This document shows positions 1-64,000 of a DNA stretch of 64,000 nt, in pieces. The translations under genes and the position numbers were made by a program. Each line of letters starts with the position of its first letter. Position 1 is the first letter of the stretch. This DNA comes from Convolutriloba macropyga (taxonomy: Eukaryota), in assembly GCF_964194025.1 (NCBI RefSeq), contig NC_134468.1, positions 40,300,001 through 40,364,000 on the forward strand, given 5' to 3'. The notes under the pieces are model-generated. The model saw only the letters and a program-made list of their open reading frames with translations. It was not told the origin of the DNA and did no database searches.

Positions 1-1442
1 TGTGACTTTTCGGTGTCTTCTTTTAATTTCAAAAATGGATGCTTTATTATTGCTGACTTCAGCAATAAATTTACTTTATTATGATTTAGCATTATTTTGC
101 GAGCGTACAGCTGACTTTGAGCAGAGCTGCAAACACTTAGTTAATTAGTTTGAGATCATAAATCTCGGGATTAAGCGCAGTACTAAACTGCTACTACAAG
201 GGTGCTACCCGGGGCTATCCTGGTTGCAATTACACTTTTTGGGGAGCACAGGCTATCCGGCGGGCGAATTTTTAGCTCCGTCTGCGCGTAGATTGCGTCT
301 ATTTACGCATTCATGTACGCACGGGTGTCGCAGTACTGCGCTTTCGCAATGGGGTAGGTGGGTCGGGGCGGTTGTGGGGGTTGAAGCGGGCTTTGAACTG
401 GTACCCGTCTCAGTCGGGGGTGCTAAAGTGAAAGCGTGTGTGTTGGGTAATTGGTTAGGGCTGTGCGGGTTTTGGTAGTTGCCCGTTATGCGTGTGCCCC
501 CAGTGGGCCTATTTGTTTGTAATAATTTATCACCCGACCAATCAATAACACTGAGGGCTATTCCTTCACCGCCGTCTTCCTCCAATTAGGACGTTTAATC
601 AACCTTTCTCCAGCTCAATTAATCTTCCTCTTTCTCCCTCTAGTCCCTACCATGCAACAAATATCCCATGTATCATGCTCTGGGATAAAAATTAATTGTT
701 ACCCAGATTAGTTTGATAAAAATAAAAATTAGATATCGTTATCGTTCATTCCTCAACGTCTCACAGTTTCAAAATTATCCCTTTAATTAGGTTGGCGAAA
801 ATAATGATACATTTTTCAGGCGATATAAACATTTTAGCCTCATTTTGAAAAATTAGCTATGTGTGGATCTTAAAATGGGATAAGCGTTAACGCAATTCTA
901 ATTAGTCCATGTTTTTTGTTTCACCAATTCAAGGCGGTTTAGTATAGATCGCAATAGAGGTCACAATGGAGGGTTAATGTTGGTTATTATGAAAGAAAAC
1001 AGTATGATATGTATTTCTGTTTAATGATCGATCTCCAAAAACTATTTATTTACCCTAATCACTCCTCTATTTCTTATAAAAGGACAGACTATGAAAATAT
1101 GTTGCAATAACAAACCACTAAATTGAAAGGGCCATTATATGGCATAACAATTTTGCTAAATATTGTCATGCATGCTGAACTCCGTTCTTAACATCTGGTT
1201 AAAGATGACAGATGCCGGCATATTTTTTCATAATAATCAATGCCATAAAAGAATCTTGGCAATCATATATTGTAATTGGAATTTTTTTCGTCTTATCTGG
1301 AGCCATAAACGATTATATGGTTACTAAGAATGTTCTTCCCATGTTATTAAAACGCAAAAACTGTTTTATTTCTCATCTTTTCGATGTACCAGTGTTTTAT
1401 GATGACCTGAATCCGTTTTGATGAGTTTATGTTGTGTTTCAG

Positions 1443-1623
1443 CAGCCGCATTTGATCCAGTCAAACCCTACGGCGGCCGCTCTTGCCCAGTACCAGCAGC
1501 TCTTACAGCAGCACCAACATCAACAGCAGCAGACCTACCACTCGCAGACTCCAGCCGCGGCTGCTGGTGCCGCCTTAGTGCCCCCTTCTGTGGCTGTAGC
1601 TGCAGCCGCTGCTGCTGCCGCAG
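1443..1623 (+). CDS. mbl: Muscleblind-like protein, internal exon A (Gln/Ala-rich linker); upstream exons lie outside the window
   Basis: Acceptor gtgtttCAG|CAG; encodes QPHLIQSNPTAAALAQYQQLLQQ...AAAAAAAA; donor CAG|gtcagt in phase 1, matching the phase-1 acceptor at 3547. Confidence 0.75.
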
Positions 1624-2451
1624 GTCAGTACAATTTATGTTCTCAAGCTCATTCTTGTAGTTTCAAAATTTTACAAAATCAACCATCATTGGTTTTTGTA
1701 TTGTTCTGATATCAAGTATTACTAAATAGTCTTGATTTACATGAAAAAAACGGTGCAAGCAAAACAATCATCATCAAAACCTGACGGAAGTAGTTGACTT
1801 CCCAAAAGTGTGGCAACAAAATAAAGCGAAACAAAACAGATTGAATTTCATTATTTATAATGAACATTTCTAAATCAAAATGGCCAATCAACCCCCCTCC
1901 CCTCCCAACTTAATTCCCATTAACAGTACTTGTTCCAACATTTTCTCTAAACTACTGATTACCCACCACTTTCGGCTCTTCGATACTTGATTCTCGGAAC
2001 TTTTCCGCTCAGAAAGAAAAGAATATTAGTAATCTTTGAAAAATGGCCTTTTTATTAATCATTTGTTATTTGATTATTCCAGCTAATGTGATAAATATAC
2101 ATGCAATCTTTTACACTTCGCTGCAAGGACTGAAAAAACAACATCCATAGATATGAATTAAGTTTACTGTGCCGTTGTAGAATGTGAATTGATTGCAGGC
2201 AACGTTAGCAAATGTCACAGCAATGATGCAATCAAGAGAATGAACTAAAAATTTAGAATACAATTTTTGCGCAATATTTTGGAATGAAATATAAAATGAT
2301 TCTATCTACATTAAAAAGATCTCATTTTTATAGAATTCAGTATCTCAGCCACGCAATAATTCAAGCTCCTCGACTGAACTGACTAAACTGATTTTTTAAT
2401 TTTGCTGGAATTAAAAACACGCAATTATGAGCGCAACAAAATCGTGTTTTG

Positions 2452-3430
2452 CAATAATAATAATAATAATAATGAATTTCACTAAACCTGGTTTCACCAA
2501 GATTAGTAAGTCCCTAACGGGGCTTGAATTTTATTTCCCTCAAACACTGTCCATCCATATGGGTACGATTTGTAATTAAAATTCTTTTTAGCTAAATCAA
2601 ATAGATATTCTTTGATTTCTCTTTTGAATTTGGGAGGACTTGAACATGGGTTATAGTTGGGAAAATCACGCGCCAGTGACATCGAATTGTTGAAGTTTCT
2701 AACTCGGTAAAAAAATAGATCGGCAACGCTGGCGATTACATTCGTTTGAGTATAAAAATATTTTCTCGTTTGATCGTGTTTTCGGATGTCCATTCCTTAT
2801 TTGCCAAAATTGCTCTGCCTCAAGCGGAAGTTCTCTTGTCAAAATTCTGCTTAAAACTATGAGATCCAAAAAGACAAATTGATATGTGATCGGAAGTAAA
2901 TTTACTGATCGAAGACAATCATTGTATTCTTTATCAGTAAAATGACTGTTTGATTGTATCCATTTTAAACTTTTTCTCTGAAGCCTTTCCATTTGCCTGA
3001 CGATAGTTTTTCTGGCATACCAAACATTTGATCCATAAAACAAGATCGATATTTTGTAAGTTTTGACTAGGTTGCATTTGACTGACAATTTTGTTTCACT
3101 TGGAATTGTTCTCTTTAGATAAGCAAGCTTCTGATTTGCTTTTAGTAGAACAAAACTTAAGTGATGATCCCATGATAAATTTTCTGAAAAATATATGCCC
3201 AAGTCTTTGAAGTGTGTTTCTTGTGAGATGGTTCCATTGCTGGGAAGACGCAAAATTTGCTTGTTTTGATTTTTACGCAATGAAAATTGCACGTTTTCAA
3301 ACTTATCGAAATTGAAGTTTAACCGATTCTCCTTGCTCCAAACAATAGCATTTTCAATATCTTTTTCCAGCTGTATTTTATCGTCTACAGTGCTGACGAT
3401 TTTTGTGACATCCTCGTATAAATAGCACTA
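2452..3430 (-). mobile_element. 5'-truncated CR1-like non-LTR retrotransposon (RT C-terminus, 3' UTR, (ATT)n tail), antisense in an mbl intron
   Basis: Minus strand reads LYEDVTK (degenerate YADD), WSKENRLNFN, KDLGIYFSENLSWDHH...KANQKLAYLKR; frameshift near 2700-2790; (AAT)n on + at 2452-2473. Confidence 0.85.
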
Positions 3431-3546
3431 ATTGACAATTATTTCTTGTAGGTCATTTATATAAACGCAATTTATATTAAGGCAAATATTAATTTTGACA
3501 ATTTAAATTCTCCAGCTGACTCAATTTCATTCTGTTATTGTGACAG

Positions 3547-3815
3547 GTGCTGCTGTGACTTCAAACAACACTCCACTCGTGTCCACGTCTCCATCGTCTA
3601 CCAGTGGGGTTGCAATCGGGGCTCCCCACACTGTAGGGGGAGGGGCAGCAGTGGCCACTCAGTTGGTGGACCCTAGTCTACTTGCTAGTATGCAGGTGGG
3701 GGCAGGGGGTGTGAACAATGTCAATGGAGTTAACCTGTCGCCTTCTTCCAACAACAACAACAATGTCTGCTCGGCATCCCCACCACCAAATAGCAAAGCC
3801 TTTCACACCATTGAG
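3547..3815 (+). CDS. mbl: Muscleblind-like protein, exon B (low-complexity linker ending FHTIE)
   Basis: Acceptor tgacag|GT completes a Gly codon with exon A; donor GAG|gttaga phase 0; FHTIE|VCREF parallels MBNL 'LE|VCRE'. Confidence 0.85.
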
Positions 3816-4257
3816 GTTAGACACAGAGATTCTTCGAGCAGATTATCTAAATCTTCAGTTTCTAGACACTTTGATTCCCGAAGCAACCCACGTGAACTAC
3901 AGAAAACGTTTATCAAGTTAATGCTACCGATGTATTTTTATATTTGTTGTTTCCCTGATGAAACTATGAAGGTTGCCTTTCAATTTTTTTTTATAATTAT
4001 GCATTATCTTGTTTGGGCTCTTGTGCAAGCCTTTACAGATAACCGTTAGTCACAGAATCCTTGCAAGGTCTAAGCAGAAAACCGTTCCTGCGTTGGATTA
4101 GGGCTAAATGGAAAGTTCTCAAAATTTAAAACAAAATAGAAAAGTTTATTTATTTCTGAGCAATCATGACACATCCGCCTTTGAAGTATCGATCTCCGAT
4201 TGGCTGAAAAATAAGTAAGGGAAATCCTTGCTAACTACAGGTCGGTTTATTGTGCAG

Positions 4258-4503
4258 GTTTGTCGCGAGTTCAGCCGAGGGGCCTGTACGCGATCGGACG
4301 AGGATTGTCGCTTCGCCCACCCGGAACCACACGTCTCAATTGACCCCTCCTCCAATCGTGTGACCATTTGCATGGACTATGTCAAGTCAGGGGGACAAAT
4401 GTGCCCAGTGGAACAGGGCGCAAACAACAATAACAACTCAAGTAACAACAGTCCCTCGACACCAGAAAAGTGCAAATACTTCCACCCGCCTTCCCACATA
4501 CTA
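4258..4503 (+). CDS. mbl: Muscleblind-like protein, exon C: tandem CCCH zinc fingers (ZnF3/4-type)
   Basis: VCREFSRGACTRSDEDCRFAHP (CX7CX6CX3H)...NRVTICMDYVK...EKCKYFHPPSH resembles MBNL ZnF3/4 (CRFAHP...TVTVCMDYIK...EKCKYFHPP); branch-like ctaac at 4231, acceptor tgtgcag, donor CTA|gttagt. Confidence 0.95.
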
Positions 4504-7500
4504 GTTAGTCACACCGCAAACTCTGCCAGTAATTCGTATCTTAACCAAAAGGATGATTAGAGTTCATTCATTTAACTAGTTCTGCCACCAACTGCGGTCC
4601 ATCAAGTGCAGAGCACTCTAAAATCCAAAAATTTTGAAAACTGAATAACTTTGGGAAAAAATGATTAAATTTTAAATTGCTCTCTAACTAGATTTGTAGC
4701 AATTATATTAGGGCGAACGCTAAGCAAGCCGCAGGCTATGTAATATTTATGTAATCTTTCAGCAATAATGCATTGTTCACCGTTCAAGGCAGCGCATAGT
4801 ATGTTTACAATGTATTGTAGTACATCAAAAAAAAACAAAACACCTCATATGTATAGGCGTCAAGTTTTTGCGAGCCCCAGTGGAACGCTGTCCAGGTCCA
4901 TTTAAAATCGTTGTAGTTGTCGATATTAAGCTCCAATACCATCTTATCAAGCGCTTTAGTGAATCTATATCCAGTGGTTAAAGTAAAACACAATGGTTAA
5001 AGAAAGACCCTCCTGTCGTTTGAGAACAATTCGACCGATCGTAGTCGGCTAACTTCAAGCATAACTTGCATTCTAGGTTAACTTCAAAAATTGCATTCTC
5101 GTGCATCTGCATGAATGGCTACTAGTTGAAATAAAAGTAGTTTCAAACCAGTTTTTATTACTACAACGAAATTTATCTGCTGACTAAGTCGTCATTGAAG
5201 TTCTTTCGCTTTACAGAATGCATGTAGATTTTTGATGCAGATGTACACTGATCTGTAATTTTATATTCGTGTGTATTTCTAATACAAAACAGTGTAAAAG
5301 TATACCAATCTTTAATCAAACTTGATGTAAAAAGTTTAAAAGAAAGTGTTTTTCATCTTTAAAGTATTTTGTTATCCGACAGCTGCAAAGTGCATAGTTC
5401 AGAGCTGGATTTTGGGGGTCTAGCTTAAAGTTTATTTCACAGATATCGGCAGTTTTGACAGATTTGATTGCAAGACAAAAATTAAAAATCGATTTAATTG
5501 TTCTGCTCTGGCTCTAGAGCAACCATAGAGCTAGCAACCATAGAACCAGAGCTGGTCAACAATTTTGCAATTCTATTTTCTAATTTAACGCTAAATTGTG
5601 GGTATTTATCAAAATTAGGTCCAAAAAGTTTGAAAGAAACAAACATTGGGGTTTGTCATAAATGAGACGGTTGATAAACATCTACAATTTGCCATAACAT
5701 TTCACAACTTTTTTAAAGTAGGAACAATTCTTTGCGCTTTGTGTCCTTCGAGAAAATTTACCAGATATAGCTATATTTTTTTATCGGCTCCATTGAATTG
5801 AGTATCCTTATTTTCGTTATATCTTTCACAACTTTTTTTTCTATACTCGAAAACCGTGGCTTCACCGTACTTCAAGTTTTTTCGTGAAAGGTATCATTCG
5901 AGTTTTTGCATTGAATTGTTCCACTTTTCTGGCGAAAGTATAATTCTTCATTCAAAATTAACGAAACAAGACTTATTGTACTAGTATAACCCGTTTAAAA
6001 CTTGATGCATTTTTAATAACCGCCGTGAGCTCTCCTTTTTAAATTCGCTTTACATTTTGATCACATTTTTCGTTTTACACAAGTCGCGTTTTTCACTTTT
6101 GACTCCTAGTTTACCTCCCTTACTGTTTCAACTGAATAGATTGAAATTCGTTCACCCCCGATGCGGGTCATTTTATAAATTATTCAGCGATTCAACGAGT
6201 AAGCAAACGCAATTCTTAGACGTTGGTAAAAATCCTGGATCCTGTGAGAGCTTATTCACACTCACAATTTTTCTTAGTTGCATTAATTTTTCTAAAATTG
6301 GGTTTAAAATTTTCCCCTTTGTTACGATTATGACATCTTAAAGTAATTTTTACGTGCTTTTGATTGCTAGAAATAGATTATAAAATGTTTGCGATCCTGA
6401 ATTTATTTTTGTTACTATCATTTTAAAGCAGTTAGTCTAGGTTAGTTTCAATATTATGGATCAGCTGTCTATGAATTTTTTGTTGCTTGCAGAAATTTTG
6501 TTAAATAAAAAATTGGCTAAATTTTTATACAATTTTGCTGATTTTATGAATCTAAAAAAATGTCTAAGCGTAATGAGTCGATGGAACTGTAGTTTCATCT
6601 TTTTCTCAGCAAAGCTTTCGAACAATAGATATGTGGTGAATTTTGAACAGCTGCATTTATGTGACCATTAGCTGAACTCCATTTATCTAAAAGTTTTGAT
6701 CAGCTCGAAAATGTTGTAAGACGAAAAGACTCGGCAAGATAGCCTCTTTTTAAATAGAAAGCCAAGATTGCATTTGTTTCAAGCATTGGAAATTAACATT
6801 ATTTGTTAATGCGCGCAACTTACTGCAAGACTTCTTGTTTAAACTTTTAACAGGTTGCAAAACTTAAGCCATTTGTAGTGCAAAAGGAGCAATTTTGTAC
6901 ATGTACCAGCAAAAATGGCAGCGCACAGAGTGATCCAAAGTTTTTGCCTAGAAAAGCGTAGCGCAATGATGAATCGTTGGCATTTGAGTGTTCTTGTCCT
7001 TGAACGACCTCTTCGCAGGTCAGAATCAGAATATCTAATTAGTGTTTTCTTTGTAAACTGTTATCCATTTGGTTATTGCGTTTCTACTTGAACTTTTGAG
7101 GTCTCTGACTGGATTATTTTCCCAAGCCCGTGGCAGTTAAATCCTGTGGCAGTTAAATCGGGCTAAATTACTATCATAAATTTGGAGTATCATAAATAGG
7201 CTCTAACTTTGATCAATGACATTGTTAAAACTACCTTTTATTACTGCTCACAGACCCTGTTAAGTTGACGATCTAATATTTTGCTAATTTGATCGGTCGG
7301 GCAAAATTCAAATAAAGTTTATGCTCCATGCCATTTGGCGCTCTTAGTAGTGCCCTAAACTTGCAATTGTTTATTTTCACAACTGCTCGTTTACAGCGGG
7401 TGATATATACAAAATACCGTCGAGCAATTTGAAAGGAAATTGAATAATTGTGGGGGCTATTTAGCGGGACTTGTTTCAACTTTTTCCATAATATTTTCCT

Positions 7501-8809
7501 TACCCATTCAGTCATCAAATTAGGGAAACTTGTGACAGTGTTTGGTCTAGGAATTTGGAATTAGATCCCTAGGAAAGAGAGTCGTTCGGACAAATGTGGC
7601 ATTAATTGTTTCTGAGTTTTGATTCAACTTACTCAAGCTCAAATTGCCTTTCTGTCATGCTGCTTTCATTTACTTGCCTCTTTGTTTCTCTATCGCCCAA
7701 AGCCAACCAAACCTTCCAGGGTTAAAGCGCCCTCCGTTCACTGATTGCTGTAACTGCGGGTGTGTCACTTTATGACAAAACTTGTGTAAAAAAGATCATT
7801 TTTATATCGCTTTTGCTCTCTTCTCTAATCTCCACATGATGTTATCAAATTAGGTTGTTTCACATTTTGTCTAAAATTTTCGAATTTTAAAAGTCAAGCT
7901 GCACCTGAATTCAACTCCTAACTTTGTCGCAAAAATTATGCCACAAGTACTTGAGGCTGAATTTTTATGATTTTGAGCAATAACAACACAAAAAATTATA
8001 TCAGGGGTTTATATTGTATATCTGTCTAGATAACGTTGGCCAAGTGCAAGCATTCAATCATTTGCTGATACCGTCGGGTTCTGCCATAGTTAGCTTTAGG
8101 GTATTATTTATATTCAACATAAATATTATATAATTTTATAACTATTTCTGTACAATTGGGCGTTGCTAAAGGCATTCTATATTGCCTCTGTTTATGAATT
8201 TAGCAATATTTAATTGTCATAAAATGGAACCTATCCTATCCCTCCTAAAAAGTGAAGTGTAACAATATTTTATTGTCCTCGCTTCGATTTTATCACATTT
8301 TAGTCACGAAGTATTTAAATCCAGATCAACCTATCGGTCCTCGTTGTCACAACCCTCGACCATTTCGTTTGCTTTTTTTGTTGAGATTCAACAAGGGATT
8401 TGAAAATGTCATTGCAAGGGAAATTTACAGGCAGTTTTACAAGGGTTTCAAAGTTTTTATGTTCTTGAATGACTCTGTCATATGGGACTTCCCTCAAACC
8501 TATATTTATTGCTAATTTTTATACTTGTTTTTTTAAGAAATCTGGTTTTAATAATCTGATAGTTTTTTTGGTTGTTCAGCACCAGCAACATTCTATGTTT
8601 TGAGAGTTCCGGTAGAAATTAGTTGTGCCGCAGCAGCATTATTCGACACTGCTAAAAAGATTGAATAAATCATATTGGTTTGTTGAGACAAACTTTTCGG
8701 CAAGGTGACAGGCCGATGGCCTATTTGATGTTCTCTCGTCATGTGAAGTGGAGAAATAAATGTATCGCTTTTGATCATTCAGAAAAGTTATTTTTGTGTT
8801 GTTTTCCAG

Positions 8810-8944
8810 GAGCGATTCCAGAACGGGGCTGTGATGCAACAGCAACAACAACAGTTGGCCGCTGCAGCTCAGTTAGCACAACAACAGGCGAACAACAATG
8901 GACAGAGTCCTCTCTTCACCTTCCAGTCGCCCCTAAATATCCAG
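8810..8944 (+). CDS. mbl: Muscleblind-like protein, exon D (Gln/Ala-rich, 135 nt, phase 0-0)
   Basis: Acceptor gttttccag|GAG; ERFQNGAVMQQQQQQLAAAAQLAQQQ...LNIQ; donor CAG|gtacct; in frame with exons C and E. Confidence 0.85.
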
Positions 8945-9104
8945 GTACCTGTCTCACTCCTCAACTAACAGACAGCATATATATATATATATTATGTAAC
9001 AAATTATACAACACCCATGAGTGTTACTGTAACTGGTTGCGCAATAGTTGTTCCTCAAGTTGATGTTTCTTTCTATCCATTCGTTTCATTGCGTCTCTCT
9101 TCAG

Positions 9105-9131
9105 CTTGGCTCTTTATTGCTTACATATCGA
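9105..9131 (+). CDS. mbl: Candidate 27-nt in-frame microexon of mbl (LGSLLLTYR)
   Basis: Long pyrimidine tract ending ctctcttcag, 27 nt without a stop, donor CGA|gtcagt; phase 0-0 fits between exons D and E. No transcript evidence. Confidence 0.45.
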
Positions 9132-11642
9132 GTCAGTATTGCACTTAAATATTCTCAACCATTGTCTTTATTCTACCCCTGAAAATAGGTAGAAACTTTT
9201 CATTGGGTGAAAATAGCCTGTCGTCTCATATAGGGGACAAGAGAAAATCCGTTCTTGTTTTTCTGTCCAGCTTAAATACCACTTCGCCTTTTTTTGCTTG
9301 ATATCAAATTTCAACATACAAAAATGATATGTGATTAAATTGAATCGATTCTACTCTTACGATATAACGAAAATGCTAAATGTTTGTTTGACCTGAGCGG
9401 CCCTGTTTGTGGATTGTTCTTCCTGTTTTCCCCCCACTCTACGACCATCCAAGGAATTTTTTTTACCTCTATAGTGATCTGAATTACCATGCCATTTTCT
9501 AAACGTAAATCTCTTAAGCTGTTGAAACTTTGCTTTTTATTTTTGGCATCAGCTGCCGATTTGCCATCTCAAATTTTATAAAAAAGATTTTGAAAAGCTA
9601 TTTAGGAACACTTTATAATCTTTGAAAGCATGAAATCTGAAATTTTGTTTCGGTTTGTTTCACTGATCTCGTTTCAGAATTGTTTACCGTTGATTGTTTT
9701 TAGGTAAAACAAAGGTTTCAATTGCATAAGAAAGGCGACAATCGTCTCTAAATTAGTACTGCAAAAACAGTTCGGATTTTTTTTAGTAAATCTACATAGT
9801 TCAGGTATTTCTTTATTTTTCAAACATTCTATGGAAACAACGCTGTTTTTTTCATCCTGACTGAAATTGTTCGATCTAGCAATAGGTTGTCGGACTTTTC
9901 TATTCCCATTATTATGCTGTCTCCCAGTGACCTTCATCTCATTTTATTTCACGCAAGGTTTTTGCAGAAATAACATTGCAGTTTATGCTAGTTTTACAAA
10001 TCTTTGATTATCAGAAAATTTAATCTAGGGAATTTTCAATTGCAAATAAATCTCTTCAGCTCTAGCTTTTCAAAAATTCGCCTTTTGTCTTAAAAGGAAC
10101 ATAAAATTTTGAGCTTTTGAGCACAGGCCAAAGATTTGATGATATTTATTTCCGACTGGCTGTTTGAGAAAATCTGGGATAGCATAGACCTGCACTGTTA
10201 TAAAAATGACTATTATGAAAGGAGTTGAAAAAAATGTTTTTGTGAAACTTTTTTTTGGATGTCAAGTTTTTGTGTTGCCTAAATTGTTCTAAAAGCTTCT
10301 GAGTTGTCCTGGAATAACTTTCAAGTTAAAAGCATTATCCTCAGTCAGCTATCACTAGCTGTACTACTAAATAAAACAAAAACAGTCCGAAGAAAATTAG
10401 CGTGAATTGTTGAACAAAATGGTTTTTATTAGTGCAGCCGTGGAAAACTTTTTAAAATTTTACCCAGATGAACAGATGTCTAATTTCAAAACAAGTGTAG
10501 ATAATCGGCAATGCTTTAAGTCAACTTGGACAATTAAATTCACCTATTTTCGATCAATATTTTGAAATACAAGCATGCAAAGTCATTTTGCGCAAACAAT
10601 TTTTAATAGCTGTTAGTCATTCATAACTGGAAAAGTTCCTAGATATTTTGCTTGGAGCGAGCGCACTATTATAAAATAATACTGCTACATAATTGCATTT
10701 AAGACTTTGCACGCCTGTATTTATCTGCTATCTCTCTTCTCCTGTGCTGCTCTTCTGTCGTGAGTGGGCAAATCATATCAATTCACTGTACATAGTTGTG
10801 TCGTCTATGATTTTGGGTTGACAGACAATGTCAAGACAATGTCTACTCAATGCCATCATACCTCTGGTTAAATAAAAACCCTGGCCCAATCAATAATGTA
10901 CCATCGTGTTTCAAGTCTGTAGTTTTGAGCTTCAAGACAAAAATTCAGACTATTGTATTTGAGATTTGTCATGAATACCCAAATTTTCAACTGTTCTGCA
11001 GTGGTGATAAAATAATGAGCATATGCAAATTATTCAGACAGTTTATGGGTTAATTTCTTATCTGAGCCTAATTACCCGTCACTGAGGTAGTTGTTGACCA
11101 TCAACTTTAAAAATATATCGGCATGTTAACCTCTGAATTCCACACTTGACCTCTCTCAGATTCCCACAATTATAATAATAATTGCCAAACATAAAGATTA
11201 GGTTTAATATTCTCCTTTCTGTACAGTTTAGAATGCATAGTTTTGTAAATGAGTATTTGGGTAGGGTGGCATTGGGTAGAATGTCATGGAATGGCCCACA
11301 TTGACTAAGATGGTGGGCCTGCTTCACTCGCTCTGCGCGCCGCCTTACTACTCTAATCCATGTGGCTGTTTTGTCGTGTTGTTTTCTGCTAGCTAGTCGC
11401 TATTTCATCTTAATCGGGCGGGTGATTATTAGGTATTAAAATACGTGGCCTATGTTAGGTGGAAAGTTTGTGTTGTAATTTTAACTCCGGAAATTTGGGA
11501 AATGTGGTCTTGCATCCTTTGTTTTCAATATTTCAAATTATTAATCCAGAAGAGAAGATATTTTGGTACCAGTTATATTTATTGCGATTGTTAAATTTGC
11601 TATTTCATCGCAAACGTTACGTGTGTTCCTCTCTTTTCTTTG

Positions 11643-11756
11643 CACATGCATTATGGTGTACCACATGCATCATGGTGTACCACATGCATTATGGTGTACC
11701 ACATGCATTATGGTGTACCACATGCATTATGGTGTACCACGTGCAATATGGTGTAA
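11643..11756. repeat. Minisatellite, 19-bp unit CACATGCATTATGGTGTAC, 6 copies
   Basis: Units start at 11643, 11662, 11681, 11700, 11719, 11738; the last is degenerate. Confidence 0.95.
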
Positions 11757-12617
11757 CAGAACTAGCAATCTTTGGGGAATTTTAGAACGCTCTAAAATTT
11801 TTGTCACGGCCTTTAAAATATTTGAAAACAAGAAGAATAAATTTCTTCCCGATTTGGTACAAAATGACACATGGAATTTGATTAATTCAATCAACTGAAT
11901 CAAAGCAAGCGGGCAACAACGAGATCAATTAAGATGTGTTTTCAGATTGGCCAAAGAAAGGCTACAGTTCCAAATTTGTGATATTAGGAAATTATTTCTG
12001 ATTAACTTCACACCTTAAGTTTGTGGTTTAACAATCAACCTGCACAATAAACTGATAAATATTTGGAGAATGATTCACAATGCTTCTGACTTTTTGAGAC
12101 CAAGGTTGAGTTGAATTAACTGGCGAGGCGTCCAGGCTACTAACTGGGTGACGCGAAGCTTCTATATAGTTTTATTTGTTTAACCAATTGAGCTATAATG
12201 TGGGTGCGCGCATTGAATTCTTCGCTTTCAGTTTACTTTAAAAAGAACACACTAGTCGGATCTTGTTCACAATTTGAACTCCTCCTCTCCCCCTCCTCCC
12301 CCCCCCCCCTGCCCGGCTATGCTACTTCGCACACTTTGGAGGACTTCCCAGTGGAATAGACAAAATATGGGAGCTCTAACACATATTACTCATATAATTT
12401 AGTGTTTTGTGTTGCTGTTGAATGTTTTACCCATTTATTAATGTAATTATGGATTGCAAATAATGATTGTCAACAGGATCCGAGTAAATTCAATTCATAA
12501 ACAGTTTTAAACGTGTTGAGACAGATAAGTAATAAGAATATGATTAATTATGGTAATTTTGCTTCACCAGCTTCGTTTGCTTTTATTCACTCCTTTGTTA
12601 TGATTATTCATCATCAG

Positions 12618-13106
12618 CAGCAACCCAACAACAACATCAACAAGTCTTCCATGATTGCGCTTCCACCAATCACCACTCACACGGGTGTGAACAGTTTGCA
12701 CCACCCAGCTGGACTCACCCATAACACCAACCAACATGTTGGGGTGCTGGCTCCGGTAACTCCTGCAAGCGTACCTGGCAACGTCAAGTTGGAACCCGGG
12801 GTACAGCAGGTATTACCAGCATCTATGGGGGGTAGTGGAGCTCAGCTTAACGCACAATACTTACAAAAGCTGTGCAATAATCCGAATGATAACAACAACT
12901 ACATGCAACCAGCCGCTGCAGGAATTGCGATCAACTCATCTCACAAACGGAAGGTGTTTGAAGATGCTCGCACGGTGGCCAATCAAGCGATCGTCCACTC
13001 AAACCCCGCTGCTGCTGCTACGATGCTTAACCCCCCTGGCTTGACCACGGCTTTGCTCCCAAACAACCCAAACAGCTTTAGTTTCACTTCGAATCCCGCT
13101 GCTTTG
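12618..13106 (+). CDS. mbl: Muscleblind-like protein, exon E (489 nt, phase 0-0, contains basic HKRK motif)
   Basis: Acceptor catCAG|CAG; open frame QQPNNN...SNPAAL; donor TTG|gtacgc; GC-richer than the flanking intron. Confidence 0.85.
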
Positions 13107-13370
13107 GTACGCTTTGACCTTGGCCTCTGAACAGAGAGTTCTAAATAAACAATTCTGTTTTCAAATGCATCTTTTGCTTATCGCAGCTATCTTTCGCTTT
13201 TCTGCCTACTGACATTATGTTTATCTGCTTGTTTTGGTTTGTCTAGTCTGTAAATAATTAAGTGCTTGCTTATCAGTTCAGTCCTCTTTCGGTGTTTGTT
13301 TCATTGTCTGCCATGCTAGTGTTATGTTAAAATGCTTGCTTCCCTTGTCGAGTCCTTTCATGCTTTCAAG
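13107..13370 (+). promoter_or_regulatory. Intronic YGCY cluster (putative Muscleblind binding sites) downstream of exon E
   Basis: 12 YGCY tetramers counted in about 260 U-rich nt, including two tgcttgctt; YGCY is the established MBNL motif. Confidence 0.5.
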
Positions 13371-13838
13371 TCTCCAAATACTGTCCATAATTAAACATAG
13401 AACTTCGGTTGTAGTGTATGTGTACATTCATTTGATGTATTTGTCAGAACATTTTTTAAAACCAAAACTCCAAAAATTTTGGTTATGACAAAAGAAGTTT
13501 TGTTGTCATAACCAAAATCAAATTCCTTAGACGTACCTTTAAAGAATCTTTGTTAATCGGGGAAAATCAGTTCAAGTCATGAGCAAATCAACAAAAAAAT
13601 TTATTAGAAAATCCCGTTGTTTGAATCATTTCAATATCTCATCAATGCTTTTTCCTGAATCTTCTCTGATCGGGAATTTTTCATGAAATGAAAATATTAT
13701 CACTCATACACTTGTTTTTTCGCATTATTTCTATTCGAAACTAACTCTTTATCAGATTGATTTCAAACAATTTTTCAATTCGAAGAGCAATGAAAACTTG
13801 AACAAATATTCGGCTTCATGACCATAGCAATGTTTTAG

Positions 13839-14148
13839 GCTAACTGCACACCGGCCGCGGCTAACGGCAGCATGTTTCCAACATACGGGAAAATGTTGAG
13901 ACTGGACTCGAATGGACTAAATGGGACCAAAATGACAAGTCCTGCGGCTGCTGCAGTGGGTGTGAACGCAATTGGGGGGTTGAATGCGGCAGCAGCGGCG
14001 TACAGTCCGTACGGAACTTCGCCGCAACAGGCATCGCCCCAGGCCTTCTTTTACAACCCACTCTACCAGGCACAGTTGTCGGCTGCTGCGGCTGCGGCTG
14101 CTGCCAACTCTTCCCAAGGTTCCCTTATACCCGCTACGAGTCCCGCAT
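13839..14148 (+). CDS. mbl: Muscleblind-like protein, exon F (Ala-rich)
   Basis: Acceptor tgttttag|GCT; ANCTPAAANGSMFPTYGK...IPATSPA; donor T|gtgagc phase 1. Confidence 0.85.
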
Positions 14149-14589
14149 GTGAGCACTTGTTTGTTAATTTAATAGTTATAACTAAGAATTTGATAAAGGA
14201 AATAATTATGGCATTGGTGAAAATAGTAATTCTCAATCAATGGATTTCACAGATAAACCACACTGATGGTAATTGCGATAACATTTTTTACGCATACTTT
14301 TGGATTTTTTCAAAGTAGTGTTAGCTTGTTTCGATGAAGGACTCAAATCCACCTCAAATGCACTTGGAAGCAGCACAGTATTTATTTACTGTGCTAACTT
14401 CAAGAAAAAAATCAGAAAAATTTATAACTCTTCTAAAGGATTTATAATTTAAAAATGCATACAAAATTTATACAGAAATTCAAAAATACAAAAAAGTTTT
14501 GAAATTGTTTTTATGGCCAAAATCGAGAAACCACTCATCGGCATTCATACAAATAGTGTTTGTGTGATGTACACTGATGTCGTGTTTAG

Positions 14590-14690
14590 TTATCCCTAAC
14601 CATGGCGGCGCGGGAATGATCAATGGTGCTCACTCGCCTGCAATCTATGCGAGCCAAATCCACAACGGACGTTTTGCAGCTTTCGGCTAG
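14590..14690 (+). CDS. mbl: Muscleblind-like protein, terminal coding exon G
   Basis: Branch-like ctgat then gtgtttag|TT completes Phe (phase 1); IPNHGGAGMINGAHSPAIYASQIHNGRFAAFG, TAG at 14688-14690. Confidence 0.8.
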
Positions 14691-14804
14691 TTGCACTGAC
14701 GACCACAACACAACCGCCACTCTACACTCTCTCTAGACGAAGTCAGATGTAAGCACAACTCATACTTCTAACTAGGGCGCATTGGGACCACATTTGTATT
14801 CAGT

Positions 14805-14810
14805 AATAAA
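14805..14810 (+). terminator. Candidate proximal polyadenylation signal of mbl
   Basis: First AATAAA about 115 nt after the stop codon; a longer UTR cannot be excluded. Confidence 0.35.
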
Positions 14811-17392
14811 TCAACTTCTGTAATTGCTCTACTTTTGTAAAAAAAATATGCAGCTCCATATTATTGGTTAGGAAATGCGACGAGTTTCAGTAATGGTGCA
14901 AGTCTGCGCGCATGCTAACTAACAGTAATATGGGGCAACATCAGAAGTTTGAATGAGTGCGAATAGGGTCGAGCTATTGGCGGAATAGAAAACATCAGCT
15001 TAGCGCATAGAAAGATGCGCTAACCTGATTAGAATCATAATTTGCACATTACCAAAAAAAAAATTTTCTTGCAAGATTCCAACACAATATTGGAAAACGA
15101 GACATGATTTTCTTGCACGAAACGTTTTTTTTTGTAGAAATTTTCGTGCACAAAAATCTTGTACGATAAACGGAAATGACAAAGAAAAACACATTTTGAA
15201 AACTTTTTCTCAAAAATGTGCAAACTATAGTTATAAAATAATATGGTTAGCGCTTGTTCACAATACTATATCGATTGTGTTCTATTGACTTTTTAAATGT
15301 GAGAAATAGTTAAAATAAGAGAATGGACAAATTTTGGGAGCTGAATTGATAAAAATTATACGAGAAGCATATATTAGTTAAGTTATAGCCTTCTATCCCC
15401 TGAATCAGGCAACAATCAACCCCGTGCCCTGTTTGTCATGCAAGAGCAATTAATTGGGCTTTAGTCGGCTGTTTCAAAAGAAAGTACAATTGTTATCTTT
15501 ATTTGTGCTCACTTCTGAAATATTGTAAATTTACTCAAAAAGTTGTTTAGAGTCGTCATCCCAAGAAAGGCGCGTCATTGATATGAGGAGTTACTGTGCA
15601 TACAAACAAACGAATGATGGAACAAAGAAACATTTGAAATCTCAAGTGTCAACTCTGAAATCAAATCAGGACCAAGCTAATATTCGCATTTTGCTCAAGA
15701 ACTAAGATTGTTGCAACTTGAAAAAAAATCGATACGAGATGAACGAACGACAAATAAACGGACCACATAGTTAACAAACTCGATACAACCATCACCACTC
15801 ATAGACTTATGCACAATAACGGGACACAAGTGATACCGATTCCTTCTTAAAAAGGAGGATTTTAATATAATTGGAGATAAAGTGCTAGTTGGAAAAATTT
15901 TATGATATCAGAACGGAGAAAAAACTATTTTATGGTTTAGGCTGTTTATCGAAAGTAGGAACGTGTGTTATTATCTTCCGTTTCCATGGCGCTTTTCAAA
16001 CTTTGTTGATGCTTAGCTTTTGGAAATGTTTAGTTCAGTTTGCTTTAATATTTTCCCCAAAATGTTGAAGCAGCAACCAAAATGTGATTAAAAATAATGA
16101 TTTCAGAAAAAAATTTTGAAAAAAGTGTTGAAATAATTTATATAAGGTGAATACAAAATATCGAAAACGGATGATAACAATAAAATTTGAAATGGCGCCC
16201 GGATTGTGTGAAGATGAGTAATATTTTGTTATTGATTGATAGAGTATTACATGCGTAAATACATACATACATACGTCATTGGTGCTTGTCCTATCCTTAG
16301 TTTACCTTTACTAGTGTAAAAAGATTATGGTAATTTATAATAAATAATTCGTCTTTGTAATACCCCCTTCTTTTTCTTTCACTTCATTACAAGTAGTTAA
16401 ACCTTCCAACTTTCTCGACAAGTTTTGTTCAAAGGAATACAAATACGTATTTTTTCTTATTGTAGTTAACTTAACTTTACCAAACTTTTGTAGTTTTGAT
16501 TAACTAAACTGTTTATGATATTTGTGGTATTAATACTACTACTACATTAACTGGTGTTCTGCAAATAGTGGCAGCAACTTTTCATTCTTCATGTGTTATT
16601 TTGTGTCAAATTGGTGATTTTTTTGTATGTCATTTTCATGTCGTAAAGTATACAAAATTATCCTACTATTCATCACATACATTTCAAGTTGCTGAGCAAC
16701 GAACATACTATTATGTCATCTTGGACATCACAGGTTACGCAATATCACAGTGGCATGGCGTAATAATGACAGATGATTGCGTAACTTGTTTCGTGCTAAT
16801 TTATCATTTGACAGTTCGTTTAATTACATATTGATATTGCCCTTATTTTTGAAATTACGGTGAAAGATTTTTGTAGCTATTTTTCTTACCATCTTCGATA
16901 ATATTATGATCTTTGAGAACTTTGAATTTATCATTTGAATTAAACTCTTGAGTCCAAATAAGATGCATTATAATATATTTATAATTGTTCCAACCTTTCA
17001 GGAAATACCAAACCGACGTTTTTGGTTGTGTCAAATTTGGCCGGTCGATATCGCTTGCGAAGAGATAAAAAATGGTAGCAAGAGAAAGCACTCGAAAAAC
17101 AAGCGATTGTTGAAGAGTCATTTTCATTTTTTTTGTTTTTACAGGAGGAATTGAGGTTTAAATTTCTCGTTCGAGGTTCTCACGTTTCAAATACTAACTA
17201 CAATAATATATATATTAATTAGATTTACCACATTTCAAATAGATTGAAAATTTGTTTCTTAAAATGTCTTAATTAACCAGAAAAAAAATCAGTGGAAAGC
17301 AGCTTATGCTCAAGAGCAGACTTACATGTAGTAGTAGTAGTCCAGACTTTATTTATACACCCTTTCTTTACACAAAGGTGGTGGCACATAGC

Positions 17393-17980
17393 ATCTGTAG
17401 AGTATCTTCAGCCCTAACCGGGCATTTCAAAAGAATACGTCCAGAACACGCTCTTGATTTGTCGATCTTCAACTCTAACCGAGTACTTTGCTGCAAATCC
17501 ATTAATTCATTCAAATAAAAAAAATATTGCAATCTGTAGAATATCTTCAGCCCTAACCGGGCATTTTTTCAAAAGAATACGCCCAGAACACGCTCTTGAT
17601 TTGTCGATCTTCAACTGTAACATAGTACTTTGCTGCAAATCCATTAATTGATTCAGATAAAAAAATATTGAAATCTGTAGAATATCTTCAGCCCTAACCG
17701 GGCATTTTTTCAAAATAATACGTCCAGAACACGTTCTTGATTTGTCGATCTTCAACTGTAACAGAGTACTTTGCTGCAAATCCATTAATTCATTCAGATG
17801 AAAAGAATTGCAATATGTAGAAAATCTTCAGCCCTAACCGGGCATTTTTTTCCAAAAAAATACGTCCAGAATACGCTCTTGATTTGTGAATCTTCAACTC
17901 TAACCGAGTACTTTGCTGCAAATCCATTAATTCATTCACATAAAAAATATTGGAATTAAAATAGCTTCAGCACTAACAGT
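17393..17980. repeat. Tandem repeat, about 140-bp unit, 4 full copies plus a degenerate partial
   Basis: tctgtaga.tatcttcagccctaaccgggcatttt...gtactttgctgcaaatccattaatt recurs at about 17394, 17533, 17674, 17814. Confidence 0.95.
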
Positions 17981-18512
17981 GCACATTAACGTCTCCTTGA
18001 TTAAAAAAAGTTCTGTGTGTTTGATTGCGCGTCGAAAGTCTGAAGCCAGTACTCTGATATCGCTCGGATTTCGGTGAATTCCATCATTACATAGATGCTT
18101 GTCGAATTTGAACTTCTTCAAACTGACAAAAGGAACATTCAACTCTCTTGCAACATCTCTATGACAATTGTTTAGCCTCCTGACAGTTTCGCCTTTTCGA
18201 TCAATTAGCTCCATAATTGCCACTCTAATAGAATGAAACTTCAATTTTTGCACCAAATAGTACATTTCATCTGATGTTTCTACTGGACCCATTAACCGTA
18301 GGTTGTTTTTATCATACAGGTTATTAGTACCGGCCATGATTACAAATTGTCGTACCTTCCTGTTTAAGAGCTCTTTAAAAATACTATCACAGCACATAGT
18401 CGAGATACTTCTACCTGTACAAGAAATGGTCACGCAGTTTTGTACAAAGGCACCAGAGATTAAAGACGAACCGAGTATGCAAGAAGTCTTTTCAAACCGG
18501 TTTTTGAAGTAC
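17936..18512 (-). pseudogene. SGNH/GDSL-type hydrolase (esterase) ORF inside the LINE, 3' of RT
   Basis: One open frame holds CILGSSLISG (block I-like), SCTG (block II Gly), MAGTNN (block III) and NDGIH (block V); no clear ATG, stop just upstream near 18515. Confidence 0.75.
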
Positions 18513-21206
18513 TGTTAAAGGGCGATCACTGAGATAGGTTTCTCTTGATGTTATTGATTCGAGATTTTCGAAAATTGGTGATATCCATATGAAACTCTGA
18601 AAGCAGGTTGAAGATACCTTGTGCAAAGGAAACTCTTCAGTTCTCTCCTGAACATGTAGTGATTGCTAATTTTCCTCAAATTATTTGGGAAGTTGTTCCA
18701 TAATTTGGGACCGCGAATACTAAATGCTCTATCACCATATGAGTTTTTAGAATTGACAGGAACAGCTTTCCACAAATTAACTGATCGTTGGGAATCTTTT
18801 TGAAGCTGCAGTATAAAAAGACTTCGAATGTACTCTGGAGCAAGACAGTTATGAAGAGTGATCTGTTCTGTAAGCAGACTGCTTGACGTCAAGAAGTTAA
18901 TTTTATTTTCTTCAAGAGATCGTTTGAGTTCATCGGCGGCTAGTCGTTCTAGAAGTTTCGAAAAAAATATGGTGTTTGCAAGAGGTCGATAATTTTTGGT
19001 TACCTCTGGGTCAAGCGAAACTTTCATAAACTTTGGTTTTATGATTGCTACTTTGAAAACATCAGGGTAGGCGCCTTGTTCGAAGCTGCTGTTAGCAAGG
19101 TTTATTTAATGATTAGAGCAGGGATGAAAAGTTTCTTTTGCAACCGAGGTGGGAATTGGATCCAGATCACAGTCGCTGTTTGATAGATTTTTAAGTGCAA
19201 TATCTAACTTGTGGATCTCTATCAGCTTAAATTCAATCAGCTATCATTGGACGCTGAATTATCAGTCATATTTGTTTTCATGGGATTGGGTATTGGGTTT
19301 CTAAGGTCAACAATTTTGTTTGTGAAGTACTTTCTAAGCTCCTCTGCTGTTTTTGTTTGTGAACCCCAACTCTTAGGAAGTTTTTATTCATCGGGAACGC
19401 CCAAGAGGTGATTGAAATTTTAGAATTTTGAACGAAGATTCAGGTTTTGTCAAAAAACGCTAAATTTTTTTCTAAAAACTTTCTTATAATTGGAAATAGA
19501 TGCTGAAATTCAGTTTTATTTTCAATAGAGGGATTTTTCTTGTAAAGCTTTTCTCTCTTCCGGCGAAATCGTTTAAAAAATTCCAGCTCTTCGTCAATCA
19601 TTTGCTTAGATTGCGCGTTTCATATGGGACAGCGTCCTCTATAGCCCCAGAAAATGTGCCGAGTAACAAATTTCCTAAGTTGTACGGTCAGTGAATGTGT
19701 TGATTCAAGCAGAGAGGTAATTCTGCCTCATTGTTAAAAGCACTAGAGTCTGTTTTTCTCCCAATTTTGCTTGTGGCTGGTTCACAATTTTTGGGTTTGG
19801 ATAGGGAGGATATTTTGAACTTGATAAGTTTGTGATCAGAAAAGCTCAACTCATTGGCAGAAATCAGAGAGACACGTTCCTTATCGTTAGTAAGAATTAG
19901 GTCAAGCACATTTCCACTCTGATGGGTCGCTTCATTAATAGCAAACCTCTTTAAGCCGTTTTCACTCAATTCTCGCTGAGACAACAACAGTTGTATAAAT
20001 AACCATTGAAACTACACTTTGACGTCCAATTAACACTACAAAATCTGCTTATCATAAAAGCAGTGGCGATAAAAGAATGTTATAAACTCGTAATCTAATG
20101 ACGGCAACAGTGGCATAAAGTTATGCAACTGTTGTAACCGCACTACTGTTGATAAAAAAAACTTCCACCAGGTTGTTATCGCCTTCTCGAAATTATTAAG
20201 CCATTCTACTTCGCCTCGTAGTAAAATCTCGATGGCAATAAAAACCGTTGTTGTAATTATCCATTAATGAAACGATTTGACAATCAGTCAACCTATATAG
20301 TAACCCCATTTTTTTAGAACTGCATTTTTTTACTTACTGTTTCAAACGAATTTTTTTTGATGTTCTAAACTTCTGTTATTAGAATCACTGCGAATGACTG
20401 ATAATTGAGGCGAATTTAAGAATAAGAGACTATATTGTTTTTTAATCTAATAATATCTCTCTAATTATAAGTTGGCCTATTAATTACAATTAATAATTGC
20501 TCTTGGGCGAGTCGGCCGAATTCCTCTTCCTCAAAATTCGTGGAACAACCCTGACTCATTAAAAATTTTGAATGACGCTTTAGCGGCACAAAAAATTAGA
20601 AGACAATTCAACTCCTTAATCTTGGACAAATTTTTGTAATTACTCCATTGTGCAATGGAGTTTTTGAACAATTTATCCAATTTCTTGCCCTTGTCATCTG
20701 TTGAACACAGGAACTTATAGTTTTGGACAAAAAGGCGTTTATCGTTTGAACAGCGATAGGAACATGAAAAGATTAAATAGAGATAGCTGAGCACGCTCTT
20801 GTAGTAAGAGAAAAACATAGCAGAAGAGGACCAAAAAATAGTCCAAAAAATAGACAAATCAAATGCAGACTATCAGCTTCAGAAAAACAAAATAACATTT
20901 CAGAGTTAGGATAGCATAAAAAATACAGAAAAGAAATTAAATAATAAATTATAAAAAACACTTTGCATTAACTGATTTTTTAAAAAAAACTGTTAACTAA
21001 GTCATTAAAATTTTGTCAAAATTTAGATGAACCGGTACGTATCAGAAATTCGAAAGTAACAACCCTGTTGATAAAATGAAATGATAGAATTAATAAAAGA
21101 GTAATAGTTAGCAAACTCGGACGCTTCGAAGTGCACAAAACGCTTTGAAAATAAGTGGCAAAAAATTCAACAAAGTACGTAACAAAAATTCCTATTCACA
21201 CGACAT

Positions 21207-21299
21207 AAACAACTGCATATTAGAAATTTTATGAAAACAATTGCATGTTAGAAACCTTATAAAAACAACTGCATGTTAGAAACTTTGTAAAAAAACAAC
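21207..21299. repeat. Minisatellite, about 28-bp unit, about 3 copies
   Basis: aaacaa(c/t)tgcat(a/g)ttagaaa at 21207, 21235, 21263. Confidence 0.8.
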
Positions 21300-22254
21300 A
21301 CGCAAAACTAACAAAAACAAGCTAGAAAAAACTTAAAGAAATTTAATATTTTTTCAAGAAAAACTATTGGTATGCAAGTCAGAAACACATTAGCTAAAAG
21401 CTGTCAAAATAAAAATTCAAAACACTAAAAAAGAACGTTAAAGAAACAATCAAACATTTCGAATTTAGACCCAGAAAAAAGAAACTAAATAGATTAACAA
21501 GCCAGGTCAAAAATAAAAACTAATTGCTTTTTTTGGAAACAAATAGTATCAGTTGAAGTATAACTCAAAGTTACTAGATCATTACAATTATACAAGAAAA
21601 AAGGCGTGTTTTGTTTTTAGCTATTGAGACTGTCTATGACACCTGTCAATACCAAGATAATGTAGCGAGACAACAAAAAACAAAGCCTTTAAAACTAAAC
21701 AAAACTGCTATCTGTTAAAAAGTAGTATGATAGTCTGTAAACTGTTACATTCAAATTAAGAATAACTAAGGGTCGCAAATACAACGATGCCTGCCAAAAA
21801 CAAAACTAAATCAGCCAACAACAAAAGAACAAAAAAATAGAAAAATCGAAACCGAAGATTTTTTTTTTTAAAAGAAGTATATTCAAAGTGGTCAAAAAGG
21901 CTAGTTCTGAATTATATCAATTAAAAAAATCAAAAAAAGTTATATCCACCTTGACAGCAATTGATGTCTCCCATTAAAAAATAAATGACAGGACAACAAA
22001 ATGGCAAAACCTGTTATACCAAAAAATCATTAAAAACTTCCAAAAATAAGTAACGTCAAAGTTGTGATAACCTTTTGATATCATGACTAAAAAATTAAAC
22101 AACCTAACTGACTCTGTATAGACTCTGAGCTACATAAGATCTGGCGTTAAAAAAACTAAGGGGCTGCAGAAAAACAAATAAACAAAATCAACAAAAGTTC
22201 TGATAAAATCACTTCACTTCACGTTATTAGAACGCGTGTTTGACCTTATGAAAC

Positions 22255-22660
22255 TGTCGTACATAAACAGACTTGTGTACTGTATTCGAGATTCAAGTTA
22301 GGTTTCGTTTATCATGATTAATATTTAGCTCAGTGGGTACGCTTTACAAATTCTCGTAGTGATTCGCTTGGCAAATTGCCTAGCTAACTTTTTCTGCTAA
22401 ACTCGAAGATGAACAGATTTGCAGATTACATGGGTTGTATTGAGCGACTATTCAGGAGCAGCAAAATAAAAAAATGAGTCTCCAAGAGCAAGAGATATTT
22501 AAGTCATGGACAAAAAGATTCCCAACGCGGGAAAAAACGGGGGAAAACAAGGGACATATGCGTGAACACTGTAAGTTAAATTGGGGTGCGAAATGAAAGA
22601 AACATGAATTTATAACAACTGCCCTTCAAAATAAGTACATCAATAAACACATCGTACATG
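22255..22660 (-). repeat. Gypsy 3' LTR (inner boundary approximate)
   Basis: Begins tgtcgta on + and aligns with 30156-30528 (gattcaagttag..tcgtttatca, aattgcctagctaa, tctccaagagcaa). Confidence 0.75.
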
Positions 22661-24149
22661 AAATTATATGCACTAAAATAAAGTGAGATTACTTTGTAGT
22701 TAAATTTAAAAATTGCATTAACGAAAATTTTTCAATAAAGATTTTGATAATGTATTAGTATTTATTCACGGTTCATATAAGAGATAACAATATAGGTACT
22801 GGTTATGATAGCTGGTGATATTTAGTAAAATAAATGCGGGCTTAAGTTTCCCTACAGTGTTATTCAAAATTGTGGTTTTCCTCAACGATATCCAAGTTAT
22901 CTTCTGGGTTACATTCTGCAGGGTGAATTCGCGGATCTGTAGATGAAACTGTACCGATGACTCGCGAAGGATATGGATTTGGAATGCCTTCGACTTGAGC
23001 AGCGTGTATAATCGATTGTATAATTGGGGCTGGAAGGACTCGATGTCACCTGCTGCTCTTCCTTTGCGTTTTGGTTGAAACCAATTTGGAGGGCACGAAT
23101 TGGTGGATTCTCCAGAAGAATCCTCTTGATCAAATCCATAATTTTTAGGGTCCTTTTGTGAACTTTTGCGAGATCTAGGGATCATTTGTTTCACATCTTC
23201 CCGGGTGCTGATGTGGTAGGAACTTGATGTGAGAAGCGAAATTAGATGGGACTTTGGACATACGTACTCGCATTGCGCGTGAAATATTTGATTTTGTAGA
23301 AGATATTCTGCTTGCGTTGTCTCGTTTACTTTCCTCCATTCTATCGTCCCCTTTTTGAATACGTGTAAATTCTTTAATATTAGTTGCAATTTTAAACTCT
23401 AGAAGACCAGGTTTTTTTTGAAGACGAGGGCCTCACCTATTGATTTAGTCCTTAAGTTTAGTCTTTCTCTCGTCACGATGATCGCATTTCGCTCTGTCAG
23501 TGTTGCAAACTGTGACTTCCATTTTCACCAGTTCGCGTAACACTGCGGTGTATTGATCTGCTTTCTGTACCACTGATTCAGGAGCCAACACTTCATGCAG
23601 GCCGTCTAGTTTTTTCTTGGATCTTTTATGTGGTTGTACCTTTCTTGCCAGATTTTTTTGTTAGGCAGACTCTTTTATAGGTATAGCCCAATTGACAGAT
23701 TAGCTGGGTTTAATCCCTGATATATCAGTGCGATTTGATATGCCAGAGAAGCTTGTATTTTGTATTGCGACCTAAATTTGGTTTTAAAATACTGTTCAGC
23801 AGTGTAGAATGAATTGTATTTGTATAATGAGCTGCGATTGTCGAGTTATTTGATTGTGAATGTGCGCGAAACGGAAGATTGATATTTAAAGTATGAAGCT
23901 CTTGTTTTTCGAGTTGTGCTTTGCTGAGCAGATGTCAATTTATTTTAAGTCAAGCGTATCTGCGATGCAAAAACGGTATCTATATTAACGTTATTTCGTA
24001 TGGTTAACTTGGAAGTAACATTCCGATGAGCGGGTTCTAATTCATTTTGATGCAAGCATACCTGCGGTGCACGATTTATATCCGAATTAGAGGATTGATT
24101 TACCGGTATTTCACGAGTAGTAACGTGCTCTGCGAATGAGTTTGAATTT

Positions 24150-27100
24150 TGAGTGAAATGTACAAGCGGTGCATGATCAATATTAAAATGTCACTAAAAT
24201 GTTTAGATATCTGTGTAATGTCAATTTGCGTATCAGATATTTTGTCTATAAAAATTTATTCAGACGAATGGCAGAAACAGTTTTTTTGGTTTGTAATAAT
24301 TTAGCGTCAGATTAATTATTTGATAGAGTGATGACCAAAAATTCTTCGTCGTAGTTTGATACATTTTTTGCTGGTTGATATAGATTGCTGGAGATATAAT
24401 CCACAAAGCCCATTTTAGCTCCGCGTAAATGCTCGATTTTGAATTAGAACGCCAAAAGACGGTCAACACAGCGTGATAGACGGCTATTATACAATTTGTT
24501 GGAACGATGTTTGTTCAGAATAGAAAAGGGTGCTCGATGATCGGTTATAACTGAGATTGCAAACCGGTGAGATAATCTTTGAAGTATTCTTTGGACCAAA
24601 CTACTCCGAGTATTTCTAACTCATTAATACTATACCGTTCCTCATTACTATTTGGAAATCTGGAAGCTATAGATATGGGTTTCCATCCATCAGTTGTTAG
24701 TTGTTCAAGAGCTGCTCCGAGGCCGGAGCGAGAGGCATCAGATTTAACTCGTGATTCGAGTTGCGGGTTGTAGTGAAAATTTTCGGTAAGATTTGCAATG
24801 CGAGTTCTAATAGAATTAAAATGAGTAGTGTGTTCTTCAGTCCAATTATATTTTACAGATTTGCAAAGTACTGGTCTTAAAGGGTGGCAAAGTTGAGCTC
24901 AATTGAAGAAAAAATTATACAATGTAAGCAACCAAGAAAAGAACAAAGTTTTTTAAGTGTGTTAGCTGTACTGAGTTCAAGGATGGCAGATGTTTCTGAT
25001 TCGAGTGGGGAAATAGCTGATTGAGTTATGTTGTAACCCAACCACAAAACCTTTGGTTTAGAAAAGTTAAATTTTGGTAGATTTATACGAAATTCATCAG
25101 CATCAAATTTTTAAGACAATCTGTTACTAAGTTTAAATGATCTGCTTCAGAACTTTTGCTTAGAATTAATATGTCATCCGTGAAGCAGAAAGTGTTTTTG
25201 GGCCCTATAAAGGTATACTCCATGACTTATTGGAACTCGGCAGGCATAACTGTGAGTCCATAAAAGCCAGTTTTGAAACAATACGTGCCAGTCATATCAC
25301 CACTTACAATAATAAAAATAGTGCTTTGCGGTATCAGGGTAAAAATTTAGATAGCTATAAGCTTGTTTGAGAGCTATATGGGAAAAGAGAATTTCATTTT
25401 GTGACATAGTTTGATAGCTTATAATTCTTGTGATAGAGAGTCATTTAGAGCGCCAACATTAGGTATCTGGTTTTTAATTTTTGTGAAATCATTTGTAAAG
25501 AACTTTTGAATTGAGAGCTAATTTTATAGTTTGGTTTCCTTTAATTGTGATAACAATGGGCAAGCTAAAGTATTGATCTCAGCAGTTGTTGGGTTTTGTA
25601 TATGTCCTTCTTAGAGTAATTTTTTAAATTTGAGTATTCACCCTTTTGTAAAATGAGTGAAATGTACAAGCGGTGCATGATCAATATTTAAATGTCACTA
25701 ACATGATTAGATTTTTGTTTAATGTCGATTTGCGTATCAGATATTTTGTCTTTAAAAATTTATTCAGACGAATGGCGGAAATAGTTTTTTCGGTTTGTAA
25801 TAATTTAGCGTCAGATTAAATATTTGATAGAAGTATGACCAAAAATTCTTCGTCGTAGTTTGATACACTTTTTGCTGGTTGATATAGATTGCTGGAGATA
25901 TAATCCACAAAGCCCGTTTTAGCTCCGCGTAAATGCTCGATTTTGAATTAGAACGCCAAAAGACGGTCAACACAGCGTGATAGACGGCTATTATACAATT
26001 TGCTGGAACGATGTTCTTTCAGAATAGAAAGGAGTGTTCGATGACCGGTTATAACTGAGATTGTAAACCGTAGAGATAAATTTTGAAGTATTCTTTGGAC
26101 CAAATTACTCCGAGTATTTCCAACTCATTAATACTATACCGTTCCTCATTACTATTTAAAAATCTAGAAGCTAAAGATATGGGTTTCCATCCATCAATTG
26201 TTAGTTGTTCAAGAGCTGCGCCGAGGCCGGAGCGAGAGGCATCAGATTTAACACGTGATGCGAGTTGCGGGTTGCAGTGAAAAATTTCAGTATCATTTGC
26301 AATGCAGTTCTAATAGAATTGAAATGAGTAGTGTGTTGTTCAGTCCAATTATATTTTACTGATTTGCGAAGTACTGTTCTTAAAGGGTGACAAAGGTGAG
26401 CTCAATTAAGAAAAAATTATATAATGTAAGCAACCAAGAAAAGAACAATGTTTTTTAAGTGTGTTAGCTGTACTGAGTTCAAGAATGGCAGATGTTTCTG
26501 ATTCGAGTGGGGGAATAGCTGATTGAGTGATTTTGTAACCCAACCACAAAACCTTTGGTTTAGAAGTGAAATTTTGTTAGATTTATACGAAATTCATCAG
26601 CATCAAATTTTTAAGACAATCTGTTACTAAGTTTAAATTATCTGCTTCAGAACTTTTGCTTAGAATTAATATGTCGTCCGTGAAGCAGAAAATGTTTTTG
26701 GGCCCTGTAAAGGTATAATCCATGACTTATTGGAACTCGGCAGGCATAACTGTGAGTCCATAAAAGCCAGTTTTGAATCAATACGTGCCAGTTATATCAC
26801 CACTTACAATATTAAAAATATAGTGCTTTGCGGTATCAGAGTAAAAATTTAGATAATTATAAGCTTGTTGGAGAGCTATATGGGAAAAGAGAATTTCATT
26901 TTGTGACATAGTTTGATAGCTTATAATTCTTGTGATAGAGAGTCATTTAGAGCGCCAACATTAGGTATCTGGTTTTTAATTTTTGTGAATTCATTTGTAA
27001 AGAACTTTTGAATTGAGAGCTAATTTTATAGTTTGGTTTCCTTTAATTGTGATAACAATGGGCAAGCTAAAGTATTGATCTCAGCAGTTGTTGGGTTTTG

Positions 27101-28520
27101 TATATGTCCTTCTTAGAGTAATTTTTTAAATTTGAGTATTAACCCTTTTGTAAAATGAGTGAAATGTACAAGCGGTGCATGATCAATATTTAAATGTCAC
27201 TAACATGATTAGATTTTTGTTTAATGTCGATTTGCGTATCAGATATTTTGTCTTTAAAAATTTATTCAGACGAATGGCGGAAATAGTTTTTTCGGTTTGT
27301 AATAATTTAGCGTCAGATTAAATATTTGATAGAAGTATGACCAAAAATTCTTCGTCGTAGTTTGATACACTTTTTGCTGGTTGATATAGATTGCTGGAGA
27401 TATAATCCACAAAGCCCGTTTTAGCTCCGCGTAAATGCTCGATTTTGAATTAGAACGCCAAAAGACGGTCAACACAGCGTGATAGACGGCTATTATACAA
27501 TTTGCTGGAACGATGTTCTTTCAGAATAGAAAGGAGTGTTCGATGACCGGTTATAACTGAGATTGTAAACCGTAGAGATAAATTTTGAAGTATTCTTTGG
27601 ACCAAATTACTCCGAGTATTTCCAACTCATTAATACTATACCGTTCCTCATTACTATTTAAAAATCTAGAAGCTAAAGATATGGGTTTCCATCCATCAAT
27701 TGTTAGTTGTTCAAGAGCTGCGCCGAGGCCGGAGCGAGAGGCATCAGATTTAACACGTGATGCGAGTTGCGGGTTGCAGTGAAAAATTTCAGTATCATTT
27801 GCAATGCGAGTTCTAATAGAATTGAAATGAGTAGTGTGTTGTTCAGTCCAATTATATTTTACTGATTTGCGAAGTACTGTTCTTAAAGGGTGACAAAGGT
27901 GAGCTCAATTAAGAAAAAATTATATAATGTAAGCAACCAAGAAAAGAACAATGTTTTTTAAGTGTGTTAGCTGTACTGAGTTCAAGGATGGCAGATGTTT
28001 CTGATTCGAGTGGGGGAATAGCTGATTGAGTGATTTTGTAACCCAACCACAAAACCTTTGGTTTAGAAGTGAAATTTTGTTAGATTTATACGAAATTCAT
28101 CAGCATCAAATTTTTAAGACAATCTGTTACTAAGTTTAAATTATCTGCTTCAGAACTTTTGCTTAGAATTAATATGTCGTCCGTGAAGCAGAAAATGTTT
28201 TTGGGCCCTGTAAAGGTATAATCCATGACTTATTGGAACTCGGCAGGCATAACTGTGAGTCCATAAAAGCCAGTTTTGAATCAATACGTGCCAGTTATAT
28301 CACCACTTACAATATTAAAAATATAGTGCTTTGCGGTATCAGAGTAAAAATTTAGATAATTATAAGCATGTTTGAGAGCTATATGGGAAAAGTTTGGTTT
28401 CCTTTAATTGTGATGACAATTGGCAAGACAAAGTATTGATCTGAACAGTTGTTTAGTTTTTCTATAGGTCCTTTATTGAGTAATTTTTTAAATTTGAGTA
28501 TTCACTGTTTTTTTGTAAAT
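24150..28520. repeat. Tandem triplication of a ~1.5-kb RT/RNase H segment
   Basis: tgagtgaaatgtacaagcggtgcatg at 24150, 25654, 27156 (periods 1504 and 1502); matching ORFs in the six-frame track. Confidence 0.95.
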
Positions 28521-30155
28521 TGATAGGTCTACCTTTTTGTTGTGTTTGGTTGAAAGCGTTTGTGAAATTTTAATTTTAGAACGTCCAAAACTTGAGATTA
28601 AATTTGGAGATTGGTTTGCTATTCTAATTTTAAATGGAAACTGTGTATTGATGTTGTTGACCATACTACCTTCAATAGGGTTTAGAGTTTGATTGACTGC
28701 TTTGCCAAGCGCATCATGTATATCGCAGCCAACGAGTGGTTTTAGACCATCTCTGACCACTACAATTTCGGCGCCCTTGATTTGCCAACCATTGACTGCC
28801 ACTGGAGTTTGCATCATGCAAATTACAGGAATTGACTCATGGGCAAAAGTTTTAAGATTTTGGCAGGTGCAGTTGTTAACCACCTTGCAAGAAACAAAAT
28901 ATTGATACTTTTTGTAACTAGTGACTCGTTCATGATATTACAGACACTTCCAGAGTCAATTAGGAGGCCCAATTTTGTATTTCCAAATTCTGGTGTCGTT
29001 TTTTTGGGATCAAATTGAAAAGTATTACTTGCAATGCTTGCTACTATATTGTCATCTGAACTTTCATAATCAGATTTGCATTCCGGGTTGTAGTTCATGT
29101 TGGAAATATCGTTAACAGGAAATCTCTGTTGTATATGCTTCGGTTGAAATTACATTTGAACTACGTGTTTTTGTAGAGCTAGATTTTATGTTTCGGCACA
29201 AATGAGCAAAGTGGATTTGAAGGCCACAACTGTTGCAGGTCTTACCCTTTGCGAAGCATTTGTGTTTTCGGTTGTTTCACCAATTGAGATCACAGTTTCG
29301 ACAGAATTGAATTGCAGATCGAGTTTGTGTTTGAAAATCTTGGCGTGGATACGAGTTGCGAAATTGACGTTGTGGTAAAGTAGCGTTTACTTGTGGGTTG
29401 GGTTGACTATTAGAAATTTAAAGTTGATTTTGTTGACAAAATTCCACATTGATTGCCAAACGTACTGCCTGGCCAGGGTCAACGGTTTCTTTCCACCGTT
29501 CTTCCGATTTTAAGAGTCTTGCATGTGGGCTATAAAAAGGTATCTAATTAGTGTGTCTTCTTAGTGGTTACCTAGTTCGCAGTTTTCTGATTTCTTTCAG
29601 TTTTCCATAGAAAAGCGCAATGGATTCTCTTATTGACTGTTTCCTTGTGAGTAGCAATTATCTGTCGAATGTGACGTTTCTTGGTCTAATAAAAGCTTCC
29701 ACCACGATACGCCTAAGCTCTACGGTAATTATGATGTCCATTTAGCGATGCGGGCTACAGCTACAAACAATTCTCCTCCTCTCGCTTCCAAAGCTGAGGT
29801 ATATTACGGAGACAGTCTTTCGGTCTGCTTGGTTCCAGGGCATATTGCCACACATTATCCCAAATTCTAACTGACGTTGACAACGACTTTCCCAACTCAT
29901 CTTTAACTTTGCCATCGGGGCTGGTCTCTTGCGTTCTGATTGAGCTGATGATCCTTGAATGGTGTCTTCATAAATCGGTTCATGTGGGAATTAGATTTGT
30001 TCTGGTTGCCGGCCGAGTAGAGTGTCTAGAATTATGTTTGCTTAACTTCAACTGAATCTGCCATTTCACTCATTTGAGAGGAGGATCTGGGTTTGATTTC
30101 TCACAAAAGGTATCGATGACTAAAGGGGTGTCTTAGTGAAGAGCTGGCTGCGCCA

Positions 30156-30528
30156 TGTCGTAAAAAACATATTTGTGTACTTTATTTGAGATTGAAGTTA
30201 GCATTCGTTTATCAGCATTGATATTTTGCTCAGCGCGTACGCCTTACAAATTCTAGTAAAGTGATTCGCATGGCGAATTGCCTAGCTAAGTCATGTCTGC
30301 TAAACTTGCAGATGAAGATGATTAAATGGATTAAATTTAGCGACTATTCACGAGCTGCAAATCAAGAGAAATGAATCTCCAAGAGCAAAAGGTACTCAAT
30401 TCATGAACAAAAAACCAACGCTGGAATATAAATAACAGACACATATGTGAACATTGTAAGCTAACTTGGGGTACGAATTGAAATAAACTTGATTTTATAA
30501 TAACTTTCCTTCAAATTAAGTAAATCAT
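30156..30528 (-). repeat. Gypsy 5' LTR, first copy, with PBS at 30143-30155
   Basis: Minus strand ...cgaca|TGGCGCAGCCAGC; PBS resembles the complement of a tRNA-Ser 3' end (from recall). Confidence 0.8.
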
Positions 30529-33140
30529 TGATTTAAGTAAAATGAAATCAGACTACTAGGTACAACAAAAATTATTAACAATGAAGAGGAGGAGATGAAA
30601 CAGAAGTCAAATAACAGCACGTAATTAACTTGGAAAAACGAAAATCTCTTCAAACACAAATGTCTGAATCCTCTTTAAAAGAAATATAAAAAAATCTACT
30701 GAGAGTACTTACTTTTTCGTTCCCTCTAATGCACCAGGGTAACTTAAAACAATATTTTAAACTATTGGTTAGGAAACAATCGGAGAAAAAAACAGAGAAA
30801 ACATTGTTCAAATTGTCAAATAAAATAAAAAAACGTTTGCTCCTAAAGAATGAAATTCTGTTTAAACACCAGTTCCTCATTGCACTGGAGAAAATTAAGC
30901 TCCTCAAATCGCTACATCAAAAAACGTGTGAAGAGATCGTAAAAAACATAGCAGGAAGAATTCCATAAAAAACCCCAAAGATTCGAGTGTGGAAATAGCT
31001 GATTGAGTTATTTTGTAACCCAACCACAAAACCTTTGGTTTAGAAAATGAAATTTTGTTAGATTTATACGAAATTCATCAGCATCTAATTTTTAAGACAA
31101 CCTGTTATTAAGTTTAAATGATCTGCTTCAGAACTTTTGCTTAGAATTAATATGTCATCCGGGAAGCAGAAAGTGTTTTTGGGCCCTGTAAAGGTATAAT
31201 CCATGGCTGATTGGAACTCGGCAGGCAAAACTGTGAGTCCATAAAAGCCAGTTTTGAATCAATAAGTGCCAGTTATATCACCACTTACAATATTAAAAAT
31301 ATAGTGCTTTGCGGTATCAGAGTAAAAATTTAGATAATTATAAGCATGTTTGAGAGCTATATGGGAAAAGTTTGGTTTCCTTTAATTACGATGACAATGG
31401 GCAAGACAAAGTATTGATCTGAACAGTTGTTTAGTTTTTCTATATGTCCTTCTTTGAGTAATTTTTTAAATTTGAGTATTCACTCTTTTTTTGTAAATTG
31501 ATAGGTACTCGTCTACCTTTTTGTTGTTTTTGGTTGAAAGCGTTTGTGATATTTTAATTTTAGAACGTCCAAAACTTGAGATTAAATTTGGAGATTGGTT
31601 TGCTATTCTAATTTTAAATGGAAACTGTGTATTGATGTTGTTGACCATACTACCTTCAATAGGGTTTAGAGTTTGATTGACTGCTTTGCCAAGCGCATCA
31701 TGTATATCGCAGCCAACGAGTGGTTTTAGACCATCTCTGACCACTACAATTTCGGCGCCCTTGATTTGCCAACCATTGACTGCCACTGGAGTTTGCATCA
31801 TGCAAATTACAGGAATTGACTCATGGGCAAAAGTTTTAAGATTTTGGCAGGTGCAGTTGTTAACCACCTTGCAAGAAACAAAATATTGATACTTTTTGTA
31901 ACTAGTGACTCGTTCATGATATTACAGACACTTCCAGAGTCAATTAGGAGGCCCAATTTTGTATTTCCAAATTCTGGTGTCGTTTTTTTGGGATCAAATT
32001 GAAAAGTATTACTTGCAATGCTTGCTACTATATTGTCATCTGAACTTTCATAATCAGATTTGCATTCCGGGTTGTAGTTCATGTTGGAAATATCGTTAAC
32101 AGGAAATCTCTATTGTATATGCTTCGGTTGAAATTACATTTGAACTACGTTTTATGTTTCGCTAGATTTTATGTTTCGGCACAAATGAGCAAAGTGCTTT
32201 TGAAGGCCACAACTGTTGCAGGTCTTACCCTTTGCGAAGCATTTGTCTTTTCGGTTGTTTCACCAATTGAGATCACAGTTTCGACAGAATTGAATTGCAG
32301 ATCGAGTTTGTGTTTGAAAATCTTGGCGTGGATACGAGTTGCGAAATTGACGTTGTGGTAAAGTAGCGTTTACTTGTGGGTTGGGTTGACTATTAGAAAT
32401 TTAAAGTTGATTTTGTTGACAAAATTCCACATTGATTGCCAAACGTACTGCCTGGCCAGGTTCAACGGTTTCTTTCCACCGTTCTTCCGATTTTCGGAGT
32501 CTTGCATGTGGGCTATAAAAAGGTATCTAGTTAGTGTATCTTCTTAGTGGTTACCTAGTTCGCAGTTTTCTGATATTTCTTTCAGTTTTCCATAGAAAAG
32601 CGCAATGGATTCTCTTTTTGACTGTTTCATTGTGAGTAGCAAATATCTGTCGAATGTGACGTTTCTTGGTCTAATAAAAGCCTCCACCACGATACGCCTA
32701 AGCTCTACGGTAATTATGATGTCCATTAAGCGTTGCGGGCTATAGCTACAAACAATTCTCCTCCTCTCGCTTACAAAGCTGAGGTATATTATGGAGACAG
32801 TCTTTCGGTCTGCTTGGTTCCAGGGCATATTGCCACACATTATCCCAAATTCTAAATGACGTTGACAACGAATTTCCCAATTCATCTTTAACTTTGCCAT
32901 CGGGGCTGGTCTCTTGCGTTCTGATTGAGCTGATGATCCTTGAATGGTGTCTTCATAAATCGGTTCATGTGGGAATTAGATTTGTTCTGGTTGCCGGCCG
33001 AGTAGAGTGTCTAGAATTATGTTTGCTTAACTTCAACTGAATCTGCCATTTCACTCATTTGAGAGGAGGATCTGGGTTTGATTTCTCACAAAACGTATCG
33101 ATGACTAAAGGGGTGTCTTAGTGAGGAGCTGGCTGCGCCA

Positions 33141-33525
33141 TGTCGTAGAAAACATATTTGTGTACTTTATTTGAGATTCAAGTTAGCATTCGTTTATCAG
33201 CATTGATATTTTGCTCATCGCGTACGCCTTTCAAATTCTAGTAAAGTGATTCGCATGGCGAATTGCCTAGCTAAGTCATGTCTGCTAAACTTGCAGATGA
33301 AGACGACTTGCTGATTAAACGGATTAAATTTAGCGACTATTCACGAGCAGCAAAATCAAGAGAAATGAATCTCCAAGAGCAAAAGATACTCAATTCATGA
33401 ACAAAAAACCAACGCTGGAATATAAATAACAGACACATATGTGAACACTGTAAGCTAACTTGGGGTACGAATTGAAATAAACTTGTTATTTTAAAATAAC
33501 TTTCCTTCAAATTATGTAAATCATT
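33141..33525 (-). repeat. Gypsy 5' LTR, duplicated copy, with PBS at 33128-33140
   Basis: Near-identical to 30156-30528 with the same gctggctgcgcca|tgtcg junction. Confidence 0.8.
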
Positions 33526-36500
33526 GATTTAAGTAAAATGAAATCAGACTACTAGGTACAACAAAAATTATTAACAATGAAGAGGAGGAGATGAAACAGA
33601 AGTCAAATAACAGCACGTAATTAACTTGGAAAAACGAAAATCTCTTCAAACACAAATGTCTGAATCCTCTTTAAAAGAAATATAAAAAAATCTACTGAGA
33701 GTACTTACTTTTTCGTTCCCTCTAATGCACCAGGGTAACTTAAAACAATATTTTAAACTATTGGTTAGGAAACAATCGGAGAAAAAAACAGAGAAAACAT
33801 TGTTCAAATTGTCAAATGAAATAAAAAAACGTTTGCTCCTAAAGAATGAAATTCTGTTTAAACATCAGTTCCTCAATGCACTAGAGAAAATTAAGCTCAT
33901 CAAATTGCTACATCAAAAAACGTGTGAAGAAACCGTAAAAAACATAGCAGGAAGAATTCCATAAATATCACCAAAGCATATGATAGCAAAAAATTCCAAA
34001 GCATTTCTGCATAAAGATGTTACTCCAAAACAACCGTTGCCAAAATACAGTAAGAAATCATTCACTTAATACAAAAAATACTGACAGGATTCGCATAGAA
34101 AAATCTGAGGAATGGGAAAGGAAATGAAGGACGACACAAAAAACATAGCCGGCAGATTGCCGAAAACGACTCGAAGTAGAAAAGTGACCACCTGACTTAC
34201 CTTAAGCACATTCTACGAAAGTAAATTAAGCACTTCAATTAAATTAAAAAAACAACAGGAAAAATATCGAAAACTAACTGACAAAAACTGATACATCCTC
34301 TTACTAAATTTAATATTAGATGCAACTATAAAAAACGACTGTTGAAAACATTGCGATACAGGTAGTTTGCACTGAAATATTAACAATCCATCCATCAATT
34401 GAGACAACATTAGCTCTGAAAGAGAAACTCTAGAAAAATAGACAAAACCAAATTTTTCCCAAAATTTTGGCACACATATATATCGTGTCAGAGCACTCGA
34501 TTCCGCTAAGTGAGCTATGGCGACAAACACAGCCGCCAGATTGCCGGAAATAGCCTCGATAGACGCTTGTGGCCCTCCATGAATTGAAACAACTAAAGAA
34601 AAAAGGATAGGGAGATCAACTGCCAGTCCGTCAATAGACCACCAGACTTTTTGGGGTACGTTTGGACCGTCAATTTTTTAACGCATACGGTCTATAAGTA
34701 AAAAGCCCTAAAAGATTTTTTTCAAAATTTATTTGAAAACAAAAACTCTAGACTAATACTCAAGAATTAGGGCAAACTTTAATAAGTTTTGCACTACTTA
34801 CATGCACGCTATTGATCTTTAGCTAGTAAAGGTTCATGAAAATTAAAGTTTCATACGTGACTTCAGAAGTCACTTTTCGAGTGAGGTAAGTCACGCAGTT
34901 GTCCTAAAAGCAGAAATGATGTAAGACACACAAATTTCATCAGCAAAGCAAGAGAGGTCACTGAAGTCATTGAAAAAGTCAAGGACGTAAGAATCATCGA
35001 TTGAGACGACGAATTAAAAAAAGCCACGATGTCTCCAATAATAGCCACTATCGCTTAGCGGGTATTAATAAAACTCTCTGGTATTACGTTTTTGAATAAA
35101 TTTCTCGACAAAATAATACTTCGCAAGCACTGTTTTAAAAACCTTCTCGATCAGTTTTACATCCAATACCGGCAGAGACATAAACAGAAGTTCAAAAATG
35201 CTTAAAGAAAGTCCAAACAATTTAAAAACAATAGAAACTTGTATCATTTATTTTAAAGAAAAGTTTTAACTTAAAATTTTGTCGAGGAACCTTATAGACA
35301 GATAGAAAAGTAAAAAGAAACAGCAAAACGATTTTTTAAACCAAACTGACCAAAATGGACAAATTTGCTATAAAATACTCTTCCTTAACTAAATCAATTC
35401 AAATTTTAAATAATCAATTATAATGTCTATTATTGTGTTAACTGTCTATCGAGAGAGTTAACACTTTTAGAAGAACTATTTTCACACAAAAGCTGCCCAA
35501 ATTCTATAAAAAAAAGTTGGACAAGAACACAAAAACAGCCAAAGAGGTGTCGAACATCGCAAAATGGCAGAAAGAGCTCAAAAATTACAATAACGGTGCA
35601 ATAATTGCTTCAGATGGTCAAAATGCTTCGAAACACACTTTAATTAAGACAATCACTTTTGACCGAAAAAGTTGGAGTGAAAACTAAGACAAAACTACTG
35701 TGAAAAAGCCGCATGTGATCAAAAAATTTTGTTTGCATAGCAATTTTTTTACGCTTATTTTTTTACCCTCACTAAAATTGGTGAAAACCACTCTTATCTC
35801 TCTGCTTTACAAGTTCAACAAACAGTTTTCCCAAACAGTTTGTTATCACTCATTTTGTTTCCTGTTTCAAACACCCTCCAACAGAATTATCGATGCTAAG
35901 ACAAAGCCGGAAGAATTCCGGAAACAACTCGGAGAGTTGTCTGTTCCAAAAAACAGCTATTGAAGCATTTAGCCTCAAAAACTAACTTAATTAAAAACAA
36001 AAGTTTTATTATTTCTTGACATAGAAAAGTGCACACACAAAAACTAAAGCCTTTCTTTACTCAAATGAAGGTAACAAAAATGATCACGTAACACTGAAAA
36101 AGCCACAATAAGCTAACAGGTTTATCAACTAATTGTTAAGAAAAATTCAAAACGAAATTGACCCAAAAATTTCAAATTTTTTGCTGTTTTTGTTGAATTC
36201 ATTTTTGTCAAATGTCAAACCTGTCGTTTTTCAATAGAAACTTTTTGTCAAAATTATCAACAAATATCTTTTTAATAACATCAAAATTGAAACAATTTGA
36301 CAACCTACTTGACAACATCAAAATTGAAACAATTTGACAACCGACAAATGCTTTATTTTTTCATGCACTACTATTCCTGCTTCAAGATTTACTCGAACAA
36401 AATTGATTGTGAAAAGACACTTCTCCAAAACTCCTTGTCGACTCGTAAAATGACGCTCCACCAATACTCTTCTCCGAGTCCTAAAAAAGACAGCGCAGCA

Positions 36501-38602
36501 ATACAACTGAAATTTTGTTGAATTATATAAACCATAAGGCCAATAATCGCTCGGTATCGTGCTATTAATGACGCTTTGTTCGTTACTTTAGCAATATTCC
36601 TATTGTGCTCTTCCTTTCTTCCGTCTTTATTTGCACTATCCAGTAACGCAACGTTGTGACACGTTTTTATCATTTACAAATGCAGCTGAGAACAAACTAC
36701 TGTTGGCTTAATGATGCACCGCAGCGCTTAAGAGATTAACAGTTCTAGCAATTAAGTACGTTTTGACACCAACTCCAACTACTATTTTCACACCTTAACA
36801 ATACATGTTTTCTTCACCGACGCAGGCTTCAAGAATTTCACAAGCCATAATCAACAATCAACGATGTAATAATATAAAATAATACATAATAGAAAAATTC
36901 TGTAAGGATACCCCGATCCTTTTTTTTGCTGCTTGCTGAATTTTGTAAAACCAATACGATCAAACTTTGAGACCCTTAATCTAGTCGCTAAATTGAGTAC
37001 ATTCGCTTTAAATGAATCAATTTCACCATAAATTTTTCCAGTCCTTATTGAAAATCAGTAATAAAATTTTCACGTCACTAAAATTTTCCTCATTTCCAAT
37101 CCGTAAAGAAAAATTAACAAAGCTCTGATGGACACAATTTCTTTTAAAAAAAAAATAGGTCATGGTCTTAATCAACTTAAACCTTGATAAGCTTGAAAGG
37201 AACAGAAACCTATTGCTCTGTTCGTTCACAGGCGTCTCAAACAACATAAAATGATGCATTTCTACAAAAATATGTGCGACTAAAACAAGAACTTTATTCA
37301 AAGTGGCACCGATATATGTAAACATCCTTCCAACCCCTTCATGGGGACGGGAGGATTAATCTGAGTTTTTTGTCCAGTCAATTTTAGTTGATCGACATAT
37401 TTATCATGCATAGTTGTGATTGGTATCATTAGAAATCCAGTCATGCGTAAAATATAGAAATAAAACGTTCACAAAAACGTCTTTTTCGACGAGTAATCAA
37501 AATTTTGTGATCATTTTACTTAACACAAAACTTCATTTTGAAATTTTGTTATTTTTCTACTCTTCTTGTGTATGTTTGTCATTGAGTAATATTGATAGCG
37601 TCCCACTGCAGTTCTAAAAGAAATCCGCGAGGTCCAAAGAACCTATACAAGGTGGTGTTCAGTTGATAGTTTATGGCATTAATTACTCTCAAAACAAATG
37701 TTTTCGTAAAATTTAGTGCCTTTTTAGTTTTGATTTAAAAAATTTTCTCTAGTGATTATCACTGTCTTAAAATTAGAAATTTTTTGAACACTTTGGTATC
37801 ATAGATGACACTATTAATTGTTTCATTATGATGTTAAATTTTTTTTACTGTAGTTGTCTTAAGTAATGTATGTGAACGGTGACCGTTCTTGTTGTCCTCA
37901 TTCTTATTGTCTTGCACTTAAATCTCATCTTGTAAAGTCTTCATTGGTAAAAACTGAACAGCACCTAACTTTGTTTCCAGTTGAGAGCTGAGTAGATATG
38001 TAATTAACGCTGATTTTGCAAAATTCTTTTAAATTTTTCCAATTGTGCTTATAAATGGTTTTTATACTTTCTTCTCACCCAAGGCATTTATTGACAGGTC
38101 GGATATGTATTCTAAAAAAGGACAAATGCAACTCTTTAAGGAGTTCAAGTGTTTTGAACTTTCGACAGTTAATGATGGGTTTTAATTTTTGATCCGAAAA
38201 CCTAAATAGTATTTTGCAAAAAAAGTGCAACTCATTATTGTTTTTTGGCGAGTTATCAACTGAACTCATGAACAGAAGTTCTGCATGCTTGTTTTTTGAA
38301 ACATGTGTTTATCTTTTCAAGTCTTTTTAAAATCTATTATTTTGTTTTCCGTTTATATAAAAAGCGATTTTTATTTTATTTATCAGTAATCGTTTTTTTT
38401 TCGTTGAATTGCCCGTTTCTCTCAAAATAAAAAGTCCCCTCAACCTGCTGTGCTGATGAAGCACTACTCACAGTAGACAGTCATTCTGGTTATGAGCTAA
38501 TTTTACTGAACGAAAGAACATTTTTACTGAACAGCTTTTTTCATTTTTCTGAACCACGCCTGAAAGTTTCTGTTACTAATTTGCTAGAGTTAGCGTTTCT
38601 GT

Positions 38603-38604
<2 letters not shown>

Positions 38605-38654
<50 letters not shown>

Positions 38655-38667
38655 TCGCTCTCTCTCT
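38605..38667. repeat. (CT)n microsatellite
   Basis: About 23 perfect TC units followed by a degenerate tail. Confidence 0.95.
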
Positions 38668-39536
38668 AAGTGCTATTGTGAATTGGTTTTCACACAATTT
38701 TAGTACGAAGTGGCATTTTATGTTTTTTCAACATCCGCGCACTTAATTTTCAAAAATGTTTTGGCTTTAGTCAAGGGTTTTTCATTTTTTTCCACTTGTC
38801 CCGTTTTCCAAAGAATAAAAACGTATTGAGTATAATTATAAAGTTGAATTTGGTTGTACAAATTGTGGCATCAAAACGTTTTGCAGAAATTAGCGTTCTG
38901 TCTTTGTGACATTTTGTCTTTATTTTGCGCATGTGCGTTATTATATGATTTGATAACCAATTTGTTTGATAAATCGTTAGATAATTTTGACAACTCTTTA
39001 AGGGAAGTATGATTTATGTCTCGTTTGAGGTACGTTTTGATTAGCTTCGATAATTTCTATTTCATTTTATCGAATTTTGCTTCCTCAGTTTATATTTTCA
39101 CGAGAATGCAACGGTCACTTGATTGACTTCTGCACACTCTTACAAATCTAAATTGATAATTTAAACTTCAATCAAAAATAAATAGAGGCCGCTGAAGCGT
39201 GATAAAAATTACATGATTACTTAAAATTAATTACTGTTTGCGTAGTTAGAAAATGGGATAGAGGTTAATTTCTAGACATCACATTTTGTTATTTGGAAAA
39301 ATTTGAGTGACAAAATTGCATTAGAGTTAATTTTAAATCAGTTTTTTTTTCGTTTTTTATAATATTGTGATCTTGTGAAATGGAAAAAAAATGATATCAC
39401 TGAACTTTTTTTTGTTTACACGTCTGCCCTTTTTGGAAATCTATCAACATTTAATTATATTTCTATACTGAAGATATACCTCTTCTTCCATTGTTAGCGA
39501 AGTAGGCTATAAATGTGGATGAGCAAAATGGGATAA

Positions 39537-39700
39537 TTATGTGCCATGGCACATAAGCGAACCAACTTTTTTCTAGTGAACAATCTTTTTTCAGGGAGCA
39601 GAGTACATTCGTTGAAAAAAAGAAAGTAATTCTGATTACTTTTTCTTTTTTTCAACGAATATACTCTGCTCCCCGAAAAAAGATGGTTCTCTAGAAAAAA
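39537..39700. repeat. Adjacent palindromes: perfect 20-bp plus a ~134-bp foldback
   Basis: ttatgtgccatggcacataa (39537-39556); arms about 39567-39630 and 39635-39700 around a tctg loop. Confidence 0.9.
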
Positions 39701-39854
39701 GGAACTCAAAAGGGGTGAGGAAGCTAAAATGCTCAGCTCAAACACGCGAAAACGGTGTAAATTGTCAAAGTACAATCAAAGAGTTACTTAAAGGTATGAC
39801 AAAAATTAACTTTTTTCCTTTGTCTATATACTAGAACTTTTCTTGAATTTAAGT

Positions 39855-40555
39855 TTCTTATTTGCGTACGACACAAAAATTGATGGCTCAAAAACTGTCA
39901 AAACAATTCTATAAACTTGTTTTGATGAACCAAGAATTGAATTTTTCAAGCACGAAAACATCAGATTGAACGGGTCCAGTCGAAGGAGATCTTCGCCTAA
40001 ATATCTCCTAAAACTTTTCTTAGGACTTCCAAATTGACATTATTGTAGCGAAAGGTCTTCAGAAGCTAGTTCATATTCAACTAATTTTGCCTGCTGAAAC
40101 AAAAGTGAATGTTAAGTGTGTTCTGGTTAAAGTTGTGTGTTAATTGGATGTGTAGAAAAAGGAATCTCTCCGACTTAGACTATGTCTTAAATCTGATTAA
40201 TCAAGGCCTTCTGCCGATTTGGCACAAGCTGGTCCTCTCAGATCTCTTTGTTGAACAAAATACCTGTTGACCAGAAAATTCTAATTCCATTTGCTTTCTG
40301 TAAGATCATATCACACGACTCCAATACAAGATCCAGTAGTAATGTTTCGACTAACGCTAGGATGAGACGAAGGATGAGACAGAAGCACTGCGAGGAAAAC
40401 AATTTTATTCGTGTAGCTAAATATAGCAATGCGTTTTTATTCTCCCACAAACTTTCCTGTTCCAAACCTATATCAAAATTGAACCTCCCACAAGTGGAGC
40501 TATACCAAGATGGTGGAAACCATGCTTGGTTTGAATTCAGTTTTATTATTATTAA
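39855..40555 (+). mobile_element. Highly decayed 5'-truncated CR1-like LINE related to the copy at 2452-3430
   Basis: LFAYDTKI; KGLQKLVHIQLILPAETKVNVKCVLVK aligns with KANQKLAYLKRTIPSETKLSVKCNLVK; LLPIWHKLVLSDL with LLPITYQFVFLDL; ends in ttattattatt. Confidence 0.75.
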
Positions 40556-40556
40556 T

Positions 40557-40650
40557 ATCCTTTTCTACTATTTCGTAAACCACAAAATCTCTACTATTTC
40601 GTAAACCACAAAATCACAAATCCTTTTCTACTGTTTCGTAAACCACAAAA
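40557..40650. repeat. Short tandem repeat tctact(a/g)tttcgtaaaccacaaaa, 3 copies
   Basis: Directly visible immediately after the LINE tail. Confidence 0.85.
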
Positions 40651-43600
40651 CACTTCATTCTAATGTTTCTCATTGGGTTACACAACATACTACAATTTCT
40701 ATGAAATAAATTCTGAAAATTCCTTTTCCTCTGCACATAAATTACACAAACATAAATCATTTTCCGACCGTCAATTTTGAAATAATCATATTTTTTATGT
40801 TGAAAATAAACTACTTATAGTTTTGAAATAAATTTTTTGATGAAATTCGGATCAATGTATTTGTCAATCGATTGAACTTAAAAATTGATTGAAGTTTTTC
40901 TTTAAAAAATTTTTTAAAAAACTCTTCAATAATACCTTTTTTCAGTCGTTCAATTTAACTTAAGATTATTTGAAAGCTAGCCATGATATCCAAAAAGATC
41001 AATTAGCAGGAAAAGTTTTAAAAGAGAACGGTGGACTTCACTCGAGGCTGAAACTCCATCTGTCACAGTGCAATAGAGTTTAACTGACAAAAACTTTAAT
41101 GCAACTAGAAAATTTTTCACCTCATTCGTAAACTTAATTCGAAATTCAGCCAAGACACTCGGTCAATATCGTCACTAAATCAAGTTCTAAAATGAGCGGA
41201 ATACAAAAAATAGATGCACAATCTTAAGATTAAATTCAAGGAATTAGAGCTATGTTTATCAAATTATACTGCAAATTGCTGTTCAACAGGGAAACGCCAC
41301 ACTGACGTTGCACAGACGTCTCATCACGTAAACTCTCCACAAAATCTAAACTAATCAATTCAAAAAATTATAATTGCACCTCTCAATGTATAACTAAAAC
41401 CGCTAATGCTAAATCTGTATCAAAGTTTGCCAGCAAAAATCTATAAATGCACTGAAAGATCTTTGAGTCATTGCTATTGATAACAATCAAATTATATGAC
41501 AACTACGTAAGTACAACTAACTCCTTTCGAAAGCTAAACTGTCGTGATTTTCTTCAATTTTCTGATTTTCTCAGTAAAGTTTCTGCCGCTAATTGAAACA
41601 TCACGCAATGATTTAAACTTTACCTATGTCAGTCTAATTCCATTCTTAAACTAAACTGTTGTAAATTCTGAGACTTCCCTTTTAGAATTTTAAGTGACTT
41701 TCTTAGTAAAGTTTCTGACGACAGTTGAAGGATCCACAGTCACACCAAACAAAGTTCTCTTCATTCGCTTGAGCTGACACGCTACCGACTTGAACTGATG
41801 ATCGCTGTTGATGTCGTGACTCAGAACCCCTTTGCACTACACCAGCATTTGTGTATCGGTGGGCAAAAGTTAGTTCTTCACCCGCTTTTATATTCCTGTG
41901 GAACGAAGAGTCTGTTCAAACATTAGAATGTCGTGAATGGAATTTTATATTTCCCATTAAGTTGGCGTGCTATAAAATGGCGTTACATATGTCATATGTT
42001 TGCTTCAAAGATTTGCAGCTTTGATTGAATCAATTTGCTGGTCAGCGTTTTATAACGAATGTTATACTCAATAAGATACTCAGTAATTATGTAAAAATAT
42101 GACTTCTCCTTGACTCAGTTACTCTATTCTGTACATTTAGAACTCTCCGGTATCAAATTCTAACAAATAGTACAAAATCTTATCTCCATGTAAACACCCA
42201 TAACTTCCGTGCCCATAATCGAAAAGACCTCACTTCTTTAAAGCGATCAATGAGTGCATTTCGAGCAAAATAAGCATGTTTGTTTTACAATTCATTTGAG
42301 GGCAGTACCTTTTGGCGAAGAACGCGACCTCATGGAATCTGGTATCTCTCAGCATGTGGAATACAGGCTGCGCCACAAGATTGGGATCACAAGAATGCTG
42401 AAACAAAAACATTCAATTCACAAGTGATACAAAATTGTAAAAACATAGCCGGCAGATTGTCAGATAACAACAGCAAAAGAGACTGTTGATGCTTGTTATA
42501 ACAACCGACAAATAATTACGTATGGAACAAAAAATAGAACATATCAGAGTCTAAAACAGAAAACTATATTGGCTGCGTTTTGCCTTAGATAAGATATTAA
42601 AAAATTATAAACTTCGACTTACAAGAGCTCCGCTGATTAATTTTTATCCAGATTAGGTTAACTACATTGACCTTCGGGTCGCTTGAAAAATAAATAAAAA
42701 AGATGTAGCTTAACAAGGATGCTCAATAATGTGCGTTCGCATATGATGTTTTCCGACTCACGCTCATCTACATTTTTGACTGAACTGTCGTTTGACTTAC
42801 ATTTTTGAAAAAGAGATAGTCAAAAAAAGATATTTGACTTTAAAAAATCGTTACATAAACAAACTAATTACTGAATTAAATAATGTCATGCCTCACTACA
42901 ACGAGATCTGCCATTTAAAAAGCTACGAGAAAAAACAACAACAAAAGCAAAAACAAAAATTTCACGGTAAAAACTCATACTTAAATTCAAAAACACCTAG
43001 TAACAACGTCAAATTACAATCAGACAAAACCCTAACTAAACAAATTTTTTTTCCTAACTACAAAGCAGATCGGATCTTCCCTTAATGAGATTAGGTAACA
43101 AGTCGGCGAGAAAAAAGAAATAATGAGGCCAAATTCAAAAATCAATCAAAAATTTTTAAAACGAATATTTTCAAAAGTCTTGAAAATCATTAGCTTTTAA
43201 CGAAAAAATTCATGATGAGCTTACTAAAAGTCATAATGAAAACAATAGGACGTGTCTTTGATTAGACTAAGCCATAGGAACGGACTGAAGATTTAGAAAA
43301 ACTCAAAAAACTACGAACAAAAAATTACAAACATTGCGAAAACACAAATTAGTGAAGCCATCATTAGATATTATCGGAATGCTACGTACTTTTATTTCGA
43401 TTTCAGTTCATACTAATTCAGCTTAAATTATACTGAGTGAATAAATAAGTCCAATTGGGCCACATTTGAAAATCATTAGGATCTGTTATTACGCGGTTGT
43501 GTTTTACGCGAAACACACCACTCATATAACATTTTCAAACACGCATATTGTCTTACAAACAAAACATCAGTCACGTCATCATATCAAAAACATTTTAATT

Positions 43601-44044
43601 TTTAAAATACAGGGAAAGGTATGGGACCTCTCAAGGATGACAGTAAATTACAAGCTGACGAAAAGAACAACAAAAAACTGAAAAAATTGAAAAATCCTTA
43701 AAAATCTTAAATATGTATAATATCACAAACTTTAAGACCATTTGCTATAAACTGAATGCTTCGTGTAATATCATTCAATCAATCCTCAATAACAAGCTTA
43801 TCAGCCCGGTCAGCTTTTTACGTCTACCTAAAGAATAAAAGAAACAGGCAAAACCAGCAAAGTAAAAAAAATTGAGACACAAGAGTGTCGAAGCCATTAG
43901 AAATGATCTTTTCTGTAAAGACTTTCCTTTTTTCAATTAGTAATAGCAAAGGGATTCTTTTGTTCAACAATTTGACTCCAATAAATCAACAAACATGAAC
44001 AAATACGTTAAATCCACGAAAGTTTTGAGAAAAACATAGTATCA

Positions 44045-45100
44045 ACGCCATTTATTTCACTAGCTGTCAACGGAAGCTAATAAATACGCTAAGTTATGAT
44101 TCAATGAGGCGGCAAGGATAATTTTCATTCATAAGTCATTAATAACACATGACAACAAGTCGTTAACTATGAAAACAATAACAAATACAGGCAAAATCCA
44201 AATCATGTTGAAAAGTGCAAGAAAAAGCCGAGGTCACTTAAACCATAAGCATTTGTCTGAAAACCGAATGTATGATCAATTTAACGTCTTCTCTAAGCCA
44301 ATACAACTGTCATTCATAAGATAATTTGCTAAGATTCCAAAAGGAACCATAATTACGAAAAAAAATAGCCAAAACTTAAATTATTTACGAAAACTCGTGA
44401 ATCGAAGCCACAACTCCAATAGTTAGAAGATAAAACCACTAACCAGATTAATTTAGGCTGGAGTAGAATAGAAGGGGGCTCGTTCATTACTGGGACTGAC
44501 TTAAAGTTCACGAAAAAAAGTTTAAGATCAATTAATGTTAAAGAAAACCTCGAAAAATCAATTTTGAAGTCTTAACAGCCATTAAATTCAATAGCTTTCA
44601 ACGGAAGTCAATAAAACCGGTCAGTTATGCCTCGATTGCAGGACAAGGATAATTGTCATGCATAGGTAATCAATAAGATATAACGATAAGTCTTATGACT
44701 ACGGAAACAACAACAAAAACAGGCAAAAATCAAAAATTCTGTAGAAATATGCGAGAAGAAAGTGTCGAAGCCATTTACACCATCAACTTTTCTCTGAAAA
44801 TTTATTCATGATAAATTGAACATCTCAAGGGAGATACCATCATCAGGATAAGGTGATAAGATTTCAAAAGGAACCAATAATACAAAAATATTAAAAAAAA
44901 TTTTAAATTTTGAAATCTTGTGGCATTGAAGTCGTATAACAAATAGTTAGAAGATAAATACGCTAACCTGGTTAATTTGCTTGCACTAAAAAGGGAAGAG
45001 GGCGTCCTGTCATTACTGAGACTGATTTAAAATTCACGATAATAAGTTTATGATCGGTTAAATTTCTCGAAAAATCATTTTTAAAGTCTTACCAGCCATT
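44045..45100. repeat. Old tandem duplication, about 530-bp unit
   Basis: gccatt..ttca.tagct.tcaacggaag..aataaa, caaggataatt and atagttagaagataaa each recur about 530 bp apart. Confidence 0.75.
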
Positions 45101-48100
45101 AGCTGTCCACTAAAAGCTCTAGATAGGTTCTCTTAATGCTCATCACAAAATCAACTGCACTTTTAGTCACGAGAATAAGCCATAGGACACCAAAAATTCA
45201 GTGAAATCTCAAAAAGAAAGTCCAAATTTCATTTAAAATTACGAAAACTCAGAGTCGAAGCCAAAAGAAAACATTAGCGATTCCTTGAAAACGAATTTTT
45301 TGTTCATTGGGCTTCATTTGACTGTAAATGAAGTTTGTCATTAACCGAACCTCGATATGAAACGTAACTAGTCTCTAGGTGACTTAAAAAAAAACAAAAA
45401 AATATGAAAAGTTTTCTAAAATAGCTCTCAAATAGAATTGGAATTTTTTGAATGGTAAACTTCCCTATGAGAGCAGAACTAGTCTTTTAATCCCCATTCG
45501 TCTATTAGGAACACAAAAATGATTCATTTTGCGGCTTGAAATGTAATTTCGAATTACTATTTTTATAGAAAAAAATCTTAATTTTAAGAAAAAGTACACC
45601 AAAAGTGAACAAAATCACGCCCCATATCACGTGTTCACACATAACTTCAATCCTCGAAAACTACTGGACAAAACGAATTCCAATGTTTTGAGCTATTAAG
45701 ACGTGATCATATACATGGTTACACGAAAAATCGATGCAGATGGCAAACAGAAATTAGGCTAACCAACTGACGTGGGGCGTATTGCTCTCAAAAGACCGGC
45801 CAGCTGTTGGCTTCGTCAGTAGCTAGCCACGTTACAGTGAGGCTAGTTTAGCTCAATTGAAGGGGCTTGAATTGAGCAGGGTGCACCGGAGGGCTGATGG
45901 AGTTGGGGCAATAGTGGAGCGGCTTGGGGGGCAACAGTGGGGGGGGCAATGGTGGGAGGGTGGTTTTTGGCTGCAGGGGCCCTTACGGCCTGAACTATGT
46001 GTAGGGGTTGGGGTGAACTTATGGAAGGGGCTGATGTGGGGGGGGGGGGTTCAACTCTAAGAATCTTCCTTCACACCATAAGTATAAGTCTCTAAAACGG
46101 TTTCTGTGAATCGCATACTTGGAGACTAGTTGAAGGGCTTAATGCCCTCTGGGCGCTACCCATTTATCCCGTTTTTGACAGGACTGATATAATTGCTACA
46201 AACTTCCTTTGAGAGCAATAGATAAACAATTCTCGAGCAAACAAAAATATAGACCAAACAATGCTAAAACAGACAAACCGGAATATGAAAATGAAGAAAA
46301 AACAACAACTAAACCAAGATTTCGGTCCAAAAATACAGACGCAACTTTATCACTTTGAACGTGGAGGCTTGGTTATAATTAAAGATTGGAACCCATCGAA
46401 AGGAAAAAGCCTGATTAATTCATTGTTCCCGGACTTTACACTCGACCAATTGACCATTAGGGACCCACGTGCTTTTCAGAGACGAAACTTTTTTTATCCG
46501 TTTCTTGAACAATTTTGACTGAATGGAAAGAGTAAACTTACATTGAAGAATTTGGTGATGTTGCCGTGCGCAGAGTAGTCCAAGTAAAACAGATCCTTCT
46601 CGCCTCTTGATGCATCTAAAGCATTGATTGCATCTCGCAATTATTCAAGGACATAAAACCCGGGGAGCTCATGGCATGAAGAACATCCATGAAATAGTTG
46701 TTAGTTTATAAATAAAATTGCTCATATTTCAGGCAAATGGTCTTCAGTTCTTGTAGATCGAAGATTAAAACTCTCAAACTATTAAGTACTGTGTGAGGAG
46801 CATTACCTTGCCAGTAGGAGAAACTGTAATTAAAAATTTACATCCTCGTAAAGGTTCGTATTAGATTTTAAGGTTGATATTTTTTGTCAATCAAATGACT
46901 TTTCAGTTCATAGAAAAGGGTGTTTTGGTTTTCAAGAGAATGGTTACAGCAACCGCCAACCCCCGGCTGTACGTAAGAGATCAACGACCATGTGTAAATG
47001 ATATTTACACCCTATTTATAAAAAATGATTGTAATGACTAGCCCCACCTCTTAGAAGCCTACATAGACCATTTCAATGTTAAGAATTGCATTAGTCTGTT
47101 AACACAGGCCTTTGAACGCATAAATTTTGATCTAGGGGAGTAAACCATTTCCAAAGAGTACTTTTGTTCGTGTATGTTAGTGGACATAAAGATGTCCTAC
47201 ATGGAAAATAAAAAATACTCTGATGCTCTTTGTACCATAAGATGGAACAGAGGTGTCCTCATGTCTCAGAATCCCTCTCAGTTCATGAAGAGATTCCTCC
47301 ATGAAGGGATTGGACAACATCTGATTTTGTTCTTCATCAGTTGCTGCTTTGCAGTTGTCACTCTTCTCCTGCATTTCAACATCCTGCAGCGGTTGGATCA
47401 CGCTATCCCCAAAAGAGCTGTCATCGGATGAACTGAAACCAGAAAATGGAATCATCTGCAAGATAAGACATGATGGTGCGTTTACTATTTACCAGATGAA
47501 AAATCACCGAATTTTGATATATGTTTTTGAGATGTTCGCGTCTTTCTGCTTGGTTATGGAGGAGGGGTGGGGTGTATTCTATGTGCCCTGTGTCAGCCAA
47601 AAATAAATAATCTGTTAATCAATGATTCCGTTCAGGCGTTTCTGTACATGGATTAAGAACATACTGCTGTATAGTGAAGATATGATGATAAATCTTTCCT
47701 AAATTTGCACGACTCCTTTGTACAAGCGATGTATTTCAGGTATGCTATCAAATTGAAAGACAGATTTGACAAATATTCAATTTCTTCTAAAAGGTTGTAT
47801 TTTTCAAGAATATAATTACACTGAGGAGAATCTTTTTTGTTTACAAAAAACGGCAGCACCTTAGATTTGATTCTTCTTCTCATCAGAGACGGTAGCCCCT
47901 AAATTTTTTATGCTCAAGAAAAACAACCGTGGTGATAAGTTCATTATTGCACAATTCTTCAGTACTTAATCAACTGAAAACCTACTTTTTCAAGTTTGTT
48001 TCTGATAAATAGTTTGTTTCTGAAAATAGTTGTCAAAAACTGCACGAAGAAGCAAAAAGATTTGATGAAATAATTATACTGACAAAGCAAATGCTAAAAG

Positions 48101-49099
48101 TTGTTTGTACATGTACACAAAGTCAACACCAAGAAATGTGCAAAGTGTGCGAATATTTAGATCAGCTATACAGATACGCAACCTACTCTCAACAACACAC
48201 GTCGCATATTTAACAGAACAGCGGAATCAAATGATTAAAAGTTTTTGTCTCGAATTTCATTGATTCAAAATTTATTGGATTCGTTGCTGAGAAACAATAA
48301 ATTTGAATAGTATTTACAATTAAAGAAATTAATTTATTTCTATGTTCAACTTGAATGCCTTTTCTTGTATTAAATTCTCTACATGAACGAACAAATATTA
48401 AGCATCTTTATTTAATAGGCTAAAATACAAACTAGCAGAACTAGCAAAAAAAAATTCTGGATAACGTACATCAAAATCCACTCAAAACCAGGATTTTTAA
48501 ATTCCGATTACTATAAGCTTAAATAGCGCAGTGAAACATCTGAACAGCTTGAAGATAATTGCCCTAATATGGCCGGTAAAATCTAAATCTATGCAAAATG
48601 ATCAAATTTTCTTGCAAACACCAGTTGGCGTTACCAAAGGTGTGTTTTGGCAAGAAACTTGAAACATCATGGGCGAACTTCTAGTGAAATTAAACAAGCA
48701 AATTTCTTCTCTGCGAATTTGTAATCTGATGCTTACAATCTGTTACCTTATGATCTGTTTATAATCTGTAACCTACAATTAAAGAACAACCAACGAAACA
48801 GTGAAACAAACTCACAAAAAACCACCCAAAAAAACTTCAGCCACGAAAACCATATAAAAAACAAAAAATGCGCAAACTTTGAATATTGCTATTTCTTCAT
48901 TATCGCATTTGCGCATCATCAAAATTATACAAGACGGCTCGCTCGAGTCGGTGAATGTTCCAACCTACCTCTCAAGTTTGCAAAACAAATTGTAAAATCT
49001 GCCAGAGAAACCGTTGGGAGTATCAGAGAGCAACTTATATGCATTGGAGAAACAAACGTGTACTGTTCTAAAAAAATGCCGTTTTTTCTCAAAAGAACA

Positions 49100-50630
49100 A
49101 ATTCTAGAAGGATAACTGTAGTACAATCTGAGAGATACAGACAAATCATACAAATAAATATACAGCACACATTAATTAAAGAAACACCAGGACACAAACA
49201 CAAAGCCCAACACCAAAAAAGAAAAAAAATTTCAATCGTGTTTTGGCCAATTGGTCACTACTTAAAGTTTGTCACTGTTCATTTAAATCTGCTTTGTTTT
49301 CTTCTTACAAACTTATAGAGCTTTTGAGGCAATTGCATCGGTAACTGTAATTTTGACATTAAACGTTGGAACGTAACATTTTAAATTTCTTCAAATTTTT
49401 TTTCAATTTGATAACGCATGAGCACAACGGGACAAGTATGTTCTCAAAATCCCACAGAAGTGTTATCAGCGAGACTAAAAAACAGAGTTGCGGTATTGGA
49501 CGAAAATTAAGTCTAAGTAGTTTTTCTAATTTTTCTTTCTGACAGTTTTAGCACTCTGACGCTAGTTCTGTCTAAACTTTGAATACACTATCTCTATCTC
49601 TCATTAAATATCCCTCTCTCATAAACACATACAACACACCCGAAACACGCACACCTATAAAAACACCAACACAAGCGCGTAGACACGCAAACACATACAA
49701 ATCCATAACAATAATCTTTTTAATTTTTTTCTCTTTGTCATCCAATCGATACTTAAAACCCGTCACAGTTTACAAAAGTCTCGAATTTTTGTTGCTGGGA
49801 AACCAGGTTTCGAATTGCTGAGTCAATTGTATCGTAATAGTAAAAATGACAGTATAATCTGAAATGAAATTTTCGAATGTGCTCCAAATTTAATTGTCCT
49901 TTTTATGTTTCATGAGCATACGGTAACAATTAATTTTTCAAAACCTCGCAGGCCTATTATCCGTGAGATACAAAAACACATGGTTTGGCACTGGACATAC
50001 TTAAATCCTCAATGTGTAACAAATGAAAGTATTTTTTTCTAATTCTTTATGATTTCTGCGTTTTTGAGCTCTTCCTCTATTTGTGTTTCTAAATATTTAA
50101 CTCAAAATAACTCTTTTTCTCTCTGTCACATATATCATACAAATTGAAAACACGCAAACTCATGTACACAACCAAGAAGGCGCGCAAGCACACAAACACA
50201 CATTAAACACATACAATACTCACCACCCAAACAAAATTCAACCTTTGACATCTGATAATTGCATAATATTTGTCACCGTTTATTTGGATCGTCATGATTG
50301 CATTTTTACAAAAAATGAGGTGTGGACATCGTGAAGCGTTTGTATCGGTAATAGTAAAATTGACACTGAAATCGGAAAAGAACCTGAATTAATTCGAAAA
50401 TAATAATTTTTGTCGTTTATAATGTTCCATTAGCATAATAAGCCTATCCGCTTTTCGAAAAAAATTATGAAGACGTGTTATGTTAAAAACTAGATACAGT
50501 ATACGAAGTTTTGGTTCTAAGTATTTTTCAAAGTGCAATGCTTATCAAAACTTTCGATCTTAAGTAATTTCTAACTTTGTAATAAGTCTAACAGTTTTTG
50601 CTCTCTGCCAATAGTTGTTTTAAACATGTA
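49100..50630. repeat. Old tandem array, about 500-bp unit, about 3 copies with CA-rich segments
   Basis: atc(g)gtaa..gtaa....tgaca at about 49337, 49829, 50342, each preceded by an ACAC-rich tract. Confidence 0.55.
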
Positions 50631-52240
50631 AAGAAACGTTGCAAGCTGTTCATAACACCTCTTATTTAGTAGCTTTGAGGAGCGTTGGTTATCAGTAAAT
50701 TTAATGTTTTGTTCTATTCCATCTTTTAAGTAAGAGTATTTTTAAAGAAATAGGAAAAACTTTATAATTATGAGGACTGAAAAAGAAGAAACGTAAGTTT
50801 CAATTTACAGAAACGCCCAAAGACAGTAAAAAATCACTTCGAAGAGCAATTTTAAAATTCAGAGAAGTTTACAAAAAATTTGTCATTTTGAGCAAAAACT
50901 GTCAACCCGGCAATCCATAAATTCTCTAACTTTCACCTTCATCTATTCTTCATTATACTAGAGACGATTAGTTCGAGCTATCTGCTATGATATTATGAAG
51001 AATTAAAGAATACAATTAAATACAAGAGAAGGTTTTCCCGCTTTTTTAAAAAAATAAACTTGGTCGAACTGATGTCCATTTAATGATACTGGTTTTTTAC
51101 ATTTCCAAGTTTTTAAAAACACTCAAATAGTTAGTTTTCATTAAATGAGACTTTTTGCAAAAACAGCTCTAAAATTTTGAAAAGAATGCAATTTTTCTGC
51201 TTGTAGTTTTCCTTTCTGAAAATTGATTTTTCTATTTTTTCACGAAGTCAATAATTTCCGAAAAATTTTTGATAGAGAGCAAAAAATGCTTTGTACAATA
51301 GTTTTTAACCAGCGGAAAACACAATGACCAATAGAATTATTTTTTTTATTTTTAGACAGGAAACTGTAAAGCATCCTCCAAACATCTCCATTTAAGATAA
51401 CTATATTCACTACAAAAGTTTGACTTTGTCTCGGTCTTAAATTTCAGTGCGCTCTGCCACCCCTCCCAGAAGCTCAGCCCCCGAGCGATTGTTCTTTTTT
51501 CTTCTCAATTTTTCCGTAGAAAATTCCAGAGGTCCTCCTTTTTTTCAGACTTCTGATCATTTCTTTAAAAAAATGGAAACTAAGAACTGAGGGCTTCAAA
51601 AATTGTGCCTTTTTCTCTACGATGCGTAAACCAAAGGTCAAATCTTTTAAATAAATTGAAAACACTGAGTAAACAAAAACATCAAATTTTAAGCAAACTG
51701 ATCAAGATAAAGCGTCTTGAAAAACAAGTCAAACAAGCATCTGAAAAAGACCTCGCAGAATACAAGAAATGTTTTTCGAAGAAAAAACTTTTTGTAAAAC
51801 TTAGATAAACACAGAAATAATTAAAATATATGCAAAAACGACCTCAAAACCCCCGACCGTCCACCTTGAAAAAACAGAAGCATCAGAAGATGGTGAAAAG
51901 GCTGAAATATTCAGTCAATACGTCGCATCGGTTTTCAATAATTTTTACATACACGTCCCAAATGAACGCATGATTGAGCTTAAAACAGTTAATTACACAG
52001 AGGATTAGTTTTAGCAAAAATTACTAAAGCCGCAATTTCAAACGTGTCTTAAATTCAATGTTTCCCAAAATATTGGAAGATAAGCCAATCAACAACGATA
52101 TTCATAGAAGGCAACAAAGCTTTTGTAACTTGCCACCGTCTCATTAGCCTCCTCTGTTGCTGCTCAAAAGTTCTCAAAAAAAGTCCCTTTGATGAAAACT
52201 ATTGTTTCTCGCAATGGACATTTCACCCAAGTCGGTACGG
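50630..52240 (+). mobile_element. Decayed CR1-like LINE ORF2 fragment (APE remnant to start of RT)
   Basis: FEERWL (TETWL-like), EKAEIFSQYVASVFN, and TIFIEGNKAFVTCHRLISLLCCCSKVLKK (PIFKxGDK..NYRPISLL..SKVLEK-like). Confidence 0.6.
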
Positions 52241-55200
52241 CTTCAAAAAAGACGTTTGGCAGCGATGCAACTGATATATTTCCTGAACAAGATAAAACTG
52301 ATCCTGTATCTCTCTAAATAAGATAAAACTGAACTGAAGAACTGCAAATGGGTAAAGACCCTTGATATCAGCTCAAAATCCTGTTTTATTATTAGTATAT
52401 ATGCTAACTCATTGTTCGCTAGATTAATAGATATTATGTACAAATTTGACATGACGTTCTTGCAGATAAAAATCTGGAGATGTGACGGTGATGAGTCAAA
52501 CAAGATCAGAGGACAATTCCGAGGACGCAGCATCAATCTGACAAAGTAAGGTACCATGAAATTCTCTTATTTTGAATTAATTAGGTATTCGCAAGATAAT
52601 AGCATTTATACGACTGATACATCAATTATACCATTTTAGTGATTTATCAGTTATGTTTATCTTAACCGCCGCGAACCGTGCCCTGGCCGAATCGGACAGA
52701 TTTTAACTATAGAAAGAAGACAAGGAACAAAAAATTGAAAGCTATTATTCATGCGGGCAAGTTCTTAATAGCCATTGTGGCAAAAAGAATCTGAAAACAT
52801 AATGCAACCCAAATCGAAAAGTTGAAGATCTTTGTAATTTAACAAATTCAGAAAATTAATGAACTTCTATATTATTGGAACCGTTTCCTTAAAAAATCAA
52901 TAATGGGGGATAATAAATACACTACAGTACAACGTGGATTCTCAAGTAATACTTAAAGATTTTAAGTGCGATTCGTCTAATTTCTATAAACTTTTGGCTG
53001 AAAATTTTTGCCAAAAGTAAAAAAAATTCTTTTGCGTACCCAAGTTTTATATCCTACATCGCGCTTAATGCGTTGGGTACAAAAAGAAATACTCTTGATC
53101 AAATGATTCTTTGCATCGTAACAAAGCACCGCACGTCTTATAACGACAAGCTCAATATAGCTTCGCATATATTTCGAAATGCAGCCAAATCATAAATCAA
53201 TCAAGTTCCGATGCCGCGCCTGGAATAATCAAATATTCTCTTTTATGAGGTAGACGCCCACAAACAAAATAGGAGCAACATTCAGCCTAAATGTGAATTT
53301 TTAATTAGAGCAGCTCAATATTTTTGAGAAGTGAAATAATAAGACCTGTTTTTGGGCGAAGTAATTCCTTTGCCATTTATCTGAAATCCATTGCCTGTTA
53401 ATTGTTGACCCTTTCTGCCATCAGCATTCAGTCCAACATTTTGTTGGCGATGAGTTATCGCACTGTAGGGCCCAACATGCCGATCGGTAACGTCGGAAAC
53501 CAGATCCAGAGCAAAATGCTCCCGTCGCTCTTTCGCCACATTCTAAAACGATTTTCAAGTCATATTCGCAGGCAAAGCTACGTGTTACCTGTCTATGATA
53601 GACTGAGTCATAGTCATAAAGTGTGGGTAAGCTAAAGTAAGTGTACATAGACGGCAATAAGAACTCAAATAGTTACGCAGATGCCCAATGTTAACTTAGA
53701 TAATTCTGAGAAGGATAATTATTCCACTGGTTATTTTGGCTGGTTTTGAATTATTTCTTAAAAAAATGAACGTGAAGTCGGAACCAATCATAAGTGGAAC
53801 CAAAAACAAACATGGAAATGATGGAGATGTAAGCTTCTTTTCGTTAAAGAAAGTAGAGTATAAGCAGCCAAAGAAAGCGTACAGCGTTATGCTTAGAAAA
53901 ATCCAAATTTTCTGAGCGGAACTCAGTCAGGTTCTGTGTTTACTTTAAGAGAACAAAACACTGTATTGAGTCAGTTGGCCACCTTGTCGCTCAAAGTAAA
54001 GAGGAATGCATTAGAAGTAGCCGTTTAGTGTTTTAACAATCAGGTAGACACAATGCACTTCACAGAGCAGCCAGCGCAATTGGCATTGACTGGTGAAACT
54101 GAAAATCGTTGTATGGAAGAAACTGTACTTAAGCTTAGGCGCCAAAGGGCACAATAAACCTGGAGTCCAAGTACCTGGACTACAAGAAACCACAAGGGGT
54201 GAGAAGAAAATACCACGTTCCAGAGATTCTAACAATCTATAGAAGCCATCAAGTGAGACGATAGAACTAAGTTTTATCCAGATTTAAGCAGTTACTTTGA
54301 ATTCCACAGAATATATTAATGCATTAGAGATGTGTTTGCATTTAGCCTGGCATAGAGAGAGACTCAAAATGAGAGATGCATCACATCAGAGCGTTATGCA
54401 AGGCATTAAGCAAGGCACTGGTCTTAAAAACACGCATTATTATTTGTCTGGTTCATATCAAATGTCTTTATTATGAGCAAATTTGAATTACTGTAAATCT
54501 GTTTATTTCAAAAGTTCGCTGCACCATTAAATTGTTTTTGTGCGTAATTGTATGAAATGCAAACTATGTGCTACAACGTGTTAGTGCGGGACGAAACGCT
54601 CCTGGTGTACAGTTCATGCGCGACATAATTTTTAATAAACACTGATTACCTGGACAACTCAGACAAGTAATAGTTCTAATCGCCTACATCTCCAATCAAC
54701 TGTTAAAGGTCGCTCACAAAAGTAAACGTCCCGACAAAAGTTTAAGTTTAAGCAATTATTGTAGTCGTGTGTCTACCTGTTTCTGTTTCCGTCATAATTG
54801 ATGAGTCGAAATGTAATATTATGCTACAATAACATTTGAACCTCCATTTGTAGTAATCATTTTTGCATTTATTTCAACAAGTAGTTGTCCTTCTTCTTTT
54901 AACACTAGTCCCTATCTCATTCTACTACGCCTTTACGCTAGCTTTGACCGCGGTTACTCGAAAAGCATACATTATACATGATCTATTGTGACCGGCATAA
55001 ATCAGCGCAGCACTCCGCTCGAGTTTATATTTAATCAAAAGCACATTCATTAGCATGGCAATGTTGGCAGTTCTTATGAACTTACTTTTTAGTGGTTTAT
55101 TTAAAGCGAATAAGTCCAAAAACTCCAATTAATTTATGAACTTAAAAAAGAAATTTAAAATAAACTTTCGGTGGATCTCCTATATGTCTATAGGATTTAT

Positions 55201-55708
55201 GGATCTATCCTGTACCCTCAAGCTTATCGGGCATAAAGATTTAACGCACCCAGGCGCACTGACTATTTTTTACATAGTAATGTGCTAAATAACAAATTGT
55301 AATGGGGGCGGCATAAAAACACTGGTAACCGAAACAGAATAGATTCGGATTTAGATCATTTTTCCATTAATCCGCCCGCAGCAAACTTCTGCAATCAACA
55401 GTGACACTTGCAATATTGCCATGACAAGTTAAACAATTCAGTTTTTGTTGTGCAAAAATTGGTGGCGCTTTGTGCAAAAATTGATACAAATTTCCTTTGG
55501 ATCTATTCTGTTTCTACTCCACTCCTCCTCCAACTCCTCCTCCCCCCCCCCCCCCCCCAAATTATGTGTTCTTAATCTTATATAGCACGTTACTATGTAA
55601 AAATAATAAATAAAAATATGGGCGTCATAAAAATATATTGCCACTAAGCGGGGCGGGGGAACAGAATAGATCTCAAATTTCTTACCATTATCAGGACAAA
55701 AAAAAACT

Positions 55709-55781
55709 TGATGCCACCCAGGCTCGAACTGGGGACCTTCTGCGTGTTAGGCAGATGTGATAACCACTACACCATGGCACC
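55709..55781 (-). tRNA. tRNA-Val(AAC)
   Basis: 73 nt GGTGCCATGGTGTAGTGGTTATCACATCTGCCTAACACGCAGAAGGTCCCCAGTTCGAGCCTGGGTGGCATCA; all four stems pair, anticodon AAC, T9 Pol III terminator at 55698-55706. Confidence 0.97.
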
Positions 55782-56522
55782 TTAATTCCATTCCAACTAA
55801 GCAAATCCAAATAAGACCGAATTGTTTCTAGCTATGCATTATTCTCTGCATTTTAAAGCGTGACAAAATGCGTTCGCAATAATACCGAATAATGATCACC
55901 ACCAATCGATGTGTACGACCCTTACCGGCAAATTCTACTTAAAAACATCACAAAGCCACGCAAAACTTACCAAAGTACTTTATTCAATAGCGTCTAACTA
56001 AAAAGAAATCTTGTCCGTGGAGAAAAAGACACGGATCACGTGGGATTGCGAAAAGTCAGCTTATAGTATAGAGGGGAAAAGCCCAGTCTGCGTTGGACAG
56101 AAATAACAGGGATCTTTTCAACAATTGCCTCCCCCTGGGGGAGGGGGAGGGGCAATTCTTGAATCGAATTTAAGCGAGCAATTTAATCAATCAGAGACGT
56201 CTAATCACAGCTGGCAGATTGCCAGAAAATAGCCGCAATATCTTCGTAGATCTGGAGTCTCAAACAAAAACAGTGAAAAAGACAGACCAAAATTCGCCTT
56301 TTCATTGAAGGCTGATACGTTATGTTATTTTTGATAAAAAATCTGTAAAACTTTATATGTCTCTATTAGAGCTCTCAAATAACCTTCATTTAGAGTGAAA
56401 CACACCCATTTGACCTTATCTCTTTGAATTAAAGTAAATAAAAGTCAATTTCAAAGTGAGGAAGTAATTTTTGTGAGTGAGGAAAGTCAAGTGTGATCAA
56501 AAATTTAATCACACAAATGAAC

Positions 56523-57475
56523 AAACATAGCAGGACAAGTCCTGACGCACAATTCAAAGAATTTTCATTGACTAAACAGAAAACTAGACCTAGAACGGAC
56601 TATGAATGGATTGGGAAAATCATTTAGAACATCCGATCCAAAAAATTGAAAAAAACTAAAAATCAAAGTGAAATTGCCGCATGTGAACAAAAAACCACTA
56701 GCGAGAAAGCGAATCTTTTGTTCAAACACCGTTTTCTCACTCTACTTTAAATTTAGAGCGAAAAAATTTCCCGCCGCAAAACCACTTGCTTTTTCGCTCC
56801 ACTTCCTGTTTCGGCGTGACCAAAACCACTGCTCCAATTTGACTTCAAAAATGATGAAAATGTGTGAACAGATCTTAAAAAAAAGACAGCGCCCCAATAC
56901 AAATCAAATTCCTTGAATTGTAAAAAAACTCGCTCCACTAAGAACGAAAAATGACGTCTCGCACGCACCTCAGTTGAAATTGCATGAACGAATGAACAAA
57001 AGGCAGATTTGAAGTGGTTGTGACGTCATATGGTCGTAACAAAAATTTTGACGACGCAATAAAAAAAAAATAGCAGGACAAGTCCTGACGTACAATTCAA
57101 AGAATTTTCATAGACTTAACAACAAAAACTAGAATGGACTATGAAGTGATTGGGGAAAACCATTTTGAAAAAAAACCAATCCAAAAAATTGAAAAAAAAA
57201 ACATTAAAAATCAATATGAAATTGCCGCACGTGAACAAAAAAATCACTAGCGAGGAGAATTGTTGATCAAACACCGTTTTCTCACTCTACTTTAAAATAA
57301 GAGCGAAAAAAGTTCACGCCGCAAAACCACTCGCTTTTTCGCTCCACTTCCTGTTTCGGCGTGACCAAAATCACTACTCCAATTTCACTTCAAAAATCAT
57401 GAGAATGTGTCAACAGATCCTAACAAAAGACAGCACCCCAATACAATTGAAAGTCCTTGAATAGTAAAAAAAACC
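56523..57475. repeat. Tandem duplication, about 545-bp unit (second copy partial); related sequence at about 35600-35900
   Basis: atagcaggacaagtcctgacg at about 56527 and 57070; shared tgaaattgccgca.gtgaacaaaaaa and ttcgctccacttcctgtttcggcgtgacc. Confidence 0.9.
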
Positions 57476-58097
57476 AAGAGAAGGCCAGTAATAGCTCCAG
57501 CTATCGCTAAGCGGCTATTAATAACGCTTCACGTATACGAATACTAAGTAATCCGAATTAGAAAACAAAGCGAAAAAAATTTTTCTGGCCGACTGGTGGG
57601 TCGGTGGGCGTGCTTCGCCACGATAACCGACCCGCGATTTCCGGATTACATCCTAAAGCGAATGAGAGACATGGCCTTGAACAGCGGTCCGCAAATATAG
57701 GTGATGAGAAAACACTCTATCGGAGCTTAGAATTCAATAAGAAACTCGAGTAGTTAACTAAGTAACGAAACATCAAGATAGAACAACTGCATAAAAAAGC
57801 GTTAAATCTAGCAATATTTTTTTGGCAGATCTTAGTCAAAGATGGATGACCGAGAACTTTTCGAAACCTAAAAAATTGAGCCTAAAACGAGCGCAATCGA
57901 TTTAGTATATTAGTAGGTTCAACAAAAAATTCAAATATTTGCACTTTTCTGAGCTTTTTACGTATAATAGAGCAGATTTTATGTGTATAAAAACTTTTCT
58001 CAAGTGGCTAAGAATTGACGTAAAAAAACTTTCTTGCTGGATAGATTGGTTAAAATCGATTGCTCATTTCTATTATCGCTGCTCTTTTATTTACTCA

Positions 58098-61000
58098 GTT
58101 CCGGCCCAGAAGATGTTGGAAGGATTAGTACAAGCGGAGCGTGGGACGCTTTCGGAACCGAATCGGAGTTCTTCAATCTGAGCAGTAGGATAGTAACCCC
58201 TAGGGTTGGTTTCTTCAACTATCCAAATTAAAACACCGACCTCGAGGTGCTGCTAGGCGGGCGACTACCACTCACGATCTCGGGTTCAGAGCAGGTACAT
58301 ACTCTTCAAGCTAACATGCCCAAATCGCATTCGTGTACGGCTGCGCAAGAGCGTAACGATTACGATCATCAAATTCGTCAACGCCAACGATGGACGGAAT
58401 TCCGGTTGCTTGGTTACCAGATAGAAAATGATTGGGTGTTATTGCGCCTAGGCCGGAGGGTCGGCGCTTACGGGCGTTAACGCTTAGTGCATATTCAACC
58501 AGACAAAAAGTAATGTTTCAAACCACATCTGTGAGGCGACGTGTAGCGAGGCTGGTATAAAAAACTATATTAAAACTACGGACCAACCTCTCCCAGATTT
58601 CACCTTGGTGTGGCTCACCCGGAGGATTGAAGCTCCACTTTATGCTCAAGTTAAAGTGCGATGTTGAGCGGGTTCCTTTATTCAATGCATTCAAGGAGCT
58701 GCTTCTCCGTTACGATAAAGTTCGTATCATTATCTGAGCAAATGATAGCAGGAACAAATTAACAAATGTGCGACGCGCAGCGAGCACAATAGGATGCTTA
58801 ATGTCAAAGTCAATTTCAATTAGCCGTCGGAGCGGACCAGAAGAACGTTGAGACCATGAGGCCCAAGAAACGGTTTACTGAGGAAAGCGGCTTCTCCTCC
58901 TGACGGGAAGGATCTTCTTGACGAATTTCTTGTCAAGAAGATCCTTTCTGTCGGTACTAAATGACTCTCCTTGAGCAAAGGACTGGAGATGACGCTCGAC
59001 TTCGTCAAGTCCAATAGGATCAAATGTTCTAGCATCTAACGTACGGTAACTTTCTTGAGATAGTAGAAGACGGAACATGAGTGCCGCAACACGAAGTAGT
59101 TTTTGATAAAAACTGAACTTATCAAATTATATTAGATTAAAGCTCTTTTGCTTAACGTACTTGGTTGCTAATGCGGCTAAAGATGTGGAGTCACTACCTT
59201 GCTCCTTGGTTACAATGCCGTGCTTGAAATCAACGATATCAGTATTTAATACATAAGGGATTTCCTTATGGCTCAAGAAGTCAGGACCCCTCACTCAGTT
59301 ACTTGACTGCCAAACCTCAGCACACACACCACGCGGCATCTGCCGGATTATTACAAGTGGAGATGTGGCTCCATTGATTAACGCCGCTGCATTCCAGGAT
59401 TTGCAAATAAGAGGGTGTTTTTGTTGTTTGAATATAGCCACTGCAGGACCATCTGTCCACAAACACTTTATTCACAGTAACGTTCAATGCTTGACAGATT
59501 TCCTTTTTCAAGCGTGCGGCAAGAAGAGCGGCTCGTAATTCCAACATAGGAAAGGTCATCACCTTCATAACTGCAACGCGGATCTCGCCCAGGACGAACA
59601 ACACTATCTCTCCGTCATCCCAGCTTCGTCAATTGACACGCCAAATGTCTTTCAAGATTAAACGAGCACCTACTGTAAACGGCGCGACAAGATCAATTGG
59701 GTCGTATACCTTTGACGCAAGACTTGATACTAAGCGCTGTCTTAAACTCTTTGTGATGTTGCTATTATTACCCCTGCTCAAAACCAAAGAGTTATTGTTG
59801 TCATCCCACATTACTCCAAGCACGTGCATTGATTCTTCTTTGGATGAAACGATGATCTTCGACGCAGTAGATTGAGGGCACCCATCAATTCGGTCAGGCG
59901 GATCTGGCACATTGCTTACGAAGATAGTCAGCTTGAACGCACCAAAATGGAGAAGATCTACAAATTCCTTCAACCGAATGAGGGGCTTCTCGGGGGATTC
60001 CACTGAATCTAAGCAATCGTCCAATAGAAAACTCTCAACTACGGCTTTTGGGGCTTCCATATACTGTTTAGCATTATCAAGTGCCCTGCACTGCAATGCA
60101 AAGTTAGCGTAGGCGCAGATGGGCGAGTCTTTTGCCTCAAAAATGTGGCATGTATACTGATGTACCACAAAATTTGATGTAGGGTCCTCCCGCTAAAAAA
60201 GCGCTAAAATGGCTGATCACATGGTAATGCTTCAACTTGAAGGAACATTCCCTCGATGTAGGCTGATATGCAGATGGATGTTTTCTGAACTGTACGAGTA
60301 CATAGATTAAGTTTTGTGGTGGAGCAGGTGCGGTGAATAACGACCTATTAAGAGATGCGCCATGGAATTTAGGTGCCCCATTAAGAACCCTACGAAACTT
60401 GCCAGGCTTGTTCCGATTAACAGCCGTATGGCGCGGTAGGTATCAATCCCGCTCGGAGCAACTTTCGACCTTGTGGCTATCTTTGACCCGTACTACGTAG
60501 CCCCTCTCTAAGTCCTCGTTAATGATATACGAATACTTCCCCTTATATGCTGGCCTTGTAATCCGCTACTCCAAAGATTTCAATTGAACCAACGCCGGGA
60601 AGTAATTATTGGGTATTTAGATGTTATCTTCAGCCAATAGCATTCCGACATCGTACCTTTCGCATCATGGACGATGATGTTTTCAAAATTTTAAAAATTT
60701 CTTGCGCACGTGCATCCGAGGCGGATCGTAGGTCTACTTGCTTAAGTGCGCCATACGACTCAATATTGTACCAAGACTTTGCCTGACTAGCGAGTTCAAA
60801 ATCCTGCTTTATGTTAGCCTTAAAACAAGTCGAGATTAAACCTGAAGACGACGGTAAAGGAATAATGCTTGAAATCCATCCTATGGGCAAGCAAACGGCG
60901 AGCAGTTCTACTCGGCAGCGAAGTCCTCTAACGGGCGTAGGGCATGCTGCTCACCCTGTCCAAGTATCATCTCTATGTTTGCATGGAAATATGTAAACGG

Positions 61001-64000
61001 TGGAGAACGTCTAGGTAAGGATATGTTTCTTGAAGTGCATTAATGTTGATTACGTCGGCAACTACATTTAAATTTGCTTTCACATAAGTACTCACTTTAA
61101 AAGGTTCGAATGCTTGGTTTTCGCGTGGCTTTACAGTCTGTTCAATCAATTTGGTGTCAATTACCTCCTCGGTATTTATAAGCCTGAACCTTAGTTTCAA
61201 TGCTTTACCGTGCAAACCAAGTCTATCTGCAACACTATTTGACAACCAAGAGTTACTGCAAGCGGTATCGCACAAAATCAAAACCTTGGTATCTTTAACC
61301 GAAGAATTAGGCAACTGCAATTTGGTAACCTGCACATTGCTGACAGATGACATTGCAGAGGTCTTATTCGATGGTTGCCCACTAGAAGGTTAAACCATCT
61401 CAACTCAATGGAGAAGTGTGTTATGGGAGCTGTTGCAACCATCTTTCCTACATTTTCTGGGAGTTGGGCACTGCCAGAACATGTGGTTTCCCTTAAACAC
61501 GAGAAGCAGAGTTTTGCTTTGGCCACTACCTTGGCTCGCTGAGCGGGACACTTTTCTTTAAAAATCCGACACTCCCAGATGCGGTGGCTTTCTGTACAAA
61601 CATTGCAGCGAGTATAGGGCGATGTTGTTTTGAGTCAACTGTGGTCTTGGTTACTGAGTTGACTTTGTCCTCAATTCATGTCATCAAGTCATGTGCCTTG
61701 GCCTTTTGCTTCAACCAATCGTCGAAGTAGAGGAGTGTCGGCTTTACACATTGCTTCTGGACCGTAAAGTGACGATGATTCTTTCATATTGGGCGGCAAC
61801 TTTTGCACTGCCGTGTTAAGAAGCGAGGCGTTCTTCAAGTCAGCGTCAATTAAAGTGACTTAAAGACCCCGACTAGACTTGAGATGGTTGCAGAGTAGCT
61901 TATGTTGTCATCACTATTATGCATCTTCAGCGGTGGAAAAAGCTGAGTTTGTCTAAATGAGCACTGACAACTGCCTGTGGCTAACCAAATTTACGTTCAA
62001 GTGTCCAAAGTTCAAGTGACTCAGTAAAGGCGGTCTTTGCTTTTGTAGTTACTAGAGGTTTTAAGTAAGTCAGCTTGGCATCATAAGTCAGTGACTTTAA
62101 ATTTATGAAGCACTCTTAAACTGCCCGAACCATTCTTGCCACAGCAGAGGGTAAGAACTGCACTGTGACATTTTCCACTCGGGCAAAGAATCGTTCCTCT
62201 TACTAGTAACTTCGTCCGCCAACTGTTTTATCAAATCCCCGGAGTTCAAAGAAGGCGCCGAAAGTGTGGGATGCGGTGATCCACTCCAACACAACAGGTT
62301 TGGAAAGGTAGCTTCATACAATGGAGGAACGGTGCAAGTGACAAATATTGGGAGGTACTTATGGCAGAACTACATGGATTAGGTTGCATGAAGTCTGACG
62401 CTACGTAAGCTTGAGGCCTTACGACTGCCTGTACCTGAGTGGAGAAGCGAAGCGACGTAGGGACACGAACTCAGGGGCATGTACCTCTGCTGTAGGGCCG
62501 GTGGACAAATTACGCATGGCACAAAAACATTTGCAGGAGAATTACTCTGTGCGGGTGGAGAGGGCGGTATTTGATTTGGAATTTTTTGCCATGCGGTCAT
62601 TGACATTTGATGCGAGAGCAGGTGGTAGTGGCGCAGGAGCAAAAAAAGCTGGTGAAATTAAGTGGAGTTTCGGGGCCATAGGGGTTCAGGGCTGGAGGTG
62701 GAACGAGTTCAGGGCTGAAGGTGGAACGGCCGAGGCGTTTATGTGTGCTTGTGGCTGATTAAGGATTAGCGGATCTTTAGCTAGTGCATATCACGGTGGT
62801 GAACGAGGAAGGCTGAGCAGGTTAAACTGTACCCGCAAGCTTGACCTGCGGACTAATTTGTCGTCCAAATGCAGACCATCGAAATGCATGGTAGCCTGAG
62901 ACAGCTGTCGAGCGGTGTTCGGGGGTTCAATTGTGCCGGCACAGCAAATTTTATTGATGGTGATAGAGTTGTATATTGAGGCTGTTGCTGTTTCTGAATG
63001 ATGTTAGTTTCAAGAGGTTAAATAATCCTGTAAAATAAAAACGGGATTCCTACTACTGGTCTCTTCCGGCCTATTGACAACGAGGTTGATGTTAGCCTCA
63101 ACTTGACCATGTGTATTCAGATCCAGATGATGCAAGTTAAGAGGTTGAGCTGAAGAAGCACGAACAGCAGTTGCTTGGTTTGATTGAGCAATGGAGCCCG
63201 AAAGGTGCAAACTTGATTCATTTGCAACATCTACCATGATCCCCGCCGGTGATGAATTGACCCAAACTTGAACTAATTTCCTGCGCTTTACCGCGTATCT
63301 TTCAGTAAACCGCTCGCTCAGTTTACCTGTGTCGGAAACGTCCACTGATGATTTTGTCATCAACTCAATCTCTTCAAGGACTCCAGCAGCTACCTGCTTA
63401 CGATGTTGCTCCTCAAGCTGCTGAATTTCCAATTCTCTCAATTTCAATTGTTTTTCAATTTCAAGGCGCTACCTCGCAATGCGCAGCTCATCCTCGTATT
63501 GTTTTTCAAGTTTTCTTTTAAGTTTGGATAATTCTAATTCAAGTTGACGCTGGCTCGAACTCTTTGAGGAAGTCATATACGATCCTGATTTTGAATGGTG
63601 AGATGTATACTGTTCTGTCGTATTTGTCTTGGACTGAATCAATGTACCCTTTGGACTGAATCAATGGACTGAATCAATCAAATAGCTCCTCATTCTTTTC
63701 AATTACACTATTGAATGCATCTTTGGAGTTTACAAACGGATGTTCGATCTTAACTTTCCTGTCCTGCTTATCAATAGAATTGTTGATGTCGCTATAGATG
63801 TTACTAAGCCCAGCCTCTAATTTTGCCCTCGTTGTAAAAACTTTTCCTGTAATACTGCCGTGATCTTATTAAACAGGAAACAAAAATTAAATTTGGTAAT
63901 ACAACAGAAGTACACTCACATGCACACAACACAAAAGGGTTAGACAAAATCCTAGTATGGCGATTTGCCCAGCAAACCTCCAAAGAACAAGGTGTTCGTT
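58098..64000 (-). mobile_element. Decayed BEL/Pao LTR retrotransposon; 3' LTR not seen, 5' LTR probably starts at the window edge
   Basis: gag (LLWQEWFGQFKSA; KLCFSCL..HNTLLH knuckles), protease LCDTACSNSW, RT HIFEAKDSPICAYANFAL/FLLDDCLDSV, VYDPIDLVAPF, PMLELRAALLA, integrase remnants ICSDNDTNF and AIWAC*LEEYVPALN; PPT-like gggccgga near 58100; PBS-like TGGAGGTTTGCTGGG at 63968-63982. Confidence 0.92.

Follow-up and report, generated by a model that had tools for sequence, protein, structure and literature searches.

Introduction

Tyrosine-recombinase retroelements of the Ngaro/DIRS type carry an SGNH-type hydrolase ORF 3′ of the RT gene; they form another class of retroelements, with another integration mechanism than LINEs. 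In CR1, L2, and RTEX LINEs, an esterase is encoded upstream of ORF2 as type IV ORF1, as in the ORF1p of zebrafish ZfL2-1 (Kapitonov & Jurka 2003; PMC3905857; Metcalfe & Casane 2014, PMC4120745). It has been proposed to associate the retrotransposition particle with lipids or membranes (Schneider et al. 2013, PMC3905857). A GDSL-esterase ORF3 has been described in the Vesta LTR retrotransposons and the Athena/Terminon Penelope-like elements of bdelloid rotifers (Rodriguez et al. 2017, PMC5408684). These share with the elements described below an extra esterase ORF, catalytic residues retained, 3′ of the polymerase gene; being LTR and Penelope-like elements and not LINEs, they are likened to them by layout. 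The same authors propose modular sharing across retroelement classes, and the LINE esterases, known as ORF1, form a separate group in their study (PMC5408684).

The stretch of 64,000 nucleotides of Convolutriloba macropyga DNA analyzed here (the window) contains a dead copy of what is, with high probability, a three-gene CR1-group LINE of an acoel worm, in which the esterase is a downstream ORF3. Our search, which covered the full-text literature, returned no description of a LINE with a downstream esterase ORF. This agrees with an earlier note on the same DNA, to whose author the arrangement was unfamiliar from LINEs. Since other LINEs hold the esterase within the first gene, what is new is the layout, not the part.

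Results and Discussion

The element lies at 17328–19936 on the minus strand, as do all features given below, and is a dead, 5′-truncated, decayed copy of an acoel LINE family. Its blastn homology to the full-length relatives L047 and L031 begins at 19936 and 19924, respectively. A weak Pfam match (Exo_endo_phos_2, E 0.002) at 19688–19987 marks the remnant of the APE endonuclease of ORF2. The ORF2 segment at 18855–19936 runs from the C-terminal half of APE to the N-terminal region of RT, contains several stops and frameshifts, and is 86% identical to L047 5937–7060. It ends at an internal deletion of ~940 bp that includes the RT core (junction 18853–18855; window 18855 pairs with L047 7060, and 18853 with L047 8000). 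The C-terminal region of ORF2, with the GDRAFS..PKLWN motif, follows at 18551–18853 (91% identity to L047 8000–8246).

The broken ORF3 occupies 17936–18588, with its ATG at 18588–18586 (MDITNFRK...) and its stop at 17938–17936, and shows 65–68% amino-acid identity to the open ORF3 of family A. Its SGNH frame (18514–17939) contains the blocks GSS (as ILGSS), G, GTNN, and DGIH and matches Pfam Lipase_GDSL_2 with an E value of 4e-4, under the gathering score. The 3′UTR holds a tandem array at 17393–17977 (142 bp × 4.2, TRF), followed by a terminal stem-loop at 17358–17380 (CACCTTT ... AAAGGGTG) that is conserved in five families. The conserved end of the element at 17328–17357 consists of an A-rich box (tataaataaag, 17357–17347) and (CTA)n (17340–17328). 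Each part listed in the earlier note (APE end, ORF2 C-terminus, the ~190-codon SGNH frame with its four blocks, array, stem-loop, and tail) is thus present on the minus strand, and the copy itself is an example of the expected retention of the esterase by 5′-truncated copies.

The copy in the window is heavily rearranged, as would be expected if a fragment with an esterase, such as the 5′ ORF of some other LINE, had come to lie beside a truncated LINE tail at this locus only. The same genome, however, contains at least 12 further copies of family B, to which the window copy was grouped, with 81–86% identity and with the ORF2 end, the SGNH ORF, the hairpin array, and the tail in the same order. 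The order recurs in two more diverged families of this genome (A and C) and in two families from independent marine-metagenome assemblies (D, split into the subfamilies D1 and D2, and E), with differing flanks. The tail past ORF3 is, moreover, the element's own conserved stem-loop. A chance chimera is therefore scarcely credible and already refuted; the link between RT and esterase is a family trait, and the sharing of RT, SGNH ORF, array, and tail among copies with different flanks, which the earlier note proposed to look for, extends to five families and to other samples.

Family E is represented by six independent contigs of 4.9–5.1 kb from different samples with differing flanks, each with an ORF1 of 274 aa, an ORF2 of 923 aa, and an ORF3 of 211 aa, all three open. 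The genome has more than 150 matches to ORF3, with no stops in many copies of families A and C; none of the three family-A loci examined had all three ORFs intact at once. Pfam detected PHD in ORF1, APE and RVT_1 in ORF2, and a weak GDSL match in ORF3 of L043, L050, and L053.

The earlier note left two arrangements side by side, a LINE with a 3′ ORF3 and a C-terminal fusion of RT and esterase. The second would make the esterase a domain of the ORF2 protein and the intervening stops in the window a product of decay; in the window, the C-terminal end of ORF2 and the SGNH part do lie in one frame, with two stops between them. Stops and frame changes in the better-preserved relatives decide for ORF3, which is a separate ORF in every one of these copies. 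A single T separates the ORF2 stop (TAG or TGA) from the ORF3 ATG in families A and B, with ORF3 at an offset of +1. In family E, stop and start codon overlap as ATGA; the distance from the stop to the ATG is 20 nt in C, where an AUG intervenes, about 16 nt in D2, and 138 nt in D1. As the frame offset varies among families, a conserved fusion is excluded. An ATG stands at the homologous position in all families, and the N-terminus encoded after it is basic and conserved.

The decayed junction (18515–18590) is accounted for by a comparison with 10 sister copies. At 18592–18590, the window reads TCA in place of the TGA with which ORF2 ends in most of the sisters, and this extends the frame to a TAA at 18553–18551. 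Shortly past the ATG, at about 18535–18500, 2 nt and 32 nt present in the sisters are absent, so that the SGNH part falls by accident into the ORF2 frame. The short MDITNFRK frame pointed out in the earlier note corresponds by homology to the beginning of ORF3 in better-preserved copies. For these families, the fusion is refuted and we give it almost no weight.

The ORF3 protein has ~210 residues with a basic N-terminal extension of 45 residues. Its AlphaFold model (pLDDT 82) returned exclusively SGNH/GDSL hydrolases as top Foldseek hits (E 5e-8), and VIA gave Z 16.5 with an rmsd of 3.3 over 173–177 aligned residues. In the alignment, S52, G70, N101, and D182 are invariant, N100 is kept in at least 90% of rows, and the histidine of DGxH is present in every row but two decayed family-B copies. 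The Pfam check proposed in the earlier note did return Lipase_GDSL_2, although at 21–24 bits against a gathering cut-off of 32.9, and a PDB sequence search with ORF3 gave no match. Consequently, it is on fold and catalytic blocks that ORF3p is predicted to be an SGNH esterase. For D1 versus D2, dN/dS, likewise proposed earlier as a comparison between copies, is 0.125 (dS 0.72); among families, dN is 0.40–0.47 with dS saturated. These substitution values indicate purifying selection on ORF3. Across families, ORF3 identity (52–65%) tracks ORF2 identity (42–58%), a parallel that fits vertical descent in A to E.

A search of 1.84 billion proteins gave just 101 cluster representatives matching ORF3. 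Among them was an ORF1p with PHD and esterase, encoded upstream of an APE-RT ORF2; the esterase half of this ORF1p and ORF3p are distant homologues (26% identity, E 1e-8). The nearest relatives found outside ORF3 are retroelement esterases, not host enzymes. As in type IV ORF1, an SGNH/GDSL esterase is encoded by a CR1-group APE-type LINE, and the best structural match of ORF3p, PDB entry 3p94_A, is also that of the L2 esterase ORF1 (PMC4120745). The two differ in that the esterase is here free-standing and 3′ of ORF2, whereas there it is an ORF1 domain; the ORF3p chain is without the coiled coil, which stays in ORF1p; and the host is an acoel invertebrate, whereas in PMC4120745 the esterase ORF1 was found in vertebrate subgroups only.

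In the working layout, a DNA copy of the spliced leader is followed by a 5′UTR with GGNUA hairpins, ORF1, a UGA, ORF2 (APE endonuclease and reverse transcriptase) in frame with ORF1, ORF3, a GGNUA-hairpin array in the 3′UTR, the terminal stem-loop, and a microsatellite tail. The leader at the head of full-length copies, that of the host, has the same sequence as the published leader of Symsagittifera roscoffensis. ORF1 of full-length copies, another check named in the earlier note, is without an esterase and contains a PHD finger, a coiled coil, and an RRM-like domain only. It resembles in this the type III (PHD) ORF1 of the CR1 and L2 lineages, with its N-terminal PHD finger, coiled coil, and RRM-like C-terminal domain; the type III surveys were confined to coding domains located 5′ of the endonuclease, and no 3′ ORF is reported in them (PMC4120745).

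Hairpin scans and a covariation count were applied to the array, which in the window has six small hairpins (NNNN-GGTTA-NNNN then TGAAGAT) with stems starting at 17909, 17843, 17703, 17562, 17484, and 17423. The terminal stem-loop shows compensatory changes among the five families and folds with −7 to −12 kcal mol−1. It is followed by (CTA)n in A, B, and C, (GTAA)n in D, and (GAT)n in E. The 'stringent' tails of eel UnaL2 and zebrafish ZfL2 (PMC1636434, PMC4176376) are likewise without poly(A), with a stem-loop adjoining a short 3′-terminal repeat. The UTR hairpins predicted here have a GGNUA pentaloop (GGUUA, GGAUA, or GGCUA), similar to the GGAUA loop recognized by the UnaL2 protein. They differ from the UnaL2/ZfL2 arrangement in occurring in arrays of 2 to 7, also in the 5′UTR, and the stem-loop that immediately precedes the microsatellite differs in its loop, of 9 nt.

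The label 'L2-like' given earlier would fit the tail and the GGNUA hairpins, which resemble those of the L2-clade UnaL2, but ORF1 is of the type combining PHD with an RRM-like domain, which has been reported from the CR1 lineage only (PMC4120745). On these likenesses we file the family as CR1/L2-like, within the CR1 group.

In a sister subfamily, ORF3 has been removed by one clean deletion of ~650 bp, and this subfamily kept spreading. The junction is present in three copies with different flanks (L047, L048, and L049; compared base for base in L047 and L048), and the query alignment skips ORF3 in the same way at a total of five loci. Insertion at no fewer than five loci indicates that ORF3 is not needed in cis, and would fit a passenger, that is, a host esterase gene caught by 3′ transduction or template switching, of no service to the element and expressed, if at all, by accident. 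A recent survey (PMC13343379), citing Kajikawa et al. 2012, points the same way: zebrafish L2 transposition appears independent of esterase activity. Against this stand the low dN/dS, the catalytic residues kept in all intact families, the conserved start context, the retention of ORF3 alongside ORF2 throughout the divergence given above, and the retroelement affinity of its closest relatives. ORF3-bearing elements of the same genome could, moreover, complement the ORF3-less copies in trans. We regard a passenger as improbable and retain ORF3 as a gene of the element; since copies lacking it still moved, its product would act in trans or be dispensable.

Two routes may be considered for translation of ORF3. 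Termination–reinitiation at the stop–start overlap (ATGA, TGAtATG, or TAGtATG) is plausible, at slightly below an even chance, and is unlikely in family D1 with its long spacer and in family C with its intervening AUG. Reinitiation after an ORF of 920–950 codons is normally inefficient. The other putative route, translation from a processed RNA, is more tentative; it is suggested by a conserved, acceptor-like UUUUCAG before the AUG. This pyrimidine-rich, splice-acceptor-like motif (...CTTTCAGA, 18593–18606 in the window) lies just 5′ of the ORF3 ATG in 10 of the 11 lineages examined, including those in which it is non-coding. Trans-splicing affects about 30% of the genes of the host. Exact-pattern searches of the genome, in which the families are small, found no copy starting with the spliced leader joined to ORF3, and trans-splicing at the ORF3 site thus gains no support.

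In the same species, an SGNH ORF also lies about 85–90 nt 3′ of the single ORF of another, unrelated LINE clade; that single ORF encodes 2A peptides, a PHD-like finger, APE, RT, and C-terminal C2H2 fingers. The ATG of this SGNH ORF again stands in the context TTTTCAGAAA-ATG, and a repeated hairpin flanks the ORF. The downstream esterase is present in seven close copies, and the same order is seen in eight more diverged pairs. Together with the motif before the ATG in 10 of 11 lineages and the hairpin 3′ of ORF3 in all of them, this clade could indicate that the esterase ORF, its upstream UUUUCAG motif, and its downstream hairpin form a portable cassette that is swapped among retroelements, was gained 3′ here, and has its own trans-spliced mRNA. 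The vertical descent suggested by the divergence of ORF3 and ORF2 speaks against this, as does the failure of the exact-pattern searches to find leader–ORF3 junctions. In A, B, and E, the motif also overlaps the coding sequence of ORF2, so its conservation may partly reflect coding. We consider a cassette somewhat unlikely. It would extend, not replace, the explanation as a three-gene LINE.

Conclusion

In the three-gene LINE described here, ORF3p as a free polypeptide would take the role played in CR1, L2, and RTEX LINEs by the ORF1p esterase domain.

Structure of the window copy and its relatives

The window carries a decayed LINE copy on its minus strand. The order of features reported in the earlier note at 19987-17328 was recovered in full, with all parts where they had been placed. 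A short APE remnant (Pfam Exo_endo_phos_2, E 0.002) marks the 5' end of the copy, and the broken ORF2, ending in the C-terminus with GDRAFS..PKLWN, lies between this remnant and the SGNH frame. The frame itself, with its four blocks, occupies 18514-17939 (Lipase_GDSL_2, E 4e-4, under the Pfam cut-off). It is followed on the same strand by the 3' array (142 bp x 4.2; 17393-17977), a stem-loop at 17380-17358, an A-rich box and (CTA)n to 17328. In alignment with full-length relatives, the copy proved to be truncated on its 5' side at about 19936 and to lack approximately 940 bp of the RT core at 18854. All that is left of its ORF2 is the end of the APE domain and the sequence on either side of the RT core.

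A search of the 1.18-Gb genome with 17328-18750 showed that the junction is not unique to this locus. At least 12 copies (81-86% identity) have the ORF2 end, the SGNH frame and the start of the array in common; we call this subfamily, to which the window copy belongs, family B. The same search returned a second set at about 70% identity with an identical order of parts (family A). Three family A copies (L043, L050 and L039) are nearly complete, with an ORF1 of about 280-300 aa containing a PHD finger, an ORF2 of 937-946 aa (APE and RVT_1) and an SGNH ORF of about 211-215 aa, here termed ORF3. Searching the genome with the ORF3 protein (ORF3p) gave more than 150 matches, which is a lower bound, and uncovered family C, in which at least 10 copies are stop-free. 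The context of family C was read in another assembly of the same species (L051), where an RT ORF is followed by ORF3. Families D (subfamilies D1 and D2) and E were drawn from marine metagenome assemblies, Tara Oceans included. Family E is represented by six independent contigs of 4.9-5.1 kb; they were assembled from different samples, and no two have the same upstream flank. All six encode an ORF1 of 274 aa, an ORF2 of 923 aa and an ORF3 of 211 aa, each open.

Some copies are clustered. At G000:C1:60892335-60900802, in the genome of the window, eight family C-like ORF3 matches (74-86% identity) are spaced at about 1135 bp. Most of them span only the C-terminal two-thirds of ORF3, and the cluster looks like a tandem array derived from the 3' part of the element. 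Pairs of family B copies stand head to tail, 4.4-4.9 kb apart, at G000:C8:25713121-25718599 and C12:30004401-30010264, which suggests that whole elements were duplicated, or inserted, in tandem. The downstream flank of one family E insertion (L053:4985-5123) encodes the intron-free N-terminus of a Rab11-like GTPase (DYLFK..GDSGVGKSNLL..).

The element is an APE-type LINE. Pfam places an N-terminal APE domain (Exo_endo_phos) and a central RT (RVT_1) in ORF2 of families A (L043) and E (L053). In the five families the 3' end has no poly(A); a conserved stem-loop stands there, and a short tandem repeat, (CTA)n, (GTAA)n or (GAT)n, comes after it. Compared with the ORF2 of a classical element with a PHD and esterase ORF1, the present ORF2 shows 23-31% identity. 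Signs of clade disagree, the type of ORF1 pointing to CR1 and the GGNUA loops to L2; from these features we file the element no finer than the CR1 group (CR1/L2 and relatives). The AlphaFold model of ORF1 is of low confidence (pLDDT 49), and the putative RRM-like domain in ORF1 rests on a beta-alpha-beta-beta-alpha segment (pLDDT about 75) together with sequence motifs.

ORF3 is separate from ORF2

The earlier note had offered two readings of the esterase, a separate ORF3 or a C-terminal fusion to the RT. The positions of stop and start codons across the families support the first, a separate ORF3 downstream of ORF2. In family A, the ORF2 stop (TAG) is followed by a single T and the ORF3 ATG, and most of 10 family B copies have TGA, T, ATG. 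The ORF3 ATG overlaps the ORF2 stop in family E (ATGA) and lies 20 nt past it in family C, about 16 nt past it in D2 and 138 nt past it in D1. A conserved frameshift or readthrough product joining ORF2 to the esterase is ruled out, since the offset between the two frames is unlike between families. The D1 spacer contains two hairpins of the GGNUA type (L059:1285-1340). The spacer is missing in D2 (L073:150-203), which indicates that hairpin units move or duplicate inside the element.

At the window copy, the short frame MDITNFRK, noticed earlier at the junction, proved on comparison with sister copies to be homologous to the start of ORF3. TCA stands here where the sisters carry the ORF2 stop, and 2 nt and 32 nt are absent shortly past the ORF3 ATG. 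Together these changes explain both the decayed appearance of the junction and the frame that ORF2 and the SGNH region share here by accident.

Conservation and predicted fold of ORF3p

The four SGNH blocks, with the catalytic Ser (block I), Gly (II), Asn (III) and Asp-x-x-His (V), are conserved in every intact family and are also present in the window frame. In an alignment of 11 ORF3p sequences, S52 (GSSL), G70, N101 (GTNN) and D182 (DGxH) are invariant, and N100 is kept in at least 90% of rows. The histidine of DGxH (H185) is found in all rows but two decayed family B copies. The AlphaFold model of ORF3p (pLDDT 82, pTM 0.82) matched 3p94_A best in Foldseek (E 4.6e-8, probability 1.00), followed by TesA and acetyl-xylan esterases. 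The top 50 are essentially all SGNH enzymes, with a few rows of designed scaffolds; the ZfL2-1 esterase is absent from these 50. VIA-align gave Z 16.5 with an rmsd of 3.3 over 173 residues, and PAF-AH Ib and sialate O-acetylesterases scored Z 14-15. ORF3p is thus predicted to be an esterase with the flavodoxin-like alpha/beta SGNH fold. PDB sequence searches with ORF3p and with the ORF3 profile returned no esterase, and the matches came by fold comparison only. For Lipase_GDSL_2 in Pfam, ORF3 scores 21-24 bits, below the gathering score of 32.9; distant relatives in the ORF3 family reach 33-38 bits.

Between families, ORF3 has dN 0.40-0.47 and dS is saturated, so the closer pair of D subfamilies was used for the comparison of esterase copies proposed in the earlier note. 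D1 and D2 gave dN 0.090, dS 0.721 and dN/dS 0.125, which shows purifying selection on ORF3. The identity of ORF3 between families (52-65%) runs parallel to that of ORF2 (42-58%), and families A and B are the closest in both. This parallel fits co-inheritance of the two genes from the ancestor shared by A to E.

Relation to known LINE esterases

In type IV LINE ORF1 proteins the esterase lies inside ORF1, upstream of ORF2. Families A to E differ: their ORF1 has no esterase, which is instead encoded as ORF3 downstream of ORF2. When 1.84 billion cluster representatives were searched with a profile, only 101 matched. Among the distant ones (E about 1e-5) are P0162 and P0154, proteins of 411-415 aa with the esterase at the C-terminus. 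P0162 combines a PHD finger at its N-terminus with a GDSL domain at its C-terminus, and is encoded upstream of a 913-aa APE-RT ORF2 (L066), which is the classical position. Pairwise alignment of ORF3p with the esterase half of P0162 gave 26% identity (E 1e-8), and the PHD fingers of the family ORF1 and P0162 align too. These similarities argue that ORF3p is homologous, distantly, to LINE ORF1p esterases, and that two domains of a classical CR1-like ORF1p are split here between ORF1 and ORF3.

In the papers searched, LINE esterases are described in ORF1 only (PMC5408684; PMC13343379; 10.1101/788562). One survey, limited to the region 5' of the endonuclease, found an esterase ORF1 in vertebrate subgroups only (PMC4120745). 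In the searchable literature, a search outside which Repbase and Dfam lie, no LINE esterase outside ORF1 is described. A downstream GDSL ORF3 is known in bdelloid LTR and Penelope-like elements (PMC5408684). The Vesta/Athena ORF3 and the present one are alike in position.

Leader, hairpins and possible expression of ORF3

Full-length copies of families A, B and E, and of a subfamily without ORF3, begin with GCCTAATTGTTGTGATAAACTTATTAAATAG, which is the spliced leader published for Symsagittifera roscoffensis (PMC9911081). By this leader, the host of the window is probably S. roscoffensis or a close relative, and family E probably comes from a related marine acoel. DNA copies of the leader lie at L043:4473-4503, L050:4351-4381, L047:4286-4316 and L053:84-114. 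Unrelated neighboring elements also have leader DNA at their start (L031:6766, L031:8563 and L040:9384), and at L044 three extra partial copies are stacked ahead of the leader. The leader's 3' half, ACTTATTAAATAGC, has a complement, GCTATTTGATAAGT, about 10 nt downstream (L043:4484-4545, and the same region of L047 and L053); the two allow the 5' end to fold back onto the leader. TTTCAG occurs again after GCTATTTGATAAGT in all three.

Small hairpins that fit the pattern NNNN-GG(U/A/C)U(G)A-NNNN, with NGAAG after the stem, occur in both UTRs. Among 43 instances of loop plus GAA, collected from six elements with no requirement for pairing, 32 have 4/4 stem pairs and 10 have 3/4, where about 2% would be expected by chance. 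Compensatory changes are seen at 3/4 hairpin stem positions in an alignment of instances preselected for pairing. The loops are of the GGAUA type recognized by the UnaL2 protein of the L2 clade (PMC1636434). The terminal stem-loop and A-rich box are kept in all five families, with compensatory changes.

A pyrimidine-rich motif ending in TTTTCAGA stands 4-13 nt upstream of the ORF3 ATG in 10 of 11 lineages and persists also where it is non-coding; it resembles a splice acceptor. Two routes of ORF3 expression would fit this anatomy. ORF3 may be translated by termination-reinitiation at the stop-start overlaps, or its RNA may be made by processing at the acceptor-like motif. The latter is plausible because the host trans-splices about 30% of its genes (PMC9911081). 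For families A, C and B, exact patterns that join the leader to the start of ORF3 had no match in the genome, and the control for leader-headed full-length copies found five. The corresponding family E pattern had no match in the JGI metagenome collection, where a control shows family E itself to be absent.

ORF1 and ORF2 share one frame, interrupted by a single TGA with C after it (TGACTC/TGACTA; L050:5606-5608, L048:5328-5330 and L053:1188-1190). An ATG in this frame is lacking ahead of the APE domain, and both features hold in family A, the ORF3-less copies of B and family E. The lone in-frame TGA and the lack of an ATG suggest stop-codon readthrough or AUG-independent reinitiation for ORF2.

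Natural deletion of ORF3

At five or more loci in the genome search, query positions 1-144 are joined directly to 1047-1423. In two of these copies (L047 and L048), ...TATCAAC abuts GTTAATGTGCAC..., the first 3'UTR hairpin. The approximately 650 bp that are gone took with them the final six codons of ORF2 and almost the whole of ORF3. Over the ORF2 end the deleted copies match family B at 90-92% identity; they carry the leader at their start and have differing flanks, which indicates a derived subfamily that kept retrotransposing without ORF3. ORF3 therefore appears to be dispensable in cis.

Esterase ORF in a second LINE clade

A second, unrelated LINE clade in the same species (L069:1611-6654; G000:C5:33204510-33205851, C1635:7982-9323, C1083:50274-51615 and others) has a single ORF (1434-1587 aa) that encodes two 2A-like NPGP sites, a duplicated PHD-like finger, the APE and RT domains and, at its C-terminal end, C2H2 fingers. 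An intact 217-aa SGNH ORF follows about 85 nt downstream (L069), in the same TTTTCAGAAA-ATG context, and is bounded on both sides by the same hairpin of about 20 nt. The esterase ORF lies about 90 nt past the ORF end in seven close copies, and eight more diverged pairs have an identical order; this clade was read from genome coordinates only, plus one locus from another assembly (L069). A relative of this clade occurs in another metagenome (L065).

The esterase of the second clade is about 27% identical to family C ORF3, and the polymerase ORFs barely align, which favors some modularity of the esterase gene. We entertain, as a doubtful possibility, a broader scheme in which the esterase ORF, its UUUUCAG-A...AUG leader and the trailing hairpin form a portable module swapped among unrelated acoel retroelements. 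The LINEs would then be operon-like, with the spliced-leader machinery cutting out the ORF3 mRNA, and the GGNUA arrays would be putative binding sites for the module or the RT.

Significance

LINE esterases have so far been described only in the first gene. In these elements the esterase is separated from the RNA-binding protein and comes from the last gene, so that the enzyme can work as a free protein. The layout raises a testable question: how, and for what reason, a LINE has its esterase gene in last place. Copies with and without ORF3 in one genome allow a natural test of three possibilities: that the esterase is required in cis, that it is required in trans, or that it is not required. 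Surveys confined to the region upstream of the endonuclease can miss accessory genes of this kind. With its stop-start overlaps, an in-frame UGA between ORF1 and ORF2 and an acceptor-like motif in a host that trans-splices, the element is a compact subject for work on the production of three proteins from one LINE RNA.
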